A stretch of DNA of 64,000 bases. Origin: Octopus sinensis. Lineage: Eukaryota. This document shows positions 1 to 64,000 of the stretch, piece by piece. Location of the stretch: positions 70,866,001 to 70,930,000 of the forward strand of contig NC_042999.1 of NCBI RefSeq assembly GCF_006345805.1, in the 5' to 3' direction. The notes beneath the pieces are model-generated. The model was not told where the DNA came from, did no database searches, and worked only from the letters and a program-made list of their open reading frames with translations. Within the stretch, counting starts at the first letter, position 1, and each line of letters opens with the position of its first letter. The position numbers and the translations under genes are program-made.

Positions 1-453
1 GAAGATGCCATAGACATATGTCGTGAAATTATACACAGATGATATTTTTCAGAATCGCAAGATCTGACAATTTCATTCTTTCAAGAGACAATCCACTTAT
101 TCTCTTATCAAAGTGTCTTTATATTAATACGCATCAATTGTTTTGTAACGTCGAGATCCTTGTACTGCGAAATGAAACTATTTGCCGCTAAATTTCTGTG
201 AAATGGCCTGGAAAGTCTATCAAAATAACTCTACGAAAGATAACTAATACATCCTACGCGTAGTGCAAGTGAAAACAAATTTCATTTGAGTTGTAGGAAA
301 CAACTAGTTTCTCCCATATACACCATAGAAAACAATGAAATAGATGAAATTATTCAGACCTGGGGCAAAGCGTGAGAGATACATACATACACAGCTAACA
401 ACATGCACTTTTGCAATGTAATCAGTATCCGTCGACGTAGAAAATCGTCTAGA

Positions 454-612
454 TCGTTTGTCTTTACGTTCTGAGTTCAAATTCCGCCGCGGTCGACTTT
501 GCCTTTCATCCTTTCGGGGTCGATAAATTAAGTACCAGTTGCGTACTGGGGTCGATCTAATCGACTGGCCTCCTCCCCCAAAATTTCGGGCCTTGTGCCT
601 AGAGTAGAAAAA
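454..612 (+). mobile_element. tRNA-derived SINE, family 'SINE-2' (head GGCGGCGAGCTGGCAGAATCGTTAGC), 5'-truncated copy
   Basis: TTCTGAGTTCAAATTCCGCC..GTCGACTTTGCCTTTCATCCTTTCGGGGTCGAT..AAGTACCAG..GGCCTTGTGCCTAGAGTAGAAA; the same sequence recurs many times in the window and has a B-box-like GAGTTCAAAT. Confidence 0.8.
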
Positions 613-1009
613 ATAGAAAAAGAAAGTCGGTCAGATTTGGGGTCATCTTCGGTGCATATTCTTCCCGATTTGAAATGCTTGCATTGCTCGCAATATTGCG
701 TACGGCCTACACATAGCTCCATAGCTCTCTTGCAATTTCAGAACAGTCCGTGAAAGTTTTGCCTGATTTAAAACAGAATTTCACACAAATAAATAGCCAA
801 GTACACTAAGTATATGTTTGCTCTAACATTTGTAGTTCGATACACGTATATGTTGTGTATAAGCAATCTTGAATGAAAGTCAAAATTGCTTATACATAAC
901 ATATGACACTGCAATCGCGGGCATGCTGCGCCAGCTAGTTGGCGCGATATCTTGAAAGATTTTTCTTTTTGGACAGATCCCATATTTGTGTATGTATGTA
1001 CACACACTC

Positions 1010-1281
1010 GGTACTATTGAAGAAGAGTGGTCCCGGTGGGCGCACTCGCGTACTCGCGCATCCGCGCTAGCTAGTCGTGACTAGTCGATCCTACAACGAC
1101 TACCTAGCAAAGTAAATAAAACACAAAATAAATAATTTTGTTTACACAAAATAAATAATTTTTTAAACAAAGTAAATAAAGCACAAAAACACAAAATAAG
1201 GATCGACTAGTCACGACTAGCTAGCGCGGATGCGCAAGTACGCGAGTGCGCGCACCGAGACCACTCTTCTTAAATAGTACC
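1010..1281. mobile_element. MITE with 83-bp TIRs and putative 3-bp CTC TSD
   Basis: 1010-1092 is the reverse complement of 1199-1281 (4 mismatches); termini GGTACTATT/AATAGTACC; CTC on both sides (1007-1009, 1282-1284); A-rich spacer. Confidence 0.75.
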
Positions 1282-1807
1282 CTCACCCTCATACACACAC
1301 ACACACACACACGCTCACACACACACACACACACACGCCCACACATACATACATACACATACAGACAGACATACACGTACATATGAAGAAAATGACTGGG
1401 TGGTAAATCTGTTTTGGAAATCTGTATCAAAACGTTTCTGTCATATTTAATTTTTTTTTCTTATCTTCATTCTTTTTATCTGTAATGTCGGTTTATGTCA
1501 ACATATAAGTCTTCCCTTTTTTTTATTTTTATCTTCGTTCCTCCTCTCATTCTGTTTGTTTACGATCCCATTGCAATTCTAGGAAGTAGATTTGAAGATT
1601 ATCTTACTCCGATCGTAAATGACACCAGAAAGAGCATAAAACCTGTGCGCACACACACACTTTCGAAGAAAAAAAACAAGCAAAAAACCCCCAAGAATAA
1701 CGTAGATGAAAACACACTCCCCCCCCCAAAAGAAAACCCCAGAAAAAAAACTATGCTTTTCTGTACATGTCTTTGTCCAACCTTATCTTATTTCCTCTTT
1801 CCCACCT

Positions 1808-1920
1808 CTGTCTGTCTGTCTGTCTGTCTGTCAGTCTGTCTGTCTCTCTGTCAGTCTGTCTGTCTGTCTGTCTGTCAGTCTGTCTGTCTGTCTGTCTGCC
1901 TGCCTGTCTGTCTGTCTCTG
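1808..1920. repeat. (GTCT)n microsatellite
   Basis: direct reading. Confidence 0.95.
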
Positions 1921-2311
1921 TCCTCTCTTCTTCGTCCTTGCCCTTTCTTTCCTTCCATCTTGATACTGTGCATTATAATAAGGTTTAAGTTATCGCTTTG
2001 GCCATTTCCATTAATGACCAGGAGAAAGGTAAAAGACAAAAACAAAAACAAAACGAAAACAAAGAAAATTAAAAAAAGAAAAGGAAAAAGTTCGTGCGCG
2101 CGTGTATGTAGGATGGTAATGATGGTCGTGGTGTGTGAAGTGGTTTGTTCAATCCAGTCCAAGTGGAAAGCTGTTCCAAATGACTGTTGCATGCCTTAGT
2201 CAACATGTTCCAAGAGTGATTTCCATGTAAATGCTTGTCTACTTTTAAGTTTATTGATTGAGGGTAAGTAACAATCAGTTATGGCGAGATATTGGACAAC
2301 AATCAAGATGA

Positions 2312-2361
<50 letters not shown>

Positions 2362-2394
2362 CTGAGAGAGAGGGAGAGGTTGAGAGAGAGAGAG

Positions 2395-2572
2395 ATATGT
2401 ATATTGATAGAAGGAAAAAGGAAATTTGGCATGATAGGAGATAGAACAGAGAAATAGACAGACTGATAAATAGATTAAGAGAGAGTGAGGGAGAGAGAGA
2501 GAGGGAGGAAGAGAAAGATGGAGAGAGAGAAAGGGAGGGAGGAAGAGAAAGATAGATAGCTAGCTAGCTAGC

Positions 2573-2620
<48 letters not shown>

Positions 2621-3279
2621 TATATATTGATAGAAGGAAAAAGGGAAAGCTGGAATGATAAAAGGAGATAGAAGTATAGAGAAATAGACAGACTGATAGA
2701 TTAAGAGAGAGTGAGGGAGAAAGAGAGAGGGAGGAAGAGAATGATGGAGAGAGAGAAAGGGATGGAGGAAGAGAAAGATAGATAAAGAGAGAGAGAGGGA
2801 GGAAGAGAAAGATAGACAGATAGATAGATAGAGAGAGGGAGTGAGAGAAAGAGAGGCGTGTATATTGATAGAAGGAAAACAGGAAAGCTGGAATGATAGA
2901 AGGAGATAGAACAGAAATAGACAGACTGATAGATAGATTAAGAGAGAGAGTGAGGGAGAAAGAGAGAGGGAGGAAGAGAAAGATGGAGAGAGAGAAAGGG
3001 AGGGAAGAAGAGAAAGATGAGAAAGATAGATAGATAGAGGGAGGGAAGAAGAGATAGAGAGAGAGAGAGAAAGAGAGGCGTGTATATTGATAGAAGGAAA
3101 AAAGGAAAGCTGGAATGATAGGAGATAGAACAGAGAAAAAGACAGACTGATAGATAGATTAAGAGAGAGGGAGAGTGAGAGAAAGAGAGAGGGAGGAAGA
3201 GAAAGATCGAGGGAGAGAGAGAAAGGGAGGGAGGAAGAGAAAGATAGATAGATAGAGAGGGAGGGAGGAAGAGAAAGAT

Positions 3280-3315
<36 letters not shown>
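2395..3315. repeat. GA-rich higher-order tandem repeat, about 4 units of 220-240 bp
   Basis: anchor TATTGATAGAAGGAAAA..GAATGATA..GAGATAGAA recurs near 2401, 2624, 2862 and 3084. Confidence 0.8.
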
Positions 3316-3322
<7 letters not shown>

Positions 3323-3947
3323 AAAGGAAGTGCGAGAGAGGAAATTATGGTTCGATATTCGTTGAAACAGTAGTTACGGTCAAAAAAGCAAATGGATAAG
3401 CAGTTTGAGAAAAACAGTAACTGCATGCAGTTGCTTAGCACCGGTTAGCTTTGATCAACCATTCATCTCGTTTTTCTTTTCTTTTCAAAAACCGTGTATT
3501 CAATGTATCCTCCCGCTTTTTTTTTTTAAAGATGGGAGAGTGTGATTTGAAGGAGAATTGTTTCTTAATTCTAGCACATCAAACGATCACGAAGAGCAGG
3601 AGTGAAAACATTTTGCTCACGGCAATGATTAGTCCGATTGTCAGCTCAATTATATATATATATATATATATAATCAAAATAAGCAACAAGGATATCCAGA
3701 GGTAATGATAGTACGATCGTTTCATGCGACTCCATTTAATTGAACAATGAAAATATTACATCAGTTTTAAAATGTAGAGCAATCTTCAGCTGCATAAAAA
3801 TGTAGAATTTAATTAAATTCAAAGGATTCATTTGTATAGTTATTCTATTAACCAAAATCACAAAGAGGATAAGTAGATAGGACATGTTTCATCAACAATA
3901 TCATAGTAGTAACTGATATTTTTTCACAGGAAGATACTTATTTTTAT

Positions 3948-4003
3948 TCTATTGGTAAACACACCAACACCAGTTGTCAAGCAGTGATGGGGTGGGGGAA
4001 GAT

Positions 4004-4042
<39 letters not shown>

Positions 4043-4208
4043 TATATGAATATATGACGGACTTCTTTCAGTTTCCGTCTACCAAATCCACTCACAAGAC
4101 TTTGATAGGTTCGAGTATATAGTAGAAGACACTTGCCCAAGGAGCCATGCAATGGCACCGAACCCGGAACCATGTGGAAAGCAAGCAAGGTTCTTACCAC
4201 ACAGCCAA
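3948..4208 (-). mobile_element. tRNA-derived SINE-1 (head GTGGCTGTGTGGTAAG..), 3'-partial, empty Tx1 site
   Basis: CTTCTTTCAGTTTCCGTCTACCAAATCC..AAGACACTTGCCCAAGG..GAACCCGGAACCATGTGG..TTCTTACCACACAGCC. Confidence 0.85.
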
Positions 4209-4982
4209 GCCGGATGGTTTTTCCTATACATCTTTTCACATAAATTTTGCTAGCATCTCACTTTCTTCCCTATCTTTAATGTTTGTACAGTTGTTATAAT
4301 GCATATTGATTCATTCATCCCTATATTGCTTAGGCCTAGATTACAAACGAGGTTTTTCGTTTCCAAAATAATTGCTCAAATCTGATCCCCAAGATTTAGC
4401 TTATTCTTGGTTCTAGCTTGCGAAATCTAGTTTATGCTTCAAAATGGTCCGAAAAGCTAAACAAATTTGACATTCTTGTTGTAAGAGGCTCTCTCGTTGG
4501 CGATATTATTGTGTGGCGGTGGTAGCGGCATTAGTAATAATCTTAGTTATCGTTGTTGTGGGTACATAATTTACTTATTTTTCCACCCCAGTTCAAGCTG
4601 TTTTTTTTTGGTTACTTAAGGTATTCGCATTATGGCGAATAGTTAAAAAGTTCAATTCTCAATCACAAAGTCCCTATGAATATGACCCTTCACTCGAGCC
4701 ATGACTCATGCTCTTACCCACGCTTCAACAAATATACCAAGCGGCATCGCCGTCCTCTTGGTCCTTCTATTTCTCACCGAGTAGAAAATGGTAAGGTCTC
4801 GGTCGAAGAGGAAAGTGTCTGTTCCCTGTCCTTTCGTTCGTGTCCACCGCATTATCTCTATTGTCATAACTACTAGGTAGAGAAAAACTGTCCGTTCTTC
4901 ATGGTCATAGGAAAGCGGCAGGGAAATAATGACAAGGACGACGACGACGACGACGACGACGACGATGATGATGATGATGAAT

Positions 4983-5537
4983 GCCCCGATGCAGTACCAG
5001 GCAGTGGCTCTCGTGGCTTCTGATCTTAACTGATTGGAAGTGTTATCATGTACATTGTTTTGTGTTGGTATAAAAGATTGGCTACAGCAAATATTCTGCT
5101 CAATACCACTGATTTGCTTGTCAGTTGTTTAACCTTAACCAGTTGAGCATGCCCCTTAGTGGCTGACGATATGTGCATCTCTGATCACGAGCAGAAGTAG
5201 TGGGGGAGTATCATAGCCATGTGTTGAGAGGGATTCTTTGGGGTGTGAATAATTTACCTCTGGAAACATGGGTGTTTCGTTCAATATCCTTAAACAACTC
5301 TTATTCAGGGACCTTTTGAGCGGGATGGGTTACTCGACCATAAGAAAATTCTAACTAGGCCCCACCTGCAAGGTCATGCGCTGTATATCTTGATATGAGA
5401 TCACCATGTCGCGCACATATGGTTGTGATGCATGTGCCTAGTGTACCCTTATCAGACGGGTAGTCATGATGGGTATACTGAGCTTCGTATATTTTACCCC
5501 AGTGTCACTTTGATGGCATGCACTGCTCTCTCACTCA
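4983..5537. mobile_element. unclassified interspersed repeat between (GAT)n and (AAT)n tracts
   Basis: ~555-bp GC-richer block bounded by microsatellites; resembles a high-copy octopus repeat from memory only; single copy in this window. Confidence 0.35.
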
Positions 5538-5552
5538 ATAATAATAATAATA

Positions 5553-5768
5553 ACAGGAAGAATTTGGAGCATGCGAACAGTAAAGGTTGTGCCTGTAATA
5601 ATTGGTGCGTTGGGAACAGTAAGCCAAAATATAGACAAATGAAGGAGATTGAAACAGGATGCCCGGTTGAGCGCCCACTGAAAGTTTGTCTCTTAGAGAC
5701 AGCAAGGATTATCAGGAGGATTCTAAGCACTTGAAAGACTGGAATAAGACCGAACCTGAGCCAAACCA
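5553..5768 (+). mobile_element. 3' fragment of an RLE-type (R4/Dong-like) non-LTR retrotransposon embedded in (AAT)n
   Basis: translates (with frameshift) GRIWSMRTVKVVPVIIGALGTVSQNIDK/KEIETGCPVERPLKVCLLETARIIRRILST, the typical C-terminus of a restriction-like endonuclease domain; (AAT)n on both sides. Confidence 0.7.
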
Positions 5769-5857
5769 AAATAATAATGATAATAATAATAATAATAATA
5801 ACGATAATAATAATAATAACGATAATAATAATAATAATGATAATAATAATAATAATG

Positions 5858-5894
<37 letters not shown>

Positions 5895-5950
5895 ATAATA
5901 ATAATAATAATCATAATAATAATAATCATAATAATAATAATCATAATAAT
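5769..5950. repeat. (AAT)n compound microsatellite
   Basis: direct reading. Confidence 0.95.
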
Positions 5951-5954
5951 AGTT

Positions 5955-6365
5955 TCAAATTTTGCTGTAAGGCCTGAGATTTTTGGAGAAGGAGCTATTC
6001 GATCACATCGATCCCAGTGCTCAGCTGGTACTTAATTTTATCGACCCCAAAAAGATGAAAGGCAAGGTCGACCTCGGTGGAATTTGAACTCAACGAACGT
6101 AAAAATGGAAAAAAGAAATACCGCTAAACGATTTTACCTGCCCGCTGCCTTAATGATGATGATGATGATAATCCTTTCTACTATAGGCACAAGGCCTGGA
6201 ATTTTGGGGGAGGGGACTAGTCGATTACACTGACCCTAGTGTTTCGTTGGTACTTAATTTATCGACCCCGAAAGGATGAAAGGCAAAGTCGACCTCGGCG
6301 TAATTTGAACTCAGAACGTAAACATAGACAGAAGAAATGCTGCTAAACGATTTTACTCTACCGCA
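5955..6365 (-). mobile_element. two tandem SINE-2 copies (about 5955-6150 and 6175-6365)
   Basis: each has GGCC..AATTT..GG..GTCGATTACA..GGTACTTAATTT.ATCGACCCC.AAAGATGAAAGGCAA.GTCGACCTCGG..AATTTGAACTC. Confidence 0.85.
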
Positions 6366-6375
6366 GCCTTAATAA

Positions 6376-6406
<31 letters not shown>

Positions 6407-6431
6407 TAATATAATAATGATAATAATAATA

Positions 6432-6474
<43 letters not shown>

Positions 6475-7191
6475 CTGACCAATGGAAAGAACTGCAGTTT
6501 TAAAACTTTCCATCGATCTGATTTCAGTCCTTCCTAGAGTATTATCTGTTATTCCAGAATAATTTACAATGATGGAGAAATTTTAAGTTTTCTTTTGAGT
6601 TGGGTAGGTATGTCCCAATGAACTGAAGAAGTCTACTAAAGGGAGATTATCTGAGAATATTGATTGCTACAATGCATACTCATAAAAGTTGTATTTTCTG
6701 GCTTCATTTAGATATTTATATATAGGTTGACTTTCACTTTCAGTTTATCACTCAGTAATCTGTTATTATCTATTAGATAAATTCTCAAGTCTTAGCCTAC
6801 GGCAGCCTCTTATCTACTAACTATATTATATAGTAAAACTTGTTTCATCTGGTAAGACTCACATTAAATGCGCTGCAAAAGGCAAAATTAAAAAAAGGAT
6901 ATATAAAAAAAAAAAAAAAAGACTTAGCAGCCATTGTTGTAAAGAAATTTATCGTAGCAGTTTTGGGTTCTTTACCGCTTTGCAACGCCCTGGGTAAGTA
7001 TATTCTGCCACAGAATATCGAAGGTTGATCAATGTCATGCGAGTGGATTTTGTTGAAGGTAATCGTGTCGTGTCGAAGACTGTCGTGTGTGCGTGCGCAC
7101 GTGTATAAATGTATGTGTATGTATATATGTATGTGTTTATGAGTGTGCATGTATGAGTATATGCGCGCATGTGTGTGTGTTGTGTGCATGA

Positions 7192-7222
<31 letters not shown>

Positions 7223-7373
7223 AGTATATGCGTGCGTGTTTGTGTCTAACCGCTTGGCAATCTATGTTATAACCTCGTAACTTAACAATTAGGCAAAAAC
7301 GAATCCGTTAGAAGTAACAGAATTAAAAAATTAATGCTGTTTGTTCCAGCATCTTATTAAATATATATGTATG

Positions 7374-7374
<1 letters not shown>

Positions 7375-7457
<83 letters not shown>
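7375..7457. repeat. (CTAT)n microsatellite
   Basis: direct reading. Confidence 0.95.
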
Positions 7458-7609
7458 ACTCGTTTGTAGAAGTACATAAATCCGGAAGAGAAGCACACTC
7501 TAAGATGTAGAGAAGTTAATATCATAGTGGGGTAGGTCGGTTTATGTGGGTTTCCCTGGGTTTCTCCCCATAAGGGGTTTAGCATTACGGCGTATCTTCA
7601 GACCCCAAC

Positions 7610-7664
<55 letters not shown>

Positions 7665-8341
7665 CTAGCTTAAGGTGACCCGCTCTACGCGCGGGTGAGG
7701 GTGTGGTTGTTACTTTCTGTTTCTTATCGCCACATTCTCCCTCTTCCTTTCTCTCGGACTCTCCCTCGCTTTCTCTTACGCGTGCACGTAAAATCACAAA
7801 AATTATTCAAAATTACTTATAATTTTGTGAAATTTGATACTTTTTTCTGATATATTTTCACGGTTCATGATACAAATGAAAGCTAAAATTTTGGCCTTTA
7901 ACACAATGCCATTTTTATCCATGTCAGCCAAATAATGCAAACAGAAAAAATTAAATCTAAAAATAGGGCAAAAATGTACTCGTTGAAAATTTGAAAATTT
8001 TTACCTCCTATTCCGAAATCCCCCAAATTTTTACACCCACAATTAAAGGTAACCGCCTCTAGCCCCTGCAGCCACACGAAAAGCCACCATTATTCAAACA
8101 GTGCAACCTGTCTATCCCATAAAAGCCAATTTTTCTCATATTCCTCACCATGGCAACCAAACGGTAGCCCCGAGCGACTTGCAGCCCTCCTCACACCACT
8201 GCCCACCCCATTTTACACCTAGTGTAAATTTTGGCGCCAATCCAATCCCATCTACCGCCCCTTAAACCGTTCCCACCCCAAAATGAAACAAATAACCAAG
8301 AAATCAAACAACTTTTTCGCATTTCAGCTTTATAGATATTG

Positions 8342-8342
<1 letters not shown>
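7665..8342 (-). mobile_element. non-autonomous Helitron (678 bp)
   Basis: minus strand begins A|TC (8342) and ends CTAG|T (7665); GC-rich hairpin ACCCGC-gcgtaga-GCGGGT about 10 nt before the CTAG; inserted in a TA-rich tract. Confidence 0.7.
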
Positions 8343-8374
<32 letters not shown>

Positions 8375-8375
8375 G

Positions 8376-8594
8376 AATTAAGGACTGAACACGAAAAGTG
8401 GACAGTCAACATGCTAGATATAGACGTCAAATCGCCATTCACCACAAAAGATTATGTTCTCAGATCAAACTCAGCACAAAACAACTGTTTTTGTGCTGAG
8501 TTTGATCTGAGAACATAATCTTTTGTGGTGAATGGCGATTTGACGTCTATATCTAGCATGTTGACTGTCCACTTTTCGTGTTCAGTCCTTAATT
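8376..8594. repeat. perfect 106-bp-arm palindrome (foldback/MITE-like) between (TA)n tracts
   Basis: 8376-8481 is the exact reverse complement of 8489-8594; 7-nt loop. Confidence 0.9.
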
Positions 8595-8624
<30 letters not shown>

Positions 8625-8625
<1 letters not shown>

Positions 8626-9017
8626 TCTTTTTACTCTGTTACTCTTTTACTTGTTTCAGTCATTTGACTGCGGCCATGCTGGAGCACCGCCTTTTAGTCG
8701 AGCAAATCGACCCCAGGACTTATTCTTTGTAAGCCCAGTACTTATTCTATTAGTCTCTTTTGCTGAACCGCTAAGTTACGGGGACGTAAACACACCAGCA
8801 TCGGTTGTCAAGCAATGGTGGGGGGACAAACACAGACACGCAAACATATACACACATACATATACATACATATATACGACGGGCTTCTTCCAGTTTCCGT
8901 CTACCAAATCCACTCACAAGGCATTGGTCGGCCCGAGGCTATAGTAGAAGACACTTGCCCAAGGTGCCACGCAGTGGGAATGAACCCGGAACCATGTGGT
9001 TGGTTAGCAAGCTACTT
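8625..9017 (-). mobile_element. SINE-1 body, split by Tx1 insertions; its 5' head continues at 15956-15977
   Basis: matches the intact copy at 40298-40713 up to ..GCAAGCTACTT, and the expected ACCACACAGCCACTCCT reappears only at 15956. Confidence 0.92.
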
Positions 9018-9249
9018 TATTTCATATAATTTGCCATTTAGGCATTTACAAAGAGGGGACAAACAAGGACAGACAAATATAAAGAGTGAAGTAGCTTAAC
9101 ACAGTTAAAATTTTCGAATGAAATTACGGATAAGATTATAAACAATGAATTTTACGAAGACAATGTTTAAAAATATTACTTAATGATCATGTCGAAGGAC
9201 GGACACCCAGCCATCCGGGTAGAACCTTTACTTTTTGATCCGGTCACAC

Positions 9250-12200
9250 TTACCTGGTGCCAAACATACCCAGCTTGCATGCCACAGGCTTCCATCTTTT
9301 CACAAACATATCTCGTGACAGACACCTCTTCTCCAGCCTGATTTAGCTACTGAGGTGGTAACTAAAAAGGTTAATCAACCCCTGGCCGGAGACAAAGGTG
9401 CCTGTCACTATACCTTTCGTACGCGTCTCCCATACTGTTTCTTTCAGTATGGCTACTACACAGAAAAAACAAGCCTTTCTTTCCCTGTTAAGGAAAGGAG
9501 GCGGCACAATCTCGATGATAGACTCAGCTGATAGCTGTACTCTTCCCATCACTGACAACAGTTGTTCGGCAAAAGCTATCAGTCCCGATAACTCCGGACA
9601 CTTCACGAATGCGTGCAAGACGGTTTCCCTATCCTGCTCACATCGCGGGCATGTCGGCGAGATGGCACTTCCGTGCCTTGACAGCTTGTCGCGAACAGGT
9701 AAAGCCGCACAGAAACACTGCCAGGTAATTATCCAGATACCTCGGCCCGAAATCCTCCGGAACAGGTTGGCCAACTGATTTTCATCGTAGCCCAGGGTCT
9801 CCCCCAAGGCGTCTTCGGACTTAACCTCCACTAACCCGCTATAGAAATCCGTGGTGGAACTCCTGTTGCCGGCGTTGCCCACCCGAGAGAGTAGCTGGAG
9901 CGCCTGACGGCACTCCAAATGCCATTCACCCAGTTTAGGTCTCCGCTTGATCCATGCACCAATGTCCGTTAGGGATGTTAACTGGGGAAGGTAGAACCGG
10001 ACGTGCGGTGACCACACCTGCTCTCCATCCAGGTAAAGCCAGAGGTGCCTCAACCTGAACGCGAGTTTTCGCATCCTCAGCCAAGGCATCCCTAGCCCAC
10101 CCTTTAGCGGTTTCTGGCAGCAGACAGAGCGCTTTACAAGTGGTTTTCCTCCTTTCCACAAAAAGCGGAAAAGGATTCTCTCCAACTTGTTCATCCACAA
10201 ATCGGGGCAAAGCACCACGGTCAGACGGTGGGTGATTACTGATGCTATAAACATCTGCACCACCTCCGCCTTCCCTAGCAGGGATAACGCCCGCCCAGAC
10301 CAGGTCTGGGTTAGAGCGGTCACCTTGCTGGCCACCTCACTCCAATTTTTCTCAATCTGGAGGTCTGGCCCGAACCAGACTCCGAGCAGCTTAACAGGAC
10401 CTTCCGTCCAACGCCCTACGACGTTATTGGACGGCATCGGCTTGCCCCTCCAGGTGCCGAGTTGCAAACCGACCGACTTGTCCTTGTTAACCTTTGCTCC
10501 TGCCACCGCCTCGTAGCTTTTGATGGCCTCTTCCACCACTGGAAGCTGGCCTTCGTCTGCCACGGTGATGGAGGTGTCATCCGCATACGCCGTAGCTCAT
10601 CTTCCACACCATAGATCATGCGGCGCTCCCCCTAGTCCCTCCAACTTCCGCAGCAAAGGCTCAAGACCCAATACGTATAGGAGCGAGGACAGGGGACACC
10701 CCTGACGAACTGAACGCTCGATCCTGAACGGCTTCGAAAAGAAACCGTTCACCTTGACTACAGACTCGATGTCGCTATACAAAGCAGCGATCCAACCTCG
10801 AAAGGTCGGGCCTAGGCCAGCCTCTCCGAGGACCGCCGCCAAGTACCGATGGTCGACCCTATGAAATGCTTTGGACTGGTCTAAATGTACCAGTGCTCCC
10901 CCTGCGCCAGAAAGCTTCCCCACCCTCTCTAAGGAGTAGCGTATAAGGTGGAGATTATCGTGGATCGTTCTGCCAGGGATAGCGCACGTTTGCGCTTCCC
11001 CGACAAGTTTGTCCACGACCCGCGCAAACCTTTTTGCTAGCACCTTGGCCAGAATCTTTAACTCTGTGTTCAACAGAGTTATGGGCCTGAAGTTCCCTAT
11101 CTCGCCCCCCTTGCTCGGGTTCTTCCTGATCAACGTCACAACACCCCGGCTCGCAGACTTGGGAATTCTCCCATTCTGCTGCCAGTTGGCGTAGACGCTA
11201 GCCATCAGGTGCCCGAACAAGTCTGGCATACTTTTATAAAATTCATAGGGCAGACCATCGAGACCCGGCGACTTCTCCCCGGGGCACTTGCCCAACACCT
11301 CGATTACTTCCTCGGCTGTGATTGGCCCTTCACAGCACTCAGCCTCTCGTATCGAGAGACGCGGGCCACCAGACAGGAAGTCCCTAAGGGCCTCACCATG
11401 ATCCAGCGTCCCGCACCTCCCGAACAACTCGGCGAAGTGCTTGTGAAGTGCCTCACACATCTCGTCTCGCTTCTTGACCGTGCATTCGTTTTCATCAACA
11501 AGAGACCCAATTGTGGCATCGTTGCCACGCTGTGTTTCTATCGTACGGGCCCATCCGGCAACATTAATTCCATCACGGCCCAATGCTCGTACTTTAACCC
11601 GAACTCTACATCCCTCATGTTTGGTTTTGAGGTGACGGTCTAATGCCGTTCTCGCCGCTAAAATGTGAGATGCAGAGCCCAACCTCAACGCCTCCTCCAA
11701 GTTCTTAACTAGTTGCCCTTCTATTCTAGCCCTATCTAGTCTTAGTTGTTTACTAAATCTAATGGACTCGAATCGAATGGCTCTTTTGAGGGCGAACAAC
11801 CACCGGTTATTAACCACGGCTCCGGTTAACGCCCTCTGCACTAACTCCTTAATCCGGCTACGGTATGCCTCGCGAGTCAAAATAGACTTGTTCAGCTTCC
11901 AGTAGCCGGTTCCTATCTTAAGTGTGCTATCTATGTCCAGTCTACACTTGACCATTCTATGGTCAGTATAGGGCACCTGGACGAGCTGTGGACAACTAAA
12001 ACTAGACTTATCTCTAGTTCTTATCACTATCCTGTCTAGATAAGACTTGAACCTTCCGTCACCACTCATCCAGGTGCACTCTGGGACGTTCGGATGGTCA
12101 AATCTGTAACGATCTGCCAGCTGAAACCGCTTAAGCAGATCCACGAGACGTGAGTTCACTTTCCTATAGATCGAGCCAACGCTATCGATGTGTACGTCAA

Positions 12201-12636
12201 CGATAGCATTAAAGTCCCCTAATATCACTAAAGTCTTCGACGTCACGAGAACGCCCTCTAGGCGCCGATAAAAATCAGTTTGGAAACCTCTAGCACAAGA
12301 TGCATAGAGTCCGATCAACCTGAAGGCCTTACTGCTGTATGTCACATCAAGGACGACCAGCCCACCTTCTGGGTCCACATAGACTGTACTTGTCTGCAGA
12401 GTCAAGTCTTTACGGATCAGTACCACTACACCCTCTCTCCCTCCGGTCTGGCCAGGAGACATGATTTTCTCGTAGCCATTCAGGAGAGGTGAGAAGGTTT
12501 GTAGGCTGTCCAGCTTGGTCTCTGTAGCAACCATCACATGTATATCATGTGATCTGAGGTCGTCGAGGAAACAAGCCTGCTTCCACTTCGAACTCAGACC
12601 ACGCACATTTAAACAACCAAGGTTAAGAGAAGCCAT
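9250..12636 (-). pseudogene. ORF2 of element A: AP endonuclease + reverse transcriptase + C-terminal Cys-rich domain, one frame with in-frame stops at 10597-10599 and 9343-9345
   Basis: APE motifs LNVRGL, VATET, ILGDFN, SYLDRI, YTDH; RT motifs KSPGLDG, FRPITLLN, DQSKAF, VRQGCPLS, then *ATAYADD in the same frame; C-terminal CPRCEQDRETVLHAFVKC; read-through of the 9343 stop gives IRLEKRCLSRDMFVKRW, matching copy C. Confidence 0.9.
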
Positions 12637-12653
12637 TACAAAAAGTAAAAGTT

Positions 12654-14068
12654 CTACTTACATTTCGTTGGAGAGGTTGGGGCTGACCTCACCACACATT
12701 TGTGGGCCCCTTCTTTCTCCTCCTTTTTCAGATAGTCCGGCAAGTTCGCGATACGCCGGATGGCGTTTGGGTGTCTGTCTTTTAATTGTTTGAACGTTGT
12801 TTCCGCAATCCACGCATATCTTTCGTTTCGATCTTTGTGTTTGTTGTACAGTCTTGCTGTGTGATGCGGAACCACAATATCGTTTATATATTTGTTTTGT
12901 GTATCATATTCAATTAATATGAGTTCATTTTTTTGTCTTCTTTTTCTGGGCCAGTTGGGCGGGATTTTTTTTTTGGTGTCTGTGGTGTGTCTTTGTTTTT
13001 ATTATTTTTTGTAGGGGATATGGACGGGGATGATGCACGAATTCTTTTACGAATTGTTGTAAATCCCCCCTCTGATACCTCCATGGTATCGTCTGGGGTA
13101 GCAATATTTTGTTCAGTAGGCGCCGCAGTTTTTAAGGGGGTGGGAGGTTTTAATAATGTAGGGGTTTGTGAGTGCAAGGGCTGGGTTTTTTTGTCAGTTT
13201 GTTTTGGGGTTGGCACCGTAACAGCAGGAGTGGGACTTTTTGTTTTTGTAAGGGTAGGTGAGTTTGCAAGGGTAGGGATTTTTTTATTATCTGAGGGGCC
13301 TGGTGTCTGCGGTTTCTTTTGCTTGTCTGGACGGTCTACACGAATGTGGCCCTTTTTGCCGCAGGCGTAACAGGTGGGTTTTCGGCCTTCGACCTGTACC
13401 CTGAGGGCCACATTCTCGCCCACGAGCACCCTCTCAGAAAGGAGCTGCAGGTCCTCCGGTGTTCCTTGAATTATTATATTAATGTCTCGCCCAAGCCAAT
13501 ATTGAGGGGCAGAGCATGTTACCTGTAATATTTTAATTTTGTCCGTCCTTTTATATAACAGGGCGGCCACTACCTCTACCGGATCTACTTCCGGCGGTGC
13601 TTCTGCAATCTTGACCCGGGACGTCCTGCGTCCCCTATAGGTTGGCAGAAGTACCACCTCCTTGGTTTTTAGGGGATTCACAGAATGCTCGCGGGCCACC
13701 TCTTCCTCCGAGAAGCGGACCTTCACAGTGCCATATGCCCGTCCCCTGGCGACGTACACAATGTCCTTTCAAATCGGGGACAGGCATTTCTCGATAGTAT
13801 TCTTTTCAAAGTGTTTGAACCTTCTGCTTTGTGGACAGAAGGTTTTAAACACTACGGTCCGCTTCTCGGTCTCCACGATACTGGCGGAGGGTGATATTTT
13901 AACATCACCGCCCTCCTCTTTCATTCTTTTAAATAGCTCGACGAGCTGATTGACATTGATGTCAATGTTCTCGGTTGCCACTGCGGCTACCGCAGAAATT
14001 TTTTTACTACAGTTATCAACATTGCTCTCCTCAAGAGCACTATTTTCGTGAATAATCTCAACAGACAT
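12654..14068 (-). pseudogene. ORF1 (gag-like nucleic-acid-binding protein) of element A, with in-frame TGA at 13769-13771 and a probable 1-bp indel in the A7 run near 12930
   Basis: track ORFs 13769-14098 and 12914-13759 are in the same frame (..CLSPI*KDIVYVARG); knuckle CYACGKKGHIRVDR (CX2CX4HX4 with final C changed to R); the frame of ORF 12654-12875 is open upstream to the A-run and ends 18 nt before the ORF2 ATG. Confidence 0.75.
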
Positions 14069-14510
14069 TATTCTGTTGATATTAGTAATAGACAACAAAA
14101 AAATTACAAATATTAGTTTCCCACAAAAATGGGAAACCTATAAAAAGTTTTTCTTCCAAAGCAGTTCAATGAGTGGTAAAAAGCAGTTCAAAAATTTCAA
14201 TTCCCACCCCCATTCAGGGGAGGGGCACGAAAATAGTCTGGCAAGACTATATACAGTCACGTAGATAAAAAGTCACAATGGCTAACAGTTCAACAGTAAC
14301 AAATTATCCAATTATTCCTCGGTAAAACCGGGGAACAAGACAGTTCGACAACGTTCAAAAACAAATTTTCAGTAGTAAAATTCAACAAGTTCCAGATGGT
14401 ACGAAGTAATATTAACAACACAGCAAAACTCTTACTGGGAAGAAAACGCGTCCAAACCGTAGTAAGGTAAGCAAAGTCACTTTTCAGTCAGTGAGGTTAG
14501 CAAGCTACTT

Positions 14511-15944
14511 TATTTTATCCGATTTGCCATAAAGGCAGTACACAGATGGGACAATACAACACATGTGGGGACATATAACAATTAAAAAATGAAATATGAT
14601 ATAATGAATGAACATGAAAATGCACATGAAGAACAAATTAAAATATGATAATATGAATGATATCTGAAAATGATATTATGAAGAGTGTGCTACTCACCCC
14701 ACACTGAGTAACACAACTCGCTGTCTCTGGGTCCTGAGTCCTTTTTCTCTTTTCGTTCAGTCCTGTCACTTGATGGTAACCTCTCCGTCATGCATTCATA
14801 ACCTTTTTTTCCGGGAGGGGGGTCTTCTAAATTTTGTGGTGTCTGTTCTTTTTTTTCTTTTTTTCTTGAGAGGAAATGGTGTGGGTGGGTTTGGTGTCTG
14901 TATGTGGGTCTGAGTGGTCTTGGGTGGGATGGGGTTGGACTGGGGTGCCACATCATAATCAGTGTCTTTTCTTTTTTTCTCTTTCTTCTTGTGCGCTCTG
15001 CAACTTTCCATTCCTCCTTTTCATCGCTTCCTTCGTCTATTTTTCTTTTCCCTCTCTTTTCTCTTCTGTCTCCGCAACCACATCCTCGGCCGTAGTCTTT
15101 CGTAGAGGGCAGTATGCTCTAATGTGGCCCTTTTGGCCACATTTAAAACAACGTGGTACTCTGCCCTCTACCCACACCCTCAGCACGATTTCCCCCAGCG
15201 TCACAGTTTCTGCCAAGTTCTCAAGTTGTTCCTCCTCCGTCTGAATGATTAATTCGAGCGTCCTTCCTTTGCACCCTCCTTCTTCTGTTTCTGTGGATTG
15301 GATGACAGCCACCTTCTCCTGGCTTCCAACAAGGACAGCTGCCGCTACCCAAGCCCCTTCTACATCCGGCGGAATTGCTTCTACCCTCACTTTAGAAGTT
15401 TTTCTTCCAAGGTATTTGGGCAGAAGTACTACCTCCTCCGTTTTCACCACCACACTTGCCAGCCTCATTGCCTCTTCAGCTGTCCTAAATTGGACGACCA
15501 TTGTTCCGTATCTTTTTCCTTTTGTGATGTATGTGATTTCTTTTGACCTCTCTCTTAGCGCTCTTTCTGTATCCGCTTCCACCTGTTCAGCCCTTCTTCC
15601 TTTTAAAGAGAACACCTTATAGGTGATAGTCTTCCTTTCCATCTTCTCCATAATTCCTTGGGGGGGGGGGCGACAGTCTTACGTCCCCTCCCACCTTCTG
15701 TAGCATCATGCCATGGTTTTTCATACCAGCCAAGTCCAGCTCCTTTCGTCTCTTCTCAGTGACCTCTGCAAAACTCCTGGTCTTTTCTAGCATACTGTCC
15801 ATTGCTATGACCGCCCTCACGGGCTCCTCCTCTGAAGACAACTCAGACCCGGTAAGGTCTGAGTACATTGTCTTACCGTAGCAACAACACCGACGTCCGA
15901 CTCGCACACAAACGACAAACCAAATGCACTATGGGTAACCGGAT
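14511..15944 (-). mobile_element. ORF1-only non-autonomous Tx1-related element B (HAL1-like), 1434 bp
   Basis: ORF1 homologue with intact CFKCGQKGHIRAYC; no APE/RT sequence; 3' 45 nt similar to element A; TSD GCAAGCTACTT (14500-14510) / GCAAGCTATTT (15945-15955). Confidence 0.85.
14690..15868 (-). pseudogene. ORF1 of element B, frameshifted at G11 (15660-15670) and at an A-run near 15040
   Basis: GGDVRLSPP/MEKMERKTITYK aligns with GGDVKISPSASIVETEKRTVVFK of A; shared blocks YGT, KTxEVVLLPxYxGRxTS, LRVxVEGRxPxC; about 40% identity by hand alignment. Confidence 0.75.
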
Positions 15945-15955
15945 GCAAGCTATTT

Positions 15956-15976
15956 ACCATACAGCCACTCCTGTGG

Positions 15977-15977
<1 letters not shown>
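15956..15977 (-). mobile_element. displaced 5' head (A-box) of the SINE-1 copy at 8625-9017
   Basis: ACCATACAGCCACTCCTG matches the intact head ACCACACAGCCACTCCT at 40699-40715. Confidence 0.85.
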
Positions 15978-16019
<42 letters not shown>

Positions 16020-16209
16020 TAAATTTTTCCGTAATGAGATAAAAAACCAAGGCTGTGCTGATATATGACCTACGTTAGACCCCTTATTCATATAATCACT
16101 GAACATGGAACTCGACTATGGTCTATTTATAGCACTTATTCAACATTACCTGACACCTTTGGGTCTCACTGACACCTTTGGGTCTCACTGACACCATTAC
16201 TTCTCATAA

Positions 16210-16245
<36 letters not shown>

Positions 16246-18279
16246 TTTTGCCTATACGGCTGTAGCTTGCGGCCACAAGCATTAATATTTCACACGAGCA
16301 TTAATGTTCTTTATTTATTTTTACGCATATATGTATATATATCTTAACGCTTGTTTTTATGCTTAGTTATAATAAAAGCAATTTTACATTAATCTGACTG
16401 TATGATTTTTGTAGAGTACAAATTTATTATTCTTAAACAAAAATATTTTTGACAGTGATTTTGAAGCTTCAACCAGTTAACTCATTATGTGTGTATGCCC
16501 ACACACATACACACACACGCACACAATAGAATCTCTCGTCGAAGACGAGGTATGAGTGTTCGGTCTTTGCTGAACGACCGACAAAAATGATTTGTTCTAC
16601 AGTGATCAAGCGTATGTGCTCTACATTAGCCCAAGAAGGGAGCACACTGTAACAGTTGTTGGTGGGAACAGATTTCCAATAACAGCCACAAAGTAGTAGG
16701 GGGAAGCTAACATAGCAAATATCTTTAAAAATGGTTTGAATTGCGATAAGAAAAACCTGGTATGACGCAAAATATATGGCAGCTCAAAATATTTGGCAGG
16801 CCTGAACCGACCAATGTGCATCCTAGCACCTGGTGAACGAAGGTAAACTAAGGTAAACTAAAGAAAGATAAGTGTGCGTATAGCTTTCACCGGTATACCT
16901 CAATGACAAAAAACCCGAAACAAGCACTTTAAGAACGAAGTCCATGGAGATATTTGTTCTGTGGTGAGTTACAAACACTCATTGTCACTTTCGCCGTCAA
17001 AAGTATAGTGATTGACAGGTCGGAAACTTGAAATAAACGATGCGATCCTATTGTTCATCAATTACGACATAAATACATAAGAAAAGCAAGACGTTAACCT
17101 AATTAGAGCCACATTATATTATTATGAAATAGGAAATAAATGACATAACTGTCTCTCAAGTAAAGAAACTGTCTTCCAAATAAATTAATACATAAACGTC
17201 GCGACATAGCTGGAATATATCTTAAGGAAAGTTTTGTAAATGGACAATAGAACCTTTTTGAAGTTCTGTACGTAAATTACAAAATCGAAGTGGGCAGACG
17301 GTCAAAGTAATAAAATATAACTTACTGCTAGAAGTAATGGGAAAGTTGTAAAGGATGGGGATGTTTAAAAAAAAAAAAAAAACAGAAACAGAGAAATGAA
17401 CGAGAGCACAGTAAAACAAAAATAAAACGAAACACCATGAAAATGTAAAAAGAGATGTGAGGAATATATATAAAAATTACAACTTAAAAAACATCTTAGA
17501 AAGTGTGTGACAACTACTTGAAAACAAAACGCAGCTCTCCCTTGAAAATCGAAGAATTGTAAGAAAGCAAATTAATTGATTATCGATATTGAGGAGAAAA
17601 ATGGCAAAACTGTCTCTGTGAAGCTTGACTTAAAACGAACGGCAGGTAGAAAGGTTTTGGTATCGTTATAGACCAAAATTTTGGGGTGAAATGTTTATTT
17701 CATGTGAATTGCATGTCTTTTGTGTTTAGTATTTCGAGCAAATAAGCTCTGTAGAAACATTTGACCCATTAATACAAAACATGATATTATTTTCATGAGA
17801 AAAAAAAATGGTAATATAAACCACGAGGGATTTAAATTCAGAAGAAATCGTCGTTGAAATGTTTTTTTATTGTCATTGTCAGTATGGAAGGCGAATGGCA
17901 GAATCGGTGCAGCACCAGACAAAAGAGTTTGTTGTATTTAATAACATCTCTTTACGTCTTAGTGGAAATTTAATAGGCACAGCGATAGTAGTTGTATCGA
18001 AGAGGTTTGCGTTGCAATTATATAATTTAAGGATCGATCCCATTGCAAGGTACCCATGAACATGTTTTCTTCTATCGCCTTGAATCGAACAACACTTTGA
18101 CTCACTTCTGCCAAATATCCACAATCATAAAATAGGCCGTAGTTATGATATCTCGTATTGGCACAGTGTCACATATTTTATGGGAAAGGTACACTCTATT
18201 AAATAAACTCCAATACTTGTTAATACTATTTTAGCGAGAATAAAAAATGTTGCATCTTATCCGACGCTCTACTGGTTCA

Positions 18280-18460
18280 ACAACAACAACAACAACTACT
18301 ACTACTACTACTACTGCTGCTGCTGGTACTGTTGCTGCTGCTGCTGGTACTGTTGCTGCTGCTGCTGGTACTGTTGCTGCTGCTGCTGGTACTGTTGCTG
18401 CTGCTGCTGGTACTGTTGCTGCTGCTGCTGCTACTACTACTACTACTACTACTACTGCTA
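18280..18460. repeat. (ACT)n/(GCT)n compound repeat containing a 21-bp minisatellite GCTGCTGCTGGTACTGTTGCT (about 5 copies)
   Basis: direct reading. Confidence 0.9.
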
Positions 18461-21400
18461 CTAAGGCACGAAAAGCTGGAGGAAACGTTGCGGGATATAA
18501 GATCTACCCTTCTATCGTAATGTGAGAGCAAATTTCTTCAGGATTTTCTTCCAAATTCTCGATAGGACTTTCCCATTGCAACACAGATGTCATAGTATTT
18601 TCAATATGAATACAATTAAGTTGTTTTACTCCACCACATTCATTGTGGTGGCTTCTAATAAAGCAAGCTTACATGATACAATGTTGGCATTGCCCTTGGG
18701 ATCGGAATGGATGACTCCAGAGATGCCCCAAGCAAACATACCGTGTAGTCCGCTCTAATAGAATCTTCCGAGGATAGGAATAGCCACATGCCTGGGGGAA
18801 CGTTCGGGAACAGCACCGTCTTCAGTGGAACCAGATATATCACACAGAGTTGTTTTTAACCAATCTGCTTCCTTATCCAACTCTACTACGAGTGAGGCGA
18901 CAAAGGGACCCTTTGACCGTGTTACCCCACTCTAAGCTGTAACAGCAGAACTCCTGCGGAATTACCCATAGGAAGACACTACGTCCAGACCAACGGAGTG
19001 TAAAAATATGCGGTGAAAACTCATAGTAAAAGTAAATTTCGCATTGGGGCCATGCATCGTTTTGCACTGGTATTATTTTTCCTAATCAAGACTTAGGTTC
19101 TCTACATCACTAGTGAATATGTTTATTGTATAGCTGATAGTAAGGTTAAGTATAGTTTGGTGGTGAGTTGCATCCGGTCCTATCGGTCGGGCAGGTGTCT
19201 CTGCGGACTTTGCATCAAAGAGGAGTTAGAGATTATATTAACAAGAAATCGATTACTTAATAAGCGTAATGAGAAAGAGATGTTTTGCACCCACAGAACG
19301 TCTCGTATCTTTGGACACTACTGAGTGGATCATAACCGTAACTATGACGAGATAGACTAGTCTTAAGCTCTTACCCAAAGTATTATGGGAAAAATGTTTG
19401 CCACTCAGCCATTGTAGTGTCGTAGCAGTTGAACGATGAAATCTGTCCTGTATCCTATATAGTAATATGTCAATTGTCTATCCCTCGCATTTGCACCTCT
19501 GTCACCCTACCTAACAGTACATGTCCCCTAACCACGCCTGTCTCTGGGAAATCTTGGGTGGAATATCGAGTAATTCCAAAACAATTATCAAGCATTTTAC
19601 TCGTAATAAACAGATAATCTAATACCCAAAATGGCTTGTTCTTCCGGTCGACACTACATTATCTGAAGTTCGTTCCCTCTTCTTTCGTCAATCAAATTCA
19701 CAGCCCGTCGCTATAGTAGAAGACACCACGCTATGAAATCAAACGTCACAAAGCCACCGTCTTAATTAAACGGTTACGCCTGTGCCTATCTATATGAACA
19801 CAAAATATTCATTGTTAAGTAGAAGAAAATCATATATAATTTACTAGGAAATATAGGGAGTTGCTTCATTGCTTCATTGCTTCATTGTATTTCATTTGTT
19901 TTAACTGTTTCAACATGATCGTTCACTATGAGTAGGCTATTCATTTGAATACATTCATAAAAACCATTACAAGAGGATAAGGCAAGTTAATCATGGTGTC
20001 CATGCAATGTAGTCGATTTAACTGCTGGCGAATGATTTTTTTTTTAGATTTTCCTAAGTATTCTTTAGTTTAAAGCTGAATCACTTTACAACAATTTCTT
20101 TAAATTTCTTTCACGAATCAATTTTTTTTTATTGTTTATGAGATAGCTCACTACTTGGTAAATCAACAGCAGAAGTAATTAGTATGGCTCAAATATATTT
20201 CTGCCTATAGCTTTATCATTTCAATTACTTGTATTTTATTTCATTCACGCAGATTATCATTCTTGCTTGTCATGCAATTTAAATAATTTAACTTCTGGGA
20301 AGGGATTGTTTTGAGAATTTCCCAAGCAGTCTCTTGCCGAAAGCTGCATGGTTTTACGAGAAAATGTTTATTGATAGGGAGAGTCTTCTTCAAATATCTT
20401 TCTTAACTTGCTGAACATTCAGTAATGTAAAATGTTTCACCGAATGTTAAATCAATGACAGATCTAATTTGTATGGGTAAATATGTTGCTGCCTATTTTA
20501 TTTCATTCACACGTTTGCTTGCTTGAGGACAGGCAAAATAGTGTGACACACTTTCCTTTATACCTTTTACTCTATTTAAAGAAATGAAAAGTTTCAAAGA
20601 TAATAAATAGAATTCGATATTAAATAGATGTGAGACTGACTGAAACTTAGAGTTCAACAAAACTATATCAAAGCGTTCTACTATTGCTAGCATTTCTGAG
20701 GGAAATCAAATGCGAAATACAGTTTTGCCAAACGGCAGAAAATTTCAAGTAATATAAGTGTGTGTAGGTTCTCTCTCAGATCGGTAGCAGTTGTTCTCGT
20801 TATTGATAATGATAGTCTAGTGAAGATAATAAAGATGATTACTGTTGATTAAAAAATAGAATAGAATAAAAAATAAGTAAAATAAAATTATGATTGAAAA
20901 AAGGCAATTTTTAATGGTTAAAAGTTAATTTAAATAGGTTAATGTCTGGCATGTCTAACTTGTAGAATTATTCTACCACTATTACTTCTAATAATTAGAA
21001 GTATATATAGTAAAAATAAGTATAGCAAGCACATATGCGGACACATAATTTACAACTTTCACGTGCATCTGACGTTTGCCTAGCATTTCGTTCGCTGCTG
21101 TGATATTTCTTTTTCTTCTATTCATCTTCCTCCTATCTTGATAAAGAATATTTATCTGAAGCGTCAATTACTTTTTTCTCATTGACAGTGCAACAACTCT
21201 TCTTTTCTGCACAGAATGTCTTTCAGATGCTGGCATCATAAACAAAGGATACTCGTGTTAACGTGGCAGCCTGTGTATAGTTACTTGGCAGGCCAGAAAT
21301 AGCATCCTATCTTCCTTAAATAACACTTAATCGCATTGAAAAAGGAAAGGGATACATCGGGTAATGTAGCCCTATACATGTGGTACATAAGACACAGGTG

Positions 21401-21894
21401 GGATGGTCATGACTTAAACGACTTCGACAGTAGGTTTCCTCGTTCAGAGAACCTCTAGAGTTCGTGCATAGCAGTAACAGAAAGCAAAGAAATGAAACAT
21501 CTCTTTGAACTAGGCTCTATGAATAGTTCCATACTGTCTCCTCATATTTAAACCCTCCCCAACATCAGACATTCCTCATGGATCACCATAAAGGTAGATA
21601 TCAGTTAATAATATGATGCATAACTGAAAATCTTTCTTCACTAAATACATGTGTATGTGCGTGTATGTGAGTAATTACGAAGGGGATGAAAAATAAAAAC
21701 ATTTTCAATAGTTATCACATCTACCTAAATTTCAAACATCAATGAACAAATAAAATAATTTGCCATCCGTATTCTCATCAGCACGGGCGCTACAATTAAT
21801 ATATATTTATGGGATATTGAAGACAGCACATGTTCCATCTAAATACATTATAATTTTTCAAATTTACCGCGCAAGCGCAGTTATAGTCTGCAGC

Positions 21895-22062
21895 AAATAA
21901 AATATATGTGCCAGCATTCTTCAAAATTCCGAAATTATATTAAGAAAAAATATGTATAGTGTATAAAAATTAGAAAAAAATTCCACCAGTGGCTAGCATG
22001 CATAAAAGAGTTCTTAATATAATTTCGTACTTTTAAAGAATGCTGGCACATATATTTTATTT
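21895..22062. mobile_element. small MITE-like inverted repeat
   Basis: AAATAAAATATATGTGCCAGCATTCTT / AAGAATGCTGGCACATATATTTTATTT plus an inner GAAATTATATTAAGAA / TTCTTAATATAATTTC pair. Confidence 0.65.
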
Positions 22063-22639
22063 CGTCTGAGTATAAGAAACAATATTGAGTTTGGTTAGGG
22101 CTGGTGATATTCAAATGTTAGAGTTGTTTGTAAGTTGGTAGAGAGCCAACTTACAGATTTCTATTATATTAAAAAGTTAAATGCATCAAATATTTGCTGC
22201 TGTTTCGATTTATTTGTATTCATCTGCGAAGCTTAGTCAGCACGAGCCCGCTTGGTTCGTACTTTTCTACGCTTTTTTCACTAGTTTTAGCTCGAGAGCT
22301 GCGACCATACTGGGGCACCGCCGTTACTTGTAGGGAAAACAAATATAGTTATAAAGATATGGAGCCCACCAGTAATTTGAAAACTATTACAATAGTTGAG
22401 CTAAAGGGAATTACTCAAATAAACCATTGGCATGGATTACGAAAAATCATGAAGGTGTTGAAATACTGAAGTAGTTATTCAGAAGATGCTTAAAATTCAC
22501 TGTTATTTGGAGAAAGAAAACAAAAGCTAACAGCAATCGTTGCTGAATTACTACGAAAAGGGAGATAATTTAAAGGAGTGAATTGAGTTTTAAAAATTTA
22601 ATCGTTATGCTTAAGAGATATCTGAAGTTTGTCGACTTG

Positions 22640-23100
22640 CAAGCCATCTCTTGTAGAGTATACCTAGCAACATAACCAAGCCTTGAGCATCCTTACCGAT
22701 GCACTAAACAGCAGGCAGATTTGAGAGAAGCTCTTATATTTCGGAGATATATTGCAATTACAAAGCTTCGCTCTGACTTTGTGGTGTGGTCTGATTTGAC
22801 AAAACGAGATTCTGAATGTTAAGTTGATAATGTTTTGAGAAGATAATTTGAGTAGGATAATTAAAGGAAGAATCTAAAGTATGAAATCTGCCAAGGAATT
22901 GTGTGAGGCACGAGGATAACAGTGTATGTTACTTTCAATACAAATGAGATGTTGAGGATTTGAGGCTAGGTCTACAATATCCTATTTGGATGCCTTGGAA
23001 GAATAGTGCAGCAGTGATTTTTGAGCAGGAGTGGGAAGTAGAAAGTAATTCATCGTGGATATGGTAGAGGTATGCACGAGGAAGATCAAACCTGCGAGCC
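22640..23100 (+). mobile_element. decayed C-terminal RLE domain of an R2-superclade (NeSL/HERO-like) non-LTR retrotransposon
   Basis: IAITKLRSDFVVWSDLTKR .. ELCEARG .. GFEARSTISYLDALG resembles the RPD..ELTVPWE..KY..GF PD-(D/E)xK domain; many stops and frameshifts. Confidence 0.55.
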
Positions 23101-23352
23101 AAAACAAATCATCATCAGTGAGTAGTGAAACAAAATGTTTGCCCTATTGTTGGAGTGATTAAAGTTGGTTCAGTATGATGGCTGCATGGGTAACAGAGGG
23201 GAAAACCGTGCCACAGTCAAGAATGTGGATAAAAAAATTTGAATATTTTTCGGTAGAATCATTGGAAGGAAACATACTGCAATCCTGAAAATGTTGACAG
23301 CTGATGAAATAAATGTTCCGCCGTGCAAGCGGTATGTAACCGTATACACACT

Positions 23353-23586
<234 letters not shown>

Positions 23587-23602
23587 ATGTTTGTATGTAT
23601 AT

Positions 23603-23633
<31 letters not shown>

Positions 23634-25586
23634 CATGTATGTATGTAGTGAAACATCAAAATTACGTCCGCGGCAGCAATCGTAGAAAGAATAAAGAAAT
23701 TGGGAGTATCAATAATAAATGTTTGCAGTTAATATCTGGAAAGTTGCTAAAGCAATCTATAAATAGATTTAATAAATATAGTCAGCATTAACGTAAAAGT
23801 CGAAATTTTAAATATGTGTGGCTCTAAGTGACCTCATTAAGTTTTCCATTTTCCGTGATGAAACTTTCCATCTTTTCACAATATATGCCACCATAAAATT
23901 CAGTTTTCAGTTTAAAATTGATTGTAAATTGGGCTCTACTGTCTTAGTAGCTATCGTAATTTCTCCCATGAAATTGTTTTGGAGATTGATCGAAAGAAGT
24001 CTAAGGACACCAATATACGAATAGTGCTTATTTATTTGGGAAATTGTTGATCAAAATCATTTCCATTCTAATCTTAAATTTCAGCCGCTATCTCAAAGCA
24101 GAGTTGTTAAAGTTTAAAACATCTCAAATTTTTATCGAATACAGGATTGCTATCACCCTTTTCATCAATAGCAATATAAAAGCTTCCATAGTGTATTAAA
24201 ACCAAGGCGGAGCTAATTTACATTGTTAAAATCTACCGCCCCCTTCAGCGTTTTCATTTTGAATGCTTGGATTTTATTTCATTCATACAATTTCGCAGAA
24301 TGAAAAATTATGAAGTATGCCATATTTTTTAAATCTTTCGTTGTAACTGAAAAAAATGTATTGATAATAAACCAAACAAAATTAAAAGAAGAATGCTTCA
24401 AAATTAAAATCTAACAAAACCGTGTTCATTCTACTATTGCTAGCCCTTTTAAGAGAAATCAAAATCAATATGCGATTTTATTATATAAAAGAAAATTTTA
24501 TGTTGTATTTATAATTGAAATGATAAATTAACGCTATGCTCCTTCATCCGACAATTTAAAATAGAAGTTCCTTAAATTCACGTATCTTCTAGCTGTTCAT
24601 ATTCCACAGACATGATATTAAATTATATTTAGAGAAATCCTGTTACTCACTGAAATTTGGAATGCCATAAAATATTGATTATAATAGAATAGAGATTTAT
24701 TTAATTAAAAGATGATATTAATACTTGTAATTTCCCAATAAAGACAAGATTTTTTCCTTAAGCATGCGAAGTAAATTTTAAAAATCAATTTATTTCTTTA
24801 AATTATCTCCCCCTTTTCCTAGTAATTCACAAACGAATGCCTTTCGGATTTTGTTTCTCTTTCTCCAAATAATTTCATTTCAATTCATTAAGCAATTTTT
24901 TGTGCATGTATTTCAGTATTTCAACACCTCCATGATTTATCTTAATCCATGCCATCGATTTATTTCTGTAATTTCCCTTAGCTTAACTGTTTTTAACAGT
25001 TTTCAAATTACTGGTAGGCTTCAAATTTTTGTAATCTTTTTTCTGTTCGTAAAAACATTTATCTACGGATCAAACGTGTTTGTGCTGACTATACTTCGCT
25101 GACGAATTCAAATTAGACCGAAACACGAGTACATATTTGATTTATTTTACTTTTTCAGTTTCTTTGCGAAATTGGTATCAGCTGGTTATGTTGCTAAGGG
25201 AAACTGCAGCGCCATATTCAGAAAATACAAACGGCTGAACATATACGTACAAAAAAGAATACAAGCAAAATTATGGGACCAAACTACAAGAAAATATTTT
25301 AGAATTTCAAGCATCTAAAGAGAAACTATTAATACTGACAAATAATCTAAGACGGGTAAAATTCATGAATGTATTTAAATACGCATTTCAGTACACAGCT
25401 TGGGGAAAAGTACCCAATTCATGTAACTGTGGCACCAGTGTTTTTTTTACTCATTCAGAGCTAATAATTCACTTCGTCGCTATTCTGAGTTTCGCACGTG
25501 CATGTTTATGTCATGCTTATTGTCATCAGGACGAACGCATGCCTATTAGAAACCCAGAGCAACGACGGAGTTATCATCAACATTAC

Positions 25587-25772
<186 letters not shown>

Positions 25773-25984
25773 ATATTCAGTGTTAAATAAAAAGACAACA
25801 AACGGAAAATATGACATATCTATATATATAATTCCAAAAGACGTGGAGTAAATAAATAAACGAACATATGCTAAATACACCGGCAAACAGAAAATACAGA
25901 GGGTTACCGATTCATCATCAGTTATTGGCAAGAGGGTCAAACGCAATTTCAGCCATTATATACATACATACATACATACATACA

Positions 25985-26040
<56 letters not shown>

Positions 26041-26043
<3 letters not shown>

Positions 26044-26586
26044 GAACACAAGGCCCCTCGTCCAATGGACGGTGCTGAGTTGTCAAACATTTAAACCACA
26101 TTTTCTCAAAACAACTTGTCCGACCGTCCCATAAGTCTCCCCTTTGAGAAACACTGATTTAACCTAAATTTGAGACACCAGCAAAAGAAGAAATAAAGAT
26201 AAACTTTTTTTCTATTCCAAAGAAAAACGATTTTATTCTCACAAATATGCAACCGAAGAGCTTAAAGTACCAGTAATGATAAGGCTGTTGACTGGGGGAA
26301 CACAAACATGGTTTAAACAGTAAGCTTGGCAGGAAAGAAACGTGCCTTTAAGCAGTATAAAAACAACAAAAATTGGAAGGTGCAGTTACATACAAGTTGA
26401 CGGAAGAACAGTAGGATAAAAAAGGCTTTATCGATCGCATTCTCACCTGGAATCGATTTTTGTAATTTTTTCAAGACTTATACACGCCCTGATACCGTCG
26501 GTATCTACATATCAAATTTGAGCGCAATCGGATGGACGATGCTAGAGATCCGAGAAAACACACACACAGACAGACAGAATGGATTT

Positions 26587-26590
<4 letters not shown>
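26041..26590 (-). mobile_element. possible decayed non-autonomous Helitron
   Basis: CAAATTTGAGCGCAATCGGATG..CAGACAGACAGAATGGATTTTATATA end and a CGTCC-AAT-GGACG hairpin near the other end; canonical CTAG terminus not retained. Confidence 0.35.
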
Positions 26591-26617
<27 letters not shown>

Positions 26618-26737
26618 CTATAATAAATATATATACTATAATAAAGGGTAAATATCATTAATGATTTTTACCAGGTAGTCAGCGCGGAAATATAAACCTC
26701 ATAGGTAAATTTTACAAACTATTTTATAATTATATAC

Positions 26738-27022
26738 ATAATTATAACAATGGATTGGTTATACGTCTCACCACACACTGTAAAAATAGACACCAGAAGA
26801 CACTATTACCGCCTTAAAATCTCCGAAAATAACACACTAAGTTGTAGGCGAGAAAAAGAAAGATAATGAATCAAACTTTTGGTTAACCGTCTGATTCATT
26901 ATCTTTCTTTTACTCGCCTACAACTTAGTGTGTTCTTTTCGGAGATTTTAAGGTGGTAATAGTGTCTTCTGGCGTCTGTTTTTACAGTGCGTGGTGAGGT
27001 GTATAGCCAATCTCTTGTCATA

Positions 27023-27027
<5 letters not shown>
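26738..27027. mobile_element. diverged palindromic MITE-like element (arms about 133 bp)
   Basis: 26738-26870 is the approximate reverse complement of 26894-27027, with scattered transitions; TA-rich flanks. Confidence 0.75.
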
Positions 27028-27063
<36 letters not shown>

Positions 27064-27852
27064 TACACACACACATATGTACATATATGGGTACAGGACG
27101 TCACAAAACGTAAACAACATGAAATACGAAAATAGCGCTGGGTACGCAAAGAACAAGAGAAACAATGGAAAACAAGACAAGTAACACAAAAATCGACCCT
27201 TCATCAGTTGTTGGCTGTCCTTCTGCTCCTTATTTCGAGCAATGAACGACAAGATAAAACTTTGAAGGCAGTTACTCCCGCGAACCAAAATAAAATTTGG
27301 GATTTGCGGAGGATCAATGCTGGTAACAAAAATAGGACAAATAACAAACGAAACGAAACGAATACAAACAGGGAGGGCCGTTCGGTTCAGACGAGGCACG
27401 GTAGCGAACGCTGGAAGAAGATTCTTTGATAAGAGAAAAGATAGGAGAGGAGACAGAAAGGAATGCGTTTGGATTACACAACAGGCTGAAGGAAAAGAAA
27501 GATGATCACGTGGGGAAGGGAAAGATGGACGATGGTCACGAGTGAACAACGAGAGAGAGAGAGAGAGAGAGTAAAGGAGGAAGAGGGAGAGAGAGAGACA
27601 GATAGAAAACGGTGAAGAGGAGAAAAAAGAATTAGAGAAAGAATATGTATGCATGCATATATGTAAGTATGTATGCATGTGTGAATGTATGTATATATGC
27701 ATGTATGTATATATATGTATGTATTCTTTTTTCCTTTGCTGAACATCCAATAACACAGTACTTGTACCACGTCACCGCGTTGTTGTTTTTCTTGCTTGTT
27801 CTTTTTTTGATTGACTATATATGCATATGCACGCACACACAAACGCACGCAT

Positions 27853-27884
<32 letters not shown>

Positions 27885-28559
27885 ACACACGTATATATAA
27901 AAATCATTGATTTTCCGATAATCTATGATCCAGCACCTCCTTTAATCTGGATAACTTACTTGAAAATCCCGTGGCTGCCAGTCCATTCCTTTTATATATA
28001 TATATATATAGCTTAAAGTTATCCTTACATCAAACCATAACAAATCAAGATAAACTATACCTGCTAAAAACATCAAGAAAAAAAGAAAGAAAAATAAGTG
28101 GAATGTGGTGTATCGGTACGTAAGCAGTATGATGTCTAATGCATTGATTGCTCTTCTATTTATGGTATTAAGAAGCAAAGGGAAAAAATATTGTATTTTA
28201 TACAAACAGTTATTCAAAAAAAGTAAATGATTATAGACAAGGGGCACGGAGATCTTGCATTTTATACTTTTCCTTCTTCTCATTCCACTTTTTTGCATCA
28301 ACCTTATTCGCGTTTCGCTTCTCGTGTTTTTTTCCTCATATTTTCTCATAGTTCTCATTGGTTTTCAAAAAGGTATCACGGTATGCATTGAACCTGAAAG
28401 ATAGGATATATATATATATGTGTATATGTGTGTGTGTGTGTGTTTCATTTTTATTTTACTTGCTTCAGCCTGTAAGCCGTGGGCATGCTGGGGTACAACC
28501 CTTGGGGTTGTTAGAGTTTTACTGATTCTCCTTCTTTAGTTGGCATTTGGTGAATGAAA

Positions 28560-29075
28560 GAGTTCGAAGTTGTGCTTCTTGTCACGAATTGGGCTCATCT
28601 AGGACTCTAGAGAGCAGAAGGCCCAGTTGAATTTTGAAGTACATTTATACCATGTAAGTCCCTTCACTCTTTCAGTTGGATATCGAAAATCGTGGGACCT
28701 TATACTATTGCTGTATCTCATCTTAAATCTGGATCGCGATGGTATTTTTGGTACTATGCGATGGGGCCCTGTTTTGGATTATATAGCTTTCAGTCCTTCC
28801 AGGATCTCCCAGATATATATTACTGTATATTTTACCCATCTTCGACGTAACAAGTAGAGAATTAACTTTTTCAGTCTTTCCCAGTAGTCGATATGTTGCA
28901 TTGAGGCAGTCATCTTCGTGTTGCAGCATTTGATTACTTCAAGCTCTGCCATTAATTTTAGTTGGGAGCAATAATCTAGACACCCGAGGACAACTGTCCT
29001 CCGCAGGGCCATCATGGTTTCTTGCCTTCGAGTTCTGAAATTTCTTAGAATCCATCTGACCAACCGCACGCACAC
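28560..29075 (-). mobile_element. decayed CR1/L2-type LINE, RT C-terminal fragment
   Basis: WILRNFRTRRQETMMALRRTVVLGCLDYCSQL..AELEVI..MQHIDYWERLKKL..YIWEILEGL matches the CR1/L2 WILRTF..LDYCSQLW..YWERLK motif series. Confidence 0.75.
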
Positions 29076-29088
29076 ACACGCATGCACA

Positions 29089-29147
<59 letters not shown>

Positions 29148-31124
29148 TAAGCACACGTACACGTGCACACTGTACGCGCATACACATACACACAAAGTTT
29201 TTACTTTGTTTTACAACAACAGACATTACTCAGTACACACTTGGTGTTAGAAGTGTTCACAATTTGGTATATGTTTATTCAAATGTAAGATACACAAGGA
29301 TTATGATTCGAACCAGAGTTTCGTTCAAAAGGCCAGTTTCACTAAACTGTAGTTCGGGAATATAATCACTGTTTGTTTTGTGTATAAATAAAAATGTCTC
29401 AGATTCTACGTACTTCTTATGCAAGATGATATCGATCATTTTCTTGCTTTTGTACAAACATACACACATACGCGCGCGCGCGCACACACCAGTTTGTCAG
29501 TTTGTAATGGTGATTTAACCAGCTTCAGCATATAGTTTATATATTTCCTTGTATACCATTAAAATGAAATATGGTTTTAATAAAAATAACTAAAAATATA
29601 AATGTAATGTAAATGTAATTGTTTAGTAGAAAAGTAAAATTTTCGATGCTTCGGGCGCAAGCTCTCTCTCAAGATATGACAAATAAAGGAACAATGGAAG
29701 CAAAATCTATGTGTTGTTATACAGAAATCATAGTAAATCATAGTCATCATTGAAGAAGGAAGCGGGGAAGTGGTTTCTGAACAGAGAGGAGTGGAGATAG
29801 ATGGTGAGCAGAAACCTCAGGCTAGCAAAAAAATTATTAGTAGCGGCAGAGTCGTTGTGTCATGTGTTTGTTAGTCATTGTCTTCTTATGTGTGGGTGCT
29901 GCAGTATGTATGAGTAGCGTGGGTGTTTGTACATCTGTATGCACCGAACTAAGTAAAACCTATGTATCACTATTTCAATTCAACTGCTTATTCCTCGCTA
30001 CTACCTTTTTATCTTCAGAATACGTCAACACCCTTATTTCTGATTCGCCAGGATACTTCGGGAGTGAAGACTTAATTTCAAATTAAGCAAATCTTTCCTT
30101 ACGGAAGCAATATGTTTTTAAATTTGTTTAATTTATCCCATCTCATCTCATCTTTAGGCATACAGAAATACACACACACTCTTTACCTTCGATCACCAGT
30201 CTCTATAATTCGGAAACCACATTGCTATTTCCCCTCTTCGTCCATTATTAGTTTGACTCATGTATGTCAAAAGGTCTAAACATTTGAGCTACATTTATTT
30301 ATATATATTTTTCTTACAACTATTTTACCTCGGGATTAATTGTAGATGACAACCCATAACGTATTCCTCCGATTCTGTTTTGTTACCTTAATCACTAATG
30401 AGTTGGATATATATATATACACAAACACAAAGATACATACACAAAGGTATGTGTATGTGTATGTATCTGTTACATATTTCTGAAGAATACTTACTGTTTA
30501 ACTTTCAAAAGCGAAGTTTTTTTCTTGAGAGAGAAAATATCTTAAAGAGTAACCAAGCATTCTTTTAGTTCCAATGACACAATAACAGTTTATGAGTTGA
30601 AAACGAACTGTATCAACAGGTAAATGCCAGCCATTTTGCATCATTTTCCACATCACATACCTCTTCAGTTTCGAAAATCACCCCTTCACTAATCTAACGG
30701 AATAACCTAATCTGAATTTGACGCTTATAATCTGAATTGAGTTTGAATATTTGCCGAAACCACAAAACCGTCAATTAAGATGTGAGGCACGTTCAGAGCG
30801 AATAAAAGGCCATGCGTCTTTCAGAGCGAATAAAAGGCCATGCGTCTTTCATTTGGATCCTGTGGTATTTATCAGAGGAATGATCAAATCGAGAACAGCT
30901 ATTTATTAATGATACAATTTAGTCCGGCCAAAGTTAGAATTTGTTGACCGGAAAAGCAACATAATAGTAAAGAATGTCATTACATACGCCTACTTTATAT
31001 TGTAAGACTGGGTTTCTTGATTGTCTCTTCTTATTTACGTTTCCACTGGCCCGGCAGCTTCATGTTTAAATCCTTTCGCTTTATGAAGTTGTTAACATGA
31101 CCAGTGCATGCCTTTTCTATAAAT

Positions 31125-31205
<81 letters not shown>

Positions 31206-31252
31206 GACACACACAGACACACACAGGCACACACACACACATATATATATAT

Positions 31253-31457
31253 GAGTCGCCATGATAGATCGGTAGCCACTACACACATTTTTTTCTCTCC
31301 TTGTTTCTCTCCTTGTATTTTTTCTGCGTCCCTTTCTGTAGAAGAGCGTAGGCTCGAAACGCAAACGACTTTTTCAATTCCTGAGCGTTATACTAATACA
31401 TCTGTTTGTTTTCTACACCACCTGTCTTCGTCTTTTGTTTTTTTTTGTGAACTCCCC

Positions 31458-31460
<3 letters not shown>
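31253..31460 (+). mobile_element. short non-autonomous repeat with a decayed hammerhead-like motif (Penelope-derived?); second copy at 52750-52933
   Basis: the two copies align (CGCCATGAT.GATCG..AGCCAC..CTACACCA..TGTCTT.GTCTTTTGTTTT..GTGAA); CTGTAGAAGAGCGTAGGCTCGAAAC at 31336-31360. Confidence 0.6.
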
Positions 31461-31504
<44 letters not shown>

Positions 31505-31611
31505 TACATACATACATATACGTATACATATACATATACATACATACATACATACATACATACATACATACATGCATACACACACGCACACACACACACA
31601 TACATATGTAT

Positions 31612-31800
31612 AGTAAATCCCCAAAAGAACAAACACAAAAAACAACAACGCGAGTACGTGCTACATATAATGTACTAGCAGACGCTCAGGAAAGGAAAGA
31701 AAGATGGTTTAACGTTTCGAGAAGACGCTCTTCTTCGAAAACAGGAAATTTCATTAGAAGGGAAGACGGAGGAAGAAAATCGCCAACGATTCACATGTGG
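31612..31800 (-). mobile_element. related short repeat with a hammerhead-like fold; 3' part also at about 27735-27825 (+)
   Basis: GTTT-TCGAAGA-A-GAG cgtctt CTC-GAAA-CG-TT-AAAC; shared tail CTGA.C.TC..TA.AC.T.T..GTA.CACGT..CGCGTTGTTGTTTTT. Confidence 0.45.
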
Positions 31801-31917
31801 TTACATTATATATACATATATACATACGCACACATACACAACTCCACATACACACATACATATATTCGTGCAAAAGCACATATATAGTCATTGACATTAA
31901 TGTTACTATTATCGCTA

Positions 31918-32421
31918 GGGTGGTGAGCTGGCAGAATCGTTAGCACACTGGACATATGTTTAGTGACATAATTAATAAACTAACTTCAGTATACTGCTAG
32001 TACATATTTTAGCGAAATATTGCTGTCACTTATTATTTTAGTGATAATAGTAATCTTGGTTTCAAATTTTAGCACAAGGCCAGCAATTTTGAGAGAGGGG
32101 CTAAGTCGATTACATCGACCCCAACTCTTAACTAGTACTCATTTTCTCGACTCTGAAAAGATGAAAGGCAAAGTCGACCTCGTCTTTATGTCCTGAGTTC
32201 AAATTTCGCCGAGGTCGACTTTGCCTTTCATCTTTTCAGAGTCGAGAAAATGAGTACTAGTTAAGAGCTGGGGTCGATGTAATGACTTAGCCCCTCTCTC
32301 AAAATTGCTGGCCTTGTGCTAAAATTTGAAACCAAGATTACTATTATCACTAAAATAATAAGTGACAGCAATATTTCGCTAAAATATGTACTAGCAGTAT
32401 ACTGAAGTTAGTTTATTAATT
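31918..32421. repeat. SINE-2 copy with a 213-bp inverted duplication (SINE 3' half plus flank)
   Basis: 31970-32182 is the reverse complement of 32210-32421 (1 mismatch, 1 indel); SINE head at 31918-31968. Confidence 0.9.
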
Positions 32422-32779
32422 TATCATGCCTTCCCAAGCTTATGAATTTGTGCTTATGTTAGAAAAGATTATTATAACTGCTAGCAGAAAGACCGCTCCC
32501 AGGTGGTTTTCTGCTAGCCCCTTTATAATATTCTCATATTTGATTCCCATTTCTAATAATTTCTATATTTTACGTCTAATTATTTCTTTATGTAATAGTG
32601 CTCACTTGCATAGGAAATATTGCTTTCATTATTTTTTCAGTCATAATCTCTCTTTTTTAAACAAACATCACGGTAGTTCAACAACGAGGGGGAAGTAGTT
32701 TGTCAAGTTTTATCTTCTCCTCAGAGCAACATAGGGATTTCAATTCAGCACCCCATTTGTAAGCTTTGCAGTGTGTGTG

Positions 32780-32859
<80 letters not shown>

Positions 32860-35464
32860 CATTGCAAACAATGAATGAAATAAACAAGAAATAAAAAAAT
32901 CGTATAAATAAAAGGGCATTACTACACATGTATACGCTCCCGACTTTGTTGCCTCATAACATACAGAAAAATGGATACTTTTTAACTAAATTTTCTAAAA
33001 ATACCGCTTAGATGTTGTGACCTCAGAATATGTAGGCATTTATGGGAAAGAATTTTTGCGAAGGGGTGGAGAGAGGAGTTTCAGAAAATTCCCTCGATCT
33101 GACTTTTTCCCTCATAACTTTCAGAAAGATGGGTATTTTTAATGGAAATTTATACAAATTCCTTTCAAACGGTATAGATTACGATTTATAAAGAAATTTG
33201 TGGGGAAAATTTTTCGGAGATTTTCCCCATTTTTTTAAAAAACCACAACCTTCGAAATGATGGGGTAGTGGGGGCATCTCTGTATGAAAAAGTTTTGAAA
33301 ACTCCCTTTTTTTACACCCCTCCCTCATCATCCCACTTTGGACCTATTTTGGCCAATTTTTTTGCACTTCAAAACCATGGGAAGAGCATTTTCGGTAAAA
33401 AAAAATAAAAAAAAGGTTAAATGGGAGAAGTGATTTAAGGGCGATTTGGCTGTTGTTTCTAGCACATCCAAAGACAACCCTCCTCGTTTCTTTACCACTC
33501 TCGCATGTATTAATGTTTTTCAATATTTTCCCTCCATAAATACATTTATATGCTATAAAAAAGAAAATGTGAGAAATTATGAATTTTTTGCAACCCCACT
33601 CCCTGCCCCGATTGTTTCTCTTTAGAAATTAAAATACTGGAGAGCCTGAGAAGGTCATTGCTGGAATTTATTCACAGTGATTTAAAAAATAATAATACGG
33701 TAATGTACTTGCATAGCAAGTGACTTGATCTGAGATCATGTGCTGAAACAAAAACAATTGCAGCATGGAAGGTGTTTGTAAACCATTCAAGAACACACAA
33801 ATACCGTTAGATTCACTTCAACATTAAAACTTTATTTGTGTCAAAACATGTTCGTTGCTTTGAAACCGCGACCTGTTCATTGATAAAACTTCACAAAAGG
33901 GATGCAGCACGAAGTTTTGTCAGTGAACAATAAACACACACACACAGACGCACACACATGACATACACACACGCATACACACACATTCATTGCCTTTCGT
34001 TTGTGTGTATGTGTATCTACGTGTGCACGAGTGTGTATTAGTGTGTGTGTGTGCTACTGTTGAAGTTGTGTTTGGAAACTGGGAATAAGGTGCGAGTTTC
34101 GAGTACTTGTCGGTAACATTTTGTTTTTTTCTCATCGTCTTTTAATTGTAATTACCCAGCCTTTTAGGCTCTTCTCACAGCTATCCCGCGTTCAAAAATT
34201 ATACAGGTAATTTATAAAATTTTCATTCAATAAATAATATTTTTATATTACGTATACATTAATAGCGAATTAAAACTTAAAAGAGAAAGTGAGAGGCTTT
34301 GGAAATGAAAATTGAATACTCCGCAGTGAATGCAATGAATATTTAAATTTGTGATGAATTGGACGCAGTGAATATTTAAGTTTGCGAGAAATTGGAGTTA
34401 AAAAATTTAATAAACTTGAGAAATCGAAATTATAGGAAATTTCTTAGAACATGAATTTATGAAAATATTTCCAGACTGTCAACCCTTTAATAATTGCTTT
34501 CTTTTAGTACTTTTCGTAATTGTTACATACCTAATTAATACGTAGCTTTCTCCATTGTAGTATAGATTATTATTGGTATTATTGTAAATACCACCGGTGC
34601 CGAGTTTGCCTTTCATCTTTACTTTGCTTAATAAGTGAAAGTTAAGTAACTATGTTAAGTATCTATGTTAAGTATCTGTGTTAAGTATCTATGCTAAGTT
34701 AAGTATTTTAATAAATAAAACTTAAGTATCTATGCTTGAAATCATTTAGCAGGAAAGTGGTGTATTAGTATAATCGTTAGAATGCAGGACAAAATACTCT
34801 GCAATATTTGTTCCTATTGTGTACGTTTTGAGTTCAAACACCAGTGGTCAACTTTATTGGAAACAATCTAATCATTTTAAACAACACGGATGAAATGTTT
34901 AGATGGTTCCTTGTCGCTAACAAAATGCTCTCAAAGGAAAGATAAAGAAGTATATAATTTTAAAATTATGTCAATGGCAGTATGTTTGTGCATAGACACA
35001 CACGCACATACACGCGCATATTTATTCAAGCGTATATTTAGGTATGTGTATGTATGCGAGCACGTATACTTGAGCTTGCATGTATTTATGTATCTATGTA
35101 TGTATGTGCGTATGAATATATACATACAGTAGAAAGAAAGAATGAAGAAACAAACAACTGTTATCAATATAACTACTTAATGTATGTGTGAAGTTGAAAC
35201 TCTAGAAGCTGCGATATTCGTCCAGGAAAATCCTTTTATAGACGTATTGTATTAAAAAACACAATATACTTCAGAGTAGGTGAAGCGAAATCACTCCAGA
35301 AGTGTTAGCGAGACCGTCAGGTATGTATTTCGCCGTTGTTGCAGCTTCTTAGTATACATAATCGAATCATCTTGTCTGAGGTATATAGGAATAGTAGTGT
35401 ATACACTAAACGCTGATAGGCAATAACATCGCATTAGGATTTAATCGGTGTCTACTTACACACA

Positions 35465-35510
<46 letters not shown>

Positions 35511-36309
35511 CAAATGTCAAGGTATATCGAACGAATGAGGAAGAGAGCATTGAATACGCTTGTAGAGAATATGGTTTATTAAAACTTTAATCTCGCGGCT
35601 TAGTTATCAAACTCCTGCAATCGCCAGGCGAGAACCGTTACAGCTGGCTGCCCATTTATATGCGGTCTTTTGTGTGTGTATGTTGATTGATTTGTTTTTT
35701 GCGTCTTGGTTTTCTATTATTTTCGTGTCTATTGATTAGCGGTTGGCACTTAAGATTTAACTTCACTGAATTTTTCGGTTACTGAGTGCTTAAGTATTTA
35801 TATTCGTTCTATTATTTTTTAATCATTTTTTATTATTTTAAAAATTATTTCTGAGTTTATGAAAATATTTGCTTACATAATTATACGTTAGTGAATTCAT
35901 CTGATAATCTTATCAAAGCTATTTATTGTTTATAATCGATGTGTGTGTGTATGTGTATGTGCTGTGAAATCTACTTCATTCATTAGAAATAGTTTATAAG
36001 AAGAAATTTGTTTTTTCTTTTGTATTTTATTTCATGGGTGCTGATATTAGGTTTTTATGGTTGAGTGACTTTTGTTCGTGGTTAGATTTGTCAATACCGT
36101 CATGTTTATTTACGTGTGTCTATGAGGGTGTTCGATTTTTGTTTCGATGAAAATTAAAAAGTTTCATGACTTGTTTTCGTGTTTATTTTGTAATTTCATG
36201 TGATCTCATCTATTAATTATTTATGCTTCTTTGAGTTTCTTGAAGAGTTTGTGTGTGTATGTGTGTGTATTTGTGTGTGTGCTATATATCTTATGTTTTA
36301 TCTTTTCTC

Positions 36310-36676
36310 TTACTTCTTTCAGTCATTGGACTGTGGCCATGCTGGAGCGCTTAAAGAATTTTAGTCGAATTAATCGATCCCAGGACTTATTCTTCGTAAG
36401 CCTGATACTTACTCTATCGTTAACTTTTGTCGAACCGCTAGTTTACGGGGACGTAAACACACCAATATTGGTTATCAAGAGATGGTGGGGAGGGGGAAGG
36501 AGGTAATCGCAGACACAAAGACATACGCAGAAATATACGGGTTTCTTTCAGTTTCCGTCTACTAAATCCATTCATAAGGCTTCGGTCGACACCGAGGCTA
36601 TAGTAGAAGACACTTACCCAAGGTGCCACGCTGTGGGACTGAATCCGGAACCATGTGGTTGGGAAGCAAGCTTCTT
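36310..36676 (-). mobile_element. SINE-1 body truncated at the Tx1 target site
   Basis: SINE-1 sequence ends ..GGGAAGCAAGCTTCTT and is followed directly by a Tx1 3' end. Confidence 0.9.
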
Positions 36677-37184
36677 TATTTCATAAGTTGGCTATGGAAG
36701 CCGTACATAGATGGACAAACAAGGACAAACAGACATAGAGGGTGAAGAAGTTGCTTATTACGAATGAAAGAGTTTCGAATGATAAAATATAAATGTCATG
36801 CTGTTAAAAACTATATCTTTTTTTCCTTTTAAAAATTTCAATATAAACTTAATGATCATTGCAAATTTTGCAGTGTGTGACTGAAGGAAAGGCATCCAAC
36901 CGCCAGGTTCGAACCTTTACTTTTCCTTCTGGCCCCACTTGCCTGGTTCCAGTCACTCGCAGCTTGTTCACTACTTGCTTCCATCTTTTCACAAACATAT
37001 CCTGTGACAGGTATCTCTTCTCCAGCCTGATCTTGCTATCGCGGTGGTAACTAAAGAAGTTAACCAACCCTTGGCCGGAGACGAATGTACCCGCCACTAT
37101 ACCTCTTACACGCGTCTTTCATGCTGTTTCTTTCAGTATGGTTACTACGCAGAAAAAACACAAGCCTTCCTTTCCTTGCTAAGG
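36677..37184 (-). mobile_element. 5'-truncated Tx1 copy C (ORF2 C-terminus plus 3' UTR)
   Basis: GTFVSGQGLVNFFSYHRDSKIRLEKRYLSQDMFVKRW aligns to element A; about 83% nucleotide identity over a 139-bp hand-aligned segment. Confidence 0.9.
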
Positions 37185-37470
37185 TACACTATTTGGTAAA
37201 CTATACTGCTTACCAGGGGCAGGTTGGTTCATGACAACAGTTTTCTTGAGACTGACTGTCAACCTAAGGCAGTGCAAGCATCGGAGACTGCATTCAAAAT
37301 GTGTTGCATATCAATCTCTGTGTGCGCTACTAGATCACAATCATCTGCATACAAAAGGTCTCTTATGATAGAGGTAAATACCTTTGTTTTTGCAGCAAAG
37401 CACCTGATATTAAATATGCTGCCAGAGATTCGTTAATGGATGTAAACACCATATCTGTAGTTTCTGTCAG
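37185..37470 (-). mobile_element. RTE (BovB-like) LINE reverse transcriptase fragment
   Basis: GVYIH*RISGSIFNIRCFAAKTKVFTSIIRDLLYADDCDLVAHTEIDMQHILNAVSDACTALG/LTVSLKKTVVMNQPAPGK. Confidence 0.85.
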
Positions 37471-37629
37471 GTCACTTTTGAGTGCTACTGGTAACATGTA
37501 ACCCAGTACAACCTGTTCAGTAGTCGGGCCGCCGGCGACTAACCCAGCAACACCACCAAGCTTGCTTGGTGAGGAGGGTGTTTATTGGACACCCTGCGGG
37601 ATGAAAAACAGAACATACATACATACATA

Positions 37630-37986
37630 CATACATGCATATATACATTGTGGAGACCCTCTTCGGTCACGAATGACCATGAGATTGCATCTGTAAAGTT
37701 ACCCTCTGAGGTACAAGTCCGGGCAGGTTGTTTGTGGAAGGCCAGCAGTCGCCCATGCATACCAGCCTCCCCTCTCCACGCCACCGATGTCATCCAAGGG
37801 AAAGGCAAAGCCGATACAACTTGGCACCAGTGACGTCGCAACTCATTTCTACAGCTGAGTGAACTGGAGCAACGTGAAATAAAGTGTCTTGCTCAAGAAC
37901 ACAACACGCAGCCCGGTCCGGGATTCGAACGCACAACCTCACGGTCGTAAGCTCGACGCTCTAACCACTGAGCCATGCGCCTTCAC
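37630..37986 (-). mobile_element. tRNA-derived SINE-3 with a CORE-like domain
   Basis: head GGCGCATGGCTCAGTGGTTAGAGCG..GTTCGAATCCCGG (A and B boxes), then GTGTTCTTGAGCAAGACACTT..CAGTTCACTCAGCTGTAGAAATG; microsatellite tail. Confidence 0.8.
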
Positions 37987-37997
37987 TATATATACAT

Positions 37998-38034
<37 letters not shown>

Positions 38035-38789
38035 TGGACAAACATGGAAAATACTAGAGTAGACAGACAAAAGAAAAAAAAAGAAAACTTTTCGTGGGAT
38101 GAACAATCTGAACAGAGAGAGATGTTGGTGTGTGTTGTCACAGGCTGACAGAAAGGAATGTTGGATACCGGCAGAAGCAGGTGGCATGAAAATGAGATAA
38201 AGAAAGGAACAGGGAGAGAAGGGAGGGGTCCAAGATAGACCGAAAGAAAGATAGATAGGACGAGGGCATATATATATACACACACGTTATATAGATGAAC
38301 GTGAGCATTTGCGAAGAAAACAAAGAGAAAACCCAAACCGCTATCTTATGTATATGAAAAATGATACAGTATTAAAAAAAAAAAAACACTCACACACACA
38401 TACACACATACGGATGCATGCACTTATGTATAAACACACACACATGCAGACATACACACACTCACATATCTCGAACGAATCCCAACGCTGGAACATAAGT
38501 TCAAAGGAAATGGAAATAGAGAGACGAGTCATCGAAGGGATTGCAACAATGCGATGAAATAATTATTTGAGAAAAATAGAAATGACAACACTATCAATAC
38601 TGAGCATTTGAACGATTAAATGTTTGAGGAAAGTGTTTAACATATGAGTCTGAAAAACTAGTCAAAAACGGCTGATCGATAAATTGGTTAACGGAGTAAC
38701 TAACCCATAAACTAATTTAACAATAAAGGACGAAACCAGCGCGTGTGTTTATTATTTCCGGCATAATGCCCCTCCCAGAATTCAATAGT

Positions 38790-38840
<51 letters not shown>

Positions 38841-38844
38841 TATA

Positions 38845-38898
38845 TATTTAGGAATGGTCATTTTGCCAGTTTAGCCAATAAATGACCATTCCTAAATA
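38845..38898. mobile_element. 54-bp micro-MITE/hairpin
   Basis: TATTTAGGAATGGTCATTT / AAATGACCATTCCTAAATA, 19-bp perfect IR with 16-nt spacer, next to (TA)n. Confidence 0.6.
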
Positions 38899-38981
38899 CA
38901 ACATCTGTTTCAACACACGATTTTTTTTGCAAGAATCTTGCAAAACAAATATATAAATGTGTATATTATATATATATATAT

Positions 38982-39027
<46 letters not shown>

Positions 39028-40297
39028 TATATGTGTGTGTGTGTATATATATATATATATGTATATGCATGTGTGTGTGTGTGCATCTGTGTGTGTATAT
39101 GTGCGTGAGTATGTGTGTTGGTATGTGCGTGTGTGTGTAAATGCTCTCCTTGCAGAATGATGCTGGGGTGTAAAACAAATTCAATCGATTTTATATGATT
39201 CCATTGTTGAAATTTTGCTGTAGAAAATTTAACAAACGAAAACAACTAATTTAGTTGAAAGATAAGATCTTTGCTCTCAGATTCTTTGAAATCTTGCATT
39301 CTTTGAAGAGAATTTGTCTAAATTTCAAACGCAAGATGAAAAGAAAGATTATTGATGAAATATGAAATAAAAAAAAGAGAAAAGGAAAAAAAAATTAAGT
39401 TTTAAATTCAAAAATTTTTCTCTTTGGTTTGGTGCCACAAATTCTAGAGATGCTATGCAGCCGATTTAATCGACTTACATGCTCGTTTTTATTTTACTGA
39501 GCCTGGTGTTTTGTCGATTGGTAGTTATTCGTCATGCGAGTGAATTTGCTTTAGTAATCAGACTCATTTTTGCCAAGATACATCTAGCTTGATATGTTAA
39601 TACCCACTTCTGAATGCTTGCAAGTAAACGTCGATCAGATAACCCTGATAGAAGGACAGTTTTTTTTTTGTAGCTGACAATCAAGTTTCTTCCTGATGCT
39701 TGCGTATCCGGAAGTTTTAATGTTATACTTTCATGGATATCACCAATGATGCTCAATGCTTTATACTTGTTTATGCACTTATACACGTGTGTATGTATGT
39801 ATGTATGTATGTATGTATGTATGTATGTATGTATGCTTTCCAGCATTTTCACCAATGGTAACAAAACTCTTTCATTGCAATTTAAACATCAGCAAGATAG
39901 CCTTGTATGTAAGCTTGTATATATAATGCGTGTATGCACGTTAGTATGTATGTATGTATACATACATATGCATGTATGTGTATGCGTATAAATGTGTACA
40001 TGCATATGGGTGCAAGAATGAATGTTATTGCATATGTACATCTTATTACATGCCGAACTCCTTGAGTGTATATATGCCGTTGATAAATTTCCGTCTAAGT
40101 AGACGTGTTCACCGTGGAAATTAAAAGTTGATCAAACCAGTTAAGCGTTTATATCTAAAGTGGGAAAGGAAAAAAAATTGTTATAAAACAGCAGCATGTC
40201 ACTCTTCATGGCCAGTGATATATACTTGATAACGTAACCGTCATGGGATTGTTCTTGTCGGTCTTAGATTAGTATTTTCAAAAGTATATTATATAAC

Positions 40298-40502
40298 TCT
40301 TTTACTCTTTTACTTGTTTCAGTCATTTGACTGTAGCCATGCTGGAGCACCGCCATTAGTCGAACAAATCGACCGCAGGACTCATTCTTTGTAAGCCTAG
40401 TACTTATTCTATCGGTCTCTTTTGCCGAACCGCTAAGTTACGGGGACGTAAACACACCAGCATCGGTTGTCAAGCGATGTTGGGGGGACAAACACAGACA
40501 CA

Positions 40503-40548
<46 letters not shown>

Positions 40549-40715
40549 CATATATACGACGAGCTTCTTTCAGTTTCCGTCTACCAATTCCACTCACAAG
40601 GCTTTGGTCGGCCCGAGGCTATAGTAGAAGACACTTGCCCAAGGTGCCACGCAGTGGGACTGAACCCGGAACCATGTGGTTCATAAGGAAGCTACTTACC
40701 ACACAGCCACTCCTA
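40298..40715 (-). mobile_element. intact SINE-1 (empty-site reference for the Tx1 target)
   Basis: complete from head AGGAGTGGCTGTGTGGTAAGTAGCTT (A-box) and GGGTTCAGTCCC (B-box) to tail GACTGAAACAAGTAAAAGAG. Confidence 0.92.
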
Positions 40716-41349
40716 AAATATATAGCCGTCAATTTACAGTTTATACTTACATAGACACATCCATACAAGCTTGCTTGTATGCATTCGTAAATACATGTAT
40801 ACATGCATAAATGCATACAAACATGCGTAGCTTGTCAGTACTCTCGATTGTCTTCTCATTACAGCCGCTGTCACTCCTGCTCTCAGAACGTAGTGTTAGT
40901 GGATATGGAGACTATGAATCTCATTTTTAATACGCAGAAAGATTGAAGCTGTTAGACCAAGTATTAACCACATCAGAAAGAAATATGATCTCATTGCCTA
41001 ATATTCTACATACATTGAAAACGAATTTGCTGATTCCTATCCTGAAGTTTTTGTGCCATGAACATGAAATTAAATATAAACGGCTTGACAATATAACCTT
41101 TATATTTAGATGAGAATTACAAGTATCTTGCACAGGATGGCTATGTCAGGTACAATGACCATTTATAGAAAAATGTACGCTCACACACACACGCACGCAC
41201 ACAACTTTGTTTCTTTTGCAATCTTGCCACCAAACAGGTGGCTGGTCAAAATAAATCGAGAAGTTTATTTTTGTTTGAGACAAGTGAATGTTGTTCATTT
41301 TATTTTACTTAATTAAAACTGCGACGTGTGTACAATAGAAAATATTGAT

Positions 41350-41752
41350 TTCAAATTTTGACACAAGGCTAGCAATATCGAGTGTAGAGGTAAGTCAATT
41401 AAATCAACGCCAGTACTCAACTGATACTTATTTTATCGACCCTGAAAGGATGAAAGGCAAAATGGACCTCGGCAAAATTTTGAACTCAGAACGCAAAGAC
41501 GGACGAAATGCCGCTTGCCTAGAGTAGAAAAGAATATGGCGGTGGGCTGGCAGAATTTTAGTTTGCCGGGTGAAATGTTTAGCGGCATTTCGTCCGTCTT
41601 TGCGTTCTGAGTTCAAAATTTTTGGGGTGTGGGTACAGTGATTAGATCGACCCCAGTACGCAGTTGGTACTTAATTTATTGACCCCGAAAGGATGAAAGG
41701 CAAAGTCGACCTCGGCGGAATTTGAACTCAGAACGTATAGAGACGAAATACT
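41350..41752. mobile_element. two tandem minus-strand SINE-2 copies with an internal inversion and a 42-bp inverted duplication
   Basis: 41474-41515 is the exact reverse complement of 41581-41622; the spacer holds an inverted SINE head and tail. Confidence 0.8.
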
Positions 41753-42001
41753 GCATGGCACGAGTACACACACTCATACAAGCATTAGTAAAAATGTGAG
41801 CATACGCACACTCGAGGTTAGGCGCACTCATGATTACAAAGCGAGTCAGATATTTAGTAGGTGTTTAGAAGAACGGGGAGGTTTAAAGTAAATTTAAGTC
41901 ATCCATACCTTAAAGTAAAATAAAATAAAATTACACTAAGTTAACGGTTACTCAAAATTCAGTCTCACTGCATTGTGCGAAAGTACATTCATATGCGTGT
42001 A

Positions 42002-42620
42002 GGCATCTCGATAGTCTTTCAGAAATTCTATTAAGTATCTTTTCGTTAGTCCACAGAATAGACAGGGATTCCTCGGAGCACAGACGGCATCTCTTGGAAA
42101 TTGCATTGTATAGTTTTGCATGTCTAACTATGGACCAAGTAATGAAGTATTTCGTATTCGCCTTCTTCAGTCGTCATATAAAATCTGCCAAAGATGTCGA
42201 ATGTCTCTTATTGATTGACCTAAAGCTGGCAACATGATTACGATAACGATTCTTAAATGAATCAGCCTTCTGTCCAATGTAAACATAGGGCTCTCCCCCT
42301 GTGTGCACGGTACATTTAAATACAACATTTGTACTCATACAGAGATTCGTCAAAGGACATTTTGATTTATCTCTGCAGGAGCATTTATCGTTTTTATTTG
42401 TATATAAAACAACCCTGACTCCATTTACCTGCGTTGTTATCGTGCTAGCTGTAACATGAGTATTTCTACTACTACAAATTGGTCGAAGTTGATGATTATC
42501 AATGCGGTTTACATCTCCTTGGTTGGCATTCAGATATAAATGCTTCATAGATCCAGTAGGTGGGTTATTGAAACTTTGTTGTATTTTGCTATTGTTTATG
42601 CGATGCATAAGCTGCTCCAA
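42002..42620 (-). mobile_element. Penelope-like element fragment: GIY-YIG endonuclease and 3' tail
   Basis: [57 protein letters not shown]; tail CTGAAGAAGGCGAATACGAAA. Confidence 0.8.
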
Positions 42621-42630
42621 ATGAGCAGAG

Positions 42631-42663
<33 letters not shown>

Positions 42664-42814
42664 ATATATATATATATGAATATGTGAATATATGTATATG
42701 TGTATATGATGTGTGTGTATATACGTGTATGAGTGTATATATGTGTATATTCATGTGTGTATGTATATGTATGTATGTGTATATATATATGCGTATATGT
42801 ATATATATAAAATA

Positions 42815-42880
<66 letters not shown>

Positions 42881-44087
42881 CATATATACATATGTATTTA
42901 TATGTATATCTTTAAGTTTTGTTATCTTTATATAATAATGTAGAAGTTGGAAAATTAATTTTTTAGAATATTTTGAATCTTTAGAGTAAATCTTCTATTT
43001 ACTCTAAAATACATCATTATAGTAGTAATTTAATATTAATTACAAATTACAATTAAGATATCTTCATTATACTAAATAATTACATGTACAAATACATTAA
43101 TTTAATTTGTTAAGTGATGATAAAAATAGTAATAACAAGAATGAATAGTTTTATTTGTGCGAAAGTACATTCATATGCGTGTACTTAATAACCACAATAA
43201 AAATTCTTATAGTGTTGTATAGTTTGTAGCTTGTATTCTCATGGCAACAATCTAATTTTATTTCTTCTTCTGAATTAATAAAATTTGGATATATACAGTT
43301 TATAGTCCTTTATCTAAAAAATATAATCATAATATTGATTATATTTATCTTGGACCGGTACACAATCCTTATATTTTTGTTTATCTTACTTTATCGTATT
43401 TACTGAGTTCTCCCTTCCATAATATACGTATATAGGGATATTTGCTTGTTAGTTACTGTGAATAATCCTTATTTAAATAACTTTAAATTTGGTTACTTCT
43501 GAAAAACTAGGAATATTTTGATATCCATTTGTATTGCTTAATTCTATATCTATGGGGTAATACAGGTTGTAGTTATTGTAGCTCTAAGTTTCTCTTCATA
43601 ATTTTTGCAGAATTCTCCCTCTGATAAACTACGCAAATAAAGAACATTTTTTTTAGATACTCTAAAACAATTTTTGTATCAATAACTTTAAATAAAAGAG
43701 AAGAGTTGTTATATATTGCTAATATAATACTATACTGTCAGTTATATTTATCCACACGTTCTATTACCGTCACTACATTAAGTAAAACCCTGATACTTAA
43801 TTTATATACTTATATATTGTTGTTGTTGTATGTTATTAAAATAGTCAAAGATTGTCTTCAACCTCAACGAATTTGGATTAATATTATTTAAGATATATAG
43901 AACTATATTTCGATAGTTGTAGATTATACTTACTTAATTATTTTGTCCGTTATAATTTTCTTTTTAAATTGTAATTATTATGTATCCGAAAAGTTAACGC
44001 TCATACTCCTTAACGTAGGCATTTGCATTAATTCTTTTACAATCCAGCCATCCTTTCACACAGAATTTCGTCTGTCTTTTAGATCAA

Positions 44088-44168
44088 AGCTCTGAAGAGA
44101 CTTATATAAATGGAAATGAATTGTTTATAAATCAAATAATGTATATAAGTCGAAACAAATTGTTGGCT
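44088..44168 (+). ncRNA. type I hammerhead ribozyme (intact core)
   Basis: stem I AGCT/GGCT; CTGAAGA 44092-44098; stem II GACTTATATA/TATATAAGTC (10 bp); GAAA; stem III ACA-aat-TGT; GUU cleavage after 44164. Confidence 0.7.
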
Positions 44169-44395
44169 CTTTGGGTTTTTTAATAATTTTTATGTTTATA
44201 TTCATAGTATATTATGTTATATCATAATATAAAAAAATGATTTGATTGTCAATTGAATCTCTCTATTTAATTTATTCTTTGTAATTTGCGTTATACCCCT
44301 ATTTAAGTGGTATTCAATGACTTACCAGTGAATTGGATATTTTACACACCCCTTTGAAGGAATTTCTTTCCTTAGTTTGTTAATTATATATATAT

Positions 44396-44532
<137 letters not shown>

Positions 44533-44804
44533 TGGCAGGAGTGGCTGTGTGGTAAGTAGCTTACTTACTAGTCACATGGCTCTGGGTTCAGTCCCGCTGT
44601 GTGGAACCTTGGGCAAGTATAACCTCGGGCCGACCGAACCCTTGCGAGTGGATTTGATAGACGGAAACTGAAAGAAGCCCGTCGTATACATGTGTGTGTG
44701 TGTGACTGTGTTTATTCCCATTATAATCCTACTATAACCTCAGCCCAACCAAAGCTTTGTGAGCGGATTTGGTAGACGAAAACTGAAAGAAATCCTTTGT
44801 GTGT

Positions 44805-44839
<35 letters not shown>

Positions 44840-44920
44840 GAATAAGTCCTGGGGTTGATTCGAGGCGGTGCTCCAGCATAGCCGCAGTCAAATGACTGAA
44901 ACAAATAAAAGTGTAAAAGA
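44533..44920 (+). mobile_element. SINE-1 head copy (44533-44700, empty site) plus a second partial copy (44742-44920)
   Basis: GGCAGGAGTGGCTGTGTGGTAAGTAGCTTACTT..GGGTTCAGTCCC; tail GGCGGTGCTCCAGCATAGCCGCAGTCAAATGACTGAAAC. Confidence 0.85.
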
Positions 44921-45015
44921 GTATACATATTTATATATATATATGGTTGATAGCTATCAACACCTTTTCTTCGTAAATTTCCTGAAGATGGGATACTAAC
45001 GCTGAAATACATATG

Positions 45016-45046
<31 letters not shown>

Positions 45047-45317
45047 CTGTGTGTGTGTATGTGTGTATAATGCACAACTTTTGCAGTTGCACAAACTAGG
45101 TCACTGCATATATTTTACGTAAAACTTATTTTCGTTAAATAACAATTAGTTTTCTCGAATGAAATATAAAAGTGAAATAAAACTGTTTAAACATACTATA
45201 ACTTATCCTCAATTAAATTCAACATTCCATAATTCATAAGAAATTAACATGGTTGTAATTTTGTTCAATTATTTCAAGCAAAAGTTTCACGAGAAAATCT
45301 TTTTCTTGTTTTATCTC

Positions 45318-45406
<89 letters not shown>

Positions 45407-45539
45407 GAACAATAGGAATGTTTAATCACACAAATTAATCTGGAAGTATTTCATTATAATATATAACATCTTTTAGCCTTTCTTGAAAGTTATTTCCAAT
45501 TCTTACGCTTGCTGTTCTGTTCCAAAAAAGAAAAAAAGA

Positions 45540-45571
<32 letters not shown>

Positions 45572-45778
45572 TAATAAAAATACTATCACGTTCTCTCTTT
45601 ACAAAACTTAGGCAGAAGATTGGTAAATTAAATATAATCGTATAAAAATGTCAACTGCAATAGATTTTTGGTGGAACTGAAAAACTAATGAGTCCATTAG
45701 TGGAAGAAGCTCTGTTAGATTCAAAATTGACAAACTCTTCCAATAATGATGATGATGATGATGATGATGATGATAATA

Positions 45779-45835
<57 letters not shown>

Positions 45836-46069
45836 TATTCGGCTGGTAATGAAAGAATAAATAAATGGAAATTTAAAAGCATGTTATTACTCCTAATAAA
45901 TAATAAAACAATACAGACGCTCGAGAAACTCACACACATGCACACACACATACACACACCCTCAACATTTAATTATATTTTCTTTCTCAATATCTGTCGT
46001 TCTTTTTGTTTGTCCGTATACATAAATACATACATACGCACTCACACACACACATACACATACAGCATT

Positions 46070-46143
<74 letters not shown>

Positions 46144-46650
46144 TGTGTGTGTGTGTGTGTGTGTCTACACACACCACTTATTAATGCGCGGTCATACACA
46201 CATAAATCAATGCTTACAACATACAAACGCATATGTCAGTACGAATTTGGTATTTTTTTTTGTGATAATTGATTCCAAAGAGCGTTGAAATTCATAATTT
46301 TTAGAATTATTTTGTCGACAATAGGTTTTTCAAAATATAGTGTCAGTTAAGGTGGCTGAAGATTTATCAACGTATTGAACAAAAGATTATATAAAATTTT
46401 AAAGCTTTATAAAATTTAATATGTATACAATTTGAGATATACGTTCTTGGTCCCAGAGGAAAATATTTTGTCGAATTTCTGGAACTTATCGTTAAGTTAC
46501 TTCTGAGGTAGTTTCAGCTTGAAAAACAACAAAAAAAGTATACTCTACAAAATCTGTTCTGTTCTTTCATTTGTAAACTCAAACGTGTGTATATATGCAC
46601 ACAAAAACACACACACGCATATGTATTCATGTGATATATATATATATATA

Positions 46651-47213
46651 TTCTTTTCTTTTATGAGGTTTTCACGCTAGCTGCCCGATAATTTCTTGTT
46701 AAGATCCCTTATTAAGAGATTATCCTTAATTGTTAAACTTATTCCGAAATACTTTTCATTACCCGACATGCAGTTCGTAAAAAGCCCGCCATTTACCGGA
46801 TATATTTTAAAACATTCCATGTGCTTGGCCGGAGTGAGCAGTTGTCTGTTCGTCTTCGCTACGTAAGGTTGGTAGTTTATTTATGATGTGTTCAGAATCA
46901 GTTCTGCTGAGGATCATAAGACGTAAAGTTGAATGTGAAATCACGGTGATACAGAACTAAATTCATTTTTTAAATGTCTTGCTTTGAAAAACTGCATTTG
47001 GTATGATTAGTATAATTTTGGTAGTAATGACTTTGTCCCTCTTAGTGTGAGGCATTTATGTGTAATAATGCCCTCTATACAATATAGATATAATTATTTG
47101 TTCAAAAGAAAAAAATTATTTTCGAATTCTTTTCTTTTATGAGGTTTTCACGCTAGCTGCCCGATAATTTCTTGTTAAGATCCTTATTAAGAGATTATCC
47201 TTAATTGTTAAAC
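46651..47213 (-). mobile_element. probable decayed Penelope-like element in partial-tandem (pseudo-LTR) form
   Basis: 88/87-bp direct repeats at 46651-46738 and 47127-47213; the minus strand reads ..YVAKTNRQLL..LTIKDNLLIRDLNKKL, resembling a GIY-YIG C-terminus. Confidence 0.5.
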
Positions 47214-47234
47214 ATATTATATATATGTATATAT

Positions 47235-47312
<78 letters not shown>

Positions 47313-47362
47313 GATTACATACATACATACACACACACACGCATATGTATTCATGTGTTATA

Positions 47363-47408
<46 letters not shown>

Positions 47409-47829
47409 GTACATATATGTATATATATATATGATATACATACATACACACACACACTCACACATTTGTGTGTGTGTATGTCTGTGCGTGTGTAATAGCG
47501 TGAAATATAGCGAAGTAGATAAGATTATTTAAGAAAGCTTACTCGCATAAAAATATAGAAGAGTAAGTACAAGCAAAATGAAAATAAACCATATACATAC
47601 ACACATATGCACGCACATACATACACGCGCGCGCCCACATTTATATGTATATGTATGTACTTTATATTTCAATATTTCGGATGTGAAAATCCTTTATCAA
47701 GTAAATGAAGGATGATCTAGCTCCCTTTCCACATAACTAAGCAGCTATTTTACCAATACTTTGAAAGGTTGTACTTTGCACAGACTAGTAGTGATAAATC
47801 AGTAACTTTTAAGTTCCACCAATATTCCT

Positions 47830-48790
47830 AGTTTTTGTTTTTGATGGGTGAATTTCTCAAGGTGTTGTTTATTTTGTCTGAACAGCTGTAGCCCAACGAT
47901 GAGTGAAAAATTTGGGAGTGTTGGGGCATTGAGATTTTGGTGGGCGAGGGAAATAACGTAATATGCCTAAAAGGTTGGTTATAATCACACCCATAACTGT
48001 TTCTGATTTGTTAGCAGGCTAGTACATGTTTAGCCAGGGATAGTTAGCATACGACAAATTGAGTTCCGACTAATCGGCTGATATGAAGTACCGTTGGTAG
48101 TGGGAAGCGTTGTAGTTGCAGTGAAACTGTGGTTGGATGGCTCGGTTGGTGCAGAAACAATTATGATCTGGCTGAAATCAGGTTTTGAGGTGAGAAAAAG
48201 ATGAAGAGCATTTGGAATGTGCCTATATATATAAAGAGGACGAATCAGGTTGATGTAGAGGGTTGTAGATCTCAAAAGAATCGGTCTCTAATTCGACAGC
48301 ATCGATGTGGGACGAGCATGAGAGAGAGCAAACAAAAGTTGTGAGCATTGACACCACTGAGGATAATGATTTAAAAGAGAAGTAAAGTGACATATATGTC
48401 CTGGATTTTGGAAGAGATATGGTCAAACAGCTGCAAGTGATTTGAGGAGTTTAGAGTGCAGTAGAAGAAGCAAATGTATTTGAAGTGAGGGAAGGAGATT
48501 TTGAGACGGAGCAATTGGAAGTTGTTATTGCTGGTATCCAGATAAGCGAAGTGTGCGACAAAGATAGTGAAGTCTATGTTTGTACAGAGACCAAATTTTG
48601 GAGTGGAGTTTGAATAAAAAGTATAGCCTGGTTAGAAGAGAGGATTATAGGTAGGCGTCGAGTAGTTTGTTTCTAGGAGAGGAATAGGCGGTGAGGTTTG
48701 CGTATTAGTAGGTGAATGAGAGGCATTTATGTTAGAATGAAGTCCATGAATGTTAGCAAGGAGAAATGAAAATTAACCAAGGGGTTCAGT
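47830..48790 (-). mobile_element. highly decayed LINE remnant (I/Jockey group?)
   Basis: TLYINLIRPLYIY resembles the post-RT 'LYKxLIRPxLEY' motif; strong strand purine skew. Confidence 0.35.
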
Positions 48791-49187
48791 TATGGGTTTT
48801 AACATCACAGAGAAGTGCTACGGGTGACGATACACTGAAAGAAGACGGGAATCTCGTTGTGGAAGCCTGGTTTGCGTGCTTGCAATCGAGAGAGCTCCTT
48901 TGAAAACTCTCATGTCCCAGTGGTGGTGTTAAATAAAGAGAATGGATGTGTCTACCACTCAGAAAAAAGGGGGAAAAGTTATTTCTTATATTTACAGGAA
49001 AAAGTGTTAGTAGATTTAGTTGGTCACAGTATATGATTAGTAACTTTATCAATCGCAGAGACAACTTCGACTGTGGCGGGATTTGAACTCAGTGTATATA
49101 GATAATCATTAATAAGGAAACTAATCGTTAAATAATGAAGCTAATAATATAAATTAATAGATGATGACCACTGGATACTGAGTTAGT

Positions 49188-49238
<51 letters not shown>

Positions 49239-49515
49239 CTCAATAAAAGGTCAGGTTTTCTTGGAGGAAGTTTATTGGCATTTAAAAGGAATATCAAAGT
49301 ATGTACATTTAAGTACTTCAAAGAGATGATAATGAATTAAAAAAAAAAGAGCAAAGTAACACGTAAAGAAAATAGCATCCCAGAATTGAAGCCTATTCAG
49401 TCTCTATTTAAGCAGTAAATGTTCTCGTGAGCAGAATTTCTATTTGGTTACGCTGTGCGTCGAGCGCAATGAAAGGGTTAGATCAATTTATATATGTGAG
49501 TCTGCATAACTCATT

Positions 49516-49597
<82 letters not shown>

Positions 49598-51571
49598 ACA
49601 AATACGTCTGTATAAAATGAGAGGGAATGGAATAGCTAAGCGAACGAGAAGTGAATGCTGCGTGAAGTTTAACAATGGTATTTATTAATTACATCAGCCC
49701 GTAGATACTATTAAATTTCCTTACGCATTAGTTATTTCTTTTTGTAGTGCAATGTAACGTGAAGTCTTAGCATGCAATTTTAGAAAGAAATTTATTACTT
49801 GACTTTTCTTTGGTGTGGGCCGAGAGTAAAACTATAATACCTCTAAATTTTGTCTCCTTTAAACTTTAAAAACGTATTGTGACACACGTATCCTTTGGCG
49901 GGAAGCAAAGCCAAAGGACGGCTTTTATATATGTTAGTACTCGCTTTCATTTAGCCAATCTATAAATGTGAAATAGCTGACTCCATGACAAGATAATTCT
50001 TACAAGACTGTTGAGAATCTAATTAAGCAGAAATTTATCTGCCATATCAATTGACTTAACTGACAAATGCACCAAATTAATTAATTACAACTGGCAATTG
50101 ATAATTTATATTAAATACTGTAATCTTTTTAAATAACCACTCATCTTTCACATTTGAAGGTTCTCAACTGACAAATACATTATACTCTATCATGTTTACT
50201 GTATTCATCATTGTATATCATTATATTATATTTGATTATCTGCTTCGTAATATGGATTAGGCCAAAATGCTATCGTTAATGATAGCGGTGAGTCACTTTA
50301 AACGTATTTATATCAGAACCACGAAAAGCTTCGATTGCCTGAAGTATATCTTGAGGCACGGCAGCTTGCTGTAAACTACGCTTTAGAAGCTGCTTCTAAA
50401 CAGTACATGAAAACGTACAGTTGAAAGGATATACAAGCGTGAAAAATGAGAAAGGGAGGGAAACGTAGAGGAGAGGAAAAGAGAGAAGATAGAGAAAGAG
50501 AAGCAAAGGAAGTGTGACATGCAGAAAAAGAGCGAGCGTCGTATTTCAAATAAAAAATAAATTCAGATATTAGAATCAATAGAAAGTAATGAGATGTATC
50601 AATGAAAGTAATAAGATGTACTTTCCTGCTAATGAGATGTATCAATGAAAGTACTTCCCTGCAAACAAATTAAAAAAGAAAATACGTAATTTTTTATATG
50701 CACATCATGTAGACAATATGCTAAGCTATACAGGATATAAACAACAACACTGCAGAGTGACACTCAACTTTGACGGAAGAGGACTAATAAGACTGGAACA
50801 TACACTGTATTACCTCCCATCTCACCAAAATGACTGTTTTAAAATTTTTATTGTTCATTACATTATGTTGACGCTAACTTAATATATCCTGCATATTATG
50901 TTATGAACACAATGTACTCTGTTGTTGTTGTTTTACTTTGAGTCAACTCTGATCAAATAGACCTATGATCAAAGACTTCTAGCCATTGCCGTCCAACTAT
51001 TTCTATATCTAGGACTACATTGTTCAATAAGTCATTCGGTTTTCAAGACAACAAACTATGATTTGAATAGTAGCTATTTCCAGCAGGATAAGTGGTCTAT
51101 GTTAGGAAGTCTGTTGTTGTTTTCACTGTTCTTGCCATTTAACTATAGGTGAACCTAGTTAAAGCATGTCTATTCTCAGTAACATTCCTGTCAAAACCTC
51201 CCACTCTTTTTAAGAATATCTAACACTACCTCTGGAATATCACTTTCTCAACTACTCACGGTATAAACGCAAAGTTTCTGTCTGTAATAAAATACTTCGA
51301 TACAAACGATTCAGTTGGTCACAGTATATGATCCAAAACGATAACACTAAAATATATACCCACGTACACACTGTATACATTATACAATAATGAATGAAAC
51401 GATGATTTCTTTGACTATTTGAAAGACGAGCGTTATAGCAGAGATCTATGGTCGAAAGAATCAACAAATGAAGCTCGGTAAGATTTGAACTGAGAGTGCA
51501 GAGGAACAAGATTTAGGCTTATTTGTTTGTCGAATGCTATGTATGTATGTATGTATGTATGTATGTATATA

Positions 51572-52480
51572 TGTCATTATTCAGTTTGTTTTTCAAAATT
51601 TCTTGCCAATAGAGAAAGAGCCGGTTTCTAACCTAGATTCAAGGCTCCTTCACTGGAATTTCAACAACATCAACAGGATATTTTTCTATGTATACGTGCA
51701 GATTTGTATTTTTTGTTTTATGTATGTTCTCTCATGCATATATGTGCATATCTAGACATGATCATATATATATTTAAATGATAACTTCTGGCAAATTTTA
51801 CAGATTTTTTACAGTTCCAGTAATGGATTGAGTCTGTAGTCTTCGAATCAGCTTTCTCCTTTCCCGGTTATAGGAACCTAATTACTCAAGATTGGTATTT
51901 AGGCAATGTGTTACATATCCCAGTGCCCCAATAATTACAGCTATAAACCTGAACTTGTAATCTGGACAGACTAACTGCAGATTTCTCAATAGTTCAGCAT
52001 AAGTATTCTCTTTTTCACTGTTCTTCAGCTTTATGCTAACATCCTACTTGGCAACTGATTTCCACTAATGCATGCAGGTTCTCTATCCTAAATCAGGCCT
52101 GTTGTGCTTACATTTTATTGAGGTTTTCACTAGGACATTCCACCAGTACTCCTTTTTATTTTGATTAGCTATAGCTTCTACGGTACTGTGGGTAGTTATT
52201 TCTTTGTCCTCGGGGTTATCCTTCCGACGGATTTTATGATATAGATTCCTAGCTGCAACATCGTCTCATTGGTAGATAATATCGCGATGACATTTTCAGA
52301 CAACTGCTTATGATGTAGGTGATATCTACAGTGTTATCTCTATAAAGTCTGCATCGGTTGTCACATTTTACTGATTTCCCAGTATCTCTGTCACTTTTGT
52401 GCATCAGGTATTTGGTTGATATTTCCTGTTCCTGGATTACAAACGCATACCCTTCAAAGTGGGAGGTAGTAAACCGGTTG
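51572..52480 (-). mobile_element. 3' portion of an RLE-type non-LTR retrotransposon flanked by (TATG)n
   Basis: SHFEGYAFVIQEQEISTKYL..CDNRCRL..ITYIISSC..YWWNVLVKTSIKCKHNRPD..VEISC..EKENTYAELLRNLQ..IIGALGYV. Confidence 0.8.
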
Positions 52481-52626
52481 TTGGTTCATGATAGACTGCT
52501 TTGATGATCAATGTTACGTTCATATGACTGTCAGTCTGCCTGCTTGTCTGCCTGTTCGTTTGTCTGTCTGTTTGTCTGTATGTATGTATGCATATATATA
52601 TATATATATCTATATATATTATATAT

Positions 52627-52708
<82 letters not shown>

Positions 52709-53036
52709 ACACACACATATATATATATATATATTGTATTATATACATACATTCGCCATGATGGATCGTTAGCCACAATGCATTCATTATTTTCTCTTCT
52801 TGTTTCTTTCTGTGTTCCTTTTTGTGGAAGAAACGTTAAAGACTTCTTCACTTCCCTAGCGTTAAGTTAATACATGTGTTTGTTGTCTACACCATCTGTC
52901 TTTGTCTTTTGTTTTGTTGTGAATTCTCTCCCCATATATATATATATATATATATATTATATAATATATATATTATGTATGCCCCACACCACACACACAC
53001 ACACGCACACACACACACACACGCACACACACACAA

Positions 53037-53093
<57 letters not shown>

Positions 53094-53139
53094 AATGTGT
53101 GTGTGTGTATGCACAAAGGATAATGGCGACTAAAATCCT

Positions 53140-53660
53140 TCGGTATGCCGTTGAGAATTAAGGAGAAAGCTGAAATTTGTAAAACTATGGGCCTCAATAT
53201 CCCACGCATGAAATCCCTACGTATGAAATCCAAGTTTCATTGTGGCCTTTACAGGACGATGGGCTCATAATTTCTTGAAACATGAACAAGCATCACTTTG
53301 ATAATTTCAGAAAATACCCAACCATAAGTTCCGAAGAGTTAAATCTAAAAATCACAGTTGACACTAATCTAAATATTGTCAACTTTCTAGTCATCTCTTT
53401 ACATTTAGACATCACCAGTTTGTATTTATTTAGAAAAGCCAAATAGGAAACTATTGTATATCAACATAGAATACCACCATCTCACTTTCTAATACCGAGA
53501 ACTTAAAACAATTACTATAATACGCTTGTCGTGAACGACGAAGCTTGAGTCAATTCCGCAAATATTTATTACAATGAGTGATTTAAAAGTATTTGAAGAC
53601 GTGTTACCAAAAGGACCAAACATAAGCGCAACCCATATCTTCTCAAACCCAGCAAACACA
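53140..53660 (+). mobile_element. decayed Penelope-like reverse transcriptase fragment
   Basis: GMPLRIKEKAEICKTMGL..GLYR/DDGLII..LNLKITVDTNLNIVNFL..FRK matches PLE RT GAEICELVGL..GLYRDDG..NFLD..YRKP. Confidence 0.7.
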
Positions 53661-53712
53661 GTCACATGATTTATCTCATTTCAGTCTCGCAGTTCATAGA
53701 GGACGAGTGTGT

Positions 53713-53793
<81 letters not shown>

Positions 53794-54449
53794 TCTGTAT
53801 GTGAGAGAGAAAGAAAGAGAAAGAGAGACAGAAAGAAGGTAGAGAGACAGAAACATAGAGAGAGAGAGAAAGAAAGAAAAAGAGAGAGAAGGAGAGAGAG
53901 AGTGAAAAAGAGAGGGAGAAAAAGCAGAAAGAGAGACAGTGATAGAAAGAAAGAGAGAGAAAGTGAGAAAGAGGTAGAGGGACAGAGTGAAAGAGATAAA
54001 TAAATAGACAGACAGAGGGAGAGAGAAAATGAGAAAAAGAGGGAGAATAGTGAATGAGAAAAGAGGGAGAATATTTGAGTGTGTGGTGTGGTATATGTGT
54101 GTGTATGTATGTGTGTGGTTAAATGCTGATATTTATTTGAGTTGATTTTAACTATTAGCCTTCCTTGATTGGATAAAATACAAGTAAATTAGTAGTATGT
54201 CTATTTAATCACTTGGGACCTTTACTTCAAAATCTGTGGCTATGTTAAAAAATCTTTCTTAAAATCACAAAAAGTACTACTGTAAATAAAATAAAGAGGC
54301 AAGTAATTCTCTATCAGAATTTCTGTTTATTTTATCTTTGATTCATTTCTTAATCGTTTAGGCATTAATGTCTAAATTTAAGCAAGTTTTCTGAACGGTT
54401 TACAAACAAAATTGATGGATTTTCTCAGTTGATCCAAACAACAGATAAT

Positions 54450-54519
54450 ACCACCACCACCACCACCACCACCACCACCACCACCACCACCACCACCACC
54501 ACCACCACCACCACCACCA

Positions 54520-54551
<32 letters not shown>

Positions 54552-54660
54552 ACCACCACCACCACCACCACCACCACCACTAGCAGCAGCAGCACTACCA
54601 GCAGCAGCATCACCACCACCGCCGCCGCCGCCACCACCGCCGCCACCACCGCTGCCACCA
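54450..54660. repeat. (CAC)n/(GCC)n/(AGC)n compound microsatellite
   Basis: direct reading. Confidence 0.95.
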
Positions 54661-55400
54661 CTGCCTTGATCAAATTATTTGTTTCTGTGATGTTTCTTCT
54701 GAAGTATTTCAGAATTTCATTGGACATTTTTCGTTTCTTGGTTCAATTTCCATCGATCAACCTTTTTAAAGTTGCAAATAATGTCGCTATCGTTCTCCTC
54801 TAGTATTGTCTTTATTCTGTTGTAGATTGCCTTTTGTTCATCTGTCATGTCGCCATTAATTTTATTGTCTTCTTTCAGATCATCTATATGTCTTTCATCA
54901 AGTAAATTACCACTGCTCATTTCCTGTGCCATGAGATTACTCTTATTAGTAAGAACCGTATTTTCATTGTTATCTCTGCTGCTATTTTCCAATACCCGTC
55001 TTTTGATAGCTTCGAGCTCTACTTCTGTGAACCAACAATTTTTTTCTTATTGCTCTAGCTTGATCACATAATCTCTGTTCCATGAGTTGAACCAATCCCT
55101 TTTCTCTCCTATGATCATACATACGTTGTCGGTAACTCCTAATTTGAGCACCATTTTCATCAGGTAGTAACACTGCATGACCACAGCATTAATTTGTTTG
55201 CTCCATCTACACCGTGTGTGGTGATCTCTTTCTGGATATCGACAGGCTGGAGCCGGACCAGAATCTCTGAGCCTACCGGGTGTAACACTGTCACCATCAT
55301 TGGTTTCAGTTTCATTACCACCATTATTCACAATATTTTGTTTTTTCATTGGCACTCATATGAGGTAGCGATTATCAGGTTGCGCAATTAGCAGTGTTTT
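54660..55400 (-). mobile_element. 5' portion (ORF N-terminus) of an R4/Dong-like retrotransposon, 3'-truncated
   Basis: RWSKQINAVVMQCYYL..YRQRMYD..EQRLCDQARAIRK..FKKVDRWKLNQETK..NITETNNLIKA, across frameshifts. Confidence 0.7.
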
Positions 55401-56042
55401 TATAAGTGACATAATGTCTCTAGATGTATCATTATGAGCCCATAAGGAGACTCCACCCATTTCCTTTCATTACTATTATTATCATCACTGATATCACTGG
55501 TATTATTGTTTATGTGTGTAGTAGTAGCAGTGGTAGCAGCAACAGCAACAGTAGCAGGGATGGGGTAGTGGCAAGGGTGGTAGTTGGGCATCAGATTCCT
55601 GTGCTATCATAATAGTAGTAGTTGTAGTATAATTTCAGTATTAGTAGTTTTTAGTATCAGCAGCTGCAGAATATTATCATTATTTTAATTTTTTCATTAT
55701 CACCTTCACCACCACTACCATTGTTGTTGGGCATCAGATTGGTGAATAGATCATATGCTACAGGTCTATAAATAGATTCCGCAGATGGTGGTGGTGGGGG
55801 GGTCAGCCATAGAGACAAAGGAATCTTCGCACCCCTTCGGTTCAGCAGAGGTCAAATGTGTTTACTACTACCAGTGGCCATTGACCGCGCTGCCTTGATA
55901 AGAAGCAATTCAACCTGTTGTAGTCCATCGTCCTTTGGTTTTGTTATGGTTTCGTTTTTACGTTCATTGACATGTGTTGATATTTCTTTCGTATTCATAA
56001 TTATTACTGATGTGTAAGCGAGAGACCGAGAAGAGACAGCAA

Positions 56043-56078
<36 letters not shown>

Positions 56079-56204
56079 AGACAGAAACCTCTATTAAACA
56101 ATTCAATGATGAAAGATGTTATTCACACCATATAGAAAACATATACTATAAAAACCTTATTCTAAAAATCAATAACGTTCAATAAATAGTAAATAGTGGT
56201 AAAA

Positions 56205-56324
56205 AGACTACGCGCGTTTCGTGGCTATATTTTCAAATAGATAATAATAATAAAATCAATTCGATTTAAAATTAAATCGATCTAAAATAATTTCTATTTA
56301 AAAATATAGTCACTCATCAGGTCT
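56205..56324 (-). ncRNA. type I hammerhead ribozyme (intact core, 93-nt stem II)
   Basis: AGAC-CTGATGA-[GTGACTATATTTT..AAAATATAGCCAC]-GAAA-CGCGCG-T-A-GTCT: 4-bp stem I, palindromic stem III ACGCGCGT, GUA cleavage between 56209 and 56208. Confidence 0.8.
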
Positions 56325-57166
56325 AAAATGATAAATAATAAAAACATAATAATAGAATAAATGTACTTATCTTAACTTATACTAATTATCAAATAAATAT
56401 ATAAAAATACATGTATTAACTATAAATAGTCGAAAAGCGTTTAACAATATTTCTTAAAATAAAAATATAACTTATCGAAGGATTTTCGTTAACTAAAATT
56501 TTTAAACGTAACACGTAGAACTTAGCGTTTATAAGAAATATATCGCGTAAATAGAATTTATTGAAGAAATTGATAGAAATAAGTATTTAAGCTATTAAAA
56601 TTACAAATGTATTTTAGCTGTGAGGAATAAGGAAAAAATTAACTTTAATTTTCAGGAAAATTTGTAAAGTCTAAATAATTGAAATACTAAATACGTAAAA
56701 TACATAATATAATAAACATAAATTAAGCTAAAATTCTATATTTAATCTATTTTCATTAATTAATTAATTTATTTTACAAACATCTAGTTTTCAACTTATT
56801 CTAATTATGTAATATAGACTATATAATCCCGTGCTAATTTATACTCAGTTTACTACTACAAATTATAACTACAACAATTAGTATCATAAAACAGGGTTTA
56901 TATATATACACATATTAGCCAAACTTATTATATAAATAATTTAGTTTATGTCTACATTTAATTTTTCGTTCGACTAGGAATTAATCAATTTTATTTTATT
57001 AGTTAATAATATCTCCTTAAATTCGTTCGTACATAATACCTGTTCAATATGATTTTGCCTTACAAACTATCTCCCCATTCAAATCAGCCAGCTTTTTATG
57101 CCTCTTCCTCCTGCTGCTGCTGCTGCCCCTCCTCTTCCATTTTCACTCCTCCTCCTCCTCCTTCTT

Positions 57167-57512
57167 AAGGCAGCGAGCTGGCAGAATCGTTAGCACGCTG
57201 GACAATATGCTTAGTGGTATTTCGTCCGTCGCTACGTTCTGAGTTCAAATTCCGCCGAGATCGACTTTGCTTTTCATCTTTTCAGAAAGGATTGTTATTA
57301 TAATAATAATATTAATAATAATAATTATTATTATAATTCACATGATATGGCACTCTTCTATTTATTTGTGTTTAACTTCTGGATGAGTTACCTCGGTCCT
57401 ATATAGACTTAGCAAAAAATGAAGTAGACTGACATGTAATTTTTGAACCTGTGGAAGGCACGCTAGATGCTGAAATATTGTTCAACGAATTTCTCAGGAT
57501 ATGGCACTCTTC

Positions 57513-57579
<67 letters not shown>

Positions 57580-57800
57580 CATCATCATTATTATTAAGGT
57601 AGCGTGCTGTCTGAATCGTTGGTTCGTTGGACAAAATGCTTAACGGCATTTCGCTCGTCGCTATGTTTTTGAGTTCAAATTCTGCAGAGGTCGGCTTTGC
57701 CTTTCATCCTTTCGGGATCGACAAAATAAGCGCGAATCAAGTACTGCTGTCGATGTATTCAATTAACGTCTTTCCCCCAAATTTCAGGCCTTTTGCTAAA
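57167..57800 (+). mobile_element. two SINE-2 copies (57167-57285 and 57597-57800)
   Basis: GGCAGCGAGCTGGCAGAATCGTTAGC..TTCTGAGTTCAAATTCCGCCGAG. Confidence 0.8.
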
Positions 57801-58345
57801 ATAAAGAAAGCTTATTATTATGATTGGTATTGTTACTGTTCTTATTAAGTTTGTCTTTCACCTATCAGAATCTGTCTCTATTTTCACTCTCTTACTTTAG
57901 ATTTATTAGTTAATTGCTCATTTGACTCTTGTGTTCCTGATTTATTTATTTATCTCTCTAACACCTTCTCTCTCTTTCTTACTTTCATTACATACCGCTT
58001 CTCGCGCAATATACTGTTTTCTTTATCTGTTTTTGTGTCTGTCTATCCGTCAATGAATCACACTCTGGTTTTCTCACACACCATTCACCTTCTCTCCCCT
58101 AACTTTTTTACCATTTCTATTAATGTCCGATCTTATCCTTTTCCTTTGTCGTTATCTCTTCAGTTATTTCAGCGTTTAATCTTATGTTATTTCGAAAGAG
58201 CGCGCGCACACACATACAGAGAACACACACGCAAACACGTGTACTGAGGGTGAATATATCTTGGTGTATTCTCACACTTCTGCACAAGCATGTGCATGTA
58301 TGTATGGTATGTAATATGTATGTATGCATGATTATATATATAGAT

Positions 58346-58403
<58 letters not shown>

Positions 58404-58697
58404 ATATATATACATATTTATATGCGTGTGTATGTGCGTATGTATGTCTGTGTGTACCTGTCTATCTATCTGCTTTGTATGCATACATTCACTCATTCAT
58501 TCATCATTCATTCATTCATTCATTCATACATATATGCATATATATACGTGCAGACATACATACTCTCGCACATACTTCACAGCATAATCACATGACTAGT
58601 TAACTATTTCCTTTTCCTCTTCTTTATCTCATCCACATTCTCACTTTCATTTATATATATATATATTTATATAAAGTATGAGTGTGTGCGTGTGTGT

Positions 58698-58762
<65 letters not shown>

Positions 58763-59379
58763 GTGAGAGTGAGGGAGACAGAAAGATAGGTGTATAATAG
58801 TTATACGAAAACATACCAAGACTGTACAAACTTGCTCATTCGTGTATACATTCTATCTCTCTCCTTCACGCACACAGACTCATAAATTTGTTTTTTTCTT
58901 TCACTCGTTCACCTTGATGAATGCCTGACATTAGGCATCCAAGAGATTTGCAAATAAATTTAAAAGCTGATACATAAGTGCCAGTGATGAAAAGGAGTCT
59001 GGACTATGAGGAATGTTTAAAGTAAAAGTTTAGAATAGAAATTTAAGTATATCAAAAGAAGTAAGATAAAATAGTCCGTCGTGAGGACTAGGTAAAACAA
59101 TTTTCGTTTCAGACAGGATCTTTTGTTGGCGCTGCAAATTAATGTATTTGAGATATGCAAAATTATTATAAAAAATTAAAACAAAACAAACGTATTCAAA
59201 GATTACACTGTGAACCAAATGAATGAGTTATTATGTTTTGAGCGAAGATCATCCCTGTCAAGATATGAAAGAAGAAAGAAAAATTAACGGAAACGTTTTG
59301 TGCTCATTACTAAAAAATCATGGTTTATAGTTGAAGACCTGGACCTCAGGATAAACTAGCATAGAGTCCCAACAAAGTA

Positions 59380-59880
59380 ACGATGGTCATTCCAATAAAC
59401 TGTCTTAAAACTTGGAAAAGAGGCTGTTAAATATGAGGATGAGTTCGATGAGACAGAGAAGAGTATGGGTACTGGATCCGAGTATTGTACGACGGTTCAG
59501 AAGAATTCTATAATCGCGAAGTGTGACGGTATAGAGGGAGTTCATATCCATGGTAAAAAGTAATTGGAAGAAGCGGGAATAAAGACAAGCGGTAGAAAAC
59601 GTAGATGACAAGTACCAAAAGGTTGGTCAAGGTTTTTAGAGATGAGGTGGAATAGTTGCTGGTCGAGACGATGGGGCAACCAGTAATGTTGGTTTCATAG
59701 ATCTTGAAGGAGAAGCAGATGACGCAATTCGTGGGGTGCAAACGATGAGTATTGGCAATGTAAAGAAGGAGAGAGGAGGAGATAAGTTGGCGTACTGCAA
59801 TAGAGACAAATTGTTATTTTTGAAGGTTAGCTCGTTAGGTAATTTAAAGTAGAAAGCAGGGCTGCTGAGTTGACAAAATA
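59380..59880 (-). mobile_element. possible decayed LINE remnant
   Basis: GC-richer, purine-skewed block like 47830-48790; no clear motif. Confidence 0.2.
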
Positions 59881-60464
59881 AGCACTTCAGCTCTATAGAA
59901 GTCGGTGAATGACCACACACGTGTGAATACATACATGCGTATATACATATATGCATACATCTGTGTGCGTGCAAATTAGTGTATACATGTGTGGGTGTGT
60001 ATATATGTGTGTGTGCACGCATGTTTTGCAATATGTATGAGTGTGTGTGTCTGATGTTCTAAGAACAGCAATATTTGTTATAGTGATGACGTTAGCACGT
60101 TGTTGGTTAATCATGGTGGCGGTGGTGGTTGTACGCAACAGCTGTAAGGAGTTAACGATATTTTGTTATAAGTATTTTGTTGATTGTAAATTAAGAAAAA
60201 CAAACAGAAAATAGAAAAAAACCCCCTAAGTGTAAATATTTGTCGTCTGTTATACATTAACTTCGCATATTTGATATGCTAAAATGATGAAACGAAATTG
60301 AAGACAATTTATTACAGATACGGTATCTAAGTCATTTTATTTTCTATTATTCAAATTTCTATTATGCATTTGGCTTAGCCCGAGTATAAATTTAGTAAAG
60401 TGAACGTGAATTTGCAAGCTGATTTAATTTCTATCAACACTAACTTCAAATACATTATTTACAT

Positions 60465-60555
60465 TTGACGATATTTGTCCTCATCTTGTCTGTTGTTAAC
60501 ACAAGTTTCGGCTGATATACTTTCCAGCCTTCACCAGGTGCCTGGGGGAAATTTT
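60465..60555 (-). mobile_element. Penelope-type tail fragment with a degenerate hammerhead
   Basis: CAC-CTGGTGA-A-GGCTG..CAGCC-GAAA-C-TT-GTG (core A6 changed to G; stem III shortened). Confidence 0.5.
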
Positions 60556-60560
60556 GTGTG

Positions 60561-60714
<154 letters not shown>

Positions 60715-60939
60715 TATATACACACATATACATATATATATGTATATTAGAGATTCCAGTTTTTTTTTCTAGAAGCTGTGAATAAATATTTCAAACTCTT
60801 TTTTTTTACTTTGTTAGATACGAATCAAAGAAGATAGCTTAACTCGAACATCTGGAGTGATAGAAAATAATGATATCAACATTTGTGTATACATAGAACG
60901 ATGGGTTGTCAGATTTGTTCGAGGGTCAGAAAAAAATGC

Positions 60940-61060
60940 CTTGTGTTATTTCTTCCTGGCTATGAGTTCAAATTCCTCCAGGGCATCCTTGTCTTTCATC
61001 CTTCCATGGTCGCTAAAATATATGCCAGTCATGTATTAGGATCGACTTACTCTGCTAGTG
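60940..61060 (+). mobile_element. decayed SINE-2 fragment
   Basis: TATGAGTTCAAATTCC..CTTGTCTTTCATCCTTCCATGGTCGCTAAAATA. Confidence 0.55.
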
Positions 61061-61534
61061 ATGTGTACCATTATACGATAGGCTAGTATATTATAGTAGA
61101 GCCAGTATCCCCATCTAACCACGGGGCCATGGCATGTTAAATGACACAGCAGTTGGAGTATACTGTCGTCGCATCAACATTATCAATGTGTAATAGCATA
61201 CAATTAATGCCAACACAACACGCACATTCCATCATTCATTTACACGTACACTCTCTAAAATGCGGACCCAATATCCATTTTCATAACGTGAAAGACGAAA
61301 AAAAGAGGAGTCTGTACGTACATACACATGCATTTACACATACTTACACATCTATATACACTTCTTTTACTCCCTATTATTAAGGTGCACTATTTAATGG
61401 TTTATATAATGTTCGCTTTGATATAAAGGTTACACTGAAATAAAAATAAATACGCTAATCAAGTTCCAGTATATTCTCTAAAAAGTTTCCTCCACTTCCT
61501 CCTCCTCACCTTCTCCTCCTCCATCTAAACACAC

Positions 61535-61626
<92 letters not shown>

Positions 61627-63554
61627 GTATGTATGTATGCATATCGCTTGTAAAGAGATTGTCTTCAATATTGTGTCGACGGCGGTATTATACAAAGAAA
61701 ATTTATTCCCCTTTTCTTTAGCTTTTCAAATAGAATCATGTAACAGCCGCATTCTTTGGAGGTAAAACCCTATTTTCCTTAAAATTATTCATTCATGTTT
61801 GAACACTCTTTGATATAAAGTTAAAATACAAAAATATTGGACATTTTAGGCAGTATTAAATATTTACACACCACTTGTTTAGCTGAAGGGAGGATTAATT
61901 TCAAAGAGAAACTTTGAAGTAAGAACTAAAAATATAATAGAATACATTTATAACTTTCAATTATGATTCGCTATAACCGTAATTATTAGATGAATGCATG
62001 TTTTTTTTTTGTTTTTATTCCCTGAAAAGCACTGAAGTTACCAAGTATTTGCAATTTGATAAGAATGTTCCCTTAAGCTTCTGCGTACTTTAGAAATGTA
62101 ATTGTTATATATATATTTTAATAGAGAACTACAAAATAAAAAATGTTTTTGGAATTAAAAATATAAATAAATGCAATTAACAATATACGAGATTTGACTT
62201 TGAAAAACTAAGATTTTATAGTATGAGCAAATAGGAAAAAAAACCCAACAAAGTAAAGAATCTTAATGATAGTACTGATGATAATTATGATAATAATAAT
62301 AAAGGCAATAATAAAAGTGTGAATAAGGCATTAATAATTTTTTTATAGATGCTGATATCAAATCTGCGGCAGATGGTTTGTTGTGTTTTAGGGTAAGACA
62401 CTTAATTCTTCATGACTTCAAGGAAACCCTTTAGATTCTAGTTAATTATAACAGTTGTTTTGCTTTTAATTCTGTAACGAGAAAGAATCTTCACTTGTGA
62501 TTGCAGGTTCGATTTTCGGTTAAAATTTTTTACTTCACATGCCTGTACAGGCAATTTTAAGCAATAAATAATTTCCTGGAGAAGGATGGTCTCTGTTTTC
62601 TTGACATATCTTTGACATGTAAGACATTGTAGGAACTTTGTAACTCATTGAGGTTCGTAAAGTAATTGCCTTAAGAATCGTCTGCGAACATTTGAAAGAC
62701 AGTCGATCTAGGGAGAGTTTTTAAACTCAGAATACACCAGGAAAGTTATGAACATTGGCCAATAAACTGAAAACTGAAGCTTTATACATACATACACTGT
62801 ATGTAATTTACTCTGATAATGTAACCCTTTGTTACTGTCGCCGTTATAACTGCAGTAAATAAATGTGTAAACATTTGAACAACAACTCTAATTTTCATTA
62901 ATTGTGATATAAAGAAATGCAATGAAAATGATACTAAAGTGTTTTTGGTTTACTATGAGCTTACTGCTCGCTCAGTAACATAACAACGAGTCATTGAAGG
63001 AACCTCTATGTCATTTTCCTATGTGGTAGAAATAGCAATCCGATTCCATCAGGTTGTTTCCATTGCTCTCTTATCTAAGCACAGGAATGTCGGACCTATT
63101 AATCTTAAATTTTGTGACCTTGCTCTGAAATGAAACCAAAGCAAAATATCTCTGAAATGTGTTTTACGTTGACACGAATCCACCTTTAGAACGTTTTTCT
63201 GGTTTTAGATTTCCTGTTCTATCACATTCTGGTGGGATGGCGAAAATGTCTTTGAAGATGAACACTTTGAAACTAAAGAATTGTAATTTAGGCATTTTAT
63301 CTAATACATTAAAAGCTAAAGGTTATTCTTTGAACTTTTCATTTAAGGACTGGAATGATAATATTTTTCTTCAGACTTTGGTCGATGGAAAAAACAATAA
63401 AAAGGAACTATTAGAAACTATCAAAGGCAAACAAATTCTTTTGATACAACAAAGAAGAATTATTAGAGAGGATCAAATTGAATTAAGATAAGGCAGCATG
63501 ATGTATGAACCATATATATCTTTTGTTCTACCTATTCACATCAGCTTATATATC

Positions 63555-63912
63555 TTTTTATCTTTACCTGTTTGAGTCATTAAACTGCAGCCATGCTGGG
63601 GCACCGTCTTGAAGGGCTGAGTCGAACAAACCAACCCCAATCCTAATCCTAACCCAACCGTAATCTCAGTACTTATTTTTTAAAAATCTTGGTGCTTAAT
63701 GAAGCAGTTTCTTTTTCCCGAAGCGCTCAGTTAGGAAGTCGTAGACAAACCAACACCAATTGTCGAGGCTTCTTTCGGTTTCCGTCTACTAAATCCATTC
63801 ACAAGGGTTTCGCCGGTCGGGGGCTATAGTTGAAGGCACTTGCTAAAGGTGCTACGCGGTGGGATTGAACCTAAAACCAATTAGTTGGGAAGCTTCTCAA
63901 CCACACAGCCAC
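63555..63912 (-). mobile_element. older SINE-1 copy, empty site
   Basis: tail GAGTCATT..CTGCAGCCATGCTGGGGCACCG through head GGGAAGCTTCTCAACCACACAGCCAC. Confidence 0.8.
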
Positions 63913-64000
63913 ATTGATTTACAGTTTTCGATTTTGATAAACTTCATTATATGACCAACAAAATACCAAACTGGGACAACTATGAGTAAGTTGGGAACAA

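What the first reader, a model, noticed from the sequence alone, without database searches (positions are those of the whole stretch)
9018..9062. Conserved 3'-terminal stem-loop with compensatory base changes in A, B and C
Seen (RNA sense): A UGCC-UAAAU-GGCA (9032-9044), B UGCC-UUUAU-GGCA (14525-14537), C GGCU-UCCAU-AGCC (36690-36702). Each has a 4-bp stem and a UNNAU loop, sits 13-14 nt before the 3' end ..AU(G/A)AAAUA, and follows a shared UGUCC..U.UGUA block. In C, two of the four pairs have switched compensatorily (U-A to G-C, C-G to U-A). Known: 'stringent' LINEs such as eel UnaL2 and zebrafish ZfL2 recognise a 3' stem-loop, whereas mammalian L1 relies on poly(A). Inference: this hairpin is the cis-signal for ORF2p and explains how B is mobilised.
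Basis: partly seen in the sequence, partly recalled or inferred. Interest (0 to 1): 0.7.

Follow-up and report, generated by a model that had tools for sequence, protein, structure and literature searches.

The report
Conserved 3' hairpin of SINE-targeting LINEs
The small RNA hairpin is real and keeps its pairing in many related octopod retrotransposons, and it most likely marks the RNA end that their reverse transcriptase recognises when copying itself into one exact site in a SINE.

Summary
Confirmed and extended. On the minus strand, A (9032-9044), B (14525-14537) and C (36690-36702) each carry a 4-bp stem and 5-nt loop, 13-14 nt before a true element end with no poly(A).

- **Within families:** the hairpin is invariant in 30 of 30 young A copies. 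It is much less variable than its surroundings in B and modestly less so in C.
- **Across lineages:** RNAalifold predicts it as the only consensus structure. All four pairs show double changes, with 85-88% of cells paired against 67-71% in shuffles and 20-48% in slid controls.
- **Beyond this genome:** it recurs in Argonauta LINEs and in unidentified LINEs sharing only 35-41% ORF2 identity.
- **Shared tails:** in Argonauta the same tail ends at least two tRNA-type SINE families. In this genome it ends B, a 1.43-kb ORF1-only family. This is the pattern of "stringent" LINE/SINE tail sharing.

These L1-like LINEs insert site-specifically into the head of an abundant SINE, with a 16-bp target duplication, and often form tandem arrays such as B-A here.

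That ORF2p is what binds the hairpin is inferred, not shown. Overall this is a new variant of a known kind.

The parts
9032..9044 (-). hp1 of LINE A: UGCC-UAAAU-GGCA
   Evidence: invariant in 30 of 30 young copies
9018..9062 (-). 3'-terminal module of A: GUCCCCUCUUUGUA, hp1, then a 14-nt spacer ending AUGAAAUA. There is no poly(A).
   Evidence: CM R1, 57 bits
9018..14494 (-). LINE A, 5.48 kb. It has ORF1 with a CCHC knuckle (12914-13768) and ORF2 with APE, RT and zf-RVT domains (9343-12657). One in-frame stop lies just before YADD.
   Evidence: 8 of 9 fetched copies of its 5' end have the SINE head directly upstream
9002..9017 (-). Downstream copy of the 16-bp target duplication, AAGTAGCTTGCTAACC
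8608..9001 (-). Remainder of the interrupted SINE (limits approximate)
14495..14510 (-). Copy of the 16-bp target duplication between B and A (tandem junction)
14511..15940 (-). B, a 1.43-kb ORF1-only non-autonomous element. Its ORF1 homologue lies at 15037-15678 and is 45% identical to A ORF1.
14525..14537 (-). hp1 of B: UGCC-UUUAU-GGCA
15941..15978 (-). 5' head of the interrupted SINE (..GGAGTGGCTGTATGGTAAATAGCTTGCATCC) directly upstream of B
36677..37184 (-). C, an old 5'-truncated LINE copy holding the last 42 ORF2 codons and the 3' UTR
36690..36702 (-). hp1 of C: GGCU-UCCAU-AGCC, with two pairs switched relative to A and B
36306..36676 (-). Target motif AAGAAGCTTGCTTCCC and the rest of the SINE downstream of C

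Best explanation
hp1 is a 4-bp stem with a 5-nt loop of the form Y-N-N-R-U, followed by G. It is the conserved core of a 45-50-nt 3' tail belonging to a clade of L1-like LINEs that behave like Tx1 elements. I propose that the retrotransposition machinery, most likely ORF2p, binds this tail on the RNA and starts target-primed reverse transcription exactly at ..AAAUA-3'.

The primer would be a nick made in the head of an abundant SINE. On the bottom strand the nick would lie at ..GCTACTT^. A second nick 16 bp downstream would give the AAGTAGCTTGCT(T/A)ACC duplication. Any RNA that carries the tail can then be copied in trans: the ORF1-only B family here, and tRNA-type SINEs in Argonauta.

**Shown:**
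- the structure, its conservation and its covariation;
- the precise ends without poly(A);
- site-specific insertion and tandem arrays;
- tail sharing with non-autonomous elements.

**Inferred:**
- that a protein binds the hairpin and which protein it is;
- the nick positions, deduced from the duplications;
- that pairing of read-through RNA with the nicked target helps to set the start point.
For: **Structure**
- Searches give the covariation counts. The outer pair occurs as UA, AU, GC, GU and CG. The third pair occurs as CG, GC, UA and UG. The second and fourth pairs each switch once.
- RNAalifold predicts hp1 and nothing else.
- hp1 is in the MFE and centroid of all 10 tails folded.
- G-U pairs in three lineages fit the sense RNA and not its complement.

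**Selection**
- One search shows 0 changes in 390 hairpin sites across 30 young A copies.
- The B hairpin is conserved across at least four sublineages whose 3' spacers differ.

**True 3' end and target**
- 28 of 30 A copies are followed by the SINE starting at the same base.
- The LINE parts are 98.3% identical pairwise and the adjoining SINE parts 87.1%.
- 5'-truncated copies L008 and L021 sit inside a SINE with target-derived 16-bp duplications. Off-target copy L013 duplicates AAGTAGCTTTGATAGC.
- 34 of 43 fetched 5' ends have the SINE head upstream, and 5 have another LINE's 3' end.

**Trans partners**
- B is a 1.37-1.47-kb ORF1-only family, shown by paired hits and.
- In Argonauta locus L266 the model found 15 tails in 20.8 kb. 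They lie on two tRNA-type SINE families and on the LINE.

**Depth**
- hp1 recurs in LINEs with 35-41% ORF2 identity.

**Precedent**
- Stringent L1-clade LINEs with covarying 3' stem-loops are described in PMC3472496.
Against: - No binding or retrotransposition data exist for this element.
- The stem has only 4 bp. Folding energy beyond shuffles is marginal or absent.
- Flanking sequence (UGU upstream, the RUG at the loop-stem junction, and the AAAUA end) is also conserved, so recognition may rest on sequence as much as on shape.
- A2 used windows centred on the hairpin. The octopod-built model does not significantly detect the distant tails (L261, E = 2.2), so homology of hp1 there rests on position and shape.
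- Lineages are related, so the shuffle counts overstate independence. I estimate at least 8 separate double changes.
- Some single copies have a broken or shifted stem (lineages H and F, copy D2 of lineage D, and Argonauta tail Ar4). These may be decayed copies.
Confidence: 0.66

Rival explanations
1. The hairpin is a packaging or binding site for ORF1p, the CCHC-knuckle protein, rather than for ORF2p. ORF2p would then be recruited indirectly.
For: B keeps exactly two things, an intact ORF1 homologue and the tail. ORF1 lies about 350 nt upstream of the tail in essentially all B-family loci.
Against: The Argonauta SINEs carry the tail without any ORF1, although ORF1p could still act in trans. 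In studied stringent LINEs it is the RT-containing protein that recognises the 3' tail (my own knowledge of UnaL2, R2 and SART1; PMC3472496 for the general statement).
Confidence: 0.14
2. The hairpin is a 3'-end formation or processing signal. It would act in termination, cleavage or stabilisation together with the AAUAAA that spans or adjoins the element end, and would not be an RT recognition site.
For: AAUAAA or a near variant sits at the terminus in most lineages. In A, B and C it is completed by the first two bases of the target. The ends are very precise.
Against: Copies carry no poly(A) and no transduced flank, so the RT start is set internally. tRNA-type SINEs, which are presumably pol III transcripts, carry the same tail. 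AAUAAA is not universal; some Argonauta tails end AGAGAAAU.
Confidence: 0.1
3. The hairpin has no structural function. It would be a small palindrome inherited by descent within a tail conserved for other, sequence-level reasons, with the apparent covariation arising from few events and from alignment choice.
For: The stem has only 4 bp and the z-scores are weak. Neighbouring unpaired positions are also conserved. Sequences are related, and the tool warns that related sequences can beat every shuffle.
Against: Six different stem sequences all pair at the same position, and every pair shows a double change. Slid controls collapse to 20-48%. RNAalifold finds this helix and no other. The loop length and its terminal U are invariant.
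Confidence: 0.06

Closest known systems
Stringent-type LINE 3' stem-loops (eel UnaL2 and zebrafish ZfL2 of the L2 clade; silkworm SART1 of the R1 clade)
   Same: A short conserved hairpin lies close to the RNA 3' end. It is kept by compensatory changes, and non-autonomous partners share the tail. A short terminal motif follows the hairpin; copy L076 shows (AAATA)x4, which looks like RT slippage.
   Different: The ORF2 here is L1-like, not L2 or R1. The stem has only 4 bp, and the Y-N-N-R-U loop differs from the GGAUA loop I recall for UnaL2 (from memory, not checked here). There is no terminal repeat or poly(A). Insertion is site-specific.
Stringent L1-clade LINEs of plants and green algae (LINE1-1_ZM, L1-1_CR; PMC3472496)
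   Same: These are L1-superclade elements with a 3'-end stem-loop that carries compensatory changes and is shared with SINEs.
   Different: Those are plant or algal, not target-specific, and mostly end in poly(A). This one is an animal (octopod) element without poly(A).
Tx1 group of the L1 clade (Tx1L, Keno, Kibi, Koshi, Tx1-Mar; PMC4494074)
   Same: L1-related ORF2 with APE, RT and a C-terminal zinc-binding domain. Strict target specificity, including targets that are other transposons. Tandem or nested arrays. Non-autonomous elements that share the target (SINEU with Tx1-Mar). L1-Tx1 is annotated as recently active in Octopus vulgaris (PMC13282606).
   Different: The target here is the head of a tRNA-like SINE, with a 16-bp duplication. 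SINEU elements end in poly(A), while these tails do not. I could not place the RT in a tree with Tx1 references, so membership is untested.
HAL1 ('half-L1') ORF1-only elements of mammals (my own knowledge)
   Same: B is an ORF1-only derivative that has amplified as a family of its own.
   Different: B has a specific tail and a specific target. HAL1 relies on poly(A) and on L1 in trans.

Membership tests
Stringent-type LINE (3'-tail recognition) | Conserved 3'-terminal stem-loop maintained by compensatory substitutions | tested here: met
Stringent-type LINE (3'-tail recognition) | Non-autonomous partners (SINEs) share the LINE's 3' tail | tested here: met
   B family; Argonauta SINE families
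Stringent-type LINE (3'-tail recognition) | Copies end at a fixed nucleotide and do not depend on poly(A) | tested here: met
   90 copies end ..(G/A)AAATA directly at the target motif
Stringent-type LINE (3'-tail recognition) | The 3' tail or hairpin is required for retrotransposition and is bound by the RT protein | not testable with these tools
   This needs a retrotransposition, TPRT or binding assay.
   Best end-to-end PDB match is human L1 ORF2p across EN and RT (E = 5e-48). A Pfam zf-RVT domain lies at the C-terminus.
L1 superclade | N-terminal APE, RT and C-terminal Cys-rich domain, collinear with L1 ORF2p | tested here: met
Tx1 group | Sequence-specific insertion into a repeated target | tested here: met
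Tx1 group | RT groups with Tx1 references in a phylogeny (RTclass1 or Repbase) | not tested
   No reference sequences or names were available (searches returned unnamed hits). Papers report L1-Tx1 in octopus only as a RepeatMasker class (PMC8967140, PMC13282606).
Rfam families | Match to any curated RNA family | tested here: not met
   No match at E <= 0.1 in window 8500-16200. L134 gave only microsatellite-driven miRNA noise.

The most novel reading that the evidence does not exclude
A minimal hairpin of 4 bp with a Y-N-N-R-U loop, plus about 15 nt on either side, is the complete cis-acting recognition element for a whole cephalopod clade of site-specific L1/Tx1-like LINEs. That clade has specialised in inserting into the head of the host's own most abundant SINE, and it supports a layered parasite community of ORF1-only elements and SINEs. 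If true, this would be one of the smallest defined RT-recognition signals. It would also pair a compact, separable 'tail + target' module with an L1-type enzyme.
Probability: 0.35. Interest if true: 0.7.

Novelty: new variant of a known kind. Interest (0 to 1): 0.55.

Why it matters
**How L1 relatives choose their template.** L1-type enzymes are usually taught as poly(A)-dependent and promiscuous. Here an animal L1-superclade lineage shows the hallmarks of stringent template choice: a precise end, a tiny covarying hairpin, and tails shared with SINEs and with an ORF1-only parasite. It combines this with strict DNA target choice. Both "which RNA" and "which DNA site" therefore become readable from sequence, and testable with small, defined elements.

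**Octopus repeat annotation.** Many "LINE next to SINE" junctions and tandem LINE arrays are products of one targeted mechanism. They are not chance nesting.

Tried and rejected
1. **SINE as part of the LINE.** I first suspected that the "3' end" was false, because A and C both run into a SINE. That would make the SINE part of the LINE or a 3' transduction. I rejected this on three grounds. The SINE parts are far more divergent than the LINE parts (87% against 98%). 5'-truncated copies carry target-derived duplications inside a SINE. SINE heads sit upstream of the 5' ends.
2. **An outer helix around hp1.** UGUAA pairs with UUAUA in A, and AUCUG with CGGAU in the window's B copy. This helix is not conserved in sublineage consensus sequences, so I dropped it.
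3. **A 6.2-kb autonomous B-like element.** I inferred one from coordinates on contig C1. It is unsupported, because every B-family tail examined has ORF1 directly upstream.
4. **Metagenome pattern scan for more LINE/SINE junctions**. It returned only chance 16-mers.
5. **Rfam and ARAGORN**. Neither found anything relevant.
6. **Clade naming from database names**. The hits were unnamed.

Full report
**What is at the coordinates.** All three elements lie on the minus strand.
- A is UGCC-UAAAU-GGCA at 9044->9032.
- B is UGCC-UUUAU-GGCA at 14537->14525.
- C is GGCU-UCCAU-AGCC at 36702->36690.
- The hairpins lie 14, 14 and 13 nt before ..AUGAAAUA, ..AUAAAAUA and ..AUGAAAUA.
- Each follows UGUCC..UCU.UGUA.

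**What A, B and C are.**
- A (9018-14494) is a 5.48-kb LINE. ORF1 has a CCHC knuckle. ORF2 is 1097 aa with APE, RT and zf-RVT domains, and has one stop just before YADD.
- A's ORF2 aligns end to end with human L1 ORF2p (E = 5e-48). R2 proteins match only in the RT, and no R1 or TRAS endonuclease matches.
- B (14511-15940) is 1.43 kb and encodes only an ORF1 homologue, 45% identical to A's ORF1.
- C is a 0.5-kb 5'-truncated copy.

**The end is real, and it abuts a specific target.** The window belongs to a 2.72-Gb genome. Its nearest named protein relatives are from Argonauta hians, so it is an octopod.

I fetched 30 copies each of the A, B and C tails.
- Similarity always stops at ..(G/A)AAATA.
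- What follows is AAG(T/A)AGCTTGCT(T/A)(A/C)CC. After that comes either the rest of an abundant tRNA-like SINE, from the same base each time, or the 5' end of another LINE.
- The canonical SINE head is GGAGTGGCTGTGTGGTAAGTAGCTTGCTTACCAACCACATGG.
- Among 28 young A copies the last 130 nt of the LINE are 98.3% identical pairwise. The adjoining 130 nt of SINE are only 87.1% identical. These are therefore independent insertions into old SINE copies.
- 5'-truncated copies L008 and L021 have the SINE head directly upstream. They carry a target-derived 16-bp duplication; in L008 it is AAGTAGCA(T/C)GCTTACC on both sides.
- L013 is an off-target insertion that duplicates AAGTAGCTTTGATAGC.
- Of 43 fetched 5' ends, 34 have the SINE head upstream and 5 have another LINE's tail.

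In the window the order on the minus strand is:
1. SINE head (15978-15941)
2. B
3. 16-bp repeat (14510-14495)
4. A
5. 16-bp repeat (9017-9002)
6. rest of the SINE

These are site-specific LINEs that form tandem arrays, as Tx1-group elements do (PMC4494074). L1-Tx1 is reported as recently active in Octopus vulgaris (PMC13282606). I could not run an RT phylogeny, so Tx1 membership is untested.

**Is the hairpin more than chance?** Within families:

| Family | Hairpin changes | Comparison region | Note |
|---|---|---|---|
| A (30 young copies) | 0 in 390 sites | 97 in 4590 sites, upstream 3' UTR | p = 8e-4 |
| B | 8 in 390 | 76 in 420, spacer just downstream | at least four sublineages differ in that spacer |
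| C | 32 in 390 | 634 in 4650 | 23 of 30 copies fully paired, so the switched stem is the family consensus |

Tandem arrays and flanks supplied further lineages, found through the target motif and not through the hairpin:
- D: UGUC-UAUAU-GACA
- E: UGCC-CUAAGU-GGCA
- F: bulged stem
- G: GCUC-CUUGU-GGGC
- H: poor pairing
- I: same hairpin as B

Argonauta locus L134 gave AGCC-AGGU-GGCU and GGCC-CUUGU-GGCU.

A MAFFT alignment of the last ~52 nt of 15 lineages, not fitted to any structure, gave these results:
- 85% of cells are paired against 71% in shuffles, and 0 of 500 shuffles reach the observed value.
- All four pairs show double changes.
- Slid controls give 20-48%.
- RNAalifold predicts this helix and nothing else.

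**Deeper conservation.** Full-length ORF2 relatives at 35-41% identity come from unidentified ENA assemblies, often in tandem arrays. They carry a 4-bp stem and 5-nt loop after a C-rich tract:
- AGGC-CUUGU-GCCU
- UGGC-CAUGU-GCCA
- CGGC-UAUAU-GCCG

A second covarying hairpin of 5-8 bp follows, and then GAAAUAAA.

With these and further Argonauta tails the alignment reaches 23 lineages. Here the windows were centred on the hairpin, which is a caveat.
- 88% of cells are paired against 67% in shuffles.
- The outer pair occurs as UA, AU, GC, GU and CG.
- The third pair occurs as CG, GC, UA and UG.
- The last loop base, U, is invariant. The base before it is a purine in the hairpins as read lineage by lineage. 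The base after it is G in 22 of 23.
- Three G-U pairs fit the sense RNA only.

Energetically the hairpin is small. It appears in the MFE of all ten tails folded, but z-scores are weak. The case therefore rests on comparative evidence. I count at least eight separate double changes. Because the lineages are related, the shuffle figures are not probabilities.

**What it does.** The strongest functional clue is tail sharing.
- B is a family of constant length, 1.37-1.47 kb in at least 12 loci, from paired 5' and 3' hits.
- ORF1 lies about 350 nt upstream of the tail in essentially all B-family loci.
- B has no ORF2, yet it uses the same target site and the same duplication as A. With A it shares only the ~50-nt tail.

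In Argonauta, a covariance model built from the octopod tails found 15 tails in 20.8 kb. These end two tRNA-type SINE families as well as the LINE. One SINE family is about 155 nt long and sits in tandem copies.

This is the classical signature of stringent 3'-end recognition. Such recognition is documented for L1-clade LINEs in plants, with a covarying stem-loop (PMC3472496).

My best explanation, at confidence 0.66, has three steps:
1. The hairpin-bearing tail is the cis signal bound by the element's machinery, probably ORF2p.
2. Reverse transcription then starts precisely at ..AAAUA on a nick in the SINE head.
3. Pairing between read-through RNA and the nicked target may help to fix the start. 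AAUAAA is completed by the first two target bases.

Which protein binds, and whether A itself drives B, are inferences. Lineage I has a hairpin identical to B's.

**Rivals.**
- An ORF1p packaging site (0.14).
- A 3'-end processing signal (0.10).
- No structural function (0.06).

**Verdict.** The finding is a new variant of a known kind, namely an animal, L1-type, site-specific LINE clade with a minimal stringent-type hairpin.

Noticed in passing
window 8608-15978 (-); loci L001-L133: The LINE families A, B and C, plus several others, all insert at one position in the head of an abundant tRNA-like SINE (GGT^AAGTAGCTTGCTTACC^AACC). The insertions make a 16-bp duplication and often build tandem LINE-LINE arrays. 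I found no paper describing a SINE-head-specific LINE in octopus.
   Followed up: yes
window 14511-15940 (-); L061-L090: B is a diversified ORF1-only family of about 1.43 kb with at least four sublineages. Its ORF1 stays recognisable, with 68-94% aa identity among copies. It resembles a site-specific 'half-LINE'.
   Followed up: partly
L125-L133, upstream of full-length A copies; L095-L097: All 8 full-length A copies have the variant ..GCTAACC directly upstream, whereas most SINE heads read GCTTACC. Some B 5' junctions carry an extra partial target copy (..GCTAACC AGCTTGCTTCC GGTTACCC). This suggests either that flanking target sequence is co-transcribed and carried along, or that a particular SINE subfamily is preferred. 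It remains unexplained.
   Followed up: no
L257 6060-6105, L259 6145-6182, L261 5725-5761, L264, L262/L263: In the distant LINE relatives a second hairpin of 5-8 bp with clear covariation lies between hp1 and the GAAAUAAA end. The octopod lineages lack it.
   Followed up: partly
L266 4880-5360 and elsewhere; L134 5900-7013 (-): Argonauta tRNA-type SINEs with the LINE-like tail occur as head-to-tail tandem copies. Nearly every tail is followed by CTATT(T/A). Either the true end lies 5-6 nt further on, or there is a target preference.
   Followed up: no
L076 (B-family copy), 3' end: The terminal AAATA is repeated four times before the target motif, which looks like RT slippage at initiation. L087 has a similar extra unit.
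   Followed up: no
window 9014-9021 (-) and equivalent junctions: AAUAAA is formed across the LINE/target junction (..GAAAUA|AAG..). It is a possible polyadenylation signal that exists only after correct insertion.
   Followed up: no
window ~8790-8830 (-) inside the target SINE; compare 9045-9075 (-): The SINE's internal segment GTGTCTGTGTTTGTCCCCCC resembles the LINE tail's GTCTGTCCTTGTTTGTCCCC. In the SINE it is followed by a 5-bp hairpin, CAUCG-CUUGACAAC-CGAUG in the canonical SINE sequence and CAUUG..CGAUG in the window copy. It may be an old LINE-derived module, or it may be chance.
   Followed up: no
window 10594-10596 (-): A's ORF2 has a single in-frame stop immediately before the YADD catalytic motif. 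The frame is otherwise open for 1097 codons. From paired 5' and 3' hits, at least 12 of the top 40 genomic copies are full length at about 5.4 kb.
   Followed up: partly
protein P0004: A 466-aa fragment of this LINE clade is deposited as a 'zinc-binding domain-containing protein' of a Herbaspirillum sp. MAG on a 1.8-kb contig. This is almost certainly cephalopod DNA contaminating a metagenome bin.
   Followed up: no
window 41341-41766, 32052-32339, 454-610, 6001-6343, 57655-57761: An unrelated short repeat of about 130-160 nt occurs in many copies and both orientations in the window. One copy gave a weak, non-significant match to the tail model (41348-41398, E = 0.24).
   Followed up: no
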